The translations under genes were made by a program, and so were the position numbers. From Gemmatimonadota bacterium (GTDB taxonomy: Bacteria; Gemmatimonadota; Gemmatimonadetes; JACCXV01; JAHWKZ01), in NCBI GenBank assembly GCA_039591175.1, contig JBDHED010000001.1, positions 452-64,451 on the forward strand: DNA of 64,000 bases, read 5' to 3'. This document shows positions 1 to 64,000 of this stretch, in pieces; within the stretch, counting starts at the first letter, position 1, and the number at the start of each line of letters is the position of its first letter. The notes below the pieces were generated by a model. It did not search any database. It was not told the DNA's origin and saw nothing but the letters and a program-made list of their open reading frames with translations.

Positions 1-716
1 ACGATCAGTCCTGGCCGGCGAGCACGCGCGATTCCGACCGCCTCGGCCACCGTATCGACCTTCGGATGACTAGCACTTCCCTTGGTTGAGAACGACAGCA
101 GCGCGACCCGCGGCTCCTCTCTGACCAGCGCTCGGTGCGTCGCCGCCGATGCGATCGCGATGTCGGCCAACTGGTCGGACGTTGGCTCAGGAACGACACC
201 GCAGTCACCAAAAGTAAATGCGCCCTGATCGCCGATCAGGAGGAACACCGATGAGATGGTGCTAATGCCACGCGCGGGTCCGATAACGCGAATCGCGGCT
301 CGGACCGTCTCCGCGGTCGTCGATAGGTTCCCGGCCACGCAGGCGTCGGCCTCGCCGCGCTGAACGAGGTAGGCGCCAAACACGAGCCGGTCCTCGAGTG
401 CGGCCCGTGCTTCGTCGGCGCTCAGCTCACGGTCGCGGCTCGCCTGTAGAGCGCGAAACCCGTCGGCATACGTATCGAGCCGCGGTGATTGCGCTGGAGC
501 GATGATATCGACGCCGTCGAGGCTAACGCCGGCCTTCTCAGCGGCCTCGCGGATGGCGTAGCCGCCACCCAGCAGTGTCACGTCGGCGATGTTGAGCTCG
601 CTAATCGTCCGCGCGGCCTGCACCGCCCGCGGGTCCGCACCGTCGGCGAGCACGACACGATGATTGTCGGCCGCCGCCCGGCTTCTCAAGTCGGCGATCA
701 GCTGTGAAGGGTTCAC
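1..716 (-). CDS. pta: Phosphate acetyl/propanoyl-transferase (PTA_PTB family, EutD/Pta-like). 5' part only: the gene starts at a GTG at 716 and continues past the left window edge
   Basis: Hand reverse-translation of 716..1 gives (M)NPSQLIADLRSRAAADNHRVVLADGADPRAVQAARTISELNIADVTLLGGG...VFLLIGDQGAFTFGDCGVVPEPTSDQLADIAIASAATHRALVREEPRVALLSFSTKGSASHP... This is collinear with the E. coli Pta C-terminal catalytic domain (RIVLPEGDEPRTVKAA ... [26 protein letters not shown] ... PRVAMLSYSTGTSG). The GTG start overlaps the TGA of the upstream ORF (GTGAAC). Not in the ORF track because it lacks a conventional in-window ATG-to-stop span. Confidence 0.8.
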   Translation of the reverse strand, partial: MNPSQLIADLRSRAAADNHRVVLADGADPRAVQAARTISELNIADVTLLGGGYAIREAAEKAGVSLDGVDIIAPAQSPRLDTYADGFRALQASRDRELSADEARAALEDRLVFGAYLVQRGEADACVAGNLSTTAETVRAAIRVIGPARGISTISSVFLLIGDQGAFTFGDCGVVPEPTSDQLADIAIASAATHRALVREEPRVALLSFSTKGSASHPKVDTVAEAVGIARARRPGLI

Positions 717-1036
717 CGACCCCAGCGGGTTAGGACTCGCTCCGCGATCTGACGTACTTGCGTCGCGTCCGCTTCTGGCACGAGACCGCGGACCCGTTCG
801 ACGACGCGCTCCACGTCGCTCGGATCGCAGGTAGGAATGTGATGACCGGCAGCCGGTGGGTTTGGGGTCTTGACCCTTTCGATCAACTCGATTCCATGGC
901 GATCGGCCTCTTCCCTGGCCAACGGTGTGATGATGGCGTTCTCGGGGACGACCAGTTGAAAGCTTCCGTCGCGGTGCACCGCGCGCACGTCATCAGCAGA
1001 GACGACGGGTCGGCTGCCGCGTCCGCGCATAGTCAC
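713..1036 (-). CDS. 107-aa conserved hypothetical protein, translationally coupled between the ParA-like gene and pta. Function unknown; candidate ParA partner or adaptor
   Basis: ORF MTMRGRGSRPVVSADDVRAVHRDGSFQLVVPENAIITPLAREEADRHGIELIERV... There is a 4-nt overlap (ATGA) with the parA-like stop and a GTGA overlap with the pta start. I could not assign it to EutN, EutQ, DRTGG, STAS or MinE families by eye. Confidence 0.55.
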   Translation of the reverse strand: MTMRGRGSRPVVSADDVRAVHRDGSFQLVVPENAIITPLAREEADRHGIELIERVKTPNPPAAGHHIPTCDPSDVERVVERVRGLVPEADATQVRQIAERVLTRWGR

Positions 1037-1848
1037 GACGCCTGTTTGACGACCGCCTCATCACGCCGGGCGGCCAATCGTTCAGCGATCTCGGCGGCCA
1101 CACTGTAGTAAGCCGCCGCTCCGGTGGAGTTGGAGTCGATCTCGTACAGCAACCGTCCCTCCCGGGCTGCCTCGGCGAGCGCGATGTTGATCGGGATCGG
1201 TTCCCGAAACAGAAGCTCCCCCCATTTGTCTTCCATCGTCGTGAGGCATTCGCGACCGACGCGGGTCCGGCGATCGTAAAGCGTCGCCAAGTAGCCCAAG
1301 AGATCCAGCCGCGGATTGAGTCGCCGTCGGACCTTGTCGACGAGGTCGAGGGTCCGGGGCACGGCATTGAGCGCGAAGGGGTGCGTTTGGACCGGGATCA
1401 CGACCGTGTCCGCCAGTCGCAACGCGTTGACGGTATAGAGAGACAGCGCCGGCGGGACATCGATGATCGCCATGCGGTACGGTAGTTCCGGCCCGGCCTC
1501 CCAGGCGTCAGCCAGGAGCTCCTCGCGGCCTGGGACGTTGGCCAGCTCGGATTCCATTTGGCCCAGGCTTTCGTGGGCTGGGACGCAGAACAACCGATCG
1601 TAGCGAGTCGGCACCGTCGCGCGCGCCAGACCGCCGACCGGGTCGATCAACACATCGGTGACAGTAGTTTCCAGCGTGTCGGGATCGACGCCCAGGTGAC
1701 GAGTCGCCGACGCCTGAGGATCGAGGTCGATGAGCACCGTCTCGATGCCGGTTTCGGCGAACGCGCCGGCGATGTGGACCGCCGACGTGGTCTTCCCTAC
1801 CCCGCCCTTCGCGTTGGCAAACACGAGCGCGTACGGTCGCCGCATCAC
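1033..1848 (-). CDS. ParA/MinD-family P-loop ATPase (Soj-like) with classical deviant Walker A including the signature lysine
   Basis: MMRRPYALVFANAKGGVGKTTSAVHIAGAFAETGIETVLIDLDPQASATRHLG... This contains the KGGVGKTT P-loop and the DLDPQ motif typical of ParA/Soj. No parB or parS was seen nearby. It is embedded between BMC shell genes and pta. Confidence 0.85.
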   Translation of the reverse strand: MMRRPYALVFANAKGGVGKTTSAVHIAGAFAETGIETVLIDLDPQASATRHLGVDPDTLETTVTDVLIDPVGGLARATVPTRYDRLFCVPAHESLGQMESELANVPGREELLADAWEAGPELPYRMAIIDVPPALSLYTVNALRLADTVVIPVQTHPFALNAVPRTLDLVDKVRRRLNPRLDLLGYLATLYDRRTRVGRECLTTMEDKWGELLFREPIPINIALAEAAREGRLLYEIDSNSTGAAAYYSVAAEIAERLAARRDEAVVKQAS

Positions 1849-2456
1849 TCGCTAGCCGGGTAGTAGCGGCTCTCGACCTTTTCTATCGCACCCCGATCGA
1901 GCAACTGCTTGACTGGGCCGATCAGCCGGCGCCACTCCGTCCCAAGCGCCGTCCCGAGATCGGGCAGCGTTATCCCCTGCTCCCCGGCACGCCGTATCGC
2001 CGTCAGGCATCGCGCTTCGAGGTCGGTGACCGAGACCGGTTGGGTCGTAGGCTTTGCGGTGACCTCGGTTGACGAAGCTACGGTCGGTTTGGGCGACTCG
2101 GTCGGCTTCGGGGGTGCGGTGGGTTTCGGGCTCGCTTTGGGACGTTGTCCGATCGGGTAAGTGCCTATCGCCGGGCTCTCGGGCAAGACGTCGACGAGCT
2201 GGTCGGTGGCTTGATGCGGCCGCGGGATGACGTGCACGCTGACCAACTCACCGACCTTGGCTGCAGCTACTGCACCGGCGTCGGTGGCAGCCTTGACCGC
2301 CGCGACGTCGCCGCGGACGAGGATCGTCACCAATCCGGCCTGAGAGTACTCGCGCTTGACGAACTCGACCGGCGCCGCTTTTGACATCGCGTCGGTGGCT
2401 TCGGTGGCACCCACGAAACCGCGGGTCTCGATCAGGCCGAGGGCGTTACCGGCCAT
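1845..2456 (-). CDS. Bacterial microcompartment shell protein, BMC-H (Pfam BMC domain), with Pro/Thr-rich linker and a C-terminal ~60-aa winged-helix/HTH-like domain (EutK-like architecture)
   Basis: MAGNALGLIETRGFVGATEATDAMSKAAPVEFVKREYSQAGLVTILVRGDVAAVKAATDAGAVAAAKVGELVSVHVIPRPH is a canonical BMC-H fold signature. It is followed by PKASPKPTAPPKPTESPKPTV... and then SVTDLEARCLTAIRRAGEQGITLPDLGTALGTEWRRLIGPVKQLLDRGAIEKVESRYY. The start was chosen at the ATG that lies 2 nt after the BMC-T stop; the 5' extension in the ORF track was judged spurious. Confidence 0.85.
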   Translation of the reverse strand: MAGNALGLIETRGFVGATEATDAMSKAAPVEFVKREYSQAGLVTILVRGDVAAVKAATDAGAVAAAKVGELVSVHVIPRPHQATDQLVDVLPESPAIGTYPIGQRPKASPKPTAPPKPTESPKPTVASSTEVTAKPTTQPVSVTDLEARCLTAIRRAGEQGITLPDLGTALGTEWRRLIGPVKQLLDRGAIEKVESRYYPASE

Positions 2457-2458
2457 CG

Positions 2459-3115
2459 TCAGTACCTCACCGGGTCGGCGTACACTGACTTGACTGCTGT
2501 CTCGAAGGCTTCGCACGCCGCGCGGCAGTCGGCCTCGGTTCCAGTCACGAGTGCTCCGCCCATATTCGTCGGCGTCGGCGGCTCGATCCACTCCCCCACC
2601 TGCACGTCGGCCGTTTTGAGTGCCTGATCGAGCCCAAAGACGGCTTCCAACGGCGTCGCCTTGAGGTATCCGATCGCATCGCCACGTTCGATGCCGGCGC
2701 GCTCCGACAGATAACTCCCGGTCTGGGCGACCAGGTGAGCCAGGTACGGCCAGCGCCCCTCGTCGTCAGCCGACCGGTAGCTGACACGCGACTCGAGATG
2801 AGCCAGCGTAGCGTCCATCCCAGCTTCGACTTCCCCGAGCCGGTCTCCGGCCAATATCACGAGGGTCTCGGCAGCCGGTGACTCGATGTTCGAGCGCGAT
2901 GCGTCGCGGTAGAACGTGCGCGTGAATACGACGTCAACGGCGGCTTTCTTGGTCGCTTCGTCGACCGCTACGTACGTGGGGTCGTCTTGATCGACGGTGA
3001 GAAACCCGATCGACGCGTGCGATGGCCGCAAGCCCAGCGCGTCGACCAGCGCTGGTGCGACGTTCGGGATCGTCCGGACCGCTAGAACACGCGGTGCGAG
3101 GGTCGTGGTCACCAT
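2459..3115 (-). CDS. Bacterial microcompartment shell protein, BMC-T (tandem/permuted BMC domains), EutL/PduB-like
   Basis: Collinear with E. coli EutL. [29 protein letters not shown] aligns to [77 protein letters not shown] aligns to [48 protein letters not shown]. The C-terminal [13 protein letters not shown] aligns to GSQAACKAACNAF. Confidence 0.88.
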   Translation of the reverse strand: [218 protein letters not shown]

Positions 3116-3201
3116 ACAGTTGGATCCGGGTTCGGGGATTGCCGGGTAAAGCTCCGAGGAGTCTAGGAGCGCGGTCTGAGCGGGTCAAGCGGCGTGCGGG
3201 C

Positions 3202-3882
3202 TTAGAAGCGCATCTCCGCGCGGGTCCATTGAACCACTCCGCTTCCGCCGCGTTGGGCGGGCACGTACAGCATCTGCTTGGCGGCCGTCAGCGCAGCCGT
3301 GTCGAGCGCAGCGAAACGGCTCCCCTTCTCGATTCTGACCTCGCCCACTGAACCGTCGGCGAGCACTTCGACCAGCAGGTGGACCGCGGAACCGCGGACC
3401 CGTTTTTTGTCGAGGCTGTCCGGGATGCGCGGAACGACGAGGTGCAGCGGCCGTGGTGGGCTGACGATCCCGCCACCCCGGCCAGCAGCCGGGTCCGTCG
3501 TGCCTTCCCCTTCCGGCTCGCCGTCATCGCTGCCTTCGCCTTCGCTGGGAGCGGCCTCGGGCTCGGCCACCGTTTCCTCGATCGGAACCTCGGCGATCGC
3601 TACCTCGACGACTTCTTCAACCGGTTCGGGCTCGGGCTGCGTCTCGGCGACTTCCTCGGATGGTGGTTGAAGCGCGACCACCTCCAACTCGCTCCCGGGC
3701 CCACCCGGGATCACGAACACGTTTGGTGACGGAATCAGTGATTCGTGGATTCGATCGGCGATCACGCGTGGCAGGGCGAGCAGGATAATCGCGTGCAATC
3801 CGATTGCGACCAGCAGGCTCCAGCGCCGGATGCGGTCGTACGAATCGCGCCACACCGTGTTCTTGGTTGAGAGGACTCGCAT
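3202..3882 (-). CDS. TonB-like energy transducer: N-terminal membrane anchor, Pro/Glu-rich periplasmic linker, C-terminal TonB_C domain
   Basis: N-terminal TM LLVAIGLHAIILLAL, a PEPEPVEEVVEVAIAEVPIEE linker, and a C-terminal ...AVHLLVEVLADGSVGEVRIEKGSRFAALDTAALTAAKQMLYVPAQ typical of the TonB/TolA C-terminal fold. Confidence 0.7.
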   Translation of the reverse strand: MRVLSTKNTVWRDSYDRIRRWSLLVAIGLHAIILLALPRVIADRIHESLIPSPNVFVIPGGPGSELEVVALQPPSEEVAETQPEPEPVEEVVEVAIAEVPIEETVAEPEAAPSEGEGSDDGEPEGEGTTDPAAGRGGGIVSPPRPLHLVVPRIPDSLDKKRVRGSAVHLLVEVLADGSVGEVRIEKGSRFAALDTAALTAAKQMLYVPAQRGGSGVVQWTRAEMRF

Positions 3883-3912
3883 TATGAGAAAACTCCTGGC
3901 GGGTGCGCCGGG

Positions 3913-6393
3913 TTAGACGACCAGGCTCACCAGTTTGTTCGGGACCACGATCACCTTCCGAACCTGTTGACCGTCGAGGAGCTCTGGGATCCGACCATGT
4001 GCGAGCGCCCGGGCCTCGACCTCCTGGTCGGGCAAGTCGCGTGGGACGCTCATCTCCTCGCGCACCTTCCCATTGATCTGAATCACGACCGTGACCTCCT
4101 CGGTGCGCAGGATCTCGGGGTCGTAGTCGGGCCATCCAGCGTCGATCAGCGGTGGCTGGTGACCGGTCATGACCCACAGCTCCTCGCCGAGGTGGGGCGC
4201 GATGGGTGCCAGGAGTCGAATCACCGTCTCGATCGCCGTGCGCATCAGCGACGGATCCTCTGGTTCGCCGGGTTCTTCGACCGGTGCGTACTGGTAACAC
4301 TCGTTGACGAGCTCCATGATCCGTGCGATGGCGGTGTTGAACTGCCAGCTGGCGAGATCTTGGGTCGCTCCCTTCACCGATCGGTGCAGAACGAGGCGCA
4401 GCGATCGCGCCGCGTTCGAGTCGGTGGTTTCGTGTTCGCCGCCAGCGTCCTCATCCCACAGACCCCGATGCCGATCGACCAGTCGCCACACCCGCTGTAG
4501 CCAAGCGGCGACCGCCTTGATCCCCGCGTCTTTCCAATCGCCACCCTCGGTGAACGCAAAACCGAACATCAGGTAGGTACGGAAGGCATCGGCGCCGTAC
4601 TCCTCGATGTAGTCGTCCGGGCTGATCACGTTGTCCCGGGACTTGGACATCTTGGTCCCGCGATTGGTGATCGTGCCCTGATGAACGAGCCGTTGAAACG
4701 GCTCGCTTATGCCGAGGTGCCCCAGGTCCCGCATCGCCTTGACCATGAATCGGGCGTACAACAGGTGCAGGACGGCGTGCTCGATCCCGCCCGAGTACTG
4801 GTAAATCGGGCACCATCGATCGACCAGCTCTCGGTTCCATGGTCGCTCGTCGTCATCGGGTGACAGATAGCGCAGGAAGTACCACGCAGAGTCGACGAAT
4901 GTGTCCATCGTGTCGGGGTCGCGCCGCGCGTCAGAGCCACAGCTCGGGCAGGCCACGTTCATGAACGACTCCGAACGCTCGAGCGGGCTCTTGCCCGCGC
5001 CTAATGAGAAGTCGACGTCGTATGGCAGCTCAACCGGCAGGTCGTCGACCGCCACAGGCACTTCTCCACACGCGGAGCAATGCACGATCGGGATCGGCGC
5101 TCCCCAGTAGCGTTGCCTCGATATGAGCCAATCGCGGAGGCGGTAGTGGACGGTCGCCTTCCCGTCTCCCTTGGCGACCAAGTCGGCCGTAACCTGTTCG
5201 AGCATCTCCTCGGATCGCATGCCCGTGTACGGACCCGATGCGATGACTCGACCATGACCGGTATAGGCCTCATCGCGCTCGATGTCGGCTGACTCTGGTT
5301 CGATCACCCATACAACCGGAAGATCCATCGCCCGGACGAAATCGAAGTCACGCTCGTCGTGAGCCGGGACACCCTGGATCGCCCCGGTTCCGTACCCAGC
5401 GAGCACAAAATCCGCAACCCAGATCGGCACCTGCTCGTTCGTCAATGGATGGATAGCGTAGGCACCGGTGAACTCGCCGGTTTTCTCGGCCTCGGTCGAT
5501 GTGCGCTCGATCTCTGAGAGGCGACGGGCCCGATCGCGGTAAACGCCGACTTTGGCTCGATGCGCGTCGGTCACGATGTCATCGAGCACGTCGTGTTCTG
5601 GCGCCAACGCGAGGAACGTGACGCCGTAGAGCGTGTCCGGGCGCGTCGTAAACGTCTTGATCGTCGCCTCTCGATCGGCTATCTGCCAATCGATCTCGAC
5701 CCCGGTGGACCGGCCGATCCAGTTGCGTTGGAGCGTCTTTGTTCTCTCCGGCCAATCGATTTCGTCGAGTCCGTCCAGCAGCTCATCGGCGTAGTTCGTG
5801 ATCTTGAAGAACCATTGGGTGAGATCCCGTTTCTCGACGTCAGAGCCACAACGTTCACAGACGTTGCCTTCGACGACTTGCTCGTTGGCGAGCACGGTCT
5901 GGTCGGTCGGGCACCACCAGACGGGTGCCGCCTTGCGGTGAGCCAGACCGGCCCGATAAAGCTCGAGAAACAGCCACTGAGTCCACTTGTAGTACTCGGG
6001 CTCGCTCGTGTTTAGCGTGCGCTCCCAATCCCACATCGCGCCCATCGTCTTGAGTTGCTCGATCATGGTGGCGACGTTGCGATCAGTGGAATCTCTGGGG
6101 TGGATTCCAGTCCGCACGGCGTAGTTCTCGGCCGGCAGACCAAAAGCATCGAACCCAAAAGGCTCGAAAACCGATCGGCCACACATGCGCTGAAACCGGG
6201 CCCAAGTGTCGGCCGGCCCGTAGTGGTACCAGTGACCGACGTGGAGCCGGTCGCCGGACGGGTAGGCGAACATGACCAGCGCGTAGCAGGGGTCCGCGGC
6301 GGCCTCGAGGTCGGCCCGGAACAGATCCTTCGCCTCCCACTCGGTGCGCCACTTGGGCTCGATCACGTGGGGGTCGTAACGATGCTCAGCCAT
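3913..6393 (-). CDS. leuS: Leucyl-tRNA synthetase
   Basis: The 847-aa ORF has class I aaRS motifs and LeuRS-collinear sequence (MAEHRYDPHVIEPKWRTEWEAKDLF..., HVGHWYHYGPADTWARF, KMSKSRDNVISPDDY). The start was taken at MAEHRY. Confidence 0.95.
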   Translation of the reverse strand: MAEHRYDPHVIEPKWRTEWEAKDLFRADLEAAADPCYALVMFAYPSGDRLHVGHWYHYGPADTWARFQRMCGRSVFEPFGFDAFGLPAENYAVRTGIHPRDSTDRNVATMIEQLKTMGAMWDWERTLNTSEPEYYKWTQWLFLELYRAGLAHRKAAPVWWCPTDQTVLANEQVVEGNVCERCGSDVEKRDLTQWFFKITNYADELLDGLDEIDWPERTKTLQRNWIGRSTGVEIDWQIADREATIKTFTTRPDTLYGVTFLALAPEHDVLDDIVTDAHRAKVGVYRDRARRLSEIERTSTEAEKTGEFTGAYAIHPLTNEQVPIWVADFVLAGYGTGAIQGVPAHDERDFDFVRAMDLPVVWVIEPESADIERDEAYTGHGRVIASGPYTGMRSEEMLEQVTADLVAKGDGKATVHYRLRDWLISRQRYWGAPIPIVHCSACGEVPVAVDDLPVELPYDVDFSLGAGKSPLERSESFMNVACPSCGSDARRDPDTMDTFVDSAWYFLRYLSPDDDERPWNRELVDRWCPIYQYSGGIEHAVLHLLYARFMVKAMRDLGHLGISEPFQRLVHQGTITNRGTKMSKSRDNVISPDDYIEEYGADAFRTYLMFGFAFTEGGDWKDAGIKAVAAWLQRVWRLVDRHRGLWDEDAGGEHETTDSNAARSLRLVLHRSVKGATQDLASWQFNTAIARIMELVNECYQYAPVEEPGEPEDPSLMRTAIETVIRLLAPIAPHLGEELWVMTGHQPPLIDAGWPDYDPEILRTEEVTVVIQINGKVREEMSVPRDLPDQEVEARALAHGRIPELLDGQQVRKVIVVPNKLVSLVV

Positions 6394-6534
6394 GGTCGCT
6401 TTTGTGGGGGTAAAAACGGAGAGCGGCGGGAACCCGCTCCCGCCGCCGGTGGTCACGCATCAGACAGGTGCAAAGTACTGTCGCCGTCGTGCTCGATCAA
6501 CCGATGGAGCCAGCGTTTTGTGCGTTGTGGCTCC

Positions 6535-7368
6535 CTAGATCTCGTCCAAAACGCCAGAGTACACGACACGCGCGTGGCCGGTGAGATGCGGGGCGAACGG
6601 TGTCGTGCCACCCTCCCCGCCAGCCGCGTTGAAATCGACTTCGAGCGGGAACCCGCCGCTGGTTTCGACTCGGATCGGAGGTTCTACGGATCCCCACAGG
6701 GATCCCAGTATGGCCGCCGCCACGGCGCCGGTTCCGCACGATAGTGTTTCTGCCTCGACTCCACGCTCGAAAGTCCGCATCCGTATGTGGTGTCGATCCA
6801 CGATCGTGATGAAATCGACGTTTGTGCCGGCGGGCTGCCATCGCGGGTCGAGCCTCAGCCGCCTCCCTTCCCCGCGGATGTCATGGGCGCCGACATCCGC
6901 CACCGTGGCCACGACGTGTGGTGTCGAGGTGTCGACAAAGCCAACGTGCGTATAGGTGGAGCCCTCCAGGTCCGGGTAATCGGTGACGAGCCCGGTCGGC
7001 TCCGGAAGCCGTAACCGTACGGTCGGCTTGGCGGGATCGTCGACACGCGCCTCCAGGGTCCCGCTCTCGGTCGCTACGTGGACCACTGGTTGGCTGGCGA
7101 CACCAATCATCCGCGCGTAACGGGCGACACACATGGCCCCATTCCCACACATCGGGGCCACGCTGCCATCCGCGTTGTAGTACACCATCCTCAGGTCGGC
7201 CCCGGGATCCTCCTCCAGCAAGAGCACCGCGTCCGCGCCGACACCCAGGCCTCGTCGACACAAACGGACGACCGGCTCGCCACCATCCGGAAACCACCGC
7301 GAACGGTTATCGAATACGACGAAATCGTTCCCGCCGCCTGACATCTTCAGGAACGAGCGTGATTTCAC
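6535..7368 (-). CDS. dapF: Diaminopimelate epimerase
   Basis: FLKMSGGGNDFVVFDN and ...MCGNGAMCVARY show the two catalytic Cys regions of DapF. Confidence 0.9.
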   Translation of the reverse strand: MKSRSFLKMSGGGNDFVVFDNRSRWFPDGGEPVVRLCRRGLGVGADAVLLLEEDPGADLRMVYYNADGSVAPMCGNGAMCVARYARMIGVASQPVVHVATESGTLEARVDDPAKPTVRLRLPEPTGLVTDYPDLEGSTYTHVGFVDTSTPHVVATVADVGAHDIRGEGRRLRLDPRWQPAGTNVDFITIVDRHHIRMRTFERGVEAETLSCGTGAVAAAILGSLWGSVEPPIRVETSGGFPLEVDFNAAGGEGGTTPFAPHLTGHARVVYSGVLDEI

Positions 7369-8090
7369 GACCGATCAAGCGATTGCGTGATACGCCACAA
7401 TCGCATCCGCCACACCATCCAAATCGCTTCCCAGACGATCGAGCGGTTCATCTTGCTGCTACCGACGTTACGATCGACAAATACGATCGGGATCTCAACC
7501 AGTCGAAAGCCGGCCCGATCCGCGCGAAACACGGTTTCGATCTGGAACGCATAGCCGGTGGAGTGGATGCGGTCGAGGTCGATCGTTTCGAGGACCTTGC
7601 GTCGGTAACACTTGAACCCGCTGGTCAGATCGTTGAGCGGCAACCCGGTCACCGTTCGAGCGTAGGCATTGGCCAGCCAGGACAACAACAGCCGCCCCAT
7701 CGGCCAGTTGACCACGGTTACGCCGCGGGTATAGCGCGAGCCGATAACAACATCGAAGTCGTCGGCTAACTCCAGAAACTCCGGCAGATGACGCGGATCG
7801 TGCGAGAAGTCGGCGTCCATCTCGAACACCAGCTGGTAGTTGTGCTCGAGGGCGAAGCGAAAACCGTCGATGTACGCCGTGCCCAGACCAAGCTTGGCTG
7901 GGCGGTGGATGACGTGGACCCGCTCTTCATCGTTCGCCAGTGCGTCGGCGATCTCTCCGGTACCATCGGGAGAAGCGTCGTCGATGACGAGAACTTCCAG
8001 GCGCTCGCTCTGGGCTAAGATCTCTTGCACGAGCGGTTGCAGGTTCTTCTGCTCGTCGTAGGTAGGGACGATGATGAGGGTGTCACGCAT
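7365..8090 (-). CDS. GT2 glycosyltransferase, polyprenol-monophosphomannose (dolichol-phosphate mannose) synthase-like, soluble form
   Basis: IIVPTYDEQKNLQPLVQEI...VLVIDDASPDGTGEIADALA...FEMDADFSHDP... shows the DXD of GT-A fold and DPM1/Ppm1-like conservation. There are no C-terminal TM helices. Confidence 0.8.
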   Translation of the reverse strand: MRDTLIIVPTYDEQKNLQPLVQEILAQSERLEVLVIDDASPDGTGEIADALANDEERVHVIHRPAKLGLGTAYIDGFRFALEHNYQLVFEMDADFSHDPRHLPEFLELADDFDVVIGSRYTRGVTVVNWPMGRLLLSWLANAYARTVTGLPLNDLTSGFKCYRRKVLETIDLDRIHSTGYAFQIETVFRADRAGFRLVEIPIVFVDRNVGSSKMNRSIVWEAIWMVWRMRLWRITQSLDRS

Positions 8091-8652
8091 CGTGATTCGA
8101 GCTGATGGATCCGAACCTCAGCGGCATCTCGCTCGTCGGTTGTAGTTCAGGGATGTCGGGTTCGTCGCGCATCGTGTCGGCGTGTCGAGCGTACCAGGCG
8201 GCTCCTGGGGTCGCCGTGAGCCCGTGCGCCAAGATGCTAACCAGTACAGTGAATACGACGATCGCAAAAACGAGATCGATTGACATTATAGCTGAGCGTT
8301 CGACGATCAGCAGGCCAAAGAGGATCGATGCCAAGCCGCGCGGGCCGAACCAACCCACAAATGCGATCGTGTGCCAGCTGAGGTTCAGGCCCAGCATGCT
8401 CAACCAGGCCGGGACGATGCGGACCACGCTCAAGCTCAACAAGCCGTAGAGCACCACGCTGCCGTCAAACAACCGAGCCATGTCCGGGACCAGAACGGCT
8501 CCGAACACGAGAAAGACGAGCAACGTGAGCAGCTGACCCTCAGCCTCAGCGAACTCGTACAACCCCTGACAATGGTCGCGCACCGCTGCGCCCAATGCTA
8601 GACCTGCTCCAAAAGCGGCGATAAATCCGTTTGGACACCAAACCGTAGCCCA
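8083..8652 (-). pseudogene. 5'-truncated remnant of a CPA1-family Na+(K+)/H+ antiporter: only the C-terminal ~170 residues (last ~4-5 TM helices) are present
   Basis: ...AFVGWFGPRGLASILFGLLIV... matches the WxGxRGAvxIxLA motif, and ...VVFTVLVSILAHGLTATPGAAWYA is the C-terminal motif of NhaP-type exchangers. Extending the frame upstream of the first start (a TTG at 8595) still reads TM-like sequence (PNGFIAAFGAGLAL) but hits stops at 8653-8655 and 8668-8670. No N-terminal ~250 aa exists; the LPG-synthase-like gene ends at 8692. Confidence 0.5.
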
Positions 8653-8691
8653 CTACGCAGGCCCCGATCACGATGAGGGCGAGTGTGCCGC

Positions 8692-9723
8692 TCACTTCTT
8701 GTGATCGCTGTTGGCCGCCGCTGACAGGTCTCGATACCCGAAAGCGGCTGCGAGTACGGCCGCGACGGCGACCTCGACACCGGTCAGCCACAAGCGCGAC
8801 AGGATCGCGGCTGCAGCCGCCGCCGACGGTGGTAGAAACCGTGCCAAGAGAAGCGCGTACACGCCCTCGCGCACACCGATGCCGCCGGGCGCGAAGACCG
8901 CCAGCCAACCGGCCGCGTAGCCAGCTGCACTGACGCCCACGAGCGGCCAGAGATCCTTCGCTGCGACCACCGTTAGACCCGATAGAAAGAGATAGAAACC
9001 AGTGCCAAAGAAAAACCACGCGACGATATAGCCGCCCGCAAGCGAACCTCGCTGGCGCATCCCAATCGAACCTATCTCGGAGAATGTATTGGGCCGCCAG
9101 CGCATGAGTGCCGCCTGGAGAGTGTCGAATAACGGTGTAAAGACGAGCGCTGCCAGGCCAGCGAGGACAACCAACGGCAGCCATGTCGGCCCCGGTAACG
9201 AGCTGCCACCTAGCGTGGCGACGGCTACGATCACCGCACTGCCGACGACGAACGCCTGCGCCAGGACGCTGGATGCGACCGTGATCGATCCGGGAACACC
9301 CTTAGCGCGCGCGAGATACGCGGTGCCAGCGAGCTGGAACACCTTACCAGGTACGTACCGGGCGAGATTGCCGAAGTACCAGATCCGGTGCGCATCGACC
9401 AACGTCAATCGGCCGCCGAGTGCGTGCAAGAGCTGGCGCCACAATACCACGAACAAGCTGTACGAGATGACCACGCAGAGGGAGCCCAATAACAACCGGG
9501 GCCAGCGGAAGGACCATGCGTACGCCTCGACCTGGTTCCAGTTGCGAGCGACGTACCAGCCCAACGCGACGAGTACGACTGCTGCTCCGACCCGCTCGGC
9601 CCAGGCCAGTCGTCGGTGATCGCTTGCTGGGCCGTCGGCGGGGCTCAGTGGGCTGGATCTCTCCTGCGCCACGTAGCGACCAGTAACCCCAGCCAGAGCG
9701 CCAGACCTCCGATGCTGCCCCAC
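8692..9723 (-). CDS. Lysylphosphatidylglycerol-synthase TM-region / flippase-like domain protein (UPF0104, MprF flippase-domain family)
   Basis: Polytopic membrane protein with ...LWRQLLHALGGRLTLVDAHRIWYFGNLARYVPGKVFQLAGTAYLARAKGVP... characteristic of PF03706. It sits among glycosyltransferases. The true start may be internal, because the annotated ORF overlaps the YfhO-like 3' end by 78 nt. Confidence 0.6.
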   Translation of the reverse strand: MGQHRRSGALAGVTGRYVAQERSSPLSPADGPASDHRRLAWAERVGAAVVLVALGWYVARNWNQVEAYAWSFRWPRLLLGSLCVVISYSLFVVLWRQLLHALGGRLTLVDAHRIWYFGNLARYVPGKVFQLAGTAYLARAKGVPGSITVASSVLAQAFVVGSAVIVAVATLGGSSLPGPTWLPLVVLAGLAALVFTPLFDTLQAALMRWRPNTFSEIGSIGMRQRGSLAGGYIVAWFFFGTGFYLFLSGLTVVAAKDLWPLVGVSAAGYAAGWLAVFAPGGIGVREGVYALLLARFLPPSAAAAAAILSRLWLTGVEVAVAAVLAAAFGYRDLSAAANSDHKK

Positions 9724-12032
9724 CGCCCGTAGCTCACAAACGGATCCTGGAACTGCATCTCGATCCGGTGTCGGCCGGCAGGAATCGCGACCGCTCGAAG
9801 CGCGATGTCGACTTGGATCACCGGTGTCGACTCGCCATCGATCGTTGCTTGCCAGTAGGGGTGATAGATCTCACTCATGACGAGCAAGCCATCAGCCGCC
9901 ATCTCAGCGTCGATGATCAGCTGATCGGTGTCGCGTGTGACCCATTCGACGGTGCTCGATCCGGGTTCCGCCGGGCCCAACGCGGGACGTTCCGCGTCGG
10001 CCATCAGGATCGCGGTCCGGAGCGGGTCAAAGCTGGGGTCGAGGAGCCTTGCTCGCGCGTCAGGTACAGCGTCGATCGGTACGACGTCATGTACGACCCA
10101 GGCGCGCGGAGAAGCCACTTGCCTGGCATAGACATGGCGTCCCTCGTCCTGATGAACGAGGTCGAACCCGACTGCCTGTACGGCCGGCCCCGAGATCACG
10201 TACCGGACGTTCAGCAACGACCATATCGGTGGCTCAGCTAGACCCGATTGATCTTCGCCGACCAGATCGTCCCACCAGGACAACCGGAAGTTCTGTGAGC
10301 CCGTGACGGACTCGACCCCAAACAACATGAGATCGTTGGGACCGTACGCGGTCGGTAGCGGCCAGACCCGAAAAGGCTCGGGTTGTTGCCGCAGGTAATT
10401 GGCTGTCGGATCAGCGCTGGTGATACGGTCGATCGGCAGCGTGTCGTAGAAGTCCTGATCGACGCGCCAGAGATCGACCAGGGCGATCGTAGCCAAGATC
10501 GCGCAGGCGATCAGCGGCGCGATTCGCCGCCTGACGGCCAGCCAACAGATCGCCGCGCTGGCACCCCAGAACACCGCGAACAGACCCAATCCAGTGACAA
10601 ACGCACCCATCGCGTCCAGGACCGCAGGGGTGTTCCGAGCGCCGAACTGTGTGCCGTACAGAAGGCTCGTCCACACGTTGGCGAAGCCATCGGGTGTGGC
10701 GGCGGCCCAAGCCCAAAGAGCGAACCAAACGAGGCCCAGGCCACCGACAATCTTCCACGCGATATGCCGAGGATCAGCCAATGCTTCTCGCCGATCATAA
10801 AGACATTGCGCGCCGAATCCGGCCAATACGCACGTTGACAGCGCGACAACCGAGAACATCATCGCCGGCGCGCGAAAGGATTTCATGATCGGCAGCGTCC
10901 AGTAGAAGAGTCGGTGGACGGGTGTTGCTGCACCCCAGGCGAAAAGAAGGCCCCCGAGGGCGAGCGCGGCGAAGAACCATGCCTGGGCCGACCGTCGACC
11001 GATCAGCGCAATCAGCGCCAGGAGCACAGGGACGGCACCCAGATACTCGGTGTGGAGCTTGAACGGATTGGTTCCCCAGTAGGAGCGCAGATACCCCTGA
11101 AACGCGGGCCAGATCGTGGCCAGTGTCTCTTGTACCGGCATCGACCACGAGGACGCGTATTCGTAACCACGGTCAACGCGATGCGAGAATTGCAGCATGT
11201 TGGCGGTAGGCCATATCTCGACCAGGGCTAACAGACCGGCCAGCGCGTAGGCGCCTACAAACGACGCGCCGAGAAGCGCGACGGTTCGCGGTGCGTGGGT
11301 TTGGCGATAGAGCTGAACCAAGCGAAACGCGACGTACGCCGCCACGCCCATCGCCGCGAAGTACATCATCTGGACGTGCGGTGTAAACGCTTGCAGCGCT
11401 ACAACGGCGGTCAGCCACAGAAACCAATGTGGGCGACGCCGTTCGATCGCACGCTCCGCCAGCAGGAATAGCGCCGGCGTCCAGCTCATAGCGAACATCC
11501 GTCCGTCCTGACCCGCGTACAGATGGCTCATCAGATAGCCGGTGAAGCCATATGCGACCCCGGCGACGAGCGCCGCTCCCGGTGCGAGCTTGAGCTCGCG
11601 AGCCAAACCGTACATGAGCGCTCCGGCGAGGATCACATGCAAGACAAAACCCCAACCGATTGCGCGGTGAAGGGGCATCGCAAAATAGAGGAGCGATGTC
11701 GGATAGTAGACCGGGTAAGGCAGGGTCGATAGGTAAGGCAATCCACCGAACACGAACGGGTTCCACTGTGGCAGACCCTCACCAGCCTGAACTTGCTCGA
11801 CCGCAAAGGACCGGCTTTGATAGGCTTGCGACAACATGTCCGTGCCGAACATGACGGAGTCTCGGTCGGTGATAAAAGACCCAAAGAACGCCAGCACGGC
11901 GACGGTCAGACCGATCAAGAACAACCACCAAACGCGGTGCGATGGAGTCGTCCCGGCCGGTGGTGGAGGTGGTTGTGTCTTTGTGCCCGGCCGGCCGCGT
12001 CCCTTCTTCTTCCTCTTCTTGGCTGAGGTCAT
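9645..12032 (-). CDS. YfhO-like large polytopic membrane protein (GT-C fold glycosyltransferase family)
   Basis: About 795 aa with more than 10 TM helices in the N-terminal half (WWLFLIGLTVAVLAFFGSFI..., FAMPLHRAIGWGFVLHVILAGALMYGLAR...), followed by a large extracytoplasmic domain. This is the YfhO architecture. The ATG at 12032 overlaps the methyltransferase stop (ATGA). Confidence 0.6.
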   Translation of the reverse strand: MTSAKKRKKKGRGRPGTKTQPPPPPAGTTPSHRVWWLFLIGLTVAVLAFFGSFITDRDSVMFGTDMLSQAYQSRSFAVEQVQAGEGLPQWNPFVFGGLPYLSTLPYPVYYPTSLLYFAMPLHRAIGWGFVLHVILAGALMYGLARELKLAPGAALVAGVAYGFTGYLMSHLYAGQDGRMFAMSWTPALFLLAERAIERRRPHWFLWLTAVVALQAFTPHVQMMYFAAMGVAAYVAFRLVQLYRQTHAPRTVALLGASFVGAYALAGLLALVEIWPTANMLQFSHRVDRGYEYASSWSMPVQETLATIWPAFQGYLRSYWGTNPFKLHTEYLGAVPVLLALIALIGRRSAQAWFFAALALGGLLFAWGAATPVHRLFYWTLPIMKSFRAPAMMFSVVALSTCVLAGFGAQCLYDRREALADPRHIAWKIVGGLGLVWFALWAWAAATPDGFANVWTSLLYGTQFGARNTPAVLDAMGAFVTGLGLFAVFWGASAAICWLAVRRRIAPLIACAILATIALVDLWRVDQDFYDTLPIDRITSADPTANYLRQQPEPFRVWPLPTAYGPNDLMLFGVESVTGSQNFRLSWWDDLVGEDQSGLAEPPIWSLLNVRYVISGPAVQAVGFDLVHQDEGRHVYARQVASPRAWVVHDVVPIDAVPDARARLLDPSFDPLRTAILMADAERPALGPAEPGSSTVEWVTRDTDQLIIDAEMAADGLLVMSEIYHPYWQATIDGESTPVIQVDIALRAVAIPAGRHRIEMQFQDPFVSYGRWGSIGGLALWLGLLVATWRRRDPAH

Positions 12033-12763
12033 GAGGCGCTTCCGTGTCGTACGAGGAAAAACCATTGCGGCGATAGCAGCTCGAGCGCCCTTCGGCGGGG
12101 TGCGGTTGGGAAGGAACGGGCGACCTTCCCGATCAGCCGGCCGGTGCGACTGGTATAGCGATCGATCTCCGTCATGAGAACTCGGTCCGTCAGATCGTCG
12201 AGCACGAGGTCTTGACGATTCGCCGCAGCCGCCAGCCTACGATGGGTGGTGAAGTTGATATCGGCGTAGCGCTCTCCGCGTCCGCTCCACCGCAGGATCC
12301 GCGTCGCCACTGGCTCGGGCCACCACGCCAGCGTGGGGACGCGGTAATGAGGCTCCATAAGGGCGTATCGGTTGCCAGCTGTCATGTATGCGCGTCCATT
12401 CTCGGTCAGCACCCGAGCGAGCTCTGCAAAGAACGCGTCCAAGTCACGAACGTGCTCGTAGACGTGGTTTGCGATTCCGAATGCGACGCTCTGATCGCGC
12501 AGCGGTAATCGCTCCAAATCAGCGACCGCCATCCGTTTCGGATCTTCCACAAACGCGAGATCGATCTCGAATCCAACAATCGGACGCCGTGCCAACTCCT
12601 CCAATCGTTTTCGGATCAGTCCAGTACCGGCACCAAGATCGACGGCCGTTTGCGCCGACGCGAGCCACGGTTCACAGATCGCGTGAATAAGATCTGCTTT
12701 TTGGCGACGCGATGCTCGGTACTCGGGGTCGGCCAGCCACCGGGTGTAATAGTTGCCCGTCAA
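12029..12763 (-). CDS. Class I SAM-dependent methyltransferase
   Basis: Motif I VDLGAGTGLI and the ...GIANHVYEHVRDLDAFFAELARVLTENGRAYM region are Methyltransf_11/12-like. Confidence 0.75.
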   Translation of the reverse strand: MTGNYYTRWLADPEYRASRRQKADLIHAICEPWLASAQTAVDLGAGTGLIRKRLEELARRPIVGFEIDLAFVEDPKRMAVADLERLPLRDQSVAFGIANHVYEHVRDLDAFFAELARVLTENGRAYMTAGNRYALMEPHYRVPTLAWWPEPVATRILRWSGRGERYADINFTTHRRLAAAANRQDLVLDDLTDRVLMTEIDRYTSRTGRLIGKVARSFPTAPRRRALELLSPQWFFLVRHGSAS

Positions 12764-14019
12764 TCCTGAATCGGTACCGTTCCGCCGCGCCCCGCGTACA
12801 CTTGATCGAGACGGCTCAAGATCGTCTCCCAGCCAAATGCCGTGCGCACGTGCTGACGGCCGGTCGAGCCGATGCGATCAGCGAGTGCGCGGTCGCTCAA
12901 CACGCGTCGAATGCCGTCGGCGATCGACGGCACCGTGTCCTCAACCAGCAAACCGGTACGCCCGTCCTCGACGATGTCGGTGATGCCACCCCGCCGTGTC
13001 GCCACGACGGGTGTTCCGTACGTCATCGCTTCGAGCAGCACCACCCCAAGTCCTTCGGTATCGTCACGGGCGTCGAGCGTAGCCGGCAAAACGAAGCACG
13101 AAGCTCGGCGATAGGCGGTCACAAGGTCTTCTTGGCTGACTTTGCCGAGGAACTCGACACGTCCGGCGATATCGAGGTCACGAGCGAGCTTGGCTAGGCG
13201 ATCGTGCTCGGGTCCAAAACCGACGATTTCTAGTCGCCAACGCTGATCGCGCTGGGTGGCTAGGGCTTCCAGCAGGCGGTCAACGCCTTTGCGCTCGACG
13301 AGACGGCCGACAAACAAGATGACCGGGTCACCTGTTGTCGGTTGTAGTCCGGTTTCATGGTCATCCGCTGGCAGTGGTACGCCGTAGGGGATGATATCGA
13401 TCTCGTTCGGCGCGTAGGGCGCGAGCGCCGTCCGGGTGCTGGCTGAGATCGCGATCAACTTTGACCGTTGGCAATACCACCGCAGAAATGATTTGGCAGG
13501 TGGGAACCGGTTCTCCGCCCATCGGATCTCGGCCCCATAGAAGGTGGTCACGAGCTTGGCCCCAGAAGCTCGGGAAGCGGCCCAGCCGATCACACCATGC
13601 GGTACGGCCCAGTGGACATGCACCACGTCGAATCGTTCCCGCCGACCCAGGCGATACCCGGCAGCCATTCCCGCGCCCGCGTAGGAGGGCAACAAAAGCG
13701 CGTACGCCGGTTGTCGTTGGAGCCGGTCCGGGGTCGCCTCGTCGTGCGTTAGCCGTTCCCACTTGGATGGCGCGTACCGAAACCGATGAATGGTTATCGG
13801 ACCGGAACGCTGCTGACCCGACCCGCGATAGGCGGGGACTAGCACGTGGACATTATGTCCGGCGGCGGCTTGTTTCTGACACAGGGTGACGAGCCAGGGC
13901 GTGATCACGTCATCCGCCGAGCGGGGCCAGGCGGTAGCGATGTGGAGTAGGCGGGTCACGCTGCCAGCGTCTGGCGTACGGGGTGGCTCACCCCTCCGTT
14001 CCCGGTGGCTTATCGGCAT
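12760..14019 (-). CDS. GT4 (group 1) glycosyltransferase
   Basis: C-terminal ...RVEFLGKVSQEDLVTAYRRASCFVLPATLDARDDTEGLGVVLLEAMTYGTPVVATRRGGITDIVEDGRTGLLVE is the GT4 EX7E-type signature region. The start is uncertain because the ORF overlaps the upstream GT2 by ~30-120 nt. Confidence 0.8.
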   Translation of the reverse strand: MPISHRERRGEPPRTPDAGSVTRLLHIATAWPRSADDVITPWLVTLCQKQAAAGHNVHVLVPAYRGSGQQRSGPITIHRFRYAPSKWERLTHDEATPDRLQRQPAYALLLPSYAGAGMAAGYRLGRRERFDVVHVHWAVPHGVIGWAASRASGAKLVTTFYGAEIRWAENRFPPAKSFLRWYCQRSKLIAISASTRTALAPYAPNEIDIIPYGVPLPADDHETGLQPTTGDPVILFVGRLVERKGVDRLLEALATQRDQRWRLEIVGFGPEHDRLAKLARDLDIAGRVEFLGKVSQEDLVTAYRRASCFVLPATLDARDDTEGLGVVLLEAMTYGTPVVATRRGGITDIVEDGRTGLLVEDTVPSIADGIRRVLSDRALADRIGSTGRQHVRTAFGWETILSRLDQVYAGRGGTVPIQD

Positions 14020-14944
14020 CGAGAAGTCGGCGCTCGAGATGCTCGACGCGATCACGAACCCCGGCGATTCCCTCTGCCAAGACCCCCAACGAGAAGAACA
14101 GCGCACCCAGGACGATCAGCAGTATGACTAGGTAGAGCAGCGGGCGGTACCCTTGGCCAAGCCCGAACCGCAGGTAGAGCGCGACCGCTCCTACCACGAC
14201 CCCGCTCGCACCGAGAACACTCCCGAGCGTACCGAAGAAAACAAGCGGTCGGCGAAGGATCGAAGTCAGCATCTTGACCGATAACAGGTCGAGCACACCC
14301 GCGAGTATGCGTCCTGCCCCAGAGTACTTGGACGTTCCGAATTGTCTCGGATACAGCCTAATTGGAATCTCCGCCAACCGGTAGCCGCGATCATGAGCCA
14401 GGACGACGAAAAAGCGATGCCAGTCGTGTCGCAACGGAATGACGTCCAGGATGTCGCGACGAAAGGCCTTCATCGAGTTGAGGTCGTGCACTGGAACCCG
14501 GAACAGCTTCTGCGACAACCAGTTGTAGACGACCGATACGAAGCGTTTTTCGTACGCACCTTGTTTCCAACCCGTCACCACGTCGAACCCCTCATCGAGC
14601 TTGTCGAGAAAGCGCGGAATCTCGTCCGGTGTGTGTTGGAGATCGGCGTCAAACAGAACGATGCGCGGTTGGCGGGTGGCGGTCGAAGCGGTCACTATGG
14701 CTTCCGTTTTTCCACGGTTCTCGGCATGGCACTCGATCCGCACCCGCACCGGGAAACCTCGTGCTGCTTCGCGCGCCGCCGACGCCGTGCCGTCGGTGGA
14801 GCCGTCATCGATCAGCACGACTTCCCCGCCCAGGTGATGGTCACGCCACGTCTTACGCAGTGCGTCGAACAGCGGGACCATATTCTCGACTTCGTTGTAC
14901 GCTGGGATCGCCAACGCGAATCGGCTCCGAGACTCTCTCGTCAT
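13988..14944 (-). CDS. GT2 polyprenyl-phosphate glycosyltransferase with two C-terminal TM helices (CsbB/GtrB/DPM1-like)
   Basis: FALAIPAYNEVENMVPLF...VVLIDDGSTDGT...VLFDADLQHTP is a GT-A catalytic domain. The C-terminal RPLVFFGTLGSVLGASGVVVGAVALYLRF...LLYLVILLIVLGALFFSLGVLAEGIAGV forms a membrane hairpin typical of GtrB/CsbB. Confidence 0.8.
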   Translation of the reverse strand: MTRESRSRFALAIPAYNEVENMVPLFDALRKTWRDHHLGGEVVLIDDGSTDGTASAAREAARGFPVRVRIECHAENRGKTEAIVTASTATRQPRIVLFDADLQHTPDEIPRFLDKLDEGFDVVTGWKQGAYEKRFVSVVYNWLSQKLFRVPVHDLNSMKAFRRDILDVIPLRHDWHRFFVVLAHDRGYRLAEIPIRLYPRQFGTSKYSGAGRILAGVLDLLSVKMLTSILRRPLVFFGTLGSVLGASGVVVGAVALYLRFGLGQGYRPLLYLVILLIVLGALFFSLGVLAEGIAGVRDRVEHLERRLLDADKPPGTEG

Positions 14945-16056
14945 GCGCTCTTTCCGCTAGCCGTCTGGAGCACCGCCAAGGTTTCGGTCGCTGCGGCGTC
15001 CCACGTGTAACGCTTGGCCCGTTCGATACCCGCCAGCTCTAGCCGGTGTCGTTCATCTGGCTCCGCGATCGCGCGCTTCATGGCTGCGACCAGGCTCCGC
15101 ACGTCACCGTGGGGCACCGCCCACCCGGTTTCGTCGGGCACGATCGTATCCCTCAGCCCCGGCGCGTCGCTGACGATGGCGATCGTTCCGACGCGTTGGG
15201 CCTCGAGGCTGGATATGCCCCACCCCTCTTTCGGGCTCGTGTAGCACAATGCCCACGCCGACCTGAGGAGCTCCCACTTCTGCTCCTCCCCGACCCAGCC
15301 GACAAACTCGATCCGGTCCGATCCGCTGGCCGCCGCGCGGCGCTCGAGCTGCGATCGGTGATCGCCGTCCCCGGCGATGATCAGTCTCGCGTCTGGATGG
15401 TCGACGGACAGAAGCGCGAACGCCTCGAGAATCAGCTCGATCGCTTTGTAGCGTTTCAATCTGCCCAGGTACACGAACAGCGGTGTGGGTGACTTCTTCT
15501 GGTCGATCAGCTCATCGAAAGGCCCGTCCGAGATGCCATTCGGAATCACCGTGATCTGCTCTCGGCGTACGCCGCTCCGCACTAACTCGTCCTCAGTGGA
15601 CCTGGAGACCGCGATAAACGGAGCGTGGCGGTAGGCGCGCGAGATCGGTCGCTCGCCGAGCCAGACGTACGTCGCGAAAGCCGGGTTCGTCTCGTGGTAG
15701 GCGGTGCGGCCGAGCAGATGATGAACCAGCGCAACCACTGGCTTGTCCGCGAACAGTGGTGACAGAAACGGAATCTTGTTTAGATCGTCGACGATCACAT
15801 CGTAGTCGTTGTGGCGCAAAACCCGGCGGTAGAGGCCTGGCACGACGTAGTTGAAGAGCCGATACCGTTGTCCGCGTCTGAGGATATTGATCCCCTCCAG
15901 CTGGTCGTCGGAGGGTGCACCCGGATACCCAGTACACAACAGATCCACGCGGTGACCGAACTGAGCGATCCGGCCGAACACCTCACGCAAGTGAAACTCC
16001 GCCCCGCCTGCAAAGGGGTGTGTCCAGTCTTGCCAGTTGATGACGAGAATGCGCAT
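14941..16056 (-). CDS. GT4 (group 1) glycosyltransferase
   Basis: MRILVINWQDWTHPFAGGAEFHLREVF... and ...YLGRLKRYKAIELILEAFALL...ARLIIAGDGDHRSQLERRAAASGSDRIEFVGWVGEEQKWELLRSAWALCYTSPKEGWGISSLEAQRVGTIAIVSDAPGLRDTIVPDETGW. Confidence 0.8.
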   Translation of the reverse strand: MRILVINWQDWTHPFAGGAEFHLREVFGRIAQFGHRVDLLCTGYPGAPSDDQLEGINILRRGQRYRLFNYVVPGLYRRVLRHNDYDVIVDDLNKIPFLSPLFADKPVVALVHHLLGRTAYHETNPAFATYVWLGERPISRAYRHAPFIAVSRSTEDELVRSGVRREQITVIPNGISDGPFDELIDQKKSPTPLFVYLGRLKRYKAIELILEAFALLSVDHPDARLIIAGDGDHRSQLERRAAASGSDRIEFVGWVGEEQKWELLRSAWALCYTSPKEGWGISSLEAQRVGTIAIVSDAPGLRDTIVPDETGWAVPHGDVRSLVAAMKRAIAEPDERHRLELAGIERAKRYTWDAAATETLAVLQTASGKSA

Positions 16057-16826
16057 CAGGTATCGCTCGGCTTGCGGGCTACGACTCCTATCGTGTGTGC
16101 TGTGTAGCGGGCGACACGCGGTGCCAGCAAGCGATCTCGGACACCCCGTCTCGCACGCCGTGCGGCCTGTGGCCCGCGGGGCTCCAAGGGCAGCGACGCC
16201 ACCGGCTCGGCCGCGTGACGAAGCAGCCGATAGGCCAGGCTAGGCACCATCCAATCTCCGTACGTCTCGATAACCTCGTAGCCAGCACCCGACACCAGCC
16301 GTTCGAGCTGGCCGATCGTGTACTCGGTTTCCCAGCCCGCAAACCATCGATCGAAGCGCAGTGACAGCCGTTTGAGGATCGTCCACGGATGAAAGGTCTG
16401 CGGCACGTCAACCACCAGCAGACCGCCTGATCGGATGACCCGACGGTTCTCCGCTAGAAACGCAGTCGGGTTTCCGAAGTGTTCGAGCACGCCTTGATGG
16501 AATACGAGATCGAAAGTCGCGTCCGCAAACGGAAGGTGCAGGGCGTCACCACCAACGATCCCCCGCCCGACCAAGCTCGGCGCCGATTGCGCCATGAGAG
16601 ACCACGCCGACGGAGAGCTATCAAGCGCGATTGCGGACAGCCCTCTCTCGGACAGCCACGCCGTATCGCGCCCCGTCCCAGCACCCACCTCCAGTACTCG
16701 CTCAGCCTTCGGTGGCAGCGCTCGCATGACCGTCTCCAGCACCCTCGGGCTCGATCGGTAGACCCGCTCGAGATCGTTTTTCTGCGCCCAGAACTGGTCC
16801 CAGCGCGGCTCCGAATTCTCGGTCAC
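16056..16826 (-). CDS. Class I SAM-dependent methyltransferase
   Basis: ERVLEVGAGTGRDTAWLSERGLSAIALDSSP... and ...ATFDLVFHQGVLEHFGNP...SGGLLVV show motifs I, II and III. Confidence 0.75.
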   Translation of the reverse strand: MTENSEPRWDQFWAQKNDLERVYRSSPRVLETVMRALPPKAERVLEVGAGTGRDTAWLSERGLSAIALDSSPSAWSLMAQSAPSLVGRGIVGGDALHLPFADATFDLVFHQGVLEHFGNPTAFLAENRRVIRSGGLLVVDVPQTFHPWTILKRLSLRFDRWFAGWETEYTIGQLERLVSGAGYEVIETYGDWMVPSLAYRLLRHAAEPVASLPLEPRGPQAARRARRGVRDRLLAPRVARYTAHTIGVVARKPSDT

Positions 16827-17602
16827 AACCCCATCGCCAATCTGGCGGCTTCAAACCGTGGAAGCCCGCGCCGATCGATAGCGTCCTGTGCAGCCGCGAT
16901 ATCGTACTCGAGTCGCACCATGCGCACGGTATCCGTGCCAAGATCGAGCACTGCGCAGGCGGCGCGAGGATCGCGGTCCCGCGGTTGGCCGACAGCGCCC
17001 GGGTTAATAATCGCCCGACCGTACGGGCCCAACAGGAGATCACTCTCTGCGATTTCGGTCGCTTCCTCCTCGCGCTCGAGGCTGACCCAGCTGACTTCAC
17101 CGCCGTCTGTTTGGGCAAATACCGCCGGGACGTGTGTGTGTCCGATGAGACCGTAGCGCGTTGTCAGGGCTTGGAACTCGAGAGCCACGTCGGATTCATC
17201 GCGGATGTACGTGTAACGAGCGGGATCGGCGAAACCGCTGTGACCCAGGGTGACTCCGTCGAGTTCGATCGTCGACGGCAACTCCGCCAACCAATCGAGC
17301 TCCCGCTGGCCAAGTAGCTCTGCCTGCCGTTCGACCGCCCGGCGCGCGTGCTCGTTGAACCATCCCCGGAGCGATGGGTCGACGACCGCGTGATCGTGAT
17401 TCCCCTTGACCGTGCCCGCGCAGCGCTCGCGTACGATCCGAATGCACTCTTCCGGGTCTCCGCCATAACCGACTACGTCTCCCAAACAGTAGATCGCGTC
17501 TACGTCCGCGCCATCGAGATACTCCAGGACCCGGTTAAGCGCCTGGAGGTTCGCGTGCACGTCGGCGACGACGCCGTGGCGGCCCCGGATATGCTCAGTC
17601 AT
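16823..17602 (-). CDS. Metallophosphoesterase (calcineurin-like phosphoesterase, YfcE/MJ0936-type)
   Basis: VVADVHANLQALNRVLEYL...IYCLGDVVGYGGDPEECI...GNHDHAV shows the D-x-H, GD and GNHD metal-binding motifs. Confidence 0.75.
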   Translation of the reverse strand: MTEHIRGRHGVVADVHANLQALNRVLEYLDGADVDAIYCLGDVVGYGGDPEECIRIVRERCAGTVKGNHDHAVVDPSLRGWFNEHARRAVERQAELLGQRELDWLAELPSTIELDGVTLGHSGFADPARYTYIRDESDVALEFQALTTRYGLIGHTHVPAVFAQTDGGEVSWVSLEREEEATEIAESDLLLGPYGRAIINPGAVGQPRDRDPRAACAVLDLGTDTVRMVRLEYDIAAAQDAIDRRGLPRFEAARLAMGL

Positions 17603-17635
17603 TGCAAGAGGTTGTCAGCCGAGTTGCGAGGCAAC

Positions 17636-18058
17636 TCAGTAGGGAATGAGATCGAGCCGCCGAGCTGCCGCGTCGAGAACTCCGTTCACGAAGCGTGCTG
17701 AGTCCTTTCCGCCATAGCGATCCGCCAGTTGCACAGCCTCGTCGATCGTCACCTTGGCTGGGACATTGCTCATGTGGCAAAACTCGACCAGTGCGAGCCG
17801 CAGTATGGATCGATCGATAACGGACATCCGAGCGGGATCCCAGTTCTCGGCGGCTTGATCCACCAGCATGTCGATCTCGTCCATGTTGCTCTCGAGCGCA
17901 GCGAGGATCTGCTCGGCGAAGGCGCGAGTGCCGGACGCGATCTTCCGTCGAGCAAAGAATCGCTCTGCTTCGTCCGAAAGCGGGATGGGACGGTCCTGTA
18001 TCTCCCATGCGTACAGAATCTGAAGCACCCATCGACGTGCCTTGTGACGACGCTTCAT
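17636..18058 (-). CDS. nusB: Transcription antitermination factor NusB
   Basis: MKRRHKARRWVLQILYAWEIQD... and ...WDPARMSVIDRSILRLALVEF...NVPAKVTIDEAVQLADRYGGKDSARFVNGVLD are NusB-collinear. Confidence 0.9.
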   Translation of the reverse strand: MKRRHKARRWVLQILYAWEIQDRPIPLSDEAERFFARRKIASGTRAFAEQILAALESNMDEIDMLVDQAAENWDPARMSVIDRSILRLALVEFCHMSNVPAKVTIDEAVQLADRYGGKDSARFVNGVLDAAARRLDLIPY

Positions 18059-18567
18059 GGAGTCCGAAAGCCTCGCACAGCGGGCTCGGTCTCGGCCAAA
18101 CGACTGTAAAGCGCGAGCTGAGATAGTACGGCGCGAACAGCCTCGCCGCCCTTGTCGCCGCCACGTCGGTTGGCGCGTTGCTCGGCCTGCTCCCGAGTAT
18201 CGGTCGTCAACACGCCAAACCCAAGGGGAATGTTCAGCTCGACCGCCAAACGCTGAAGCCCCTGCGCCGCAGCTTCCGCTATGACGTCGAAGTGCGGCGT
18301 CTCACCGCGAATAACCGCACCAAGCGCCACGATGGCGTCAACGTCCGGTCGCAGGCCGACGACCTGACGGCAGGCCGGAGCCAGCTCAAAAGCACCTGCT
18401 ACGTGGTGCTCCTCGATATCGGATTCGACCACGCCGGCCGCGAGTAGCGCTTCGCGAGCACCAGCGGCAAGTTCGCTCGTGATTGGCTCGTTGAATTGCG
18501 CGACCACCAGCGCCACGCGCTTCCCCGTGGCGTCGATCTCCGGCTCGTGAGCGCCCCCAGTTACCAT
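18055..18567 (-). CDS. ribH: 6,7-dimethyl-8-ribityllumazine synthase
   Basis: RVALVVAQFNEPITSELAAGAREALLAAGV...HVAGAFELAPACRQVV...IVALGAVIRGETPHFDVIA. Confidence 0.9.
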   Translation of the reverse strand: MVTGGAHEPEIDATGKRVALVVAQFNEPITSELAAGAREALLAAGVVESDIEEHHVAGAFELAPACRQVVGLRPDVDAIVALGAVIRGETPHFDVIAEAAAQGLQRLAVELNIPLGFGVLTTDTREQAEQRANRRGGDKGGEAVRAVLSQLALYSRLAETEPAVRGFRTP

Positions 18568-18579
18568 GTCATCAGCCGA

Positions 18580-19791
18580 TCAGTGTCGAAGGAGGTGGCC
18601 AAGCTTGTCACGCTTGGTCTCTAGATAACGCCGATTGTAGGCGGTGGGCTCGATCTCGATCGGAACGTGCTCGCTGATCTTGAGTCCGTAGCCCTCGATC
18701 GCGGCGCGCTTTCGCGGGTTGTTCGTCAGCAACCGCACTGTGGTGAGTCCGAGATCGACCAGGATCTGGCATCCGATACCATAGTCACGCGGATCGGGTC
18801 GGAAGCCGAGGTGTTCGTTCGCCTCGACAGTGTCAAAACCCTTATCCTGAAGCATGTAGGCCTTTAGCTTGTTGACGAGCCCGATGCCGCGACCCTCTTG
18901 ATGCATGTACAAGACCACTCCCCTGCCCTCTTGCTCGACTTGGAACAGCGCCTGATTGAGCTGGGGACCGCAATCGCATCGCAAGCTGCCTAGCACGTCG
19001 CCCGTAAAGCACGATGAATGGACGCGCGTGAGGATGTTCTCCCGGTCTCTCACATCGCCTTTGATTAATGCCACGTGATGTTCGTCGTTGATCGTCGTCC
19101 CATACAGGATCAATCGGAATTCCCCGAACTCGGTAGGCAGCATCGTCTCGGCCACACGGACGATCATCTTCTCCTTGATCCCGCGGTACTTGATGAGATC
19201 CTCGATGGTTATGATGCCGAGATGGTGTTGGCGCGCGATCTCGAGAAGCCGAGGGAGCCGGGCCATCGTCCCGTCATCGTCGATCACCTCGCACAACACC
19301 GCGACCGGGCTCAGGCCGGCCAATCGCGCTAGATCGACCGCCGCCTCGGTATGGCCCGCGCGCCTCAGCACGCCTCCATTCTTGGAGCGCAACGGAAAAA
19401 CGTGCCCGGGTCGAGCGAGATCACTTGGCTCGGTCGTTCGATCGACCAGCGCTCGGATCGTTGCCGCGCGATCGGCAGCGCTGATCCCGGTCGTCACACC
19501 ATGCTTTATGTCCACCGAGACCGTGAACGCAGTTTCGTGGAGAGCCGTGTTGTCGGTGACCATCGGGTCGAGTCCGAGCTCGTCGGCTCGGCTCACCGCG
19601 ATCGGCGCACAGATGAGTCCCCGACCTTCGCATGCCATGAAGTTGACCGTTTCCGCGGTCACCCGTTCAGCCGCCATGACGAAGTCACCTTCGTTCTCGC
19701 GATCCTCATCGTCGACAACGATCAGGATCTCGCCCCGGCGGATCGCCTCGAGGGCTTCCTCGATTGGGGTGAACGTCGCTGGTTGGATCAT
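18580..19791 (-). CDS. ribBA: Bifunctional 3,4-dihydroxy-2-butanone-4-phosphate synthase / GTP cyclohydrolase II
   Basis: The N-terminal half has the DHBP synthase signature ([19 protein letters not shown]). The C-terminal half has the GCH-II signature ([22 protein letters not shown]). The start was taken at MIQPATF. Confidence 0.92.
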
Positions 19792-20378
19792 TCTCGGGCC
19801 TCCATGAGGCGCTGAACGTAACGGGCGACCACATCGTAATCGACGTTGACCGGGTGGCCGACGGCGAGGCCCGAAAAGTTCGTTGCCACCCACGTGTGCG
19901 GCACGATCGACACTCGGGCGCCAGTATCGGTTGCCGACAGGACCGTCAGGCTTACCCCGTTGATCGCTATCGAGCCGCGATCCGCGACCAACGCTCGCCC
20001 TTGTTCTGGCAACGAGACAGAAATGTACCGGTTCTCCTCACGCCGTTCAATCGAGTCGACCATGCCGATATCGTCAACGTGGCCCTGAACGAGGTGCCCG
20101 TCGAGGCGGTCACCGAGCACCAGCGACCGTTCGAGGTTGACGCGACTGCTCAGCTCATAGTGACCGATGATCGTTCGTGCGAGTGTCTCGCGAACGGCTT
20201 CGACACGAAATGTGTCGTTCGAGCGACCGACCACTGTCAGGCACGTGCCGTCGACAGCCACCGATTCACCAATCTCGAGGTCACCGGACCAATCAGCCGA
20301 GATCTCGAGCGTACGGCCCTGACCCAACGGCTCGATGACGGTTATTACGCCGATCGTCTCGATAATGCCGGTAAACAC
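19788..20378 (-). CDS. ribE: Riboflavin synthase alpha chain
   Basis: [16 protein letters not shown]..., a tandem lumazine-binding repeat. Confidence 0.9.
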
Positions 20379-20391
20379 TCGCCCCGCCGAT

Positions 20392-21546
20392 CTAGGCGCC
20401 CGAAACGCTCTCGACGAAACCGGTCACGGCGGCGTCACGACCGTGCAATTGCCACTCCGTCTCTGTGAGCCGGAACCCGTTGTGTGGAGCATCAGATAAG
20501 AGCAACGGAAGCGCTCCCTTCGTGGCCACCCAATCGGGCGCGAGAAACATCGTCCAGCGATCCACGAGGCCAGCCGCGACCAATGCCGTCGCGAGGGTTG
20601 GACCGGGCTCGACCAGAACGCCGGTTACGTTACGCGCAGCTAGGGTGCCAGTGACAGCCTCGAGATCGACCCCTTCGTCAGATGTCGCGATCGGAATGAC
20701 GTCGACACCTTGGGCGGCCAGAGCTTGGCGCCGAGACGCATCCGCCGATTGGGAGCAGAAGATCCACACCGGTTGTTCAGCCGCTGACCTCACCAAGCCC
20801 GAATCGTGTGGCGTTCGCAATCCGGAGTCGAGGACGATTCGGATCGGTTGTACGTCCGGCCATGCGACGTCGCGATCAGAGTCATCAGCGGGTGGCCATT
20901 CGCGCACCGTGAGCAGCGGGTTGTCGGCCAGCACGGTGCCGACACCGACCATCACGGCGGGCGTGAGCCGTCGCAATCGATGGACTTCGGCTCGGGCTGT
21001 CTTGCCGGTGACCCAGCGATCGCCCTCGCGACCCAGTGTCACGCGACCATTCAGTGTTTGCGCGGTTTTCATGTGGAAGAACGGTTGATCCGTATGGACA
21101 AAGTGGAGCCAAGCTTCGTTGAGCCGCTCCGCTTCGGCCCCGAGAATGCCGCCCGTGACTGAGATCCCCGCCGCTTCGAGTACCTGCTCCCCGCCCCCAC
21201 CCGTGGCCGGATCACGCGCGGCATAGAAGACGCTGCCGATACCCGCGCTGGAGAGAGCGTCAGTGCACGCTGGCGTTCGCCCATGCGCAGCACACGGCTC
21301 GAGTGTGACGATGGCGATCGCGCCTCGAACGTCGTGCGCGGCCTCGCGCGCAGCTTCGAGCGCAGCGACCTCTGCGTGCGGCCCGCCAGCCTGGGCGTGG
21401 TACCCTTCGCCGAGCACGCGACCTTCCGGGTCGGCCAAGACACACCCGACCATCGGGTTGGGCGCCGTCTTGCCGCCCCCGCGCTCGGCGAGGGCGAGCG
21501 CCCTGCGCATCAGCTCTTCGATATGGTTGTGCTCTAAAACGCTCAT
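20392..21546 (-). CDS. ribD: Bifunctional riboflavin biosynthesis deaminase/reductase RibD
   Basis: CMP/dCMP deaminase Zn motif (HAEVAALEAA...TLEPCAAHGRTPAC) and C-terminal RibD reductase domain. Confidence 0.9.
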   Translation of the reverse strand: MSVLEHNHIEELMRRALALAERGGGKTAPNPMVGCVLADPEGRVLGEGYHAQAGGPHAEVAALEAAREAAHDVRGAIAIVTLEPCAAHGRTPACTDALSSAGIGSVFYAARDPATGGGGEQVLEAAGISVTGGILGAEAERLNEAWLHFVHTDQPFFHMKTAQTLNGRVTLGREGDRWVTGKTARAEVHRLRRLTPAVMVGVGTVLADNPLLTVREWPPADDSDRDVAWPDVQPIRIVLDSGLRTPHDSGLVRSAAEQPVWIFCSQSADASRRQALAAQGVDVIPIATSDEGVDLEAVTGTLAARNVTGVLVEPGPTLATALVAAGLVDRWTMFLAPDWVATKGALPLLLSDAPHNGFRLTETEWQLHGRDAAVTGFVESVSGA

Positions 21547-22374
21547 TCAGGTGCCGATTCGGGTCCCGACAGCGGCGAACCAACCCCCATCGTAACTACC
21601 GCCTTCGATGGCGAGACCGAGCGGTGCGAGCCCCAGCTCCAAGCCGACATACACCTTCCCGTGCGTGCTGGAAGTCTCTATGTCGCCGTTGATCTCCACG
21701 CCGCCGGTCGAGCTCCCAAGCGGAATGCGATACGCCGCGTCGATGTCGGTTCGATCGATACCCACGCCAGCATACGGTGTCAGTAGTAGAAACGCCTTCG
21801 ACACGTCCAGACGAAACGACCATGAGCTCACGTCGGCGTTGTACGACACGACATCGGAATCGAACTCCTCGAAATCGAGTCCCGTTACCCACGATCGAAA
21901 GACCGAAGCTGTCAGGGCCGGCATCACGATCGACTCGTCCAGGATGGCGACGCGACCGCCAAGCGCCAGCAGCCCGACGCTACCCTCGATATCCCCAGCG
22001 CCGGTGAGAACCCCAGCGCGGCCCATGACGTCGACCGATCCCAGACCCGGACCCCACAACCCAACAGCAGCGTTCAGCATGCCCATCGGGACGTGAAGGT
22101 CGACGTCTCCAGTTGGCTGACGCGGGTCCAGTATGCCGACATTGGTCACACCCAACGCCGCACCGATCCTGAATCCGCCCAACCCGCCAGTCGTCGGCGC
22201 CGGCCCGGTGAGCGGGCTGCCACCGGCGATAGTCTGCCCCAGGCCACGGGATGCGTCTTCGATCGCGGTGCGCACTCGGAGCTCGGAAACAACTTGCCCG
22301 TCAACCGGAACAGCAAATCCCGAAGCGCAAACCACGAAAACGACAGCGATGAACTCTCTATGCGTCAGGCCCAT
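21547..22374 (-). CDS. Secreted Gly-rich protein with signal peptide, possibly an outer-membrane beta-barrel; function unknown
   Basis: Signal peptide MGLTHREFIAVVFVVCASGFAVPVDG, then a Gly/Ala/Val-rich region with alternating hydrophobic pattern. No recognised family. Confidence 0.4.
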   Translation of the reverse strand: MGLTHREFIAVVFVVCASGFAVPVDGQVVSELRVRTAIEDASRGLGQTIAGGSPLTGPAPTTGGLGGFRIGAALGVTNVGILDPRQPTGDVDLHVPMGMLNAAVGLWGPGLGSVDVMGRAGVLTGAGDIEGSVGLLALGGRVAILDESIVMPALTASVFRSWVTGLDFEEFDSDVVSYNADVSSWSFRLDVSKAFLLLTPYAGVGIDRTDIDAAYRIPLGSSTGGVEINGDIETSSTHGKVYVGLELGLAPLGLAIEGGSYDGGWFAAVGTRIGT

Positions 22375-23411
22375 TGCAGACCTTCTCCGGCAACGACTTC
22401 GCCGATGACGAGCGCCGGCTGATCGGATGCCCGACACCGCTTGGCGACCTCGCTTGCATGTTCCGCGGAGACGATCAAACAGAACCCGATCCCCATATTG
22501 AACACGCGGTACATCTCATCGCGATCGATGCTGCCAGCGCTCGCGAGGTAGTCGAACAACGGGCCAGGTGTCCACGCTGAGCGATCGATAGCCGCAGCTG
22601 ATCCGGGCGGCAACACGCGCGCAAGATTGGCCGAGAAACCGCCGCCGGTTATGTGAGCCGCAGCGTGCAACGCCCCATCTCCCAACAACGGTCCCACCGA
22701 CTTTAGATACGATCGGTGAACCGCCAGTAGCTCATCGGCCCAGCTCGTCTCTGCCCACGGCACTACGTCCTCCGGTCTTTGGCCAGCTGTGTCGAAGACG
22801 ATCTGCCGCGCCAGCGAGTATCCATTGGTGTGAAGGCCCGTCGAGCCCAGCCCCAGAATGACGTCGCCGATCTGCACTTGGTTCTTTGGCGCCCCCCATT
22901 GCGCCACCATCGAACCGACGGCGAAACCTGCGAGGTCGTACTTGCCGGCTGGGTACAGATCCGGCATCTCAGCTGTTTCACCCCCGAGAAGCGGGATCGC
23001 GTTCGCAGCACAGCCACGCGCAAACCCGCTCACGATCGATATGACGATCTCGGGGTCGAGTCTTCCGGTGGCTATGTAGTCCAGGAAAAAGAGGGGTGTT
23101 GCGCCCGCTGCCAGGAGATCGTCGACGCAGTGGTTCACCAGGTCCTCACCCACGGTGTCGTGTCGATTGGCGAGCTGCGCGACGAGCACTTTGGTGCCGA
23201 CCCCATCGGCGGAGGCGACCAGAACCGAGCCCAGGCCGGGATTCGAGGAGAGATCGTAGCCACCGGCAAACCCACCGATCTCGGTCACGACTCCATCATC
23301 GAAGGTCGGCTCGACGATCGCCCTCAGACGTCGCTTGATCCGATCCGCGGTGGCCAGGTCGACGCCCGCTGCTCGATAGCTGGGCGCCGAGTCGGTCGAA
23401 GATTCAGGCAT
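22365..23411 (-). CDS. purM: Phosphoribosylformylglycinamidine cyclo-ligase (AIR synthetase)
   Basis: SYRAAGVDLATADRIKRRLRAIVEPTFDDGVVTEIGGFAGGYDL..., the PurM N- and C-domains. The long N-terminal extension in the ORF track was judged spurious. Confidence 0.9.
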   Translation of the reverse strand: MPESSTDSAPSYRAAGVDLATADRIKRRLRAIVEPTFDDGVVTEIGGFAGGYDLSSNPGLGSVLVASADGVGTKVLVAQLANRHDTVGEDLVNHCVDDLLAAGATPLFFLDYIATGRLDPEIVISIVSGFARGCAANAIPLLGGETAEMPDLYPAGKYDLAGFAVGSMVAQWGAPKNQVQIGDVILGLGSTGLHTNGYSLARQIVFDTAGQRPEDVVPWAETSWADELLAVHRSYLKSVGPLLGDGALHAAAHITGGGFSANLARVLPPGSAAAIDRSAWTPGPLFDYLASAGSIDRDEMYRVFNMGIGFCLIVSAEHASEVAKRCRASDQPALVIGEVVAGEGLQWA

Positions 23412-24330
23412 CCTGGAGGAGCGGCTCATAGTCAAATCGGGTGAGATGCTCGAACTCGCGGAACCGAGTGTCGATTTGCGCAGGCTCCAAATGAGCCAGC
23501 TGCTCGACGGAAAACGCTTCGCAGCAAAACGAGCCCATCGCGGAACCGTAAATCGCCGCCCGCCGGATCCCCTCTGGAGTGATCTCCCCGGTTGCCGCGA
23601 GGTAGCCAAGAAAGCCCCCGGCAAAAGAGTCGCCAGCTCCGGTCGGATCCACGATCGTCTCCAACGGTAGGCCTGGAACGGCGAATAACCAGTCGTTCGC
23701 GAACGCGATCGCACCGTGCTCGCCCTTCTTGACCACGAGCAGTTGAGGCCCCCACCCGAGAATCGAATTGGCGGCTGTTCGGATGTTGGGCTCCTGCGCC
23801 AACTCTCGTGTCTCGGAGTCGTTGATCAGGACGATGTCTACTCGCTTCAACACCCTACGGAGTTCGTCGGGTGTTCCTTCGATCCAGAAGTCCATCGTAT
23901 CGAGCGCCGCCGATTGCGGCGCTGTCATCTGATCGAGGACATTCAATTGAAGCGACGGCGCGATGTTGGCGAGGAAGACGTGCTGCGTCTGACGGTATTC
24001 TTCCGGTATGGTGGGGTTGAACTCGGCGAAAACATTGAGGTCGGTGAACGTCGTCTCGCGGGCGTTCAGATCGTAGCCGTACCGACCTCCCCACCGAAAC
24101 GTCGCTCCTTCACGGACTTGAAGACCCCTCAAGTCGATCCCGCGATCGGCCAGTAGGTCCAAATGCGGCTGAGGGAAATCGGTGCCAACCACACCGACTA
24201 TCTGGACATCGGTGAAGTATGAAGCCGCCAGTCCGAAGTACACCGCGGCTCCGCCCAAAGCCGACGTTCGTTTCCCGAAGGGCGTCTCGACGTCGTCAAG
24301 CGCGACTGATCCTACCACCAGAATCGACAT
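23404..24330 (-). CDS. PfkB-family carbohydrate/nucleoside kinase (ribokinase-like)
   Basis: MSILVVGSVALDDVETPFG...GGAAVYFGLAAS... and the C-terminal DPTGAGDSFAGGFLGYL PfkB signature. Confidence 0.8.
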   Translation of the reverse strand: MSILVVGSVALDDVETPFGKRTSALGGAAVYFGLAASYFTDVQIVGVVGTDFPQPHLDLLADRGIDLRGLQVREGATFRWGGRYGYDLNARETTFTDLNVFAEFNPTIPEEYRQTQHVFLANIAPSLQLNVLDQMTAPQSAALDTMDFWIEGTPDELRRVLKRVDIVLINDSETRELAQEPNIRTAANSILGWGPQLLVVKKGEHGAIAFANDWLFAVPGLPLETIVDPTGAGDSFAGGFLGYLAATGEITPEGIRRAAIYGSAMGSFCCEAFSVEQLAHLEPAQIDTRFREFEHLTRFDYEPLLQDA

Positions 24331-24370
24331 TGAAGTTCACCGCTCCTCATGCAGAAGGTTATGGTGTAGC

Positions 24371-26038
24371 TCACATAGACTCCGGTGCTGTGACCCCAAG
24401 TTGCCCCAATCCCGCTCGAAGTACGTACTGAGTGGCTCGAGCGAGCGCCAGGCGAGCACGCGCTAGCGGCTCGTCCTCCACCAGGATGTGCTCACCGTGG
24501 TACCAGAGATGAAACCGGCGGGCCAGTGACTCCAAGTAATCCGTGACTCGGTGTGGCTCGAGCGCATCGGCGGCGTCCGCGATTACATCCGGATAGTCAT
24601 CGAGCATGCGCAGGAGATCGATCTCCGTTGGCGCGGTCAATAGATCCAAGCTGTCGGGTGCGCCCACCGTCTCGGGATCCCATGCATGCTGCTCCAGACG
24701 TCCGAATACGCTCGAGATTCGAGCGTGTGCGTATTGCACATAGTAGACGGGGTTCTCCTCCGTTTGTCGTCTCGCCAGATCGAGGTCCAGGACCATGTGC
24801 GTGTCGCCCTTGCGCATCACGAGAAAATAACGGGTCACGTCCACACCGATATCGTCCATGAGATCTTCGAGCAGCACCATGCGGTCGCTGCGAGTTGATA
24901 GTCGAACCTCTTGGCCCTCCTCGAGCAGACTGATCTGTTGGTAGATCACCGGGCGCAACCAATCCGTCGGGTACCCAAGAGCGCCGAGGGCGGCGCGCAT
25001 TCTGATCGCGTAGTCGTGATGATCTGCGCCCCATATGTCGATCGCCGTGTCGAATCCGCGTTCGTGCTTGTCGCGATGGTAAGCGATGTCGGGCAGTAGG
25101 TACGTCGGCTGGCCGGTGCGCTTGACGAGCACGCGATCTTTGGCGTCACCGAACTCTGACGCCCGAAACCACGTCGCATCATCGTCCTCGTACACTGCAC
25201 CTGCGTTTTTCAAGTCCGCGATCGTCGCTGCCAATCGGTCGTCGGTGTAGAGCGCTGACTCGTTGAACCAGACCTCGAACTGGACGCGGAAACGGTCAAG
25301 GTCAGCCCGAATCGCCGCGTTCATCCGCTCGCCGGCAAAGTCGCGAAACTCGGAGACACACTCTTGGATCGGTTTCTCTAACCAACGATCCCCGACTTCA
25401 TCGCGCATCGCCTGCGCTAAGTCACGTATGTACTCGCCCTGGTAGCCGCCCTCGGGAAAGGGAAACGATGGGCTCCAGAGCTGCTGATACCGGGCATGGA
25501 CGGATGCGCCGAGCATATCCATCTGTCGTCCCGCGTCGTTGAAGTAATACTCACGGGTTACACTGGCCCCTTGACTCTCCAGCAGGGACGCGATGGCATC
25601 CCCGAGGGCAGCGTTGCGGGCGTGACCGATGTGTAGCGGACCGGTCGGGTTGGACGACACGAACTCGACATTGATCTTTCGATCTTTCAGGCGGTCAGAC
25701 CGTCCGTACGACTCTCTCTGCGTGAGGATATCCCGCACGACTTCCTGCAGATAGCGGGGCGCCAGCCGGACGTTGATAAAGCCTGGGCCGGCAATCGCGA
25801 CATCGCCAAAGCGGCCGCGATCCAGGTCCAGTTCTGCGACGAGCTCGGCCGCGATCTCACGTGGCGATCGCTGCAGCGGTCTCGCCAGCGCGAGCGCTAT
25901 GGGCGAGGACCAATCTCCGTGCTCGGGATCACCGGGACGCTCCACGACGATCTCCTCGCTCGGCCAGCTCAACTCGGCGAGTCGTGATCTGATCGCGGTC
26001 CGGAACTCCTCACGCGGACGTATTCTTGCTGCTTCCAT
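24371..26038 (-). CDS. argS: Arginyl-tRNA synthetase
   Basis: ...SSNPTGPLHIGHARNAALGDAIASLL... (HIGH motif) and ArgRS-collinear anticodon-binding domain. The start was taken at MEAARIRP; the upstream Arg-rich extension was judged spurious. Confidence 0.9.
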   Translation of the reverse strand: MEAARIRPREEFRTAIRSRLAELSWPSEEIVVERPGDPEHGDWSSPIALALARPLQRSPREIAAELVAELDLDRGRFGDVAIAGPGFINVRLAPRYLQEVVRDILTQRESYGRSDRLKDRKINVEFVSSNPTGPLHIGHARNAALGDAIASLLESQGASVTREYYFNDAGRQMDMLGASVHARYQQLWSPSFPFPEGGYQGEYIRDLAQAMRDEVGDRWLEKPIQECVSEFRDFAGERMNAAIRADLDRFRVQFEVWFNESALYTDDRLAATIADLKNAGAVYEDDDATWFRASEFGDAKDRVLVKRTGQPTYLLPDIAYHRDKHERGFDTAIDIWGADHHDYAIRMRAALGALGYPTDWLRPVIYQQISLLEEGQEVRLSTRSDRMVLLEDLMDDIGVDVTRYFLVMRKGDTHMVLDLDLARRQTEENPVYYVQYAHARISSVFGRLEQHAWDPETVGAPDSLDLLTAPTEIDLLRMLDDYPDVIADAADALEPHRVTDYLESLARRFHLWYHGEHILVEDEPLARARLALARATQYVLRAGLGQLGVTAPESM

Positions 26039-26318
26039 TCGACTTCTTCTTCGCCTTTTTCTGTTGTCCCTTCTTGTCATCCTTTGTGGGCCCCGTTTCT
26101 TTCTCTGCCGATGCCTTCGATCGGTACTCATCGCTTCGGTAGTCGGTGATGTAGAACCCAGAGCCCTTGAACAGAAGACCCGCCCCGCCCGAGATTTGAC
26201 GCTCAGCGCGCCCGTCGCACTCTGGACAGCGCCGCGCACGGGCGCGAGTCGCCTTCCTCTGGAAGATCTCAAAGGTGTGATCACATTCAACGCATTTATA
26301 CACGTAAGTCGGCAACAC
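26010..26318 (-). CDS. FmdB-family zinc-ribbon protein with Lys-rich C-terminal tail
   Basis: MLPTYVYKCVECDHTFEIFQ...RCPECDG is the CxxC...CxxC FmdB signature. Tail ...KDDKKGQQKKAKKKSNGSSK. Confidence 0.7.
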   Translation of the reverse strand: MLPTYVYKCVECDHTFEIFQRKATRARARRCPECDGRAERQISGGAGLLFKGSGFYITDYRSDEYRSKASAEKETGPTKDDKKGQQKKAKKKSNGSSKNTSA

Positions 26319-26339
26319 TCCTCCTTGTGATCTGAACCT

Positions 26340-28010
26340 TCAGGGACGACCGGCGGCGGGGTCTCTGTACGTGCCCGCGATGTCGCGGAACACGCCGGCG
26401 ATTTCACCGACAGTGGCGCCGGCGGTGCACGCGGCCCGGATACCAGGCATCACGTTTGCCTCCCCGTTTGCCATCGACGTCAGTGCATCCAGTGCATGTT
26501 CCACGTGCGTCGAATCCCGATTCGTCCGCCATTCTCCAAGTCGGTCAGCCTGACGCTTTGCGAGGTCCTCGGTATCAACTGTTCGGATATCCGATGGTGC
26601 CTCATCCGTCTCGGCCCAACGGTTGACGCCGACCACCACCTCTTCACCGATCTCGACTCGCTGTTGGTGCTGGTATGCCTCGCGTTCTATCTCGCTGTGA
26701 AAGAACCCGACCTCGATCGCCGCGACAGAGCCGCCGATGTCCTCGATTTGATCCAAGTACGTCCGCGCTCGCTCTTCGAGGTCGCCCGTCAACCGTTCGA
26801 CATAGAACGAGCCGCCGAGCGGATCGGCGGTATCGGCGACGCCGCTTTCATGGGCCAAAATCTGCTGTGTCCTCAGCGCCAGCGCTGCCGATCGTTCCGA
26901 TGGCAAGGCCAACGCTTCGTCGTAGCTGTTCGTGTGGAGGCTCTGGGTCCCGCCGAGCACCGCTGCCAGCGCCTGCAAGGTAACGCGGACGACGTTGTTC
27001 AGCGGTTGTTGGGCGGTCAGCGTTGCACCGTCGGTTTGGGTGTGAAACCGGAGTCTGGCGGCCGAAGGGTCGGTAGCTCCAAAGCGGTTCTCTACCAGGT
27101 CGGCCCAGATCCGGCGCGCGGCTCGAAACTTCGCGACCTCCTCGAAGAGATTGTTGTGAACGCCAAAGAAGAATGACAGCCGGCCTATAAAAGTGTCGAC
27201 GTCTATCCCCGCTTGGCGGGCCGCTTCGACGTAGCAAATCGCGTTGGCGAACGTGAAAGCGATCTCTTGGGCCGCATTGGCGCCGGCCTCACGGATGTGA
27301 TAGCCGGAGATCGAGATCGGGTTCCAACGCGGCGTCTCCTGTGCGCACCAGGCGAAAGAATCGACGATCAAGCGCAGACTGAACTCTGGAGGATAGATAT
27401 ACGTTCCGCGAGCGATGTACTCCTTCAGAATGTCGTTTTGAACCGTTCCCCGCAGCGCGCCGAGCTTCGCTCCCTGCTCTTCAGCGACGAGGGTGTACAG
27501 CGCCAAGAGCGTATTCGCTGTGGCGTTGATCGTCATCGACGTCGATACGTCGGTGAGTGGAATGCCGGTCAGCAGTCGTCGCATGTCATCCAGCGTATCG
27601 ATCGCCACGCCGACACGACCGACCTCACCCACAGCGCGTGGATCGTCCGAGTCCATACCCATTTGAGTTGGGAGATCAAACGCCGTGGAGAGGCCCGTCT
27701 GCCCGCGATCGAGCAAGAACCTGAACCGCGCATTGGTCTCAGTCGCGGTTCCGAAGCCGGCGTACTGGCGCATCGTCCACAACCGACCCCGGTACATGTT
27801 GGGGTAGATGCCCCGGGTGTATGGTGGTTCGCCGGGGTAGCCGGGGACCGAATCCCTATCGGAAGTCGACTCGGTCGTATAGCAAGGTTCGATGGGATGC
27901 CCGCTGGTGGTGTGGAACCCCGGTTTGCGTTCCGGGTGGTTCTTCAGGTGGGGCTCGAGGGTTTCCCGCTGCCACCGGTCACGGTCGCTTTTTCCGGTAG
28001 GAGATGTCAT
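26340..28010 (-). CDS. Methylmalonyl-CoA mutase family, large (catalytic TIM-barrel) subunit without fused B12-binding domain
   Basis: ...[59 protein letters not shown]... is the canonical MCM substrate-binding barrel. The 556-aa length means the C-terminal cobalamin domain is not fused. Confidence 0.88.
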
Positions 28011-28549
28011 TCTGGTTCGCCCGCTGGCTCGATGAAACAGATGAGGGATCCCTGCTCGATAGGCTGTCCGGCTCGTACGCTGAGATCGCGGACGATTCCA
28101 TCGGTTGGTGCGGTGATCTCGTTCTCCATCTTCATCGCCTCGATAATCGCCAGCCCATCACCGGCGCGAACGTTGTGTCCGTCCTCAACCTCGACCAAGA
28201 GCACCAACCCCGGCATGGGGGCACGAATCTCCTGGGTCGTGTGAGACACCAGGGGCGCCAACGACCTGAGCCTGTGGCGCGCCTCGCTGACCACTGTGAA
28301 TCCATGTGGAGCGCCGTCCAAGACCAGGGCACCTTTGTCCCCCCCGCCCGGTCGCCATTCCACGCGCCGCGGCCGACCCTGGACCCACGCTTGAGCATCG
28401 TCGTGTCCGGCCGAAACGCAAAAAGTCCACGCCTCATCACCGTGCTCGACCTGGATCTCGCAACCGTCGTGGGTCTCCAGCAGCGTGACTCGATACGATG
28501 TTTCAGCCCCGTCGCGGGTTACGATATAGTGCTTCTGTGCGCTCATCGC
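28007..28549 (-). CDS. Biotin carboxyl carrier protein (biotin/lipoyl attachment domain) of acyl-CoA carboxylase
   Basis: C-terminal ...[45 protein letters not shown] with the AMKM biotinylation motif. Confidence 0.8.
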
Positions 28550-29910
28550 TTTGGCCGCGATAGCACGGCCACGGTTTCGACGTGCGCGGTTTGGGGAAAG
28601 AGATCGAAGGCGCGCAGAGATTCGAGTTGCCAACCCGTCCCCAGCCTGCGCACGTCACGAGCGAGTGTGGTCGGATCGCATGCCACGTAAACGAGCCGCT
28701 TGGCCGACGACTCCGAGATTCCCGCCAGAACCCGCTTTGGACAACCGCCTCGCGGCGGGTTTAGGACAACGATCTCCGGCCGAGGTCGAGCCCATCTCAC
28801 CCGATCGGCGGGCAGCTCCAAGACGTGGACCGATCCGGTGGTGACGTTCGCGTGCGCATTGGCCCGTAAGTCGGAAGCAGTCCCGGGATTGGCCTCGATC
28901 GCGGTGACGACGGCTCCCGCCGTCGCCAGCTCGCATGTGACGACCCCGATCCCGGCGTAAGCGTCGATGATACGGACCCCGGACCCCGGCTCCGCGGCCT
29001 CGACCACCGCGTCATACAATCTCTCGGCACCGCTGAGGTTGGCCTGGACGAAGCTGTCGAAGCCGCACCTGAGGTTGAGTTCGCGGTACTGGAAGCGGCT
29101 CGTCAATCGTGGGGCATCGCTCGCAAGCGTAAGGCTCGATTCGGGAGACCACCCTCCCCACGTGGTCTCGATGTCAGTCTTGTCCTCCAGCTCGCGAGCC
29201 AGGTGGCGCGCGAGATCAACGGGATCGGCAAATATCGCGGCGTGGATCGGACCTGGAGGCAGGAGCCGGAGCGCCAATCGACCCGCTGTGGCTCCTGCCT
29301 CCCGCGCGACCGGCGCGTCGCGGAGCGCCACCTCGAGCGCGGCGCGCAATGTCGATAGCTGGGAGTCGATGTGATCGTTCACGATCGGGCATCGATTGAT
29401 CGATACGATTCGATCGGGCTCGTCGGTATGGTGATATCCAAACTCGAGCTTGTCGTCCGCCCAGCGCCAAGAGATCACCGCGCGCTCCCGGTACTGCCAC
29501 TCGCTGGAAGCTGGTTCGCACGCTAAGCGGCCGAGTTCGCGCTGACCGCCAATCCGTTCCATGGCGTCGATCACCGCCTGGGTCTTGGCTTCGCGTTGGG
29601 CGACCGCGGTCAGGTGTTGAAGTTGACATCCCCCGCAGCGCCCAAACACCGGGCAGCGCGGCTCGACCCGGGCGACGGCCGGTTCGAGCACGGCGTCGAG
29701 TCTCGCCCTAGCGTAGCGCGAGTGCCGCTCGACAATAGTCGCTCGCACCTTCTCTCCGGGCGCGGTCCATGGCACGAAGACCACCAGCCCGTCGACGTGT
29801 GTCACGCCCTCACCCCCGTAGGCGAGCCGCTGAATGGTCGCCTCGACGGTGGTTTCGACGGCCGCTTGCTCGATCACCGGTACCAGACCCAGGAGCGACC
29901 CGCTCTCCAC
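28543..29910 (-). CDS. rlmD: 23S rRNA (uracil-C5)-methyltransferase RlmD/RumA family (TRAM domain + 4Fe-4S Cys cluster + MTase)
   Basis: TRAM-like N-terminus (GEGVTHVDGLVVFVPWTAPGEKV), a ...CPVFGRCGGCQLQHL Cys cluster, and C-terminal ...YAGIGVVTCELA...VLNPPRGG MTase motifs. Confidence 0.8.
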   Translation of the reverse strand: MESGSLLGLVPVIEQAAVETTVEATIQRLAYGGEGVTHVDGLVVFVPWTAPGEKVRATIVERHSRYARARLDAVLEPAVARVEPRCPVFGRCGGCQLQHLTAVAQREAKTQAVIDAMERIGGQRELGRLACEPASSEWQYRERAVISWRWADDKLEFGYHHTDEPDRIVSINRCPIVNDHIDSQLSTLRAALEVALRDAPVAREAGATAGRLALRLLPPGPIHAAIFADPVDLARHLARELEDKTDIETTWGGWSPESSLTLASDAPRLTSRFQYRELNLRCGFDSFVQANLSGAERLYDAVVEAAEPGSGVRIIDAYAGIGVVTCELATAGAVVTAIEANPGTASDLRANAHANVTTGSVHVLELPADRVRWARPRPEIVVLNPPRGGCPKRVLAGISESSAKRLVYVACDPTTLARDVRRLGTGWQLESLRAFDLFPQTAHVETVAVLSRPKR

Positions 29911-31412
29911 CTCGCCCGACCATCCGATGTGGCGGCGATGGCGGGGCTCGTCTTAGGCACCGCCGATAGCGCGTCCTCACGCCAGGCCGCAAGCGCAGCA
30001 GCGAGCGGCTCCTCCAACTTCGCCTCGTCGATCATCCGCGCGACGATCGCCTGTGCGCGGGTCTCCAGCGTACGCGTTGTGACCTGTCCCTCGATGACCA
30101 TCGGGTCGGCCAGCAACGCGCGCAGGAACCCGAGATTCGTCGTAAGCCCGCCGATCACCGTCGCGGCGAGCGCTCGATCGACCCGGTTCAAAGCTTCGGT
30201 TCGCGTTCGTCCCCAACCGATGCACTTGGCGAGCAACGGGTCATAATGCGGGGTGATCTCGACACCCGCATCGATGCCACTGTCGAATCGGACGCCTGGC
30301 CCACCGGGTTCGCGGTACGACGTTACCGTCCCGGTGGCGGGAAGGAATCCTCCCAGCGCGTCTTCGGCCGCGATCCGGCACTCGATGGCGTGACCCCGCA
30401 ACTCGACCTCGGCTTGACTCAGCGGCAGCTCGCCTCCGGCCGCGATCTCGAGTTGAAGGCCCACCAGATCGACTCCGGTCACCATCTCGGTTACCGGGTG
30501 TTCGACTTGGATTCGGGTGTTCATCTCGAGGAAGTAGAACTCGCCGGTCGGTGCCATGAGGAACTCCACCGTACCGGCACCGACGTAGTCAACCGCTTGG
30601 GCCGCCGCGACGGCGACACGGCCCATCTGGTCGCGCCGCTCCTCGGATAGTCCGGGTGCCGGTGCCTCCTCGAGAACCTTTTGATGGCGGCGCTGCAACG
30701 AGCACTCCCGCTCGCCGAGATGAATCGTGTGTCCGGTCGTGTCTGCCAGTACCTGAATCTCGATGTGCCGGGCCTCGGGTAAATACTTTTCCATGTAGAC
30801 GTGGGCATCGCCGAAAGCGCTCGCAGCCTCACGTGAGGCGGCTGCCAGAGCGGTTCCGAGGTCGGCCTCCGTCTCTACGACCCGCATCCCTTTTCCACCT
30901 CCGCCGGCAGCTGCTTTTAGCAGCACGGGGTAGCCGATGCCGTTTGCCTCCACGCTAGCCGCCGACAAATCCTCGACTGGTGCCAGCGTGCCGGGAATCA
31001 CTGCTACGTCTGCTGCAGCCATCAATCGTCTGGCGGAGGTCTTCTCCCCCATGATCCGAATGCTTCTCGGCGGCGGGCCAACCCACGCCAGGCCGGCGGC
31101 CTCCACCGCTTCGGCGAAGCTCGCGTTCTCGGCCAAAAACCCATACCCGGGGTGCACCGCGTCGGCTTCGCTTTGATCGGCAGCATCCAGGATCCGCTCT
31201 GGCGACAGGTAGGAATCAGCGGCGATCGCAGGCCCGATCTCGATCGCTCGATCCGCCAGCCACACGTGGGGTGAGCGTCGATCGGCCTCGGAGAAAACCG
31301 CCACCGCCTCGAGTCCGGCCGTATGGCACGCCCGGATTACGCGCACCGCGATCTCACCGCGGTTGGCGATCAGCACTCGGCGCAAAGTCTTGGTTCTCGA
31401 TGCAGATCTCAT
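29874..31412 (-). CDS. accC: Biotin carboxylase subunit of acetyl/propionyl-CoA carboxylase
   Basis: VLIANRGEIAVRVIRAC...YPVLLKAAAGGGGKGMRVV...EMNTRIQVEHPVTE, the ATP-grasp biotin carboxylase. Confidence 0.92.
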   Translation of the reverse strand: MRSASRTKTLRRVLIANRGEIAVRVIRACHTAGLEAVAVFSEADRRSPHVWLADRAIEIGPAIAADSYLSPERILDAADQSEADAVHPGYGFLAENASFAEAVEAAGLAWVGPPPRSIRIMGEKTSARRLMAAADVAVIPGTLAPVEDLSAASVEANGIGYPVLLKAAAGGGGKGMRVVETEADLGTALAAASREAASAFGDAHVYMEKYLPEARHIEIQVLADTTGHTIHLGERECSLQRRHQKVLEEAPAPGLSEERRDQMGRVAVAAAQAVDYVGAGTVEFLMAPTGEFYFLEMNTRIQVEHPVTEMVTGVDLVGLQLEIAAGGELPLSQAEVELRGHAIECRIAAEDALGGFLPATGTVTSYREPGGPGVRFDSGIDAGVEITPHYDPLLAKCIGWGRTRTEALNRVDRALAATVIGGLTTNLGFLRALLADPMVIEGQVTTRTLETRAQAIVARMIDEAKLEEPLAAALAAWREDALSAVPKTSPAIAATSDGRARWRAGRSWVWYR

Positions 31413-31456
31413 ATCACACTTGATATAGCAAGCCTTAGTGATTGCTGCAACAAGAC

Positions 31457-33055
31457 TTACAGGGGGAGGTTGCCGTGCTTTCTAGTCGGGTTGGCGTCCC
31501 TTTTGTTGGCCATCGCGATGAGGCCGCTGACGAGCCTCGAGCGTGTCTCGACCGGATCGATGATGGCGTCCACGTAGCCTCGTTCGGCGGCGATGTATGG
31601 ATTGGCGAAACGCTCCCGAAACTCCTCGGTGCGACGGTCGATGACGGCTTCGGGGTCGTCTGCGGCTTGGATCTCTCTTTTCCACAGGATCTCAGCCGCA
31701 CCCTTGGGTCCCATGACGGCGATTTCAGCTGTTGGCCACGCCAGATTCAAGTCGCCACGAATGTGCTTCGACGACATGACGTCGTAGGCACCGCCGTACG
31801 CTTTTCTCAAGATCACCGTCAGCTTGGGTACGGTCGCTTCGCAGTACGCGTACAAGAGCTTGGCACCGTGCTTTATGATCCCGCCCCACTCTTGGCCGGT
31901 ACCGGGCAAAAAGCCGGGCACATCGACGAGCGTCACCAACGGGATGTTGAAAGCGTCACAGAACCGAACGAACCGCGCTCCTTTCAGGCTTGCGTCGATA
32001 TCGAGCACCCCGGCGAGCACGGCCGGCTGGTTGGCGACGATTCCGACCGAGCGCCCCGCGAGTCGGGCAAAGCCGACGACCAGGTTCAGCCCGTAGCCAG
32101 CCTGGACTTCGAGAAAGGAGCCTTGGTCGACGATCTTCTGGATGATTCCGTGGACGTCGTACGGTTTGTTCGGGTTGTCGGGGACCGCGTCAGCGAGCTC
32201 GGGCACAGGCCGATACCAGTCGTCGCCGGAATCGACAGTTGGGGGGTCCTCCTGATTGTTGGATGGCAGATATCCCACCAGGTCGCGGATCCCTCGCAGG
32301 CAAGCGACCTCGTCGTCAAAAGTAAAGTGACTGACACCGCTCTTGGCCGCGTGCACCGCAGCCCCGCCGAGCTCGTCAAACGACACTTCCTCGTGGGTGA
32401 CCGTCTTTACCACGTTTGGGCCGGTCACGAACATGTACGAGACGCCCTCGACCATACACACGAAATCAGTAATGGCCGGGGAGTACACAGCGCCACCGGC
32501 GCAGGGGCCCAGAATGGCGCTGATCTGTGGCACGACCCCGCTGGCCAATGTGTTGCGCAGAAAGATCTCGGCGTACCCACCGAGAGATGCCACGCCCTCC
32601 TGGATCCTGGCGCCCCCCGAATCGTTGAGTCCGATGATCGGAGCCCCCACCTTTAGCGCGAGATCCATCACTTTGCAGATCTTCTCGGCGTGGGCCTCCG
32701 ACAGCGAGCCGCCGAATACCGTAAAGTCCTGGCTAAACACATAGACCGTTCGGTCATTGATCGTGCCGTGGCCGGTGACAACGCCGTCGCCGGGGATTTT
32801 CTGGGACTCGAGGCCGAATTCCTCGGTGCGATGGGTTACGAGCATGTCGAGCTCGAAAAACGAGCCTTCGTCGAGCAGAACATCGAGCCGTTCACGGGCT
32901 GACAGCTTTCCCTTGGCATGCTGCGCCTCGAGGCGGTCCTGGCCACCGCCGAGCATGGCCTCCTGCTCACGGGCGCGCAGGTCTTCCAGTCGATCGCTCA
33001 AGATCTGCCTACCAATCGACGGCCGTAGCTTGGCCGCGTTCGATTTGGTGAACAA
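31457..33055 (-). CDS. pccB: Propionyl-CoA carboxylase beta chain / acyl-CoA carboxylase carboxyltransferase subunit
   Basis: ...[28 protein letters not shown]...[45 protein letters not shown]... is carboxyl-transferase-domain collinear. Confidence 0.9.
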
Positions 33056-34751
33056 TCACAGCGCGTCGGGGACCGGCGTCGGTAAACCGGAAGAGGCCCG
33101 AGGCACCCCGGTACTCCGGCCGAACTGCGGTGCTGGCAGCAGTCCCCGCGACGACAAAGTGCTCGATCGCCAAGCGAGTAGCGTCATAACCCCAGGCGGC
33201 GATCCGATTATCAGCAGGTTTGCCGTACCGGGACTCGTAACGGCTGGCGAAAGCTCGCCAATTTGTGATCGCAGGATCCCGACTAAAGGTGTCGGCGAAA
33301 TAGCCGCGCGCGAATCGTCGACCCTGGACAGCGAACGCCTCATCGTTCCAAGCGTCGGTGCCGAGTGGAAGTAAGTCTCGAAGCTCGAAAAACGCCATCT
33401 GATTGAGCATCCGCAGCGCCTCATTGGATCGGTTTGTCGCCAGAAAGACGGCGTCCGCCCCAGCCCTCACCACCTCGCCGAGCCGATCCGTAAACGCAGT
33501 CGATCCCGGTGGGTACGTCCCACGGTAAACGACACGCGCACCGACTGATTCAACGGCGGTCACGAAGGCATCGGTCTGGATACGACCGTAGGCATTCTCC
33601 GGTGCCAGTATCGCAAACCGCTTGCGATCCAGGTTCTGTGCGGCGTACAGGCCTATGGTGTGGCCGATCGCTCCATCGAGTGCGTTTACGGTAAACACCC
33701 GCGGTCCGATCTCCAACAAGCGAGCGTCGGTGGCTGTCGGGCTCACCAACGCGATGCCCTCCTCTTGCGCCACGCGTCCTGCAGGGAGCGCAAACTCACT
33801 GGTCAGCGGTCCGAGAACAGCCTGGACGCGATCGCTGCGAGCGAGTGATCGAATCACGCCGATTGTCGAGTCCGGGTCACTGGCTGTCGAACGAGCCACT
33901 AGCTCGTAGGGTGGTGTTCTGCCGCGGTTGACCTCGTCCAGAGCCAGTTGAACGCCCCTTTGGATCTCCTCTTTGACGCTGGCAAACCGTCCCTCGATGG
34001 GAGCGATCAAGCCGAGTTTTGGGGGCGCGGTCGTGACCGCGCCGGCTGCTAGCGCTGCGGCCTCGGCACGCATGGCGTCCGGCAAGCCGGCAACGTCTTC
34101 GACCTGTCTCGCCAGGGAGCGCGCGCGTCTCGAGTCCCCAGCCGCGTAGGCCCACCGAGCCGCTTGCAGATAGAACGGCGCGAGCCAGTTGCGACGAGAT
34201 TCGAATTGCGACGTGTCTTCGATTACTTGTCGTGGCAGGCGTTCCAGCAGATCGAACGACAGATCCAAATATGCGCTCAGCCGTTCACGCGAAGCCCTTT
34301 CGATCTCTAACGCGGTAGCGAGCGAGTTCTCGAACTCGCCTTGCCCGTAGTAGCTGTTAGCCAACAGCAGAGTAGCGTGCTCTCGACGGGGAACGGTAGG
34401 TGACAAGCTCAGGTATCTCGCGAGCGCCATGGTAGCGCCCTGATCGTTCCCGAGCTGGTAGTGGGATCGGCCTTGCCAGTACAATGCGAGCGCCGCGTTT
34501 TCGCTGGACGGGTACTCCTCGACAACTCGGGTGAACTCTTCCAGCGCTGCTTGATAGCTCCCGGCCTCGATTAGGCTGAGGCCGCTTTGAAACGCTTCTT
34601 CGGCCGCTCGTGCTTCCGCCCGCGTCAGCGGACGATCACTCAGCGTCGGTATGCGATCACGTGAAGCGCAAGCTGCGACGATGGCGACCGCCAAGATGGC
34701 CCAGGGTCTAAGACGGTCTAGGAGAGAGTTGGGGGTAGAGATCGGTGTCAT
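33009..34751 (-). CDS. LpoA-like lipoprotein: N-terminal TPR region plus C-terminal type-1 periplasmic-binding-protein (LivK-like) domain
   Basis: Signal plus lipobox-like [14 protein letters not shown]-like repeats ([53 protein letters not shown]...). Then ...[31 protein letters not shown]...[33 protein letters not shown]..., a PBP type-1 fold. Confidence 0.6.
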
Positions 34752-34776
34752 GCGCCGAACGCCCGCCCGAGGAGAG

Positions 34777-36786
34777 CTAGGCTTCGGCCCCGTCCCCGGC
34801 CACGTCCTCCCCGGCTGCGTCGGAACTGGCTTCAGCGAGTGCTTTCGCCGTTTCGGTAGGTGGCGGCTTTTCTTCAGACAGCTCTTCTTCTGGCGCGGCC
34901 TCGTCGGTTTCCGTGGCCTCAACGACTTCGCTTGACTCCTCGACCTCGCTTGACTCAACGGCTTCGCCTGACTCCTCGGCTTCTGAGTCGTCGATGTCCG
35001 GTCGATCGCGGTGACTTGGTATGTCGATCACCGACAGAACGATCCGGCGGTTGTCCGGATCCGACTCGATGACCTTGAGAACCATGAGGTCACCCTCGCG
35101 GAACTTATCGGATGGGTTTTCGAGGTTCCGGTAGCCGAGCTGCGATATGGGAACGAAGCCCTCGACCTCGCCGTCGAGATCGACTACGACCCCCTTGTCG
35201 AGCAGTCGCAGCAGTTTGGCGTCGGTTTCGATACCCACCGAGTACTTTTCGCCGAGTGCTGGCCATGGGTTCTCCTCGAGGTCCTTGATGCTCAGGGAGA
35301 TGCGCTTGTTTTCCGTGTCGATGTTGAGAACCTGCACCCTAACGGTCTCACCCTTGCGAACGACCTCGCTGGGATGGTGGATCCGGCGCGTCCAGGACAT
35401 GTCGCTAATGTGTACCAACCCGTCGATCCCCTCTTCGATTTCGACGAACGCACCGAACGTGGTGAGGTTCCGAACCGTGCCGTTCAAGATCGTCCCCTCG
35501 GGGTATTTCTCTGCCAAGCCAGTCCACGGGTCTTCCTCTATCTGTTTCATCCCGAGGGAGATCTTCTCTTCTTCTTGATTCACATTGAGAACGACGGCTT
35601 CAATGACGTCTCCGATTGAGACGACCTTCGAGGGGTGCTTTATGTGACGAGTCCACGACATCTCCGATATGTGGACCAACCCTTCAACCCCCTTCTCGAG
35701 CTCGACAAAAGCCCCGTAGTTGGTGATCGAGACCACTTTGCCCTGGATGCGCGAGCTCACCGGGAACTTCTCTGCGACATCCTGCCAGGGGTAGGGCTGC
35801 AGCTGTTTGAGGCCCAGAGAGATGCGGTTGTTCTCGAGATCGAGGTCGAGAATCTTGACCTCGAGCTCATCGCCGATCGATACGAGTTCGGATGGATGAC
35901 CCACCCGGCCCCATGACATATCGGTGATATGCAGTAGTCCATCGGCGCCGCCGAGATCGATAAACGCGCCGAAATCGGTGATGTTCTTGACAACGCCTGT
36001 GCGTACCTGGTCGACGGCGATCTCCGTAAGGAGCCGGCCTCGCTTCTGCTCTCTGATCTGTTCGAGGATCGTTCGTCGGCTGACTACGATGTTCCGCCGC
36101 CGCTTGTTGAGCTTGATGATCTTAAACTCCATCGTCTGGCCAATGAGGGCGTCGATGTCGGGAACTCGACGGAGGGCGATCTGAGATCCCGGCAAGAAAG
36201 CATCGACGCCGAATAGATCCACAATCACCCCGCCCTTGATCTTCCTGGCCAGCGTGCCTTGAACGATCGTGCCGTCGTCGTAGGCCAGCCGGATCTTGTC
36301 CCAGACCTTGAAGAAGTCTGCTTTCTTCTTCGACAAGACAACGCGGCCCTCTTTGTCCTCCAAGTTCTCGAGGAAGACGTCCACCTCGGCACCAACGTCG
36401 AGCGGATCCGTCTCCTTGAACTCATCGAGCGAAACCGCACCCTCGCTCTTAAAGCCGACGTCGAGAACAACCACATTCTCATCCACCCGCAGGATATGCC
36501 CAGTGACGATCTGGCCTTCCTTAATGTCCTTGATCGATTCTTCGTAGATACCAAGGAGTTCCTGGTACTCATCGAGCGAGTACTCGTCCTCGTCAAAGAG
36601 ATCGGGGCGGATGTTTAGGTGCTCGGCGGGAGCGTCAGGGTCCACGGGAACCGAGTTGCCGGCAGAGATTCGCGAGGGCATCTCGCTCGACTCACGAGGG
36701 TCTATATCGCCCGGTTCGCGAGGGTCCACGGCAACGCCGCTAGATTCGGGACCACCGCCTGGGGTGGTTTCGTTTAGGTCACTCAT
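34777..36786 (-). CDS. rpsA: 30S ribosomal protein S1 with acidic Glu/Ser-rich C-terminal extension
   Basis: Multiple S1 repeats (GQIVTGHILRVDENVVVLDVGFKSEGAVSLDEF..., ...VRTGVVKNITDFGAFIDLGGADGLLHITDMSW...). C-terminal ...DDSEAEESGEAVESSEVEESSEVVEATETDEAAPEEELSEE. Confidence 0.92.
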   Translation of the reverse strand: MSDLNETTPGGGPESSGVAVDPREPGDIDPRESSEMPSRISAGNSVPVDPDAPAEHLNIRPDLFDEDEYSLDEYQELLGIYEESIKDIKEGQIVTGHILRVDENVVVLDVGFKSEGAVSLDEFKETDPLDVGAEVDVFLENLEDKEGRVVLSKKKADFFKVWDKIRLAYDDGTIVQGTLARKIKGGVIVDLFGVDAFLPGSQIALRRVPDIDALIGQTMEFKIIKLNKRRRNIVVSRRTILEQIREQKRGRLLTEIAVDQVRTGVVKNITDFGAFIDLGGADGLLHITDMSWGRVGHPSELVSIGDELEVKILDLDLENNRISLGLKQLQPYPWQDVAEKFPVSSRIQGKVVSITNYGAFVELEKGVEGLVHISEMSWTRHIKHPSKVVSIGDVIEAVVLNVNQEEEKISLGMKQIEEDPWTGLAEKYPEGTILNGTVRNLTTFGAFVEIEEGIDGLVHISDMSWTRRIHHPSEVVRKGETVRVQVLNIDTENKRISLSIKDLEENPWPALGEKYSVGIETDAKLLRLLDKGVVVDLDGEVEGFVPISQLGYRNLENPSDKFREGDLMVLKVIESDPDNRRIVLSVIDIPSHRDRPDIDDSEAEESGEAVESSEVEESSEVVEATETDEAAPEEELSEEKPPPTETAKALAEASSDAAGEDVAGDGAEA

Positions 36787-36895
36787 AGACAGAAAAACTT
36801 CCAAGGCCTGGTTTCAAAGTGCACGTTTGTACCCGCAACTCGGGGAAAGATATAAAGATACCGGCCGTTTTTACTCTCTGTCAAGCGATTCCGGT

Positions 36896-37594
36896 CTAAG
36901 ACGCCTGATTCATCCGATCCCGGGCCATCCGAACCACCCGCGCGATCTGGGTCTCCAGGTCCAGGTTCGTCGTATCCAGGCGGATGGCGTCTGGCGCCGC
37001 CGCTAGTGGGGCCTCAGCTCGCTCTCGATCGCGCCGATCCCGCTCTGCCAACCCCTGTCCATAGCTAGCCAACAACGCACCATCCAGCTCCCGCCCCTCA
37101 GGCTCGGCCTCGCGAGCCCGCCGGCGGGAGCGTTCCTCCAGGGAAGCGACCAGGTAGATCTTCAGGAATGCCTCTGGGAAGACAACCGTCCCTATGTCAC
37201 GCCCATCAACAACCGCTGGTTTCTCGCCAACCCGCCGCCTGAGGTCCTGATTCACTATCGACCGTAGCGAAGGGTCCTCGGCCACTCGGGACACGGTTCG
37301 GGTAACTGCCGCTGACCGGATCGCACCCGTTACGTCTGTGTCGTCAAGCCAAGTTCGGAGCTTTCCCCCCACCATACGTTGGTCGATGCGCGCGTTCTCT
37401 AGGCGGTCGCGCAACTCCGCCCGGCTGGTTGTCTCCTCAAGATCGACGTCGTGGCGAAGGGCTAACAGCGCCGCTACGCGATAGAAGGCCCCGCTGTCCA
37501 CGTATGACCACTGCAGCGCAGAGGCAACGCCCTGGGCGGTCGAAGACTTGCCCGTACCAGCAGGCCCGTCGATAGCGATGATCGGTGCTTTCAA
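36896..37594 (-). CDS. cmk: Cytidylate kinase
   Basis: MKAPIIAIDGPAGTGKSSTAQGVASAL...YVDSGAFYR. Confidence 0.9.
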   Translation of the reverse strand: MKAPIIAIDGPAGTGKSSTAQGVASALQWSYVDSGAFYRVAALLALRHDVDLEETTSRAELRDRLENARIDQRMVGGKLRTWLDDTDVTGAIRSAAVTRTVSRVAEDPSLRSIVNQDLRRRVGEKPAVVDGRDIGTVVFPEAFLKIYLVASLEERSRRRAREAEPEGRELDGALLASYGQGLAERDRRDRERAEAPLAAAPDAIRLDTTNLDLETQIARVVRMARDRMNQAS

Positions 37595-37615
37595 ACGCCC
37601 GTTAGAACCCGGGGG

Positions 37616-38227
37616 TTAGCCCGAATGCCTTATGCAACGAAAGGCGGTGGGGATCTCTTCGAGACGGGCGCGTAGAATCGGTCGCCCGCACACCTGGCAC
37701 TTTCCATACTGTCGTGAGTTAATGAGTGTCAGCGCGGTCTGGATCCGGCGCAGCTCCTCCTGCTCGCGTTGTTCAAGCCGAATCAAGATATCGCGATCCT
37801 TCTCCTCTTGCGCCCACTCCTCCAACTCCCGCGGTCGCTCCTGAATGCCTCGCAACTCGTCGCGGAGATCGTGCAGACGTCGCTCGATTCGGCTTCGCTT
37901 CTCGAGCAGCTTCTCGCGAAAGTGATCGAAAAACGCTTGACTGCGGTACGGCCGGCCCCCTTTTTTCTTGGCTTTCTTTTTTCTAGTCGTCTTTTTCTTG
38001 CGAGTGGCCTTCTTTTTCTTGCCGGGGGCTTTCTTCTTCTTGGTCGCCTTCTTTTTGCGAGCGGCCTTCTTCTTCTTGCTAGGGGCTTTTTTCTTCTTGG
38101 TCGCCTTTTTTTTGCGAGCGGCCTTCTTCTTCTTGCTAGAGGCTTTTTTCTTCTTGGTCGCCTTTTTCTTGCGAGCGGCCTTCTTCTTCCCCGCGGTCTT
38201 GCGTTTTGGTTTCTTCTTAGCAGGCAT
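37616..38227 (-). CDS. DksA/TraR-family C4-type zinc-finger protein with an N-terminal ~100-aa histone-H1-like lysine/alanine-rich repeat region
   Basis: N-terminus MPAKKKPKRKTAGKKKAARKKKATKKKKASSKKKKAARKKKATKKKKAPSKKKKAARKKKATKKKKAPGKKKK... C-terminus ...FFDHFREKLLEKRSRIERRLHDLRDELR...QYGKCQVCGRPILRARLEEIPTAFRCIRH, a DksA/TraR coiled-coil plus Cys zinc finger. Confidence 0.7.
   Translation of the reverse strand: MPAKKKPKRKTAGKKKAARKKKATKKKKASSKKKKAARKKKATKKKKAPSKKKKAARKKKATKKKKAPGKKKKATRKKKTTRKKKAKKKGGRPYRSQAFFDHFREKLLEKRSRIERRLHDLRDELRGIQERPRELEEWAQEEKDRDILIRLEQREQEELRRIQTALTLINSRQYGKCQVCGRPILRARLEEIPTAFRCIRHSG
37975..38195. repeat. Roughly 60-bp tandem direct repeat (about 3.5 copies) inside the DksA-like gene, encoding the 20-aa K-rich unit AARKKKATKKKKAPSKKKK
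   Basis: The unit tcttggtcgcc(t)tttttgcgagcggccttcttcttcttgctag(g/a)ggcttttttct recurs from about 38037 to 38190 with single-base differences. Confidence 0.7.
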
Positions 38228-38251
38228 TCATTTCCCCGTTTATCGACGGTT

Positions 38252-38267
38252 CTAGGCGGCCGCCTAG
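38252..38267. promoter_or_regulatory. Perfect 16-bp palindrome CTAGGCGGCCGCCTAG between the LytR_C gene and the DksA-like gene
   Basis: Read directly at 38252-38267. No U-tract follows on the coding (minus) strand, so it is not a canonical intrinsic terminator. It could be an operator or RNA hairpin. Confidence 0.25.
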
Positions 38268-38307
38268 TGTAGTCGCGCGCAAAGGCCTCGGCAACAAAGT
38301 TCGATCG

Positions 38308-38823
38308 CTAACCGCCTGTTAATCGGTCCAGCCACCTGCGCCAGCCCGATCCGCGGTCGGAGGCCTCGTTTCTCGAGCGCAGCAGTACCGACTCAAGGTC
38401 GTGGCCGATCACGATCGTCACATCGAGGAAGAGGGTCGAATCAGGACTTGCTTCAATCGGGACGCCTGGAAACAACGTCGCTACTTCCCGCGCCGCGGTC
38501 GAAGAGCCTACGCGATCGATGATGTGGGTGCGCTCATAGTCGAATCGGTCGGCGTTGCCGTAGTCGACCACATCGAACCCTCCGTCGCGCAAGAAGGTCG
38601 TCACCTTCCCAGCCGCACCCGATGCCCCCGAACCGTTGCGCACTTCGACTCGGATTCGGGACCGATCGATCGCTGGCACTGACTCACTGCTGTTCTGGTC
38701 GGGCCCAAGGCCCCCCTGTGCGCCAGCCCCGGTGTGCCGAGCGATCGTCGACATCAAAAACGTCCCCACCAAGGCCGCAAAGAGGGCGATCGCGCCGACC
38801 TCGAGGATCCCTCTTCGAAACAT
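38308..38823 (-). CDS. LytR_C (LytR/CpsA/Psr C-terminal) domain membrane-anchored protein
   Basis: N-terminal TM ILEVGAIALFAALVGTFLM. C-terminal ...RIRVEVRNGSGASGAAGKVTTFLRDGGFDVVDYGNADRFDYERTHI... is typical of PF13399. The start was taken at MFRRGIL because the ORF-track N-terminus overlaps the HD gene. Confidence 0.65.
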   Translation of the reverse strand: MFRRGILEVGAIALFAALVGTFLMSTIARHTGAGAQGGLGPDQNSSESVPAIDRSRIRVEVRNGSGASGAAGKVTTFLRDGGFDVVDYGNADRFDYERTHIIDRVGSSTAAREVATLFPGVPIEASPDSTLFLDVTIVIGHDLESVLLRSRNEASDRGSGWRRWLDRLTGG

Positions 38824-38834
38824 CCTCAACACCG

Positions 38835-39458
38835 CTAAGCCTGGGAGCGAGCGACGAGCGCAGCCAAACTCAACGGGTGAACTGCCCGGCCATGCTCGAC
38901 CATCCATTGCACTCGGTGGTTCAGCACTCGAGCCGCTGCGTGCTCGAGCCCCGCAGGGCCTTGTCCCGCGAGGACAATCAGAGAAGCGGTATCGATCTTC
39001 TCCGAGTGATCGCGCAGCGGTTCGCAGAAGTCTGCCACGTAGAGAAGCCAGCCAACCGTTCCCCAATCCGGATGGCCAGTCGGATGGTGTCGTACGGCGG
39101 TCAGGACCTCCTCGTCCTGCTCCGACCACTCTACAACCGCCCATGCGGCCGCTGCATGCGCGTGCAACAGTTTGGGCGCCTCGGTCGTAGCCCAACTATC
39201 CGGTTCTTGATCGACTGCGGCGATCCAACGCAGCCAATCCTCAACCGAGTCGGCCTTTAGCGCGTCGTGGTACCAAGCCGCACGGACCGCCGCCTCGATC
39301 ACGGTTTTCGGCCAATCGCCCTCGGCGCCCATTTCCGCGACGGTATCCGCTACCGAACGCACGTGCTCCCAACGATCGGTGGCGCCACGGCCTGTCAATC
39401 GGGCAGCGACGGCCTCTGGGAGTGAGGCGTGAGGGTTACTCTGTGCCTTGCTGGACAT
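38835..39458 (-). CDS. HD-superfamily phosphohydrolase (YqeK-like)
   Basis: ...RWEHVRSVADTVAEMG...AAVRAAWYHDALKAD...LHAHAAAAWAVVEW... shows the H...HD...H metal ligands of the HD domain. Confidence 0.6.
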   Translation of the reverse strand: MSSKAQSNPHASLPEAVAARLTGRGATDRWEHVRSVADTVAEMGAEGDWPKTVIEAAVRAAWYHDALKADSVEDWLRWIAAVDQEPDSWATTEAPKLLHAHAAAAWAVVEWSEQDEEVLTAVRHHPTGHPDWGTVGWLLYVADFCEPLRDHSEKIDTASLIVLAGQGPAGLEHAAARVLNHRVQWMVEHGRAVHPLSLAALVARSQA

Positions 39459-40461
39459 ACGGACCGATGATCGATTCATTCGGGACGTTCGTGCGGACGA
39501 TATGGTTCCATCCCCTGAGCTCAACTCCATCCCCAACGATGGCATCAAGCAGGTGTGAGAATGGCCCAATAACTGAGTTGGATCCGATAACGGATCGCCC
39601 TCCGATGATAACACCTGGGTGGACAACTGTATCCTGGCCAATGCGCACGCCAGCATCAATGAGCGAGGTCTCCGGAGCGAGAAAGGTGACCCCGGAACGC
39701 ATGAGTTGTTGACGGATGCGGTCGCGCAGTACCGCGTCCGCTATCGCTAGCTGTACTCGATCGTTGATACCCTGTATCTCCTGCTCGTCCTGCGCTTCAT
39801 ACAGGCGTCCGGGAGTACCGGCGGCGGACAATAGCTCCATGATGTCGGTCAGGTACCGCTCGCCTTGAGTATTGGCTATTCCCAACTGCGCCAGCAAAGG
39901 TTGCACGGTTGGCCAATGAAAACAGTACACGCCGGCATTGATCTGACGGATGGCCAGTGTATCGGCATCGGCATCTACTTCTTCAACGATAGCGGCGACG
40001 CGATGATCGCCGTCGGTGACAACGCGACCATACCCACTCGCGTCCTCGACTGTTGCCACGAGCATCGTGGCCGGAGTCTCGGTGCGGCGATGGTCATCGA
40101 CTAGCGCTCGCAGCAATTCCTCGGTCAAAAGCGGCGTGTCCCCACAACAAACCAGCACGTCACCGCCAAAGCCGTCGAGGTTTGGGACCGCGCATTCGAG
40201 TGCATGCCCGGTTCCTAGTGGCTCCTCTTGCACTGTCAACTCAACATTCTCTCGATCGGCTAGGACCGCGCGAACTCGATCGCCCTGGTAGCCGACCACA
40301 CAGACAATCCTCGTCGCACCCACCCGGCCAACGGTGTCAACCACATGTACGATCATCGGCCGGCCCGCCAATGGATGGAGGACCTTGACCAGTTCCGACT
40401 TCATCCTGGTCCCTCTGCCAGCCGCCAGGATGACCGCAGCTAGTGATCCGTTAGTCGACAT
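39436..40461 (-). CDS. glmU: GlmU-like sugar-1-phosphate uridylyltransferase with short, incomplete left-handed beta-helix (acetyltransferase) domain
   Basis: AVILAAGRGTRMKSELVKVLHPLAGRPMIVHVVDTV... matches the GlmU uridyltransferase domain. Only about 4 hexapeptide repeats (VHPGVIIGGRSVIGSNSVIGPFSHLLDAIVGDGVELRG...) precede the stop at 39436. Confidence 0.7.
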   Translation of the reverse strand: MSTNGSLAAVILAAGRGTRMKSELVKVLHPLAGRPMIVHVVDTVGRVGATRIVCVVGYQGDRVRAVLADRENVELTVQEEPLGTGHALECAVPNLDGFGGDVLVCCGDTPLLTEELLRALVDDHRRTETPATMLVATVEDASGYGRVVTDGDHRVAAIVEEVDADADTLAIRQINAGVYCFHWPTVQPLLAQLGIANTQGERYLTDIMELLSAAGTPGRLYEAQDEQEIQGINDRVQLAIADAVLRDRIRQQLMRSGVTFLAPETSLIDAGVRIGQDTVVHPGVIIGGRSVIGSNSVIGPFSHLLDAIVGDGVELRGWNHIVRTNVPNESIIGPYVQQGTE

Positions 40462-41311
40462 CGGATGTTAACCAGGCGTTGTCGATCAAGCGGGTCGAGC
40501 CGATTCTGGCCGCGACAGTAGCGAGCGCTCCGGGTACGACGAGTTCCAGCGGCTGAAATGAATGGCCATCGACCACCGCCGCGTACTCGACGCTTATCTT
40601 TTTGTCGGACGAAAGCACACTGTGCATCGCGGCCTCCAGTTGGCCCACGTCTCGCTCGCCTGCGGTGACCAACTCTCGCGCGCGGCCAAGCGCAGCGTAC
40701 AATCGAGTCGCAGACTCACGCTCCGGGGGGCTCAGAAAGACATTGCGGCTCGAGCACGCCAGGCCATCCTCCTCCCTGACCGTAGGCGCAACCACGATCT
40801 CCACCGGGATCGCCAAATCAGACACCATTCTGCCGATCGCCGCGGCTTGCTGAGCGTCCTTCTGGCCGAACACCGCGACATCTGGCTGAACGATCTGGAA
40901 CAGTTTCATCACCACGGTCAGGACACCATCGAAATGCCCCGGACGAGCGGCGCCTTCGAGCCCGTCGGTCACACCACGCATTGTGACGCGGGTAACCGGG
41001 GTTTGGGCGTACATCTCGTCCTCCTCGGGTGCGAACACCAGATCGACTCCGCGATCCGCGCACAGTTCGAGGTCCCGATCCAGATCCCTGGGGTAGGTCT
41101 CGAAATCGTCGGCCGGCCCGAATTGTAACGGGTTGACGAACACCGACACGACGATGCAATCGGACGACTCTCTCGCCCGGTCGATCAGCGATAAGTGCCC
41201 ACGGTGGAGGTGACCCATGGTTGGGACGAACCCGATCCGCTTCCCGGCCTCGCGCTCGGACTCAAGAGCGCGGCGACACTCCGAGATCGAATTGACACAC
41301 GACGGGGTTAC
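40451..41311 (-). CDS. panC: Pantoate--beta-alanine ligase
   Basis: ...IGFVPTMGHLHRGHLSLIDRARESSDCIVVSVFVNPLQFGPADDFETYPRDLDRDLELCADRGVDLVFAPE... The start was placed near a GTG at ~41311; the long N-terminal extension in the track was judged spurious. Confidence 0.9.
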   Translation of the reverse strand, partial: VTPSCVNSISECRRALESEREAGKRIGFVPTMGHLHRGHLSLIDRARESSDCIVVSVFVNPLQFGPADDFETYPRDLDRDLELCADRGVDLVFAPEEDEMYAQTPVTRVTMRGVTDGLEGAARPGHFDGVLTVVMKLFQIVQPDVAVFGQKDAQQAAAIGRMVSDLAIPVEIVVAPTVREEDGLACSSRNVFLSPPERESATRLYAALGRARELVTAGERDVGQLEAAMHSVLSSDKKISVEYAAVVDGHSFQPLELVVPGALATVAARIGSTRLIDNAWLTSDVD

Positions 41312-42105
41312 TCGAACGATTCTGCTTCTCCCGGAAATCGTCCAGCTCGGACATCGGTCACGAAATCCTCGAGAGCGCCTGCAATGACTTGGTCGAGGTC
41401 GGCATAACGGCGGACAAATTTCGGTTTGAAGTCGGGCGTCATTCCCAGAACGTCGTGGGTGACCAAGATCTGGCCGTCGGTTTCTGGACCCGCCCCTATA
41501 CCGAGCGTGATCGCCGGGATCTTGGCGGTCACCCGGGTACCGAGATCGCGCGGGATCTTCTCCAGCACGATCGCGAAGCAACCGGCTTCGGAAAGCGCCA
41601 TCGCATCGGCCACCAGTTCGTCCCCCGATGCCTTATCTGCGGCCCGCAAGCCGTAACCACCGAACGCATGAATCGATTGCGGCGTAAGACCGAGGTGGCC
41701 CATAACGGGGATGCCGATTTCGGTCAACCGGCGGATCGTTTCGGCCAATCGAGCACCGCCTTCGAGCTTGACTCCCTGGGCGCCCGTCTCTTTCATCACT
41801 CGGCCCGCGTTGCGGAGCGTGTCCTCCGGTGAGATCTGAAACGAGAGGAATGGCATGTCGACGACCAGGAAAACATCCGGAGCGCCGCGTCGGGCGGCGC
41901 GAGCGTGATAGATCATCTCGTCGAGGGTCGCTGGCAGCGTCGAGTCGTGACCGCCAAAAACTTGGGCCACGCTGTCTCCAACCAGAATCCCGTCGACCTG
42001 TGCCTGGGCCACATAGCGAGCCAGCATCCAATCGTAGGCGGTGAGGAAGACGATTCTCTCGCCATCCGCCTTCATGCGGCTGAAGGTGTTTACGCTCACG
42101 CCCAT
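41308..42105 (-). CDS. panB: 3-methyl-2-oxobutanoate hydroxymethyltransferase
   Basis: ...RMKADGERIVFLTAYDWMLARYVAQAQVDGILVGDSVAQVFGGHDSTLPATLDEMIYHARAARRGAP... Confidence 0.9.
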   Translation of the reverse strand: MGVSVNTFSRMKADGERIVFLTAYDWMLARYVAQAQVDGILVGDSVAQVFGGHDSTLPATLDEMIYHARAARRGAPDVFLVVDMPFLSFQISPEDTLRNAGRVMKETGAQGVKLEGGARLAETIRRLTEIGIPVMGHLGLTPQSIHAFGGYGLRAADKASGDELVADAMALSEAGCFAIVLEKIPRDLGTRVTAKIPAITLGIGAGPETDGQILVTHDVLGMTPDFKPKFVRRYADLDQVIAGALEDFVTDVRAGRFPGEAESFE

Positions 42106-42578
42106 TGTCGTTGCGCCTCGACGTGGGATGGCGGGAGCTCTGGCAATTGAGCTGCGGGCACTCCAACCTGACGGCACAGTTCGATAAAAAAGGTGCGCTG
42201 GGCGAGCCTCGGATGAGGAATCGTCAATCCGGGTGCATCTATTTGGATGTCTCCGTACAAGAGGATGTCGATATCAATCGTCCGTGGCCCACCGCGCGGA
42301 ACAGACTCGCGGTCGCGTCCCATCTGTTGCTCGATCTTGAGACACGTTTCGAGCAACTGGCGCGGTTCCAGCGTGGTATCCAACCCGATCACCTGATTCA
42401 GAAAATCTGGTTGTTCCAGATAGTCAACCGGGGTGGTTTCAGCGACCGCGGAACACGAGACCATGCGAATACCGTCGACGGCGAGCAACGACGCTCGCGC
42501 TCGGCCCAGGTTCTTTGCCCGGTCGCCGAGGTTGGCGCCCAGGCTCAGGTAGGTTCTCACATGATGTGTCGGCGTCAT
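42096..42578 (-). CDS. folK: 2-amino-4-hydroxy-6-hydroxymethyldihydropteridine pyrophosphokinase
   Basis: ...VRTYLSLGANLGDRAKNLGRARASL...GPRTIDIDILLYGD... Confidence 0.88.
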   Translation of the reverse strand: MTPTHHVRTYLSLGANLGDRAKNLGRARASLLAVDGIRMVSCSAVAETTPVDYLEQPDFLNQVIGLDTTLEPRQLLETCLKIEQQMGRDRESVPRGGPRTIDIDILLYGDIQIDAPGLTIPHPRLAQRTFFIELCRQVGVPAAQLPELPPSHVEAQRQWA

Positions 42579-42937
42579 GGCCGGCAAACCTCGACTTCTA
42601 CTCGATCCACGGGCCCTGGCAACGCCGCCCAGGGTTTACGGCAGCAGATTCGGACCTTCTCGACCCGTTCGAGGGCGATCACTCGATCTGCGATTCGCGC
42701 GCAGAGCGTTTCCAGTAGACGCGGCGCATGCTCCGGATCGTCGCTGATCGTATCGCGAACCGCCTGGTATACCTGCCGATAGTCGATGCCCACGGTCAGC
42801 GAATCGGTATCGGCTGATTCGTCGAGATCGGCCATCACCTCCACGTCGACCTCGATTGGCTGGAGCATCTCCCGTTCGTGCGGCAGGTCCCCGACCATGG
42901 CGTGGAACCGGATCCCGAGGAGCCGAATCGAGTCCAT
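42575..42937 (-). CDS. folB: Dihydroneopterin aldolase
   Basis: MDSIRLLGIRFHAMVGDLPHEREMLQPIEVDVEV...VDYRQVYQAV... Confidence 0.85.
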   Translation of the reverse strand: MDSIRLLGIRFHAMVGDLPHEREMLQPIEVDVEVMADLDESADTDSLTVGIDYRQVYQAVRDTISDDPEHAPRLLETLCARIADRVIALERVEKVRICCRKPWAALPGPVDRVEVEVCRP

Positions 42938-42940
42938 CTA

Positions 42941-45900
42941 TCAGCGAGCGACGAGCACGCGAATGGTCTGCTCGGCGCCACCGGTGACCAATCGCACCAC
43001 GTAGACGCCGGCTGGTACAAATACGCCCGAATCGGCTTGACCATCCCAGGTGGCGGCTTGTTCCCCGGCGATAACGTCGCCGTCAACGAGTGTTCGCACG
43101 CGCTGACCCAACAAGTCGTAGACGATCAACTCCACCCGGGCAGCGCCGCCAATTCCCGTTACGGTAAACGGTATGGTGGTCTGTTGGCCGATTCTGAACG
43201 GGTTCGGGAAGTTCTGATCGAGTGCGATCGCAGTAGGTGGTGGTGGCGGTGGTGGTGGCGGAACGCCGAGCACCCGATTGAAGTACGCCTCGCGGGCAGA
43301 CTCCGCCGCGGCCTGAAGGGCCGGGCGATCGGCTCCAGCGACCAACGCCACAGCTACGGTGTCTGAAGCGCCAACGCCCAGTGTCAAGGGGCCACGGCCA
43401 ATGATCTGAAAAGCGTCTTGTGGTTGTGTTACGCTAGTTTGCGTTTGTCCGCTTGTGAGGGCGTTCCACTTCTCTTGGTCTGAGAACTCTCCGCTGAACA
43501 AATCCGGCGCCTCGGCCGGAACGAGTGCCGTGCCCGGATTGCCGACGGTGCTGCTGACGATCTCCGCGCGCGTAAGCGCCGCAAATGAGATCTGTGCCAG
43601 CGGTGCATCGTCGAGCCAAACCACGCCCAGCGCCGGCTGACCAACCTGGGTTCCTGCGACGAGACCCAACCGACGCGACGGGTCCCAATCGACCGTTTCG
43701 GCGACGCCACCTGACCCGTCAGGTAGGTCCCAATCGGCAAACAGCCCGGCGCGCAAGCCGCCTATCGTCTGCGATGACGTGTTCGTGAGTACAAACTGAA
43801 GCAACACGAAGGTGTCTTCGCCCTGCTCGGCGAACGCAAAACTCTCCTGACGCACGTCCACACCCAGTGGCGCCAACGCATGACGGTCGTCATAGCGTGC
43901 GGTGATGCGTTGACCACCTGCCGCTTCGTCTACGACCATCGGCGAGCCGGCCAACGGGAACCAGTCGGTAGCGTTTTGCGTGTCCTCGCCATACGGGACG
44001 TCGTCCGAGAGTTGGTTGGCGCCGACGCCGACCATCAGGCCGGCATGAAAGAGCCAATTCTCGCTCGTTACCGGGAACCGAAAACCGTTGCCACGTAGCA
44101 AGAAGCCACTCTGATGGATTCCGGTGTAGAAACCGAAGCCCCCAAAGTTGGTGACCGTCAGCCGAACCTGACCCCGATCATGAGTCGCGAACGTTCCCTC
44201 CACCGGATCGCCAGCCTTGAGGATCATTCGGAAGGGACCGATCTGCGCGCCCTGGATCGTCATATCCAACACGATATCCGCACCTGGGCTTACTGACGTT
44301 CCTACATCGACCCCAAACGTCGAGCTATCGACCGGCTCGAATACGCCCCCCGGACCAGCAGGGGTCAACGGGATCGACGACCGAGTGATAGTGATTCCCG
44401 CCGTCGGACTCGACAACACGGCGGTTGTCTGTGGCACCGAAGCACCGTGGTTCGTGAGCAGCGGGATCAGACTCACGCTCGTGCCGGGCCGCAAAACGAG
44501 CGCATCCTCAATACCGGACAACCCGAACTTGGCAGCGCTCGCCGGCTCGGTGAACCCGACCAAGCGCGCGATTTGCTGACTGGGTCTGTCGACCCTCGCC
44601 AGTGCGGCTTCGGCGTCGACCAGCCCCTCCCCGGAGTCGTTGTCGTCGCCGGGGATACCTAGATCGACGGCAGTGTCGAGCAGGATCGTCTTGGCACTCT
44701 CGGGTGTGATGTTGGGATCCTTTGAGCGCATCAGCGCCAACACCCCGGCGACCAGGGGTGTCGAGAACGAGGTCCCGCTCACCGACCGAAAATCGTTGAA
44801 CAAACCGCGACTGATAACGCTTTCCCCTCGGGCCACGACCTCCGGCTTGGTGGCGTTTGGACCGCCACACGCTGACGGGCCGCGACCCGACGATGACGCG
44901 ACGACGTTGCCCTCGTCGACGGACCCGACCGCGAACGCGTTGACCCGTGAATCGGCACGGCTTGCCGGCGAGGTCACCCCTTGTTGACCCTCGTTTCCGG
45001 CCGACCAGACGACGATCGGCCCGGCCGCCTCCAGCGCGTCGATCGCGTCGTCGAAGATCGTGTCGCAGACCAGCTGACCCGCATCGTCCGTGTTCGTCAA
45101 ACCATACGAGTTGCTCACCACGTCCGGCACGTCGCCTCGCGTCGCCGGGTCACCGTCGGGGTCGCTAAGCCACTCGAAGATCTTGATCACGTTGGAGACG
45201 AATCCCTCGCCATTCTCGAAGGCGTCGCCTGCTATCCATGTAGCGTCAAACGCGACTCCGTATGTCTGGTTGCCCCCGGTTATCAGGCCCATCGTCGAGG
45301 TCCCATGGCCAGCACCAATCGAAAAGTCGTCTTCTGGGAACACGGAAAGCGATACCGGTGCAAGCCAGCCCGCGTCACTGCCAGCGAAGCGGCCCCTCCA
45401 ACGATCACCAAAGGTGTCATCGTCACCGTTGACCCCAGAATCGACATTGGCCACGATCGCACCCCGCCCCGTCACGCCCTGGGCCCAAACCTGGGGTACG
45501 TTGAGTTGCTCGAGCTGCTCCTCTGGTACAGATAGTCGATCCGCTTTGACCGGCGTGGAACGGAAGTCCTCGCCCAAGGTCAGGCGTCGATCCGGGACGA
45601 CCTCGGCGATTGTCGCGTGGGCCTCGAGTCGCGCCTTCCACTCGGGGTCTATTTCGGCGACAACCGCGTTGATGATCCATAGCCGATCGATCTCGACTAG
45701 TGCACCCGCGCGCGTTGCTTCGTCGAGCGGTTGCCGAGCCGCCGTAGCCGAGCGGGCATGAATCGCCTTGAGCCCGACGATCGCTCGCCGGTGGCGGAGG
45801 TCGAGCGTTACTCCCCTTCTCCGAACATCGGTCAGCAAGTTCGCTCGCGCTCCAACCGGGTCCGCCAGCCGGATGATGACTCGTTCGCGCGCGCTATCGG

Positions 45901-45976
45901 GCGCCGGGCTTGCAGCCAGGCCGATTGCACTGGCGATCCCCAGAACCGCCCACCACCGAGATTGATTTGAGTTCAC
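42941..45976 (-). CDS. Secreted subtilisin-like serine protease (peptidase S8) with C-terminal T9SS/Por-type sorting domain
   Basis: Signal peptide MNSNQSRWWAVLGIASAIGLAAS. S8 catalytic triad regions: VANVDSGVN (Asp), HGTSTMGLITGG (His), GTSFSTPLVAGVLALM (Ser). A Pro9 run. C-terminal ...LDQNFPNPFRIGQQTTIPFTV...VELIVYDLLGQRVRTLVDGDVIAGEQAATWDGQADSGVFVPAGVYVVRLVTGGAEQTIRVLVAR matches the Por_Secre_tail / FlgD-Ig-like consensus. Confidence 0.85.
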   Translation of the reverse strand: MNSNQSRWWAVLGIASAIGLAASPAPDSARERVIIRLADPVGARANLLTDVRRRGVTLDLRHRRAIVGLKAIHARSATAARQPLDEATRAGALVEIDRLWIINAVVAEIDPEWKARLEAHATIAEVVPDRRLTLGEDFRSTPVKADRLSVPEEQLEQLNVPQVWAQGVTGRGAIVANVDSGVNGDDDTFGDRWRGRFAGSDAGWLAPVSLSVFPEDDFSIGAGHGTSTMGLITGGNQTYGVAFDATWIAGDAFENGEGFVSNVIKIFEWLSDPDGDPATRGDVPDVVSNSYGLTNTDDAGQLVCDTIFDDAIDALEAAGPIVVWSAGNEGQQGVTSPASRADSRVNAFAVGSVDEGNVVASSSGRGPSACGGPNATKPEVVARGESVISRGLFNDFRSVSGTSFSTPLVAGVLALMRSKDPNITPESAKTILLDTAVDLGIPGDDNDSGEGLVDAEAALARVDRPSQQIARLVGFTEPASAAKFGLSGIEDALVLRPGTSVSLIPLLTNHGASVPQTTAVLSSPTAGITITRSSIPLTPAGPGGVFEPVDSSTFGVDVGTSVSPGADIVLDMTIQGAQIGPFRMILKAGDPVEGTFATHDRGQVRLTVTNFGGFGFYTGIHQSGFLLRGNGFRFPVTSENWLFHAGLMVGVGANQLSDDVPYGEDTQNATDWFPLAGSPMVVDEAAGGQRITARYDDRHALAPLGVDVRQESFAFAEQGEDTFVLLQFVLTNTSSQTIGGLRAGLFADWDLPDGSGGVAETVDWDPSRRLGLVAGTQVGQPALGVVWLDDAPLAQISFAALTRAEIVSSTVGNPGTALVPAEAPDLFSGEFSDQEKWNALTSGQTQTSVTQPQDAFQIIGRGPLTLGVGASDTVAVALVAGADRPALQAAAESAREAYFNRVLGVPPPPPPPPPTAIALDQNFPNPFRIGQQTTIPFTVTGIGGAARVELIVYDLLGQRVRTLVDGDVIAGEQAATWDGQADSGVFVPAGVYVVRLVTGGAEQTIRVLVAR

Positions 45977-46782
45977 AGCAGCTCCAGTTGGACATCGCTG
46001 TATCCACCGGCTCGAATGCGAGCCAGGCTCTGTAACCCGGCTTCGACCGGCATCTCGATCACCTTTATCGCGTCGGGCGCGTAGCGGAACAGGTTCTCGA
46101 ACACAGTTCTCCAGTCGATCGCCCCATCACCGAGCAGTAGATGATCGTCTGAGAAGGTATCTGTGTCATGTAGGTGAACCTCGCGGATGTCAGTTCCAAG
46201 CTCCCGCCACCACGTATCGAGCGAGGCGCTTCCAAAGATATGAACGTGGGCAACGTCTAGGGTGAAGCCAACGTGTCGCGCGTCAAGCTGATCTCGGATA
46301 TCAAGTAACACGCGAGGTGTCGGCTCGAACATGTTCTCAAACAATAACGTAATGCCGGCATCGGCCGCGAGACCGACAAGCCGCTCCCAGACCGGGAGGC
46401 TGAGCGCCATCCATCCCGGGAGCGTCGACTCTGGCAGCAGCGGCAAGTACCCGGTATGGAAGTTGGCGTGTCGGGCTCCCAACGCGCTGGCCACGTTGAT
46501 CGCCCGCTCCCAGCATAGTCGCGTGTGTTTGCGGATGACGGGGTCCAGGCTGCCCGGGTTGAGGTCGAAGATCGGGGCGTGGACCGAGACCTCCACCCCG
46601 CGCTGGGCTAGCTCGTCGCCGAGTTTTCTGACCCCCGTGGTTTTATCCAGACTGAGCAACCACTCAGTGTCGTAGAGCGTGATTTCGACGCCCAAATCCC
46701 GCTCGGCCAGTCGATCGAGCTGACGGCTGACATCGGAGAAGGAGGTGCTGAGCGCGAACCGCTGTGCCATGAAGAGCGCCAA
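45973..46782 (-). CDS. Sugar phosphate isomerase/epimerase (xylose-isomerase-like TIM barrel, AP endonuclease 2 family)
   Basis: ...VEVSVHAPIFDLNPGSLDP...ALGARHANFHTG...ITLLFENMFEP...HVGFTLDVAHVHIFG... Confidence 0.7.
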   Translation of the reverse strand: MALFMAQRFALSTSFSDVSRQLDRLAERDLGVEITLYDTEWLLSLDKTTGVRKLGDELAQRGVEVSVHAPIFDLNPGSLDPVIRKHTRLCWERAINVASALGARHANFHTGYLPLLPESTLPGWMALSLPVWERLVGLAADAGITLLFENMFEPTPRVLLDIRDQLDARHVGFTLDVAHVHIFGSASLDTWWRELGTDIREVHLHDTDTFSDDHLLLGDGAIDWRTVFENLFRYAPDAIKVIEMPVEAGLQSLARIRAGGYSDVQLELL

Positions 46783-46859
46783 TCTACCGGCCCCTTTTGG
46801 CCCTCGTCCAGCAGATTCCTGATTCTATCGTTTGGCTAGCGCCGACTGCTGCCTAGGTA

Positions 46860-48302
46860 TCACGCTTCGGCGAAGTGGCTCGGGATGTCTATCCCGTACT
46901 TATCGGGGTCGAGCACCTTGACGATCGATCTCGAATACTGGCCATCATCTTCCTGCTCCGTCAAGCTCAGTTCCGGCCCATCGACTCGAACCCCATCGGG
47001 TGCGGCGATTAGTCTGACCCTGGGCCGACGGAGGTTTTTCGCACTTGGATCTGGGGTCATTACGATCGCGACTTCACCCGTGTCGAGCAGGCACATCGAC
47101 CCGACGGGGACGATGCCGAGGACGCTGATGAATGCCTTGACCAAGACGGGATCGAAACGAGTCCCACTTTGCTCCTCGAGAATCTCGACCATGCGAGCCG
47201 GAGTGATCGGGTCGGTCTTGTAGACGCGAGGCGTGGTGCCGGCGTCAAAGGCGTCGGCGATCCCAACGATCTTGGAGTAGAACGAGAGTTCACGAGAGGT
47301 GTAGAGCTTCGGGTAGCCGGACAGGTCGATGTTGAGATGGTGCTCGAAGGCGACCAACATTTCGTGGGCCGGCATCGTGCCAGAAGCACGTTCCGCGACC
47401 AACCGCCACGCCCCGTAGGTTGTGTGGCGCTGCATGACGCTCCATTCATCGTCGGTCAGGCTGCCGGCTTTGTTCAGCACTTCCTTGGGGACGTCGACTT
47501 TTCCGATGTCGTGCAACAAGGCCGCCAATCCAAGCTTATACAGCTCGAGCCGAGTCAATCCAATCTTGTGACCGAGCGACACGGATAGGATGCACACGTT
47601 TACGGAGTGTGTGAACGTGGGTTCGTCGTAGTCTCGAAGGCAGGTCATGCCCAGGATCAACATCTGCTCCGTTAGGACTTCGTCGACAATGGACTGCACG
47701 GCGCGCCGGATTCGGTAACGCGGTGGTAAACGGCCCTCGCGCTGACTCTCGAGCAAGTCGCGAACAACCGCGACGCCCATTCGATATGTGACACCGACGC
47801 GTTCCTTCGTCAGGGAGTCGGCCTCGGCGAACGGATCGTGCACGATCTCACCGCCGCGCGTGAGCACTTTCACGTTCTGAATCCCGGCTTCAGCCAGGCG
47901 CGCCCCAAGAGTCACGTGCTCGCGGCCCCCGTTTGTCGTGTAGCGACTGACTATGGCTGCGAAGTCGGCGGCTTCGTCGGCGTCGATTAGCGCGGTCCAC
48001 TCGAATCCACCAATCCCAAGTTCGTCCACGAAAGTCCGGAGCTTCGAGTACAGCTCGTAGGTATGCAACTCCATGCGCACGCGGACCCCGTTGACCTCGA
48101 TGATGTCGTCGCCGACCTCGAGCTTTGCCGCTTGGTCGAGGTCGTGCAGCGATCGGATGCAGGCCGCCAATTTCTGCCCCGCCGATTTGAGCGTCTCGTT
48201 GCTGGGCTCATAGAGCTGTGCCGAGCGGAACGCGACCCAGAGGTCCTGGACTAGCTCGGTGCCGAGCCCATGCCGGGCGTGGATGATCGGGCTGATGCTC
48301 AC
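46860..48302 (-). CDS. HD-GYP domain protein (putative cyclic-di-nucleotide phosphodiesterase) with DUF3391-like N-terminal domain
   Basis: ...FTHSVNVCILSVSLGHKIGLTRLELYKLGLAALLHDIGKVDVPKEVLNKAGSLTDDEWSVMQRHTTYGAWRL...FEHHLNIDLSGYPKLY... shows the HD and GYP signatures. Confidence 0.85.
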   Translation of the reverse strand: MSISPIIHARHGLGTELVQDLWVAFRSAQLYEPSNETLKSAGQKLAACIRSLHDLDQAAKLEVGDDIIEVNGVRVRMELHTYELYSKLRTFVDELGIGGFEWTALIDADEAADFAAIVSRYTTNGGREHVTLGARLAEAGIQNVKVLTRGGEIVHDPFAEADSLTKERVGVTYRMGVAVVRDLLESQREGRLPPRYRIRRAVQSIVDEVLTEQMLILGMTCLRDYDEPTFTHSVNVCILSVSLGHKIGLTRLELYKLGLAALLHDIGKVDVPKEVLNKAGSLTDDEWSVMQRHTTYGAWRLVAERASGTMPAHEMLVAFEHHLNIDLSGYPKLYTSRELSFYSKIVGIADAFDAGTTPRVYKTDPITPARMVEILEEQSGTRFDPVLVKAFISVLGIVPVGSMCLLDTGEVAIVMTPDPSAKNLRRPRVRLIAAPDGVRVDGPELSLTEQEDDGQYSRSIVKVLDPDKYGIDIPSHFAEA

Positions 48303-49987
48303 GGTCGCTGACCCACCTTTTCGAGGTCGCCGTCCAGTGCCCTTCTGGCCGCTTGTCGGACATGCGGGCTACCGGATTCACTCGCCTGTTCGAGGATCTC
48401 CCGGCCAGTGACTGTGTGGGTGGCGAGCAGCCCGACGGCGGCATTGAACGCCCCCTCTGGGTCCACACGGCGGAAGAAACCACCGCGCCGCCTCAAGCGC
48501 CTCGACAGCGAGTGGACGACGGTCGAGCCGCCGAGCTTGCCGTAGGCCTCGAAAAGGAGTCGCCGCTCGGCCGATGACCGATCCGACAACTCGCGCGAGT
48601 TGATCACTGAAGCGACGCGCTTGAGAGCGAGCGTGTATTCATGGCCGATCACGTGTCGCAGGGCGTAGAGGCGAATCGCCGGATCGTCGTCGTCGATTCG
48701 ATCGGCGATCAACTCTAGGGCCCGTGGGTGCTCGAAGATCTTGAGTGCCAGCAGTGCTTCGCGTCTCAGCTTTGAGTCGGGCCTGGTCAACATCTTCCCC
48801 AATGGCTCGATCAGCCGCGAATCGGACATCAAACCGGCGAGATACGCCGCTGATCTCGCTGCGCTGCGATCGGTGCTCTCCATTGAAGCCACCAAGGCTT
48901 CCGGATCGGACTCGGCCAGCTCAACAAATGTCTCGGCCAGGATCGGACGCTGGCAGAGACGCTTGAAGTCGGGCAATCCCGCCAGCAGAGCGGACACATT
49001 CCGGGTGCCGAAGATCCGGTAGTAGGCGGCCACATCGGCCTCGGTGCTTTGACCTGCCTCGAGCCGCACGCTCAGCTGTTCCAAGACCCTCGTCCCAAGC
49101 GATGCGGCGCGCATCTGGCCAAAGGTTTCCTGCGCACGAGCATCGGCCTGGCCCTCGTCCACGCAGGGCTGGAAAAGCTCGTGCATCTCCTGCACCGCCT
49201 CGAATTCGTTGCGTTCGAGCAGCGCGTGTTGGATCTCGTTGAGGGCTTCGAGAATCGGGGTTGGATCTTCGTGTGGTGGGTTGATCACCAGCTCGCGCAT
49301 ACAACTCAATACTTGGGTCAGGGCACCTCGTTCGTGCTCGCGGTGCAGCTGTTGCTCGAGGTACGCCATGTCTTCATCATCGAGCCGGTACAAGTTTGGT
49401 TCGCTTTCGTAAATCAACGGAAAACGGGTGATGTCGATTCGGTCGTCGTCGTCGAGCTCGAGCGTCGGCACGTCCTCATCCGAGTCCACGTCTGGGACCA
49501 GGTCGAGCTTGGCGGGCACCCACTCGCGGTCGGCGAGCCGCTCGACATACGAATACCGGATGTGCAGCAGCCGCTCCTCCCAGAGTCGCGCGATCAACTC
49601 GGACTCAAAACCGGCCGTGGCGGAGGCGGCGACGTTGTCGAGGAAAATCGCCAACTCGTCTTCCACGAGTCCGGGATAGAAGGCGAGTTTTCGCAGTCCC
49701 TCGCGATACATCAGAAAGGCGAGCGAATCGGTGCCCGTCGGGTGCTGATAGACGATCTCGTCAAGCCATTGGAAGGTGTCTTCCCTTATCTCCAGCTCGA
49801 GCGGACCGAAGGTGTTGAGGAGCTCGTCGATTCGAGCGGTTGCTGCGGATTCGGTCTCGAGGCGTTGCGGGTGTCCGGGATCGTAGAGCCGTCGCACCTT
49901 GAACACGCGCACGAGCTCGTTCATGAGGTCCGCCGCAGCCTGCGCATGGGGTGAGCTAATCCCGGGGGCGAGCGACTCGCTTGTCAC
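48299..49987 (-). CDS. HEAT/PBS-lyase repeat protein with N-terminal domain paralogous to the HD-GYP protein's N-terminus
   Basis: The C-terminal third has repeated ...AARSAAYLAGLMSDSRLIEPLGKMLTRPDSKLRREALLALKIF...DDDPAIRLYALRHVIG... HEAT-like units. The N-terminus LMNELVRVFKVRRLYDPGHPQ...LELEIREDTFQW parallels LVQDLWVAFRSAQLYEPSNET...LEVGDDIIEVNG of the adjacent HD-GYP. The two genes overlap by 4 nt. Confidence 0.55.
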   Translation of the reverse strand: MTSESLAPGISSPHAQAAADLMNELVRVFKVRRLYDPGHPQRLETESAATARIDELLNTFGPLELEIREDTFQWLDEIVYQHPTGTDSLAFLMYREGLRKLAFYPGLVEDELAIFLDNVAASATAGFESELIARLWEERLLHIRYSYVERLADREWVPAKLDLVPDVDSDEDVPTLELDDDDRIDITRFPLIYESEPNLYRLDDEDMAYLEQQLHREHERGALTQVLSCMRELVINPPHEDPTPILEALNEIQHALLERNEFEAVQEMHELFQPCVDEGQADARAQETFGQMRAASLGTRVLEQLSVRLEAGQSTEADVAAYYRIFGTRNVSALLAGLPDFKRLCQRPILAETFVELAESDPEALVASMESTDRSAARSAAYLAGLMSDSRLIEPLGKMLTRPDSKLRREALLALKIFEHPRALELIADRIDDDDPAIRLYALRHVIGHEYTLALKRVASVINSRELSDRSSAERRLLFEAYGKLGGSTVVHSLSRRLRRRGGFFRRVDPEGAFNAAVGLLATHTVTGREILEQASESGSPHVRQAARRALDGDLEKVGQRP

Positions 49988-49991
49988 GATC

Positions 49992-50020
49992 TTGACTTTC
50001 GGGGTTTATTCGGTAATCTT
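49992..50020 (+). promoter_or_regulatory. Candidate sigma70-type promoter for lexA in the divergent intergenic region (-35 TTGACT, -10 TAATCT, 16-nt spacer)
   Basis: TTGACT is at 49992-49997 and TAATCT at 50014-50019, about 37 nt upstream of the lexA ATG at 50057. No convincing LexA-box palindrome was recognised by eye. Confidence 0.25.
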
Positions 50021-50056
50021 GCTATCGGCATTTACCACCAGCCGCGAGGTCAACGC

Positions 50057-50540
50057 ATGAACCTAACCAAGCGCCAACGTGAAATATATGACTACATCCA
50101 GTCATTTCTGGAACAGCATGGATACGCTCCGAGCCTTGACGCCTCCGGGGTCCGCCGCAGCGGTCGAACTGCCGCTGCTCGGCCAGGTCGCAGCCGGTGA
50201 GCCGCTCGAGGCGATACAGACCGATGACACGATCGCCATCCCCGAGCACTTGCTAGGACGCGGCGAGACGTTCGTGCTGCGCGTCCGTGGCGACTCGATG
50301 ATCGACGAGCAGGTTCAGGACGGTGACTACTTGATCGTCGAGCGGCGCCAGACGGCGCGCGATGGAGAGCGCGTAGTTGCGCTCATCGACGGCGAGAGCG
50401 CCACCTTCAAGACGTTCTTCCGCGGTCCAGACCGCACTGTCATGTTGCAGCCCGCAAACGAGCAGTTGGAACCGATTCAGCTAGATGCTGATCGGGTCGA
50501 GATTCAAGGCGTGGCGATCGGGATATTGCGGAAGTACTAA
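50057..50540 (+). pseudogene. lexA: lexA-like repressor gene with apparent internal deletion and +1 frameshift removing the HTH DNA-recognition region. The S24 peptidase domain is intact in the second frame
   Basis: The frame from ATG 50057 reads MNLTKRQREIYDYIQSFLEQHGYAPSL (LexA helix 1; compare B. subtilis LSKRQLDILRFIKAEVKSKGYPPSV). It then runs into DASGVRRSGRTAAARPGRSR-stop. The +1 frame (ORF-track 50079..50540) continues ...RALTPPGSAAAVELPLLGQVAAGEPLEAIQ...FVLRVRGDSMIDEQVQDGDYLIVERRQTARDGERVVALIDGESATFKTF..., giving the Ala-Gly cleavage site and the Ser/Lys S24 domain. The roughly 55 residues of helix 2, helix 3 and wing expected between are absent. Confidence 0.55.
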
Positions 50541-50548
50541 CCGGTCGA

Positions 50549-51838
50549 TCAGACCTTAGTCTCTGACGTCCAAACCGGTTCTTCACCACCCGGCGCGATC
50601 GGCGGGATCGTTGCCAGGTCGCCCTCGGACGCGGCCACGATTACGGCACACGATGAATCGCCGGTGACATTGACCGCGGTCCGGCACATGTCGAGGATCC
50701 GATCGACCCCGAGGATCAGGGCGATGCCCTCGAGCGGGATCCCTACCGTACGAAGCACCAAGGCCAACGTGATCATTCCCACGCCCGGCACTCCGGCCGC
50801 GCCGATCGAAGCCAACGTGGCGGTCAGCACTACGAGCAGTTGCTGGGTGATCGACAGCTCGAGCCCGTAGACCTGCCCGATAAAGATCGTAGCGGCGCCC
50901 TGGTAGAGCGCGGTGCCATCCATGTTGATCGTCGCGCCAAGCGGGAGCACGAACGCCGAGACCTCATCCCCAACACCGAGGTTCTCCTCGGCGCACTCCA
51001 TCGTCACCGGCAGGGTAACGTTCGACGAAGATGTGCTGAACGCGACCAGTTGAGCGGGCGCGATTCCCTTGAAGAAGTGGACCGGGTTCATCCCGCTCAG
51101 GAATCGGACCGCAGTCGGATAAACAACACCGGCATGGATGATCAGGCCGACGACTACTACGGCCGAGTAAACAAACAGCGTCTCGAGTATGCCGATGCCG
51201 TACTGCCCGACGATGGCGGCGATCAGTGCGAACACACCGTAAGGCGCGATCCTCATGACCAAATGCACCAGCTTGATCATCGCCTCGTTGATGCCCTCGG
51301 CCAGGGCCACGATCGGTGTGGTGTGCTCCTTGTCGAGTTGAGTCAAGACGACACCCAGGATCAGAGCGAAGAAGATGACCTGCAGCATGTTGGCCTGGGC
51401 CAACGACTCGACAGGGTTTGTGGGAATGATGTCGAGCAGCGTGTCTATCACACCCGGCTTGTCGCCCAGCCGTTCGATGTTGACCTCGGCAGCACCCGAG
51501 AAATCGGTTAGTAACCGATCCTTGATTGTCGGGTCGAGTCGCGAGCCTGGCTTGACGATGTTTGCCAACAGCAACCCGATCGTGATCGCGATCGAGGTCG
51601 TCGCCAAGTAGTAGCTGATCGTCTTGATTCCGATTCGCCCGAGCTTCGCCAGGTCACCGAGGCTGGCCACGCCCAGCAGGATTGACGCAAAGACGAGTGG
51701 GACCACAATCATCGTAATCAGCTTGATAAATGCGTCACCGATCGGCTTGATGACTGCAATGGGAGGACCGATGATGACGCCGGCGACCGCGCCGAGCACG
51801 AGACCGAGGAGGATCTGGGTGTGGAGTTTCAGCCGCAC
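50549..51838 (-). CDS. Dicarboxylate/amino acid:cation symporter (DAACS/SDF family, GltP-like)
   Basis: ...ILLGLVLGAVAGVIIG..., ...AFSTSSSNVTLPVTMECAEENLGV..., ...GATINMDGTALYQGAATIFIGQ... The start was taken at a GTG giving MRLKLHTQ. Confidence 0.85.
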   Translation of the reverse strand: MRLKLHTQILLGLVLGAVAGVIIGPPIAVIKPIGDAFIKLITMIVVPLVFASILLGVASLGDLAKLGRIGIKTISYYLATTSIAITIGLLLANIVKPGSRLDPTIKDRLLTDFSGAAEVNIERLGDKPGVIDTLLDIIPTNPVESLAQANMLQVIFFALILGVVLTQLDKEHTTPIVALAEGINEAMIKLVHLVMRIAPYGVFALIAAIVGQYGIGILETLFVYSAVVVVGLIIHAGVVYPTAVRFLSGMNPVHFFKGIAPAQLVAFSTSSSNVTLPVTMECAEENLGVGDEVSAFVLPLGATINMDGTALYQGAATIFIGQVYGLELSITQQLLVVLTATLASIGAAGVPGVGMITLALVLRTVGIPLEGIALILGVDRILDMCRTAVNVTGDSSCAVIVAASEGDLATIPPIAPGGEEPVWTSETKV

Positions 51839-51941
51839 GGCAGCCGAACGTAGTGACCGGCGGCTCGACGTGTCAAACACACCGCTGAAATTGCTTCTCA
51901 ACAACCGCGCCGATATTTTCCTACTTTACCTGGACGAACGC

Positions 51942-52679
51942 ATGTCGAAGCGCCTCAAAGGTGTGCTCCAGTATGACGGCACCGGGTACCGCGGATGGCA
52001 GAGGCAAGCCGACGCGCAGACGGTGCAGGGGGTCTGCGAACACTCGCTCGAAAAGATCCTCGGAGGACACGTATCGGTGGTCGCTTCGGGCCGTACCGAT
52101 ACCGGCGTGCACGCCCGTGCCCAAGTGGTTCACTTCGAACACGAAACGACGATCGGGAATCCCGAGCTGAAGCGCGCCTGGAACGCACAGCTGCCGAACG
52201 ACGTATGGGTCGAGCGGTTGACGACCGCCGCAGCGGACTTTCATGCGCGGCACGACGCGGTGACACGCACATACCGGTACTTTGTCGCCGACGGGCGACT
52301 CGCACATTCACCGTTCGTGTGTCGTTATACGTGGGCTCTCGATCGGCGGCCCGACTGGGATGCGATCAGCGAGGCAACGTTCTCGATAGTTGGGGCACAC
52401 GACTTTCGGCACTTTGCCAAGGGGGTTTCAGAAGGTCAGTGCTTAGTGGACTCCGCCAAGTGGCATCGCACCCGGAATGGGTACGCCTTGGAGATCACCG
52501 CCAATCGTTTCCTTCGTCACATGGTGCGTGCGCTCGTGGGGGCGTTGATTTCCATAGGCCGCGGACAGATTCAACCGTCCTCGCTGTCTCGGGCGCTGCA
52601 GCCGCACGGCGAGCCCGTCGCGGCAGCTCACGCACCTCCCGAGGGGCTTTTCCTTTGGAAGGTCAAGTATGCGCGCTGA
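51942..52679 (+). CDS. truA: tRNA pseudouridine(38-40) synthase
   Basis: MSKRLKGVLQYDGTGYRGWQRQ...VVASGRTDTGVHARAQVVHFE... Catalytic Asp is in RTDTGVHA. The 5' extension in the ORF track overlaps the divergent transporter and was judged spurious. Confidence 0.9.
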   Translation: MSKRLKGVLQYDGTGYRGWQRQADAQTVQGVCEHSLEKILGGHVSVVASGRTDTGVHARAQVVHFEHETTIGNPELKRAWNAQLPNDVWVERLTTAAADFHARHDAVTRTYRYFVADGRLAHSPFVCRYTWALDRRPDWDAISEATFSIVGAHDFRHFAKGVSEGQCLVDSAKWHRTRNGYALEITANRFLRHMVRALVGALISIGRGQIQPSSLSRALQPHGEPVAAAHAPPEGLFLWKVKYAR

Positions 52680-54108
52680 GCGGCTGACCGCCGGTCTGTT
52701 GCTCGTGGCCCTGTTGGTGGGGGTGTCATGGTGGCGGTCAGAGAACTCGACAGCCGGCAACGACCAATCGCTGGCTAGCGCTCGGGCGCAATCCCCAAAT
52801 CAAATCGCCGAGTCGCGCCGCACCGCAATCGTGGTAGCCGCCGAAAGCGTGGGGCCAGCGGTCGTTTCGGTAAACGTGGTTTCCACGCAGGTCGTCCGTG
52901 AACGGAGCCCGTTTGATGATCCTTTCTTTCGCGGGTTGTTTCCACCGCGAGAACGATTGCGGCAGGTCCAGAACTTGGGCTCGGGTTTTATCGTCTCCGA
53001 GGATGGCTACGTAATTACCAACCAACACGTCGTGCGTGGCGCAACCGACATCGTGGTCACGCTAATGGACGGCCGCCAACTCGATGCCGAGCTGGTCGCC
53101 GGAGACGAAGCCACCGATCTCGCTTTCCTCCGGGTCGACGGCGAAGATCTACCGGTCGCCACACTGGGCGACTCTGACAACTTGTTGATCGGTGAGTGGG
53201 CGATCGCGATCGGCAATCCTTACGGCTACCTCCTGGCTGACCGAAACCCGTCCGTCACAGTGGGTGTGATCTCGGCGCTTGGCCGCGACGTGCAACCCGA
53301 GGTCCGAGGCGCCGGGCGCCAGCCGCAGATTTGGTCAAACATGATTCAAACCGACGCCGCCATAAACCCGGGCAACTCCGGCGGCCCACTTGTCAACGCC
53401 CAGGGTGAGGTGATTGGCGTCAATGCGTTCATCTTCTCGGGCGGCACCGGAGGATCGATCGGACTCGGATTCGCGATTCCGATCAATCGCGCCCGGCGGG
53501 CGCTCGATGATATCGTCAGCTTTGGCTCCATCCGGCGTCCCTGGACGGGACTGCACCTGGCAGAACTCGATAGCGATGGTCAGCCTCCACGCGGTGTCGA
53601 GGTAGAACGCGTAGATCCGGGAAGCCCGGCGGAGCGCGTCGACCTTCGGCCCGGCGACATCATCACCCAGACCGACGGCCGGGTGCTGCCTTCTCCGATC
53701 GAGTGGCAAGGCAGGCTGCTCGATCTACCCTCGGGCCAGTCAATCGCGATCACGGCTGAACGCAACGGCGAAGCCTTCAGTGTGACGCTCGTCCCCGAGG
53801 AGGACCCCCTCGTGCTCGCGGAGCGACTCGAGACACCCTTTGACGCCTCGGTGGTGGTGGTCACCCCAACGCTGGCGTCTCATCTCAGCCTCGCCAACGA
53901 TTACGGTTTCTATCTCGATCGAGTCGACCTGAGCTCCGGTTTTAGGCGGTTGGGTTTGCGCTCTGGTGACATATTGCTGGCGGTTGGCCAACGCCGGCTC
54001 GACGGTGCAGAAGATCTGAATGAGTTTGTTGAAGCCCTTCAGTCGGGGCGGCCACTCACACTGTTCATCGAACGCGACGGCGTCGTCTCCCGGATCTCAA
54101 CGCGCTGA
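52669..54108 (+). CDS. htrA: HtrA/DegP-family periplasmic serine protease with two PDZ domains
   Basis: TM anchor LLLVALLVGVSWW. Trypsin-like domain with ...TNQHVV (His), ...DLAFLRV (Asp), ...GNSGGPLVNAQGEVIGVN (Ser). Two PDZ-like segments follow. Confidence 0.88.
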   Translation: MRAERLTAGLLLVALLVGVSWWRSENSTAGNDQSLASARAQSPNQIAESRRTAIVVAAESVGPAVVSVNVVSTQVVRERSPFDDPFFRGLFPPRERLRQVQNLGSGFIVSEDGYVITNQHVVRGATDIVVTLMDGRQLDAELVAGDEATDLAFLRVDGEDLPVATLGDSDNLLIGEWAIAIGNPYGYLLADRNPSVTVGVISALGRDVQPEVRGAGRQPQIWSNMIQTDAAINPGNSGGPLVNAQGEVIGVNAFIFSGGTGGSIGLGFAIPINRARRALDDIVSFGSIRRPWTGLHLAELDSDGQPPRGVEVERVDPGSPAERVDLRPGDIITQTDGRVLPSPIEWQGRLLDLPSGQSIAITAERNGEAFSVTLVPEEDPLVLAERLETPFDASVVVVTPTLASHLSLANDYGFYLDRVDLSSGFRRLGLRSGDILLAVGQRRLDGAEDLNEFVEALQSGRPLTLFIERDGVVSRISTR

Positions 54109-54118
54109 GAGGACAAAC

Positions 54119-55057
54119 ATGCAACCGACATTGACGCCTGAGGTGACATCCGTCATCCTCCCCGTCTCCCACCTGGCGAGCGGCAAGGTGCGCGAAATGT
54201 TCGCGCTTGGCGACGAGCTACTGATCGTGACCACGGATCGATTGTCGGCCCATGACATCGTGTTTGAGCAAGGTATCCCGGATAAGGGCGCCGTTCTTAC
54301 GCACCTGTCCGACTACTGGTTCGATCGACTCGAAGCGGCCGCTCCGCACCATCGACTCACGACCGACATCGATGATCTCATCGAGCGCGCACCCGAACTG
54401 GCGGACCATCGCGAGACGCTCGCCGGGCGGTCCATGCTCTGCCGCCGGGCCGAACCCCTGCCGGTCGAATGCGTGGTCCGCGGTTACCTCGATGGTTCCG
54501 GTTGGCGTGAGTACACCCAAACCGGAACGGTGACGGGCATCGGGTTGCCGCCGGGTCTCCAGCGCGGGAGCCTCCTTCCGGAGCCGATCTTCACTCCTGC
54601 CATTAAAGCTGAGAGCGGTCACGATGAAAACATCTCGTACGATAAGCTCGAGTCAAAGGTCGGCGCTGATCTGGCGGCTCGCCTGCGAGACCGCTCGCTG
54701 GCACTGTACGCCGAGGGACGCGCTCACGCCGTCGAGCGGGGTCTCATCGTGGCCGACACGAAGTTCGAATTCGGTTGGAGCACGGGAGACGATCGCGAAT
54801 TGTTGCTGATCGACGAGGTCTTGACACCAGATTCGTCGCGCTATTGGGACGCTGAAGAGTGGTTGCCGGGCGGTGCCCAAGCATCGTTCGACAAGCAACC
54901 GGTTCGAGATTTTCTCGATAGCGAACGTGCAGCCGATCGCTGGAACGGCGAGCCACCCCTGCCCCCCCTCGCCGAATCCGCGGTTCGCGCTACTACGGCG
55001 CGATACCGCGAGGCCTATCGGCGCATCACTGGTCGTGAGCTGCCGAGGTCCGCGTGA
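54119..55057 (+). CDS. purC: Phosphoribosylaminoimidazole-succinocarboxamide synthase
   Basis: ...SGKVREMFALGDELLIVTTDRLSAHDIVFEQGIPDKGAVLTHLSDYWFDRLE... The start was taken at MQPTLTPE. Confidence 0.9.
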   Translation: MQPTLTPEVTSVILPVSHLASGKVREMFALGDELLIVTTDRLSAHDIVFEQGIPDKGAVLTHLSDYWFDRLEAAAPHHRLTTDIDDLIERAPELADHRETLAGRSMLCRRAEPLPVECVVRGYLDGSGWREYTQTGTVTGIGLPPGLQRGSLLPEPIFTPAIKAESGHDENISYDKLESKVGADLAARLRDRSLALYAEGRAHAVERGLIVADTKFEFGWSTGDDRELLLIDEVLTPDSSRYWDAEEWLPGGAQASFDKQPVRDFLDSERAADRWNGEPPLPPLAESAVRATTARYREAYRRITGRELPRSA

Positions 55058-55311
55058 CGGCTCAGGTCGAGGTTCACATCCAGCTCAAGCCAGGCATCTT
55101 AGATCCGCAGGGCGAGACGCTCGAGAATGCGTTGACCGCTATCGGGTACCGTGGGGTCCGGGGCATGCGGGTCGGCAAATGGATCACTTTCGAGATCGAA
55201 GCTGACTCCGCTGAGGTCGAAACGCAGGTCGAGGAAATGTGCAGTAGGCTGCTCGCGAACCCGATCATCGAACGCTACGAGTACCAAGTCACGCGAGAAG
55301 CTCACACGTGA
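55054..55311 (+). CDS. purS: Phosphoribosylformylglycinamidine synthase subunit PurS
   Basis: MTAQVEVHIQLKPGILDPQGETLENAL... Confidence 0.9.
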   Translation: MTAQVEVHIQLKPGILDPQGETLENALTAIGYRGVRGMRVGKWITFEIEADSAEVETQVEEMCSRLLANPIIERYEYQVTREAHT

Positions 55312-56006
55312 GCAAAGTAGCCATCGGTATCGTTCGGTTTCCTGGCACAAACTGCGATCAGGACGTGTTCGATGCCGTGGCGGCCACCGAACGAGCTCAC
55401 CCGGTCTGGTTGTGGCATAAGGAGACCGACCTGCAAGGTGTGAAGGGGGTCGTTCTGGCGGGTGGGTTCTCGTACGGCGATTACTTGCGCGCGGGAGCGA
55501 TCGCGAGGTTCAGTCCGATTATGGAGGAGGTCGTTCGCTTCGCTGTCGACGGCGGACCAGTGCTCGGGATTTGCAATGGGTTCCAGATCTTGACCGAAGC
55601 CGGCCTGCTGCCCGGTGCTCTGATGAGAAACAACCGATTGACGTTTGTCTGCCGGCCACAGTGCTTGAGGGTCGAGACTTGCGATACACCCTTTACCGGC
55701 AAGTATGAGCCTCAGGAAATCGTCTCACTCCCCGTCGCGCACGCCGAGGGCAATTTCGCAGCCGATGCCAGCGTCATCGATCGTCTCGAAGACGAAGGCA
55801 GAGTCGTGTTCCGTTACGTTGATGAGCGAGGTGGCAACGGGCCGGGTGCGAATCCCAATGGTTCGATGAATGACATCGCCGGCGTGATCAACGCGGCCGG
55901 AAACGTGCTTGGCCTCATGCCGCATCCCGATCGTGCGATGCACGCGATGGTGGGCTCCGCCGACGGACGCCCCATCTTCGAGGGGTTGGTGGAGACAGCC
56001 GCATGA
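55308..56006 (+). CDS. purQ: Phosphoribosylformylglycinamidine synthase glutaminase subunit PurQ
   Basis: ...GVVLAGGFSYGDYLRAGAIA...VLGICNGFQIL...LMPHPDRA..., the class I amidotransferase triad regions. Confidence 0.92.
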   Translation: MSKVAIGIVRFPGTNCDQDVFDAVAATERAHPVWLWHKETDLQGVKGVVLAGGFSYGDYLRAGAIARFSPIMEEVVRFAVDGGPVLGICNGFQILTEAGLLPGALMRNNRLTFVCRPQCLRVETCDTPFTGKYEPQEIVSLPVAHAEGNFAADASVIDRLEDEGRVVFRYVDERGGNGPGANPNGSMNDIAGVINAAGNVLGLMPHPDRAMHAMVGSADGRPIFEGLVETAA

Positions 56007-58249
56007 CGGTCACGCTGCGAGATCCGGAAGTCACCCCCGACGTCGTTGCCGCCCACGGAATCACGACTGATGAGTACGAGCAGATCTGCACGCTCCTGGA
56101 CCGCGACCCGAACCTGACCGAGTTGGGCGTCTTCAGCCTCATGTGGAGCGAGCACTGCGGTTACAAACACTCCCGCGTTCATTTGGCGGAGTTGCCGTCC
56201 AGCGGACCGCGGGTACTGCAGGGCCCGGGTGAAAACGCTGGCGCGATCGACATCGGTGACGGGTTGGCGATCGTCTTCAAGATGGAGTCGCACAATCATC
56301 CCTCGGCGGTTGAACCCTACCAAGGTGCGGCCACCGGTGTGGGTGGCATCCTGCGTGATGTCTTCACCATGGGGGCGCGGCCGATAGCGCTGCTCAACAG
56401 CCTGCGCTTCGGAGAGCTTGACGACCCTCATGTTCGCTATCTCTTTCGACACGTCGTAGCCGGAATCGGCGACTACGGCAATTGCGTCGGGGTTCCCACC
56501 GTGGGTGGCGAGGTCGTTTTCGACAACGCCTATCGCGGCAATCCGCTTGTCAACGCGATGTGTGTGGGTCTCCTGGCATGCGACGATCTCATGCGTGGGT
56601 TTGCAAGCGGCCCCGGGAACGCTGTCTATGTACTCGGCGCATCGACCGGTCGCGACGGAATCCATGGCGCCAGCCTGCTTGCATCTGCCGAGCTCGGCGA
56701 CGATACCGCGGAGAGTCGACCGACGGTCCAGGTTGGCGACCCGTTCACGGAGAAGCTGCTGCTCGAAGCGACGCTGGAACTGATCGGCTCTGGGGTCGTG
56801 ATCGGCATCCAGGATATGGGCGCTGCGGGCCTGACGTCGTCGAGCAGCGAGATGGCGACCCGCGCCGGAACCGGGATGGAACTCGATGTCTCGCGTGTCC
56901 CGCGTCGCGAGCCCGGCATGTCTGCCTACGAAGTGCTTCTCTCTGAGTCGCAGGAACGGATGTTGGTCGTCGCCGATCCGCGTCGCGAGTCCGAACTCAT
57001 GACGATCGCCGACAAGTGGGACCTCGCCTGTACGCGAATCGGGTCGGTCACCGACGATGGCGTATGGCGCGTCTTCGAGGATCGCGATGAAGTGTGCGCG
57101 ATTCCAGTCGAGGCCCTGACGGAGGCGGTACCGCGGTACATGCGCGAGGTCGACCCGCCGGATTACCTGGCTTCGCTACACGCCTGGTCACCGGACCCCG
57201 GTTGGCTGGATGACATCGATCCGCTGACGGCGCTGACGACATTGATTTCCGCGCCAAGCCTGGCCAACAAGCGATGGGTGTTCGAGCAGTACGACCATCA
57301 TGTCAGGACCGCGACGGTCATCGGGCCGGGTGCCGACGCGGCTCTTCTGGCGATCAAAGGCACGAAACGCGGCTTGGCGCTCACTATTGATGGGAACGGG
57401 CGCTACGTCTTCTGCGATCCATATCGGGGTGGAGCGCTGGCGGTAGCCGAAGCCGCCCGCAACCTGACAGCGGTAGGCGCGACGCCGCTGGCGATCACCG
57501 ATTGTCTGAACTTCGGTAACCCGGAAAAGGACGACATCTACTATCAGTTTGTCGAGGCACTGAGGGGTATCGCAGACGCCTGCCGCAGCCTCGACACGCC
57601 AGTCGTGAGTGGCAATGTCTCGTTCTACAATCAGTCCAGCGCCGGCGCTGTGTACCCGACACCCACAATCGGGATGATTGGACTGTTGCGGGATATCGAG
57701 AAGCGCATCCCCCTGGGGCGAGCCGCGGCTGGGGATCGATTGCTGCTGGTCGGCGGTGACGGGGCTCACTTGGGTGCATCGTCGTTTCTCAAGGAAGTGC
57801 TCGGCGCGGTCACCGGAAGGCCTCCGGCGGTGGATTTGGGGGCCGAACGCAGAAACGCCGCGGAGATCCGGGCACTCAACGACGCGGGGTTGATCGGTAG
57901 CTGTCGCGACATCGGCGATGGTGGACTGGCGGTCGCCGCCGCGGAGTTGATGTTCGGCCTCGAATCCGGTCTCGGTGTCAAGCTCGAAACCCGAGATGAC
58001 ACCGATCTGCACGGCGAGCTCTTTGGCGAGGACGGCGCGCGTTATCTGGTCACCGTAGCCGACGAGAATGTGGCACAAGCTACCAGCCGCCTGGTGGAGC
58101 TGGACGTAGCGCATCGCGCTTGCGGGCGGGTTGTCGGCAGCGCCGCATACGACATCGTTGGTGTCGGAAGCGTCGATCGCGTTGCGCTGGAGGATCGTTG
58201 GAAGAACGCGATCCCGGACGCGATGCAGCTCTCGGAGTCGAACCGATGA
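56003..58249 (+). CDS. purL: Phosphoribosylformylglycinamidine synthase subunit PurL
   Basis: ...LMWSEHCGYKHSRVHL...ESHNHPSAVEPYQGAATGVGGILRDVFTMGARP... is PurL/FGAM synthase II collinear. Confidence 0.92.
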   Translation: MTVTLRDPEVTPDVVAAHGITTDEYEQICTLLDRDPNLTELGVFSLMWSEHCGYKHSRVHLAELPSSGPRVLQGPGENAGAIDIGDGLAIVFKMESHNHPSAVEPYQGAATGVGGILRDVFTMGARPIALLNSLRFGELDDPHVRYLFRHVVAGIGDYGNCVGVPTVGGEVVFDNAYRGNPLVNAMCVGLLACDDLMRGFASGPGNAVYVLGASTGRDGIHGASLLASAELGDDTAESRPTVQVGDPFTEKLLLEATLELIGSGVVIGIQDMGAAGLTSSSSEMATRAGTGMELDVSRVPRREPGMSAYEVLLSESQERMLVVADPRRESELMTIADKWDLACTRIGSVTDDGVWRVFEDRDEVCAIPVEALTEAVPRYMREVDPPDYLASLHAWSPDPGWLDDIDPLTALTTLISAPSLANKRWVFEQYDHHVRTATVIGPGADAALLAIKGTKRGLALTIDGNGRYVFCDPYRGGALAVAEAARNLTAVGATPLAITDCLNFGNPEKDDIYYQFVEALRGIADACRSLDTPVVSGNVSFYNQSSAGAVYPTPTIGMIGLLRDIEKRIPLGRAAAGDRLLLVGGDGAHLGASSFLKEVLGAVTGRPPAVDLGAERRNAAEIRALNDAGLIGSCRDIGDGGLAVAAAELMFGLESGLGVKLETRDDTDLHGELFGEDGARYLVTVADENVAQATSRLVELDVAHRACGRVVGSAAYDIVGVGSVDRVALEDRWKNAIPDAMQLSESNR

Positions 58250-59673
58250 GCGGCCCACGCGAAGAATGTGGCATCGTCGGGGTAACGAGCCACCGCCGCG
58301 CAGCCGAGTGGGTGTACCTGGGGCTCTACGCGCTTCAGCATCGGGGGCAGGAATCCGCTGGCATCGTCGCGGCGAATAGTGGTAACGCATTGGCGCGTCG
58401 AGGCATGGGGCTCGTAGCTGAAGTGTTCGACGAGGCCTCACTCGAGCGTCTCGAGGGGACGGCGGCGATCGGTCACAACCGGTACTCGACCACCGGGTCA
58501 CCGACCCTCGCCAACGCGCAGCCGATTTTGGTCAACTACCGGGACGGTTTTCTGGCCGTCGCTCACAACGGCAACCTCGTCAACGCGCGGACGCTCCGAA
58601 GCCGGCTCGAGGATGCCGGATCGATCTTCCAATCGACGATGGACACCGAGGTTCTAGTCCATTTGATCGCTGCGTCGCGTCAGCCGTCACGCGACTTGGC
58701 CGTTCTCGAAGCGCTCGACCAGCTGGCCGGCGCTTTCTCGTTCTTGATCCTCACACCCGATGCGCTGTATGCCACGCGCGATCCCTATGGGTTCCGGCCG
58801 CTCTCCGTCGGTCGTCGTGGCGAGACGGTGGTGGTCGCATCGGAGACTTGTGCGCTCGATCTCGTCGGTGCTCGGTTCGAGCGTGAGGTCGAGCCAGGCG
58901 AGGTCATCAAGGTGACCCCGGGCGGGAACGTGATGACCCTGCGACACGAACCTGCCGATGTCGAGTGCATGTGCGTTTTTGAGCAGATCTACTTTGCGCG
59001 GCCCGACTCGGTGGTGTTTGGCATGACCGCGGCAGACGCGCGGCGCGCTATGGGCCGCGAGCTCGCTCGTGAGCATCCCGCGAGTGGCGACTGTGTGTTC
59101 TCCGTTCCCGATTCGAGCAATGCGGCGGCCGCTGGTTTCGCCGAGCAGAGCGGCCTGCCGCTAGAGCATGGCCTGATCCGCAACCACTACATCGGTCGAA
59201 CGTTCATACAGCCGGCTCAAGACGTGCGCGATTTCGGTGTCAAGATCAAGTACAATCCGGTGACGAGCGTCATCAAGGGGCAGCGGGTAGTAATCGTAGA
59301 CGACTCGATCGTCCGGGGGACTACCTCGGGCGCGTTGGTGCGACTCGTTCGCGGGGCCGGTGCACGAGAGGTTCACTTGAGGATCGCATCGCCACCGTTA
59401 CGCCACCCCTGCTACTACGGGATCGACATCCCCAAGCGATCGGAGTTGGTAGCCGCGCAGATGTCAACCGACGAGATCGCCGAGCGGGTCGGAGCCGACT
59501 CGCTGGCGTATCTGTCGTTTGACGGGCTCTACCGGGCAGTAGGGGCTCGCGACCGCCATTGCGATGCTTGCTTTAGCGGGAACTATCGGGTATCGGTTGA
59601 ACCTGGGATCGACGACAAGGCGGCTTTCGAGCCAACGATCGCGACGGGGGTCCCTTCCCCGCTCGGGCGATAA
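58246..59673 (+). CDS. purF: Amidophosphoribosyltransferase
   Basis: MSGPREECGIVGV... has the N-terminal nucleophile Cys. ...VVIVDDSIVRGTTSGALVRLVRGAGAREVH is the PRTase motif. The ATG overlaps the purL stop (ATGA). Confidence 0.92.
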   Translation: MSGPREECGIVGVTSHRRAAEWVYLGLYALQHRGQESAGIVAANSGNALARRGMGLVAEVFDEASLERLEGTAAIGHNRYSTTGSPTLANAQPILVNYRDGFLAVAHNGNLVNARTLRSRLEDAGSIFQSTMDTEVLVHLIAASRQPSRDLAVLEALDQLAGAFSFLILTPDALYATRDPYGFRPLSVGRRGETVVVASETCALDLVGARFEREVEPGEVIKVTPGGNVMTLRHEPADVECMCVFEQIYFARPDSVVFGMTAADARRAMGRELAREHPASGDCVFSVPDSSNAAAAGFAEQSGLPLEHGLIRNHYIGRTFIQPAQDVRDFGVKIKYNPVTSVIKGQRVVIVDDSIVRGTTSGALVRLVRGAGAREVHLRIASPPLRHPCYYGIDIPKRSELVAAQMSTDEIAERVGADSLAYLSFDGLYRAVGARDRHCDACFSGNYRVSVEPGIDDKAAFEPTIATGVPSPLGR

Positions 59674-59688
59674 CGGACGGGAGGCACT

Positions 59689-60144
59689 GTGCCAGTAAGA
59701 CATCGTCGCTATGGGGGAACACCCCAGACTGCGCTCGCGGATTACATCAAGCAAAATTCTCGGCGCTGGATCGAGGCGTGGCTTGATGCCGTCAAGACCG
59801 ACGGGGGCACGGAGCATTATCACAACGTCGAGGATACCGCGGAGCTGATCCGCGACACCGAGGCCCTTTATCACTATCTGGCGTTATGGCTCCGCACTGC
59901 CAAGTGGGACTCGCGGATCGATCCCCATTACGAACGGATCGGGCGTTGCCGGCGCGAGGCCGGCTTTCCGTTGAACGAAGTCATTCGCGCCAGCTTGCTC
60001 GCCAAGCGCCACTTGTGGGACGGAATTGCCGCCGGTTGTCAGTTGTCTACGGGGTTGGAGCTCGAGGCATCGAAAGCGATCGGGTGGTTCTACGACCGAG
60101 CGATCTACCACACCATCGTCGGCTACGAGCAGGACCAGGACTAA
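59689..60144 (+). CDS. Hypothetical all-helical protein (possibly RsbRD_N-like sensory domain)
   Basis: GTG start preceded by GGGAGG. MPVRHRRYGGTPQTALADYIKQNSRRWIEAWLDAV...PLNEVIRASLLAKRHLWDGIA... No firm family assignment. Confidence 0.45.
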   Translation: MPVRHRRYGGTPQTALADYIKQNSRRWIEAWLDAVKTDGGTEHYHNVEDTAELIRDTEALYHYLALWLRTAKWDSRIDPHYERIGRCRREAGFPLNEVIRASLLAKRHLWDGIAAGCQLSTGLELEASKAIGWFYDRAIYHTIVGYEQDQD

Positions 60145-60326
60145 GGCTTGTCCCGAGGCGCTTCGGGCTCCACGATCTCAACCCCATTCTCGATCGTCGT
60201 CGGCCTGTTGTCACCCTCCCGCAGCAGATGATCCACGTAAAGAACGGTTGCCAAGACAACGATCAGCGCTACCAGAGCCACCGCCCACGAGCTCGGACGG
60301 CTATGCATCGTTCTCGTTACCTCCAC
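60141..60326 (-). CDS. Possible small single-TM protein (61 aa)
   Basis: MEVTRTMHSRPSSWAVALVALIVVLATVLYVDHLL... It overlaps its neighbours at both ends, so it could be an artefact. Confidence 0.2.
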   Translation of the reverse strand: MEVTRTMHSRPSSWAVALVALIVVLATVLYVDHLLREGDNRPTTIENGVEIVEPEAPRDKP

Positions 60327-60711
60327 CGATCGCCGAGCGGCGCATCGCCTGTCGAATCGCGGCAGTCAACTCCGATACCGCTGGCATGGGACGCTGATAG
60401 CCAACGACCCGGTATGCCCAGTTTGACTCTGTAGTCAGGATCTGAACGCCAAACACCGTCCGCTGGACGTCCAGCACGCGGTCCCACGGAATCCGCCGAT
60501 AACGCCACAGATACTTGACACCGAGGTCCTTCGGGCCGACACGGATGGCTGGGGCCACGTACGCCCCCAAACCGACACTGAAGAGCGACCACAGCAAAAT
60601 GAACCAACGATGGACAAAAACGTCGATCGAAAAGAGGTAGAGGAAAAGCACAGCGCTACCGAAGAACCACCCCTTTAGCAACCATCGTACTACCGGGTAC
60701 GCAAACTCCAT
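60301..60711 (-). CDS. Membrane-anchored bacterial PH-like domain protein
   Basis: Two N-terminal TM helices (WFFGSAVLFLYLFSI, WFILLWSLFSVGLGAYV), then ...LGVKYLWRYRRIPWDRVLDVQRTVFGVQILTTESNWAYRVVGYQRP, which is bPH-like. Confidence 0.45.
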   Translation of the reverse strand: MEFAYPVVRWLLKGWFFGSAVLFLYLFSIDVFVHRWFILLWSLFSVGLGAYVAPAIRVGPKDLGVKYLWRYRRIPWDRVLDVQRTVFGVQILTTESNWAYRVVGYQRPMPAVSELTAAIRQAMRRSAIGGGNENDA

Positions 60712-60713
60712 GG

Positions 60714-62849
60714 CTACGCCTCTCGCTCGATGAGCGCGAAGTCGATCTGACGAGCGTCCTTGTTGACAGACTCAACCGATACCCGAACGGGGTCGGCTAG
60801 CCGAAACCGACGTCCCTTGTTCTGGCCGAGCAGCGCGTAATGATCCTCGTTGAACTCGTAGTAGTCATCATCGAGCCCGCTGACGTGCACCAGGCCGTCG
60901 ACAAAGTAGTCATCGAGCCGAACGAAGAACCCAAATGAGCGCACGCGGCTAATGCAGCCAGAAAACTCGTCTCCTATGTGGCGTTCCATGAACTCGACTT
61001 TTTTCAGATCGATCGAGTCGCGCTCGGCGTCATCGGCGACCCGCTCTCGAAGCGATGTGTGTTGGGCGGTTTTCTCGAGTCTGGTGATCAACCGTTCTCG
61101 CCGCGCAGAGTCCTTCCAACGTTCCCCGGAGTTGTGGCGCTTCAAGACCCGATGTACGACCAGATCGGGATAGCGGCGAATCGGTGACGTAAAGTGTCCG
61201 TAGTGCTCGGCAGCGAGACCGAAATGGCCGCTATTCTCGACCTGATAACTGGCCCTCATCATAGAAGTAAGAACGACGCTATTGGTTAGTTCTTCCTCGG
61301 GTTTGCCCTTGACATCAGAAAGAAGCTTGGCCAGGTGTTGCGGTTCGATCTCGCTTCCGCGACCCGTTAGCGGGCAACCACAGACAGCGGCAAAACGACG
61401 GATTCGCTCGACCTTCTCCGGGGATGGTCGTTCGTGGACCCGGTAGATGAACGGGATCTTGTGCTCGCTCGCATGCCGAGCGACGATCTCGTTGGCCAGT
61501 AGCATGAACTCTTCGATCAACCGCATGCTGTCGAGGCGCACCTTCTCATTGATGTTGATCGGGAATCCATCTTCGTCGAGCTCGACGGCCGCCTCGGGTA
61601 GATCGAAATCGAGACTGCCGCGCTCGGCACGCCGGCTTCGTAGCACCTTGGCGAGTCGCCTCAGCGTCTGCAGCTCCCACATGACCTCCTTGTGCTCCTC
61701 GACCTCGGGCTCGCTTTTGATCATCGCCTGGGCCTCGACGTAGTTCAGCCGAAACCGACTCCGGATCACCGTCTCGGCGATCTTGTAGTCCCGTACGTTG
61801 GCTTCACCATCGACGGTCGCGATGACCGAGTACGTGAGCCGATCCTTGTTTGGCACAAGCGAGCACAGGTCGTTCGACAGGCGCTCGGGAAGCATCGGGA
61901 TGACCCGGTCCACCAGATAGATCGACGTCGCGCGCTCGTAGGCTTCCTCGTCGATTTCACTGTCCATCCCCACGTAGTGGCTCACGTCCGCGATATGGAT
62001 GCCGATCTCGTATAGATCGTCGTCAAGTTGTCGCACCGACAGCGCATCGTCGAAATCCTTGGCGTCTGCCGGGTCGATCGTAAACGCGACCCTGTCTCGC
62101 AGGTCCAGGCGGCGGCCAGCTTCGAGCTCCAAATCCACGCTGATTTCCGTCGCCGCAGACTCGACGTCGGCAGGAAACTCGGTATCGAGCCCATGGCCCA
62201 TGATGATCGACAGGATATCGACCCCCGGGGTGTCAGCATCACCCAGGACTTCGGTGATCCGTCCCTCGGGGCTCTTCGTACCATCTCCCCAGTCGTCGAT
62301 CGTCGCGACGACCTTTTGTCCCTCGCTAGCGTTCTGCAAGTGCTCAGCCGCCACAAACACGTCGAATCGGAGGCGTGGGTTGTCGGGGCGAACAAAACCG
62401 AAGTGCTTTCCGTGCTGGAGCGTTCCGACGACCTTGGTCCTGGCGCGCTCGAGAACGCGGATCACCTGGCCCTCGGGATTCCCGGCGCGCCGGCGATGCT
62501 CGGTCCGCGCGACGACGCGATCCCCGTGGCGAGCCCCGGCGAGTCTGTGCGACGGCACGAAGATGTCCGCACCCGGGACCCGTCGCTCCGGGACCACAAA
62601 CCCGGCTCCCCCACGAGTCCCATCGAGACGCCCTACCACCAAGTTGATCTGCTCCGGCAAGGCGTAGCGCTGGCCCTTGATCCGGTAGATCGCACCTTCC
62701 TCGGTGAGACGAGCGAGCGTGGCTTTGAGGGCTTGATATCCGTCGTCGCCAACCCCGAGGCCGCGTGCGATCTCCTTTAGCTTGAGCGGTCGTTTGGCAC
62801 GCTCTCCGAGGTGTTCGACGATCCGGGGTTCGAGCACGTCATCGCTCAA
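60714..62849 (-). CDS. rnr: Ribonuclease R (RNB-family 3'-5' exoribonuclease with C-terminal S1 domain)
   Basis: ...HFGLAAEHYGHFTSPIRRYPDLVVHRVLK... is the RNB motif. C-terminal S1 segment ...GCISRVRSFGFFVRLDDYFVDGLVHVSGLDDDYYEF... The start is probably a TTG/GTG overlapping the Trm112-like stop. Confidence 0.9.
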   Translation of the reverse strand: MSDDVLEPRIVEHLGERAKRPLKLKEIARGLGVGDDGYQALKATLARLTEEGAIYRIKGQRYALPEQINLVVGRLDGTRGGAGFVVPERRVPGADIFVPSHRLAGARHGDRVVARTEHRRRAGNPEGQVIRVLERARTKVVGTLQHGKHFGFVRPDNPRLRFDVFVAAEHLQNASEGQKVVATIDDWGDGTKSPEGRITEVLGDADTPGVDILSIIMGHGLDTEFPADVESAATEISVDLELEAGRRLDLRDRVAFTIDPADAKDFDDALSVRQLDDDLYEIGIHIADVSHYVGMDSEIDEEAYERATSIYLVDRVIPMLPERLSNDLCSLVPNKDRLTYSVIATVDGEANVRDYKIAETVIRSRFRLNYVEAQAMIKSEPEVEEHKEVMWELQTLRRLAKVLRSRRAERGSLDFDLPEAAVELDEDGFPININEKVRLDSMRLIEEFMLLANEIVARHASEHKIPFIYRVHERPSPEKVERIRRFAAVCGCPLTGRGSEIEPQHLAKLLSDVKGKPEEELTNSVVLTSMMRASYQVENSGHFGLAAEHYGHFTSPIRRYPDLVVHRVLKRHNSGERWKDSARRERLITRLEKTAQHTSLRERVADDAERDSIDLKKVEFMERHIGDEFSGCISRVRSFGFFVRLDDYFVDGLVHVSGLDDDYYEFNEDHYALLGQNKGRRFRLADPVRVSVESVNKDARQIDFALIEREA

Positions 62850-63013
62850 AAGGATTCGGCTTCGTCGATCAACATGATCGGGATGTCGTCTTTGATCGGA
62901 TAACGCAACCGGCAGGCGGCACATTCGAGCACCTGTTCGCTCTCCTTGTACTCGAGGTCCCCTTTGCACTTGGGGCACGCCAGGATCTCGAGCAACTCCT
63001 TGTCTAGGGCCAT
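62846..63013 (-). CDS. Trm112/YcaR-like small zinc-ribbon protein (UPF0434), 55 aa. It is absent from the ORF track because it is shorter than 60 aa
   Basis: Reverse-strand translation from ATG 63013 gives MALDKELLEILACPKCKGDLEYKESEQVLECAACRLRYPIKDDIPIMLIDEAESF-stop. This is collinear with the E. coli YcaR/Trm112-like sequence (LLEILVCPVCKGKLEY...CKACGLAYPIRDGIPVML). Confidence 0.7.
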   Translation of the reverse strand: MALDKELLEILACPKCKGDLEYKESEQVLECAACRLRYPIKDDIPIMLIDEAESF

Positions 63014-63056
63014 CGAAGGCTCCTTTCTGTGCTATTGTTCGATCGATCGATGCAAC

Positions 63057-63956
63057 TCATGGCTTGTAGCCGAAGAACTTGAGGTCCGCTTCGCGTCGTG
63101 ACCACTTTTTCCTGACCTTGACCTGTAACGATAGGTGAACCGGGCCACCGATCAGCGCCTCGATTGCCCGACGGGCTCGGATCCCGATCGCCTTCACCTT
63201 CTTTCCCCCTTGTCCGATTACCATCCCCTTCTGGCTTTCGCGCTCGACATACAGCGTTGCCGCCAGCGCGGTCTTTCTCCCGTCGTCGCTCGGCTCGGTC
63301 CAATCGGTCACCACGGCGTGAACACTGTACGGAAGCTCTGCGCCCAGCTCTCGATAACACGCCTCTCGAATGAGTTCTCCGCCCAAGAACCGGAGACTCA
63401 GATCAGTCAGGTCTTCTTCGGGATAGAAGAACGGTTGCTCGGGCAACAACTGGCGGGTGGCCGTGAGCAACTCGCCGACTCCTTCGCCCGTAGTCGCGCT
63501 CACCGAGTAACATCCGGCCCACGAGAACGCGGGAGCCCATGCCGACGTTCTGCGATCGAGCACATCTCGGGGTGCCCGGTCCGACTTGGTGAGCACGAGG
63601 AAGACCGGTGCGGGTTCGTTCTGGAGCGACGTCAACAGCTTGCGCTCTGGCTCGGAGACTTCGTCCCCATCGACCAGCCAGTAGATCGCGTCGACACCCT
63701 CGATGGCTGCCCGGGCGCTCTCGACCATCGCCGTCTGTAATGCGTACCCCGGTTCGAGCAGGCCAGGCGTATCCACGAACACGATCTGGGTGTTTGCCTC
63801 GACGCGGAAGCCAGATATCCGATGACGGGTTGTCTGCGCCTTGGGGCTGACCGCCGCGAGGTGCACCCCGACGAGTCGGTTGAGCAGCGTCGACTTGCCG
63901 ACGTTCGGTCGACCGATCAGCGCCACGAAGCCTGCGTGGGTCGTTTGGGGGTTCAT
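63057..63956 (-). CDS. era: GTPase Era
   Basis: ...GFVALIGRPNVGKSTLLNRLVG...DTPGLLEP..., G1-G4 motifs plus a C-terminal KH domain. Confidence 0.92.
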   Translation of the reverse strand: MNPQTTHAGFVALIGRPNVGKSTLLNRLVGVHLAAVSPKAQTTRHRISGFRVEANTQIVFVDTPGLLEPGYALQTAMVESARAAIEGVDAIYWLVDGDEVSEPERKLLTSLQNEPAPVFLVLTKSDRAPRDVLDRRTSAWAPAFSWAGCYSVSATTGEGVGELLTATRQLLPEQPFFYPEEDLTDLSLRFLGGELIREACYRELGAELPYSVHAVVTDWTEPSDDGRKTALAATLYVERESQKGMVIGQGGKKVKAIGIRARRAIEALIGGPVHLSLQVKVRKKWSRREADLKFFGYKP

Positions 63957-64000
63957 CGCGAGGAATCGTAATAGATTGTCATTTATCGTGTTGCGTGCTT

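Follow-up and report, generated by a model that had tools for sequence, protein, structure and literature searches.

The best described counterpart of the gene considered here is DdbA (SCO2075) of Streptomyces coelicolor, introduced as a 'DksA-like DNA-binding protein' by Aldridge et al. in NAR in 2013 (PMC3643593). The N-terminal domain of DdbA binds and condenses DNA in vitro, the C-terminal domain alone does not, and a relA phenotype is suppressed by the full-length protein. According to its authors, joining an H1-like tail to a DksA-like domain could couple the conformation of DNA physically to RNA polymerase, in a design that they thought to be limited to streptomycetes (PMC3643593). A transcription factor of a different type is CarD, since some myxobacterial CarD proteins are RNA polymerase-binding factors with an H1-like basic DNA-binding C-terminal domain (PMC2919716).

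The sequence DxxDxA at the tip of the coiled coil (D71, D74, and A76) has been proposed as a marker of DksA-like function, and the corresponding tip segment of DksA goes into the RNA polymerase secondary channel (PMC4010833). The D74E substitution in E. coli DksA results in loss of function although the D80E variant of RSP2654 is still active on RNA polymerase, so the context of the tip matters. RSP0166 of Rhodobacter sphaeroides, a short and Glu-tipped protein without the C-terminal helix, does not complement E. coli dksA and has no phenotype (PMC4010833).

The gene under study lies in a 64,000-nucleotide stretch of DNA from a Gemmatimonadota bacterium, referred to below as the window, and its features are listed in Table 1. 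The gene is real and encodes a DksA/TraR-type zinc-finger protein with a disordered, H1-like poly-lysine tail. The protein is an uncharacterised variant of the DdbA-type design, which has already been described and is common in environmental bacteria; no other DksA/TraR ORF is present in the 64-kb window. A protein 100% identical to the window protein (P0001) is found in NCBI and JGI under the name 'RNA polymerase-binding protein DksA'. Such a blanket DksA annotation conceals both the tail and the lost DxxDxA tip. The window gene calls for caution in naming, and its product should be labelled as a member of the TraR/DksA family that bears a polycationic tail instead of as DksA.

Table 1. Positions, in window coordinates, of the tailed DksA/TraR-family gene, its parts, and its neighbours
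Feature	Position	Strand	Details
DksA/TraR-family gene, complete	37616..38227	-	ATG start, 203 aa, stop codon 37616-37618 (ORF listing)
Shine-Dalgarno-like GGGGAA	38232..38237	-	5-10 nt upstream of ATG
Poly-lysine tail, aa 1-92	37952..38227	-	K 50, A 16, R 7, T 7, P 4, G 4, S 3
Three near-identical 57-bp / 19-aa units	38179-38123, 38122-38066, 38065-38009	-	aa 17-35, 36-54, 55-73 (codon-level dissection)
Fourth, degenerate unit, aa 74-92	37952..38008	-	ATRKKKTTRKKKAKKKGGR; DNA identity 60-65% to the other units
Coiled-coil helix 1, aa 97-130	37838..37939	-	AF2 helix; pLDDT 84-97 over core
Coiled-coil tip RPRELEEWA, aa 131-139	37811..37837	-	AF2 loop at 131-134
Coiled-coil helix 2, aa 135-170	37718..37825	-	AF2 helix; most conserved part of the family
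Zinc ribbon C177-x2-C180-x17-C198-x2-H201	37625..37699	-	PF01258; AF2 pLDDT ~95
cmk (cytidylate kinase)	36896..37594	-	21 bp downstream of the dksA-like gene (Pfam, called genes in L001)
rpsA	36804..34777		Follows cmk (Pfam, called genes in L001)
LytR_C domain protein	38308..38823	-	Upstream neighbour; PF13399 on called gene in L001

After the start codon, the first in-frame ATG, GTG, or TTG occurs only at codon 125, inside helix 1. With no in-frame start codon before codon 125, the core is made only when the tail is translated, and the candidate of a tail-less isoform is ruled out on this ground. A purine-rich motif (ACGGGGAA / CGGGAG / CCGGAG) lies at the same spacing upstream of the ATG that opens the tail in most of 17 orthologous loci inspected, and the start M-[PA]-x-KKK is conserved among orthologues. 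Two plus-strand ORFs (37769..38272, 167 aa; 37968..38255, 95 aa) were rejected as Phe/Leu-rich mirrors of the lysine codons that have no supporting relative. The gene order panC, glmU-like, orf165, LytR_C, dksA-like, cmk, rpsA is kept in orthologous loci, with the LytR_C gene upstream of the dksA-like gene in 26 of 29 loci and an insert of 0-3.6 kb ahead of cmk in the distant ones. A scan for promoters and terminators returned none between the dksA-like gene and cmk and nothing beyond shuffled expectation, and is uninformative on operon structure.

The tail (aa 1-92) is 54% lysine and carries 57 positive charges and no acidic residue; the GC content of its DNA is 0.49 compared with 0.62 for the window. 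Residues 1-96 have pLDDT values of 51-58 and no secondary structure in the AF2 model, and the tail is predicted to be intrinsically disordered. In composition it is of the H1/Hc2 type, being a disordered polycation rich in K, A, P, T, and S that is built from short repeats, and S/TPKK motifs are absent from it. A Pfam search of the window protein at E<=10 matched neither HC2 (PF07382) nor linker histone; the H1-like character noted in the initial annotation is therefore one of composition, shared with H1, Hc, and AlgP, and of disorder, and does not extend to homology. Some relatives, such as P0062, do have precomputed PF07382 matches. The gene contains A-runs of 6-8 nt. Phase variation by frameshift was considered as a designed switch and is unlikely, because every tandem period is a multiple of three.

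Tandem Repeats Finder places an array at 37970-38189 with a period of 57 bp, 3.9 copies, 90% matches, and a score of 335, which is far above chance. Near-perfect 20-aa repeats, encoded by ~60-bp DNA units with single-base differences, had been described from a first inspection. The tandem array stands, with a unit of 19 aa and 57 bp; the repeats are near-perfect in three units only, and differences as small as those described are confined to the first pair. The three units follow the consensus AARKKKATKKKKA[SP][SG]KKKK, and their pairwise DNA identities are 96.5, 91.2, and 87.7%, so that two units differ at 2-7 sites in 57 bp; about half of these changes are synonymous.

The assignment of the C-terminal half to a DksA/TraR coiled coil with a zinc ribbon is upheld by Pfam, PDB matches, AF2, and Foldseek. 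PF01258 (zf-dskA_traR) scores 30.2 bits over residues 172-199, above its gathering threshold of 24.9, and PF21173 (DksA-like_N) gives a weak match over helix 1 (20 bits, threshold 27). Sequence matches of the core (aa 93-203) in the PDB are DksA2 4ijj (1e-9), Atu0905 2kq9 as the second best (9e-9), and E. coli DksA 1tjl (7e-8). The top Foldseek match for the AF2 core is likewise DksA2 4ijj (E 7.6e-7, rmsd 1.3 A, target-normalised TM-score 0.79), and the other top matches are to E. coli DksA 1tjl, including the RNA polymerase complexes 5vsw and 7khi. As modelled, the core has the DksA fold, consisting of an antiparallel two-helix coiled coil and then a zinc ribbon.

The core is not that of canonical DksA as judged by the NCBIfam cutoffs, the DxxDxA tip, the C-terminal helix, and ppGpp site 2. 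Its scores against the NCBIfam DksA equivalogs (TIGR02420 / NF033459 set) are 55.5, 53.4, and 30.6, compared with cutoffs of 115.5, 105, and 289, respectively. E134, E137, and A139 align with D71, D74, and A76 of E. coli DksA, so the tip reads ExxExA in place of DxxDxA, and the Asp-Asp pair whose presence the initial annotation left to be checked is absent. The register of the tip is ungapped from the CxxC motif and consistent with the HMMER alignment to DksA2 4ijj. The tip block PRE[LM]EEWAQEEKDRDILIRLE is nearly invariant across ~80 homologues that otherwise fall to ~55% identity, and no residue from E136 to E152 changes in an alignment of 11 diverse sequences.

The zinc finger, earlier taken to be formed by cysteines, has His at its fourth position (CxxC-x17-CxxH). 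In a motif scan of the family, His occupies this position in 30 of 80 proteins and Cys in 50 of 80, and His occurs sporadically in outgroup proteins too. Histidine is a possible zinc ligand. The zinc ribbon is of the 'short' type. The protein ends two residues past the last zinc ligand and so has no DksA C-terminal helix, which is also true of 80/80 clade members. The equivalents of the ppGpp site-2 residues R91, K94, L95, K98, R129, and K139, as listed in bioRxiv 10.1101/188680, are R154, E157, E158, R161, I192, and S202, and two of the six are kept (R91, and K98 as Arg). Normal DksA behaviour, which formed the background of the initial annotation, is not to be assumed for a protein in which the tip, the fourth zinc ligand, the C-terminal helix, and four ppGpp site-2 residues differ.

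The clade comprises ~80 Gemmatimonadota family proteins, 74 of 80 being complete proteins whose tails measure 40 aa or more. The tails have a median length of 101 aa, a K+R fraction of 0.31-0.63, and a median D+E of 0. All 29 genome loci are from Gemmatimonadota MAGs with panC...LytR_C-gene-cmk-rpsA synteny; the genome scan used the exact peptides EEWAQEE and KDRDILIRL and hence covers the tight clade, with cultured Gemmatimonas species outside its scope. Word-based homologue searches pre-select by shared words and are biased to lysine-rich proteins. An exhaustive HMMER search with the core only, which serves as a control for them, displays a sharp drop after the clade, from E<=4e-23 to E>=2e-13; the best identity to the core outside the Gemmatimonadota clade is ~46%, and the nearest relatives there are mostly tail-less. 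The best explanation of the gene includes its vertical descent, as a member of the DksA/TraR family specific to Gemmatimonadota.

Tandem periods among the relatives are 57, 36, 39, or 15 bp, all in frame, and one orthologue (L026) has literal KPAAK repeats (x 11.6). Cores that are 94-98% identical bear tails of 56-131 aa, and as read from these alignments the copy number of the repeat varies among close relatives. The suggestion of recent expansion and copy-number variation, made initially from the near-identity of the units, is borne out by the youth of the repeat and by this range of tail lengths.

The best explanation overall, with a probability of roughly 55%, is that non-specific binding of the tail to DNA or to another polyanion tethers a DksA/TraR-type factor that docks in the secondary channel. 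Like DksA, DksA2, and TraR, the protein would insert its coiled coil into the secondary channel of RNA polymerase, while the tail would bind DNA non-specifically, as does the H1-like N-terminal domain of DdbA in vitro. The factor would thereby be held on the nucleoid beside transcribing or promoter-bound polymerase, and it may also help to compact DNA. Because most ppGpp site-2 residues are replaced, its action on polymerase would more likely be independent of ppGpp, as with TraR. Selection would act on the charge and length of the tail and not on its sequence, and the tail would be rebuilt again and again as the lysine-codon repeats slip or recombine unequally, giving rise to the three nearly identical 57-bp units in this genome.

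The lost features of canonical DksA can also be read in a way that we consider unlikely, in which the core is not a secondary-channel factor and the protein is mainly nucleoid-associated and DNA-compacting, with the coiled coil and zinc ribbon acting in oligomerisation, in metal or redox sensing, or with another partner. The ExxExA tip, the missing C-terminal helix, and the sub-threshold scores against the DksA equivalogs agree with such a role, as does the fact that the closest characterised short homologues, RSP0166 and Atu0905/2kq9, are without demonstrated DksA activity. Many of the nearest tail-less relatives share an E-x-E-E-x-A-Q tip and carry acidic C-terminal extensions of quite another kind, which hints at a variety of roles. 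In contrast, the tip and helix 2 hardly change across the clade, and this indicates a strongly conserved surface on the partner, for which the RNA polymerase active-site channel is the best fit. The tip has also stayed acidic, Gre factors have Asp/Glu tips, and RSP2654 D80E still works on RNA polymerase. Less probable again is a tail that targets polyphosphate (polyP) granules or RNA and ribosomes, not DNA, and that would couple a factor of the DksA type with polyP condensates or with translation. Gemmatimonas was originally isolated as a polyP accumulator, which agrees with such a target. The position of the gene directly upstream of cmk-rpsA points the same way, but in distant loci this link is interrupted by inserts of up to 3.6 kb. 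AlgP, which is H1-like, is found at polyP granules, and the attachment of polyP to lysine-rich stretches is non-covalent (PMC9239181, PMC12077175, PMC11894788); polyP accumulation is regulated by E. coli DksA (Gray 2019, as cited in the polyP papers). However, DNA is the demonstrated ligand of DdbA, the sole studied homologous architecture, and since polycations bind every polyanion, binding of DNA and of polyP is not mutually exclusive.

It is very improbable that the repeat or the entire tail is an artefact of assembly or annotation and that the real protein is a tail-less TraR/DksA of ~110 aa. Short-read MAG assemblies struggle with such regions, the commonest relatives are tail-less short TraR/DksA proteins, and one contig (L004) breaks off within the repeat and is out of frame there, which is more probably due to faulty assembly or sequencing than to phase variation. 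Nevertheless, a second and independent JGI contig from a slightly different strain, with 5 mismatches in 6.8 kb, carries the identical gene including the array, which disposes of the assembly artefact that the initial annotation had named as the finding that would overturn it. The tail frame is open and basic in all full-length orthologues despite their different repeats, and the ATG that opens the tail is preceded by the Shine-Dalgarno-like motif with no other start before codon 125. Judged from the in-frame periods, this motif, the conserved start, and the independent contig, the tail is real and under selection.

The fusion had been called unusual, but the architecture is published for DdbA, is the rule in the Gemmatimonadota clade, and extends to canonical DksA. 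Lysine-tailed canonical DksA with an intact DxxDxA tip makes up at least 119 database clusters, three of which are named gammaproteobacterial by NCBI. These proteins have N-terminal tails of 54-138 aa, in which the K fraction has a median of 0.41, and gammaproteobacterial MAG proteins among them, such as P0089, P0281, and P0357 'Thiohalophilus sp.', are annotated as DksA only. Unlike the window protein, they combine the DxxDxA tip with four Cys (or a two-Cys variant) and the C-terminal helix. Two lysine-tailed dksA loci were inspected (L031 and L032), and in these tRNA-synt_1c (gluQ-type) lies 0.1-1.2 kb downstream on the same strand. The tail of canonical DksA was gained independently of the Gemmatimonadota tail. 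At the level of sequence comparison, the occurrence of the H1-like tail on a divergent Glu-tipped core as well as on fully canonical DksA shows that the design is phylogenetically widespread and evolved repeatedly, and the idea of a nucleoid-tethered secondary-channel factor is now testable in several systems.

A broader and quite improbable reading is that H1-like tails have been added repeatedly and independently to secondary-channel factors and form a general, overlooked layer of transcription control by polyanion tethering. The groups concerned would be Streptomyces DdbA, the Gemmatimonadota clade, gammaproteobacterial canonical DksA, and at least three further subfamilies. If this were true, the Glu-tipped core of Gemmatimonadota, which is without the ppGpp site, would with its 57-charge tail be a ppGpp-independent regulator whose local concentration at RNA polymerase is set by nucleoid compaction or polyphosphate condensates and tuned from strain to strain by repeat number.

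DdbA and the window protein are alike in having a basic, lysine-rich, repeat-bearing N-terminal tail (~93 aa in DdbA) followed by a coiled coil and zinc finger, and in both the streptomycete protein and the window clade the length of the tail differs between species. DdbA has D71/D74 and four Cys, whereas the window protein has E134/E137, a Cys3His ribbon, and no C-terminal helix. The phyla and the loci differ as well, DdbA being near ftsZ in the streptomycete core genome and the window gene between LytR_C and cmk-rpsA. Since nothing outside the clade exceeds ~46% core identity, the fusion is probably analogous to DdbA, with which it is compared by description only, and probably arose independently rather than by orthology.

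The fold is shared with E. coli DksA (1TJL, 5VSW, 7KHI) and P. aeruginosa DksA2 (4IJJ). A76, R87, R91, R125, and three of the four Cys of canonical DksA are conserved. In contrast, C138 is replaced by His, the C-terminal helix (E. coli residues 135-151) is absent, K94, L95, R129, and K139 have become E, E, I, and S, and the N-terminal part of the globular domain gives way to a 92-aa polycation. RSP0166 and Atu0905 (PDB 2KQ9) differ from the window protein in being without a basic tail.

The tails of AlgP and PhaF (Pseudomonas), Hc1/Hc2 (Chlamydia), and HupS/Hlp are, like that of the window protein, disordered K/A/P-rich polycations of short repeats. Polycationic tails bind polyphosphate and RNA as well. 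In bacterial H1-like domains such as AlgP, the number of repeats differs between strains, and the repeats of algP vary clonally, as cited in PMC11894788. Compared with AlgP, PhaF, Hc, HupS, and CarD, the tail of the window protein is N-terminal, richer in lysine (54% K), and joined to a different partner domain.

The C-terminal core of the protein (residues 93-203) belongs to the DksA/TraR family, as proposed in the initial annotation. The Pfam domain zf-dskA_traR (PF01258) covers residues 172-199 at 30.2 bits against a threshold of 24.9, and DksA-like_N stays below threshold (20 vs 27). Sequence matches in the PDB are DksA2 (4ijj, 1e-9), Atu0905 (2kq9, 9e-9), E. coli DksA (1tjl, 7e-8), and a Chlamydia Dks protein (6ptg, 5e-6). 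AlphaFold2, run on a 49-sequence alignment, models the core with confidence: helices (97-130 and 135-170), tip loop (131-134), and zinc ribbon (pLDDT ~95); the tail is predicted to be disordered (pLDDT 51-58) and devoid of secondary structure. In a Foldseek comparison with the PDB, DksA2 comes first (rmsd 1.3 Å over 108 columns, TM-score 0.79 normalised to target), followed by E. coli DksA, free and in RNA polymerase complexes. On the strength of these domain, sequence, and structural matches, the assignment is sound.

The core departs from canonical DksA in several respects. It reaches about half of the cutoffs of the NCBIfam DksA equivalogs (55.5 vs 115.5 and 53.4 vs 105). E134, E137, and A139 stand where E. 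coli DksA has D71, D74, and A76, both by ungapped count from the CxxC and in the HMMER alignment to DksA2, so the tip is ExxExA and the Asp-Asp motif sought by the initial annotation is absent. The zinc site is CxxC-x17-CxxH, with His at the fourth ligand position, and the protein ends two residues past this His, without the C-terminal helix of DksA. Among the ppGpp site-2 residues of DksA (R91, K94, L95, K98, R129, and K139; bioRxiv 10.1101/188680), the protein retains just two, R91 and K98 (as Arg); K94, L95, R129, and K139 are replaced by Glu, Glu, Ile, and Ser. The literature on Glu-tipped proteins is mixed: D74E inactivates E. coli DksA and an intact DxxDxA is the proposed marker of DksA-like function, whereas the Rhodobacter DksA D80E variant is still active; RSP0166, a short protein that shares the Glu tip and missing C-helix with the window protein, does not complement an E. 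coli dksA mutant and has no phenotype (PMC4010833). An exhaustive core-only HMMER search finds an E-x-E-E-x-A-Q tip in many of the nearest tail-less relatives and a CxxH site in some; these features mark a broad uncharacterised 'short' subfamily, beyond the window protein alone.

The residue at the fourth zinc-ligand position is Cys in some subclades and His in others (His in 30/80 clade members; window codon H201, 37625-37627), and the CxxC...CxxH form is also sporadic in unrelated short TraR/DksA proteins. In the core-only search, many of the closest short TraR/DksA matches (P0140, P0149, P0153, P0171, P0202, P0208, P0238, and P0240, for example) have an acidic C-terminal extension of 100-160 aa (D+E 0.2-0.3), opposite to the window tail in both charge and end.

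Among residues 1-92, 50 are Lys, 16 Ala, 7 Arg, and 7 Thr, and none is acidic. This tail must be translated, since no alternative in-frame ATG, GTG, or TTG occurs ahead of codon 125, inside helix 1. A purine motif similar to that of the window precedes the equivalent ATG in most of 17 orthologous loci compared. The tandem repeat seen initially is real, with a unit of 19 aa / 57 bp instead of 20 aa / ~60 bp at codon level. The good units share 96.5, 91.2, and 87.7% pairwise DNA identity, with about half of their differences synonymous; a fourth is degenerate (60-65%). A near-identical JGI contig from another sample (L001; 5 differing positions over 6.8 kb) carries the identical gene, array included, which rules out the assembly artefact considered in the initial annotation; an artefactual tail or repeat is barely credible. 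The tail DNA (37952-38227) has a GC of 0.49 (window 0.62), AAA for 17/50 Lys codons (12/49 in five neighbouring genes), and A-runs of 6-8 nt, potential slippage sites for polymerase or ribosome. Elsewhere in the window, lysine enrichment is confined to one ORF segment (26043-26132, minus; 10 K/30 aa), within a 109-aa ORF.

Coordinates and tandem arrays of the tailed genes in the window and at related loci
Feature	Locus	Position	Strand	Details
dksA-like ORF, 203 aa, ATG start	window	38227..37616	minus	ORF listing
GGGGAA, Shine-Dalgarno-like, 5-10 nt 5' of ATG	window	38232-38237	minus	sequence
Three good 19-aa units, aa 17-73	window	38179-38009	minus	codon-level dissection
Tail array	window	37970-38189		57 bp x 3.9; Tandem Repeats Finder, 90% matches, score 335
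Tail array	L005			36 bp x 9.2
Tail array	L003			36 bp x 3.8
Tail array	L007			36 bp x 4.4
Tail array	L023			39 bp x 7.2
Tail array	L026 (DATLFH010000076.1)	3671-4333		15 bp x 11.6; encodes literal KPAAK repeat; position given for the orthologue
Tailed canonical DksA, inspected	L031	3001-3939
Tailed canonical DksA, inspected	L032	3001-3636

About 80 proteins, 50-100% identical, come out of a word-seeded search; every one has a basic N-terminal tail, and those with a name are called 'TraR/DksA ... [Gemmatimonadota bacterium]'. A genome scan of one genome per species yields 29 loci, 29/29 from Gemmatimonadota or Gemmatimonadales MAGs, and the order panC, glmU-like, orf165, LytR_C, dksA-like, cmk, rpsA is kept, with up to 3.6 kb inserted ahead of cmk in more distant members. 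The core-only HMMER search of 1.84 billion representatives gives a tight clade of eleven clusters (E<=4e-23, identity at least 57%), separated by a sharp gap from the next matches, with E>=2e-13 and no more than ~46% identity. The rpsA 3' end (34777-34830, minus) encodes a long, acidic, repetitive C-terminal tail of S1 (...SEAEESGEAVESSEVEESSEVVEATETDEA...). L001, near-identical elsewhere, loses register with the window from 6859 on, exactly at this repeat, so the repeat contains an indel. The JGI call on L001 is a 1207-aa fusion of S1 and an ANF_receptor/Peripla_BP_6 protein.

The tail sequence is unconserved and its arrays differ between lineages; all periods are divisible by three, and the L012 tail has no tandem array. 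Among 74 full-length members with tails of at least 40 aa, K+R is 0.31-0.63, median D+E is 0, and tail length is 46-140 aa (median 101), to be read with caution where MAG-derived because lysine arrays break or corrupt short-read assemblies. Tails of 56, 79, 84, 108, and 131 aa occur on relatives' cores 94-98% identical to the window protein, which supports the suggested recent expansion and copy-number variation between strains and species. These comparisons point to a tail evolving by repeat turnover, with selection on charge. More distant members (L028, L030, P0127, and P0133) have Arg/Ala/Pro-rich basic tails in place of the Lys-rich type. The L026 repeat is similar to the KPAA-type repeats found in Pseudomonas AlgP, a case of convergence on the same repeat. 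In L004 (JBDHIC010000029.1, 115-642), a contig end falls within the lysine repeat, and the upstream gene part reads RRKRPRRRRP... in the +1 frame.

The clade hardly varies at the tip and in the first half of helix 2, PRE[LM]EEWAQEEKDRDILIRLE, while the remainder diverges, and the DksA counterpart of this segment enters the secondary channel (PMC4010833), so the coiled coil probably still touches a very conserved partner. For a protein with a DksA fold, a disordered polycationic tail, conserved orthology, and charge selection with repeat turnover, the favored model, at a probability of roughly 55%, combines secondary-channel docking, a DNA-binding tail, and independence from ppGpp at site 2. 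The coiled coil would dock in the RNA polymerase secondary channel, and the tail would leave the globular domain at the rim of the channel, taking the place that the N-terminal segment has in the E. coli protein's globular domain. By analogy with DdbA, the tail would bind DNA non-specifically, so that the factor accumulates on the nucleoid, and it may help with compaction. Dependence on ppGpp at site 2 is unlikely because that site is largely gone.

Alternatively, the core would have a role unrelated to RNA polymerase and the protein would be essentially a nucleoid protein, a reading we consider improbable but worth keeping in mind. Analogy with AlgP and with lysine-polyphosphate interactions suggests polyphosphate or RNA as the target of the tail, which seems doubtful beside the DNA binding expected in the docking model.

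The architecture, initially called unusual, has a published precedent in DdbA (PMC3643593), and K-rich N-terminal tails also occur on canonical DksA with a DxxDxA tip. The best matches of P0089 all (119/119) combine intact DxxDxA with tails of 54-138 aa (K fraction 0.41 at the median); NCBI names three of them, as 'RNA polymerase-binding protein DksA' from Gammaproteobacteria or Thiohalophilus. P0110 (L031) and P0081 (L032) are followed 0.1-1.2 kb downstream by a same-strand tRNA-synt_1c (gluQ-type) gene, and further subfamilies with K-rich tails are represented by P0103, P0082, and P0255. The tailed canonical proteins (P0089, P0281, P0284, P0357, and 115 others) also possess the C-terminal helix; their database label is plain 'RNA polymerase-binding protein DksA'. 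Word-seeded searches favour lysine-rich proteins; in the unbiased core-only search, the nearest outgroup is mostly tail-less. None of the papers searched describes the Gemmatimonadota or gammaproteobacterial tailed proteins. Overall, the initial observation stands with small numerical corrections and its interpretation only in part; the more notable by-product is how often the fusion of an H1-like tail to a DksA-like domain arose.

Aldridge et al. (NAR 2013) described DdbA (SCO2075) of Streptomyces coelicolor, whose N-terminal 93 aa form a histone-H1-like domain with lysine-rich pentapeptide repeats that varies in length among species. This domain binds and condenses DNA in vitro, whereas the C-terminal domain alone does neither, and overexpression of full-length DdbA suppresses a relA phenotype (PMC3643593). 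Its authors believed the design to be restricted to streptomycetes (PMC3643593); the homologs compared here show that it extends beyond them. The window protein is an uncharacterised Gemmatimonadota form, Glu-tipped, Cys3His, and without the C-terminal helix, of the design first described as DdbA.
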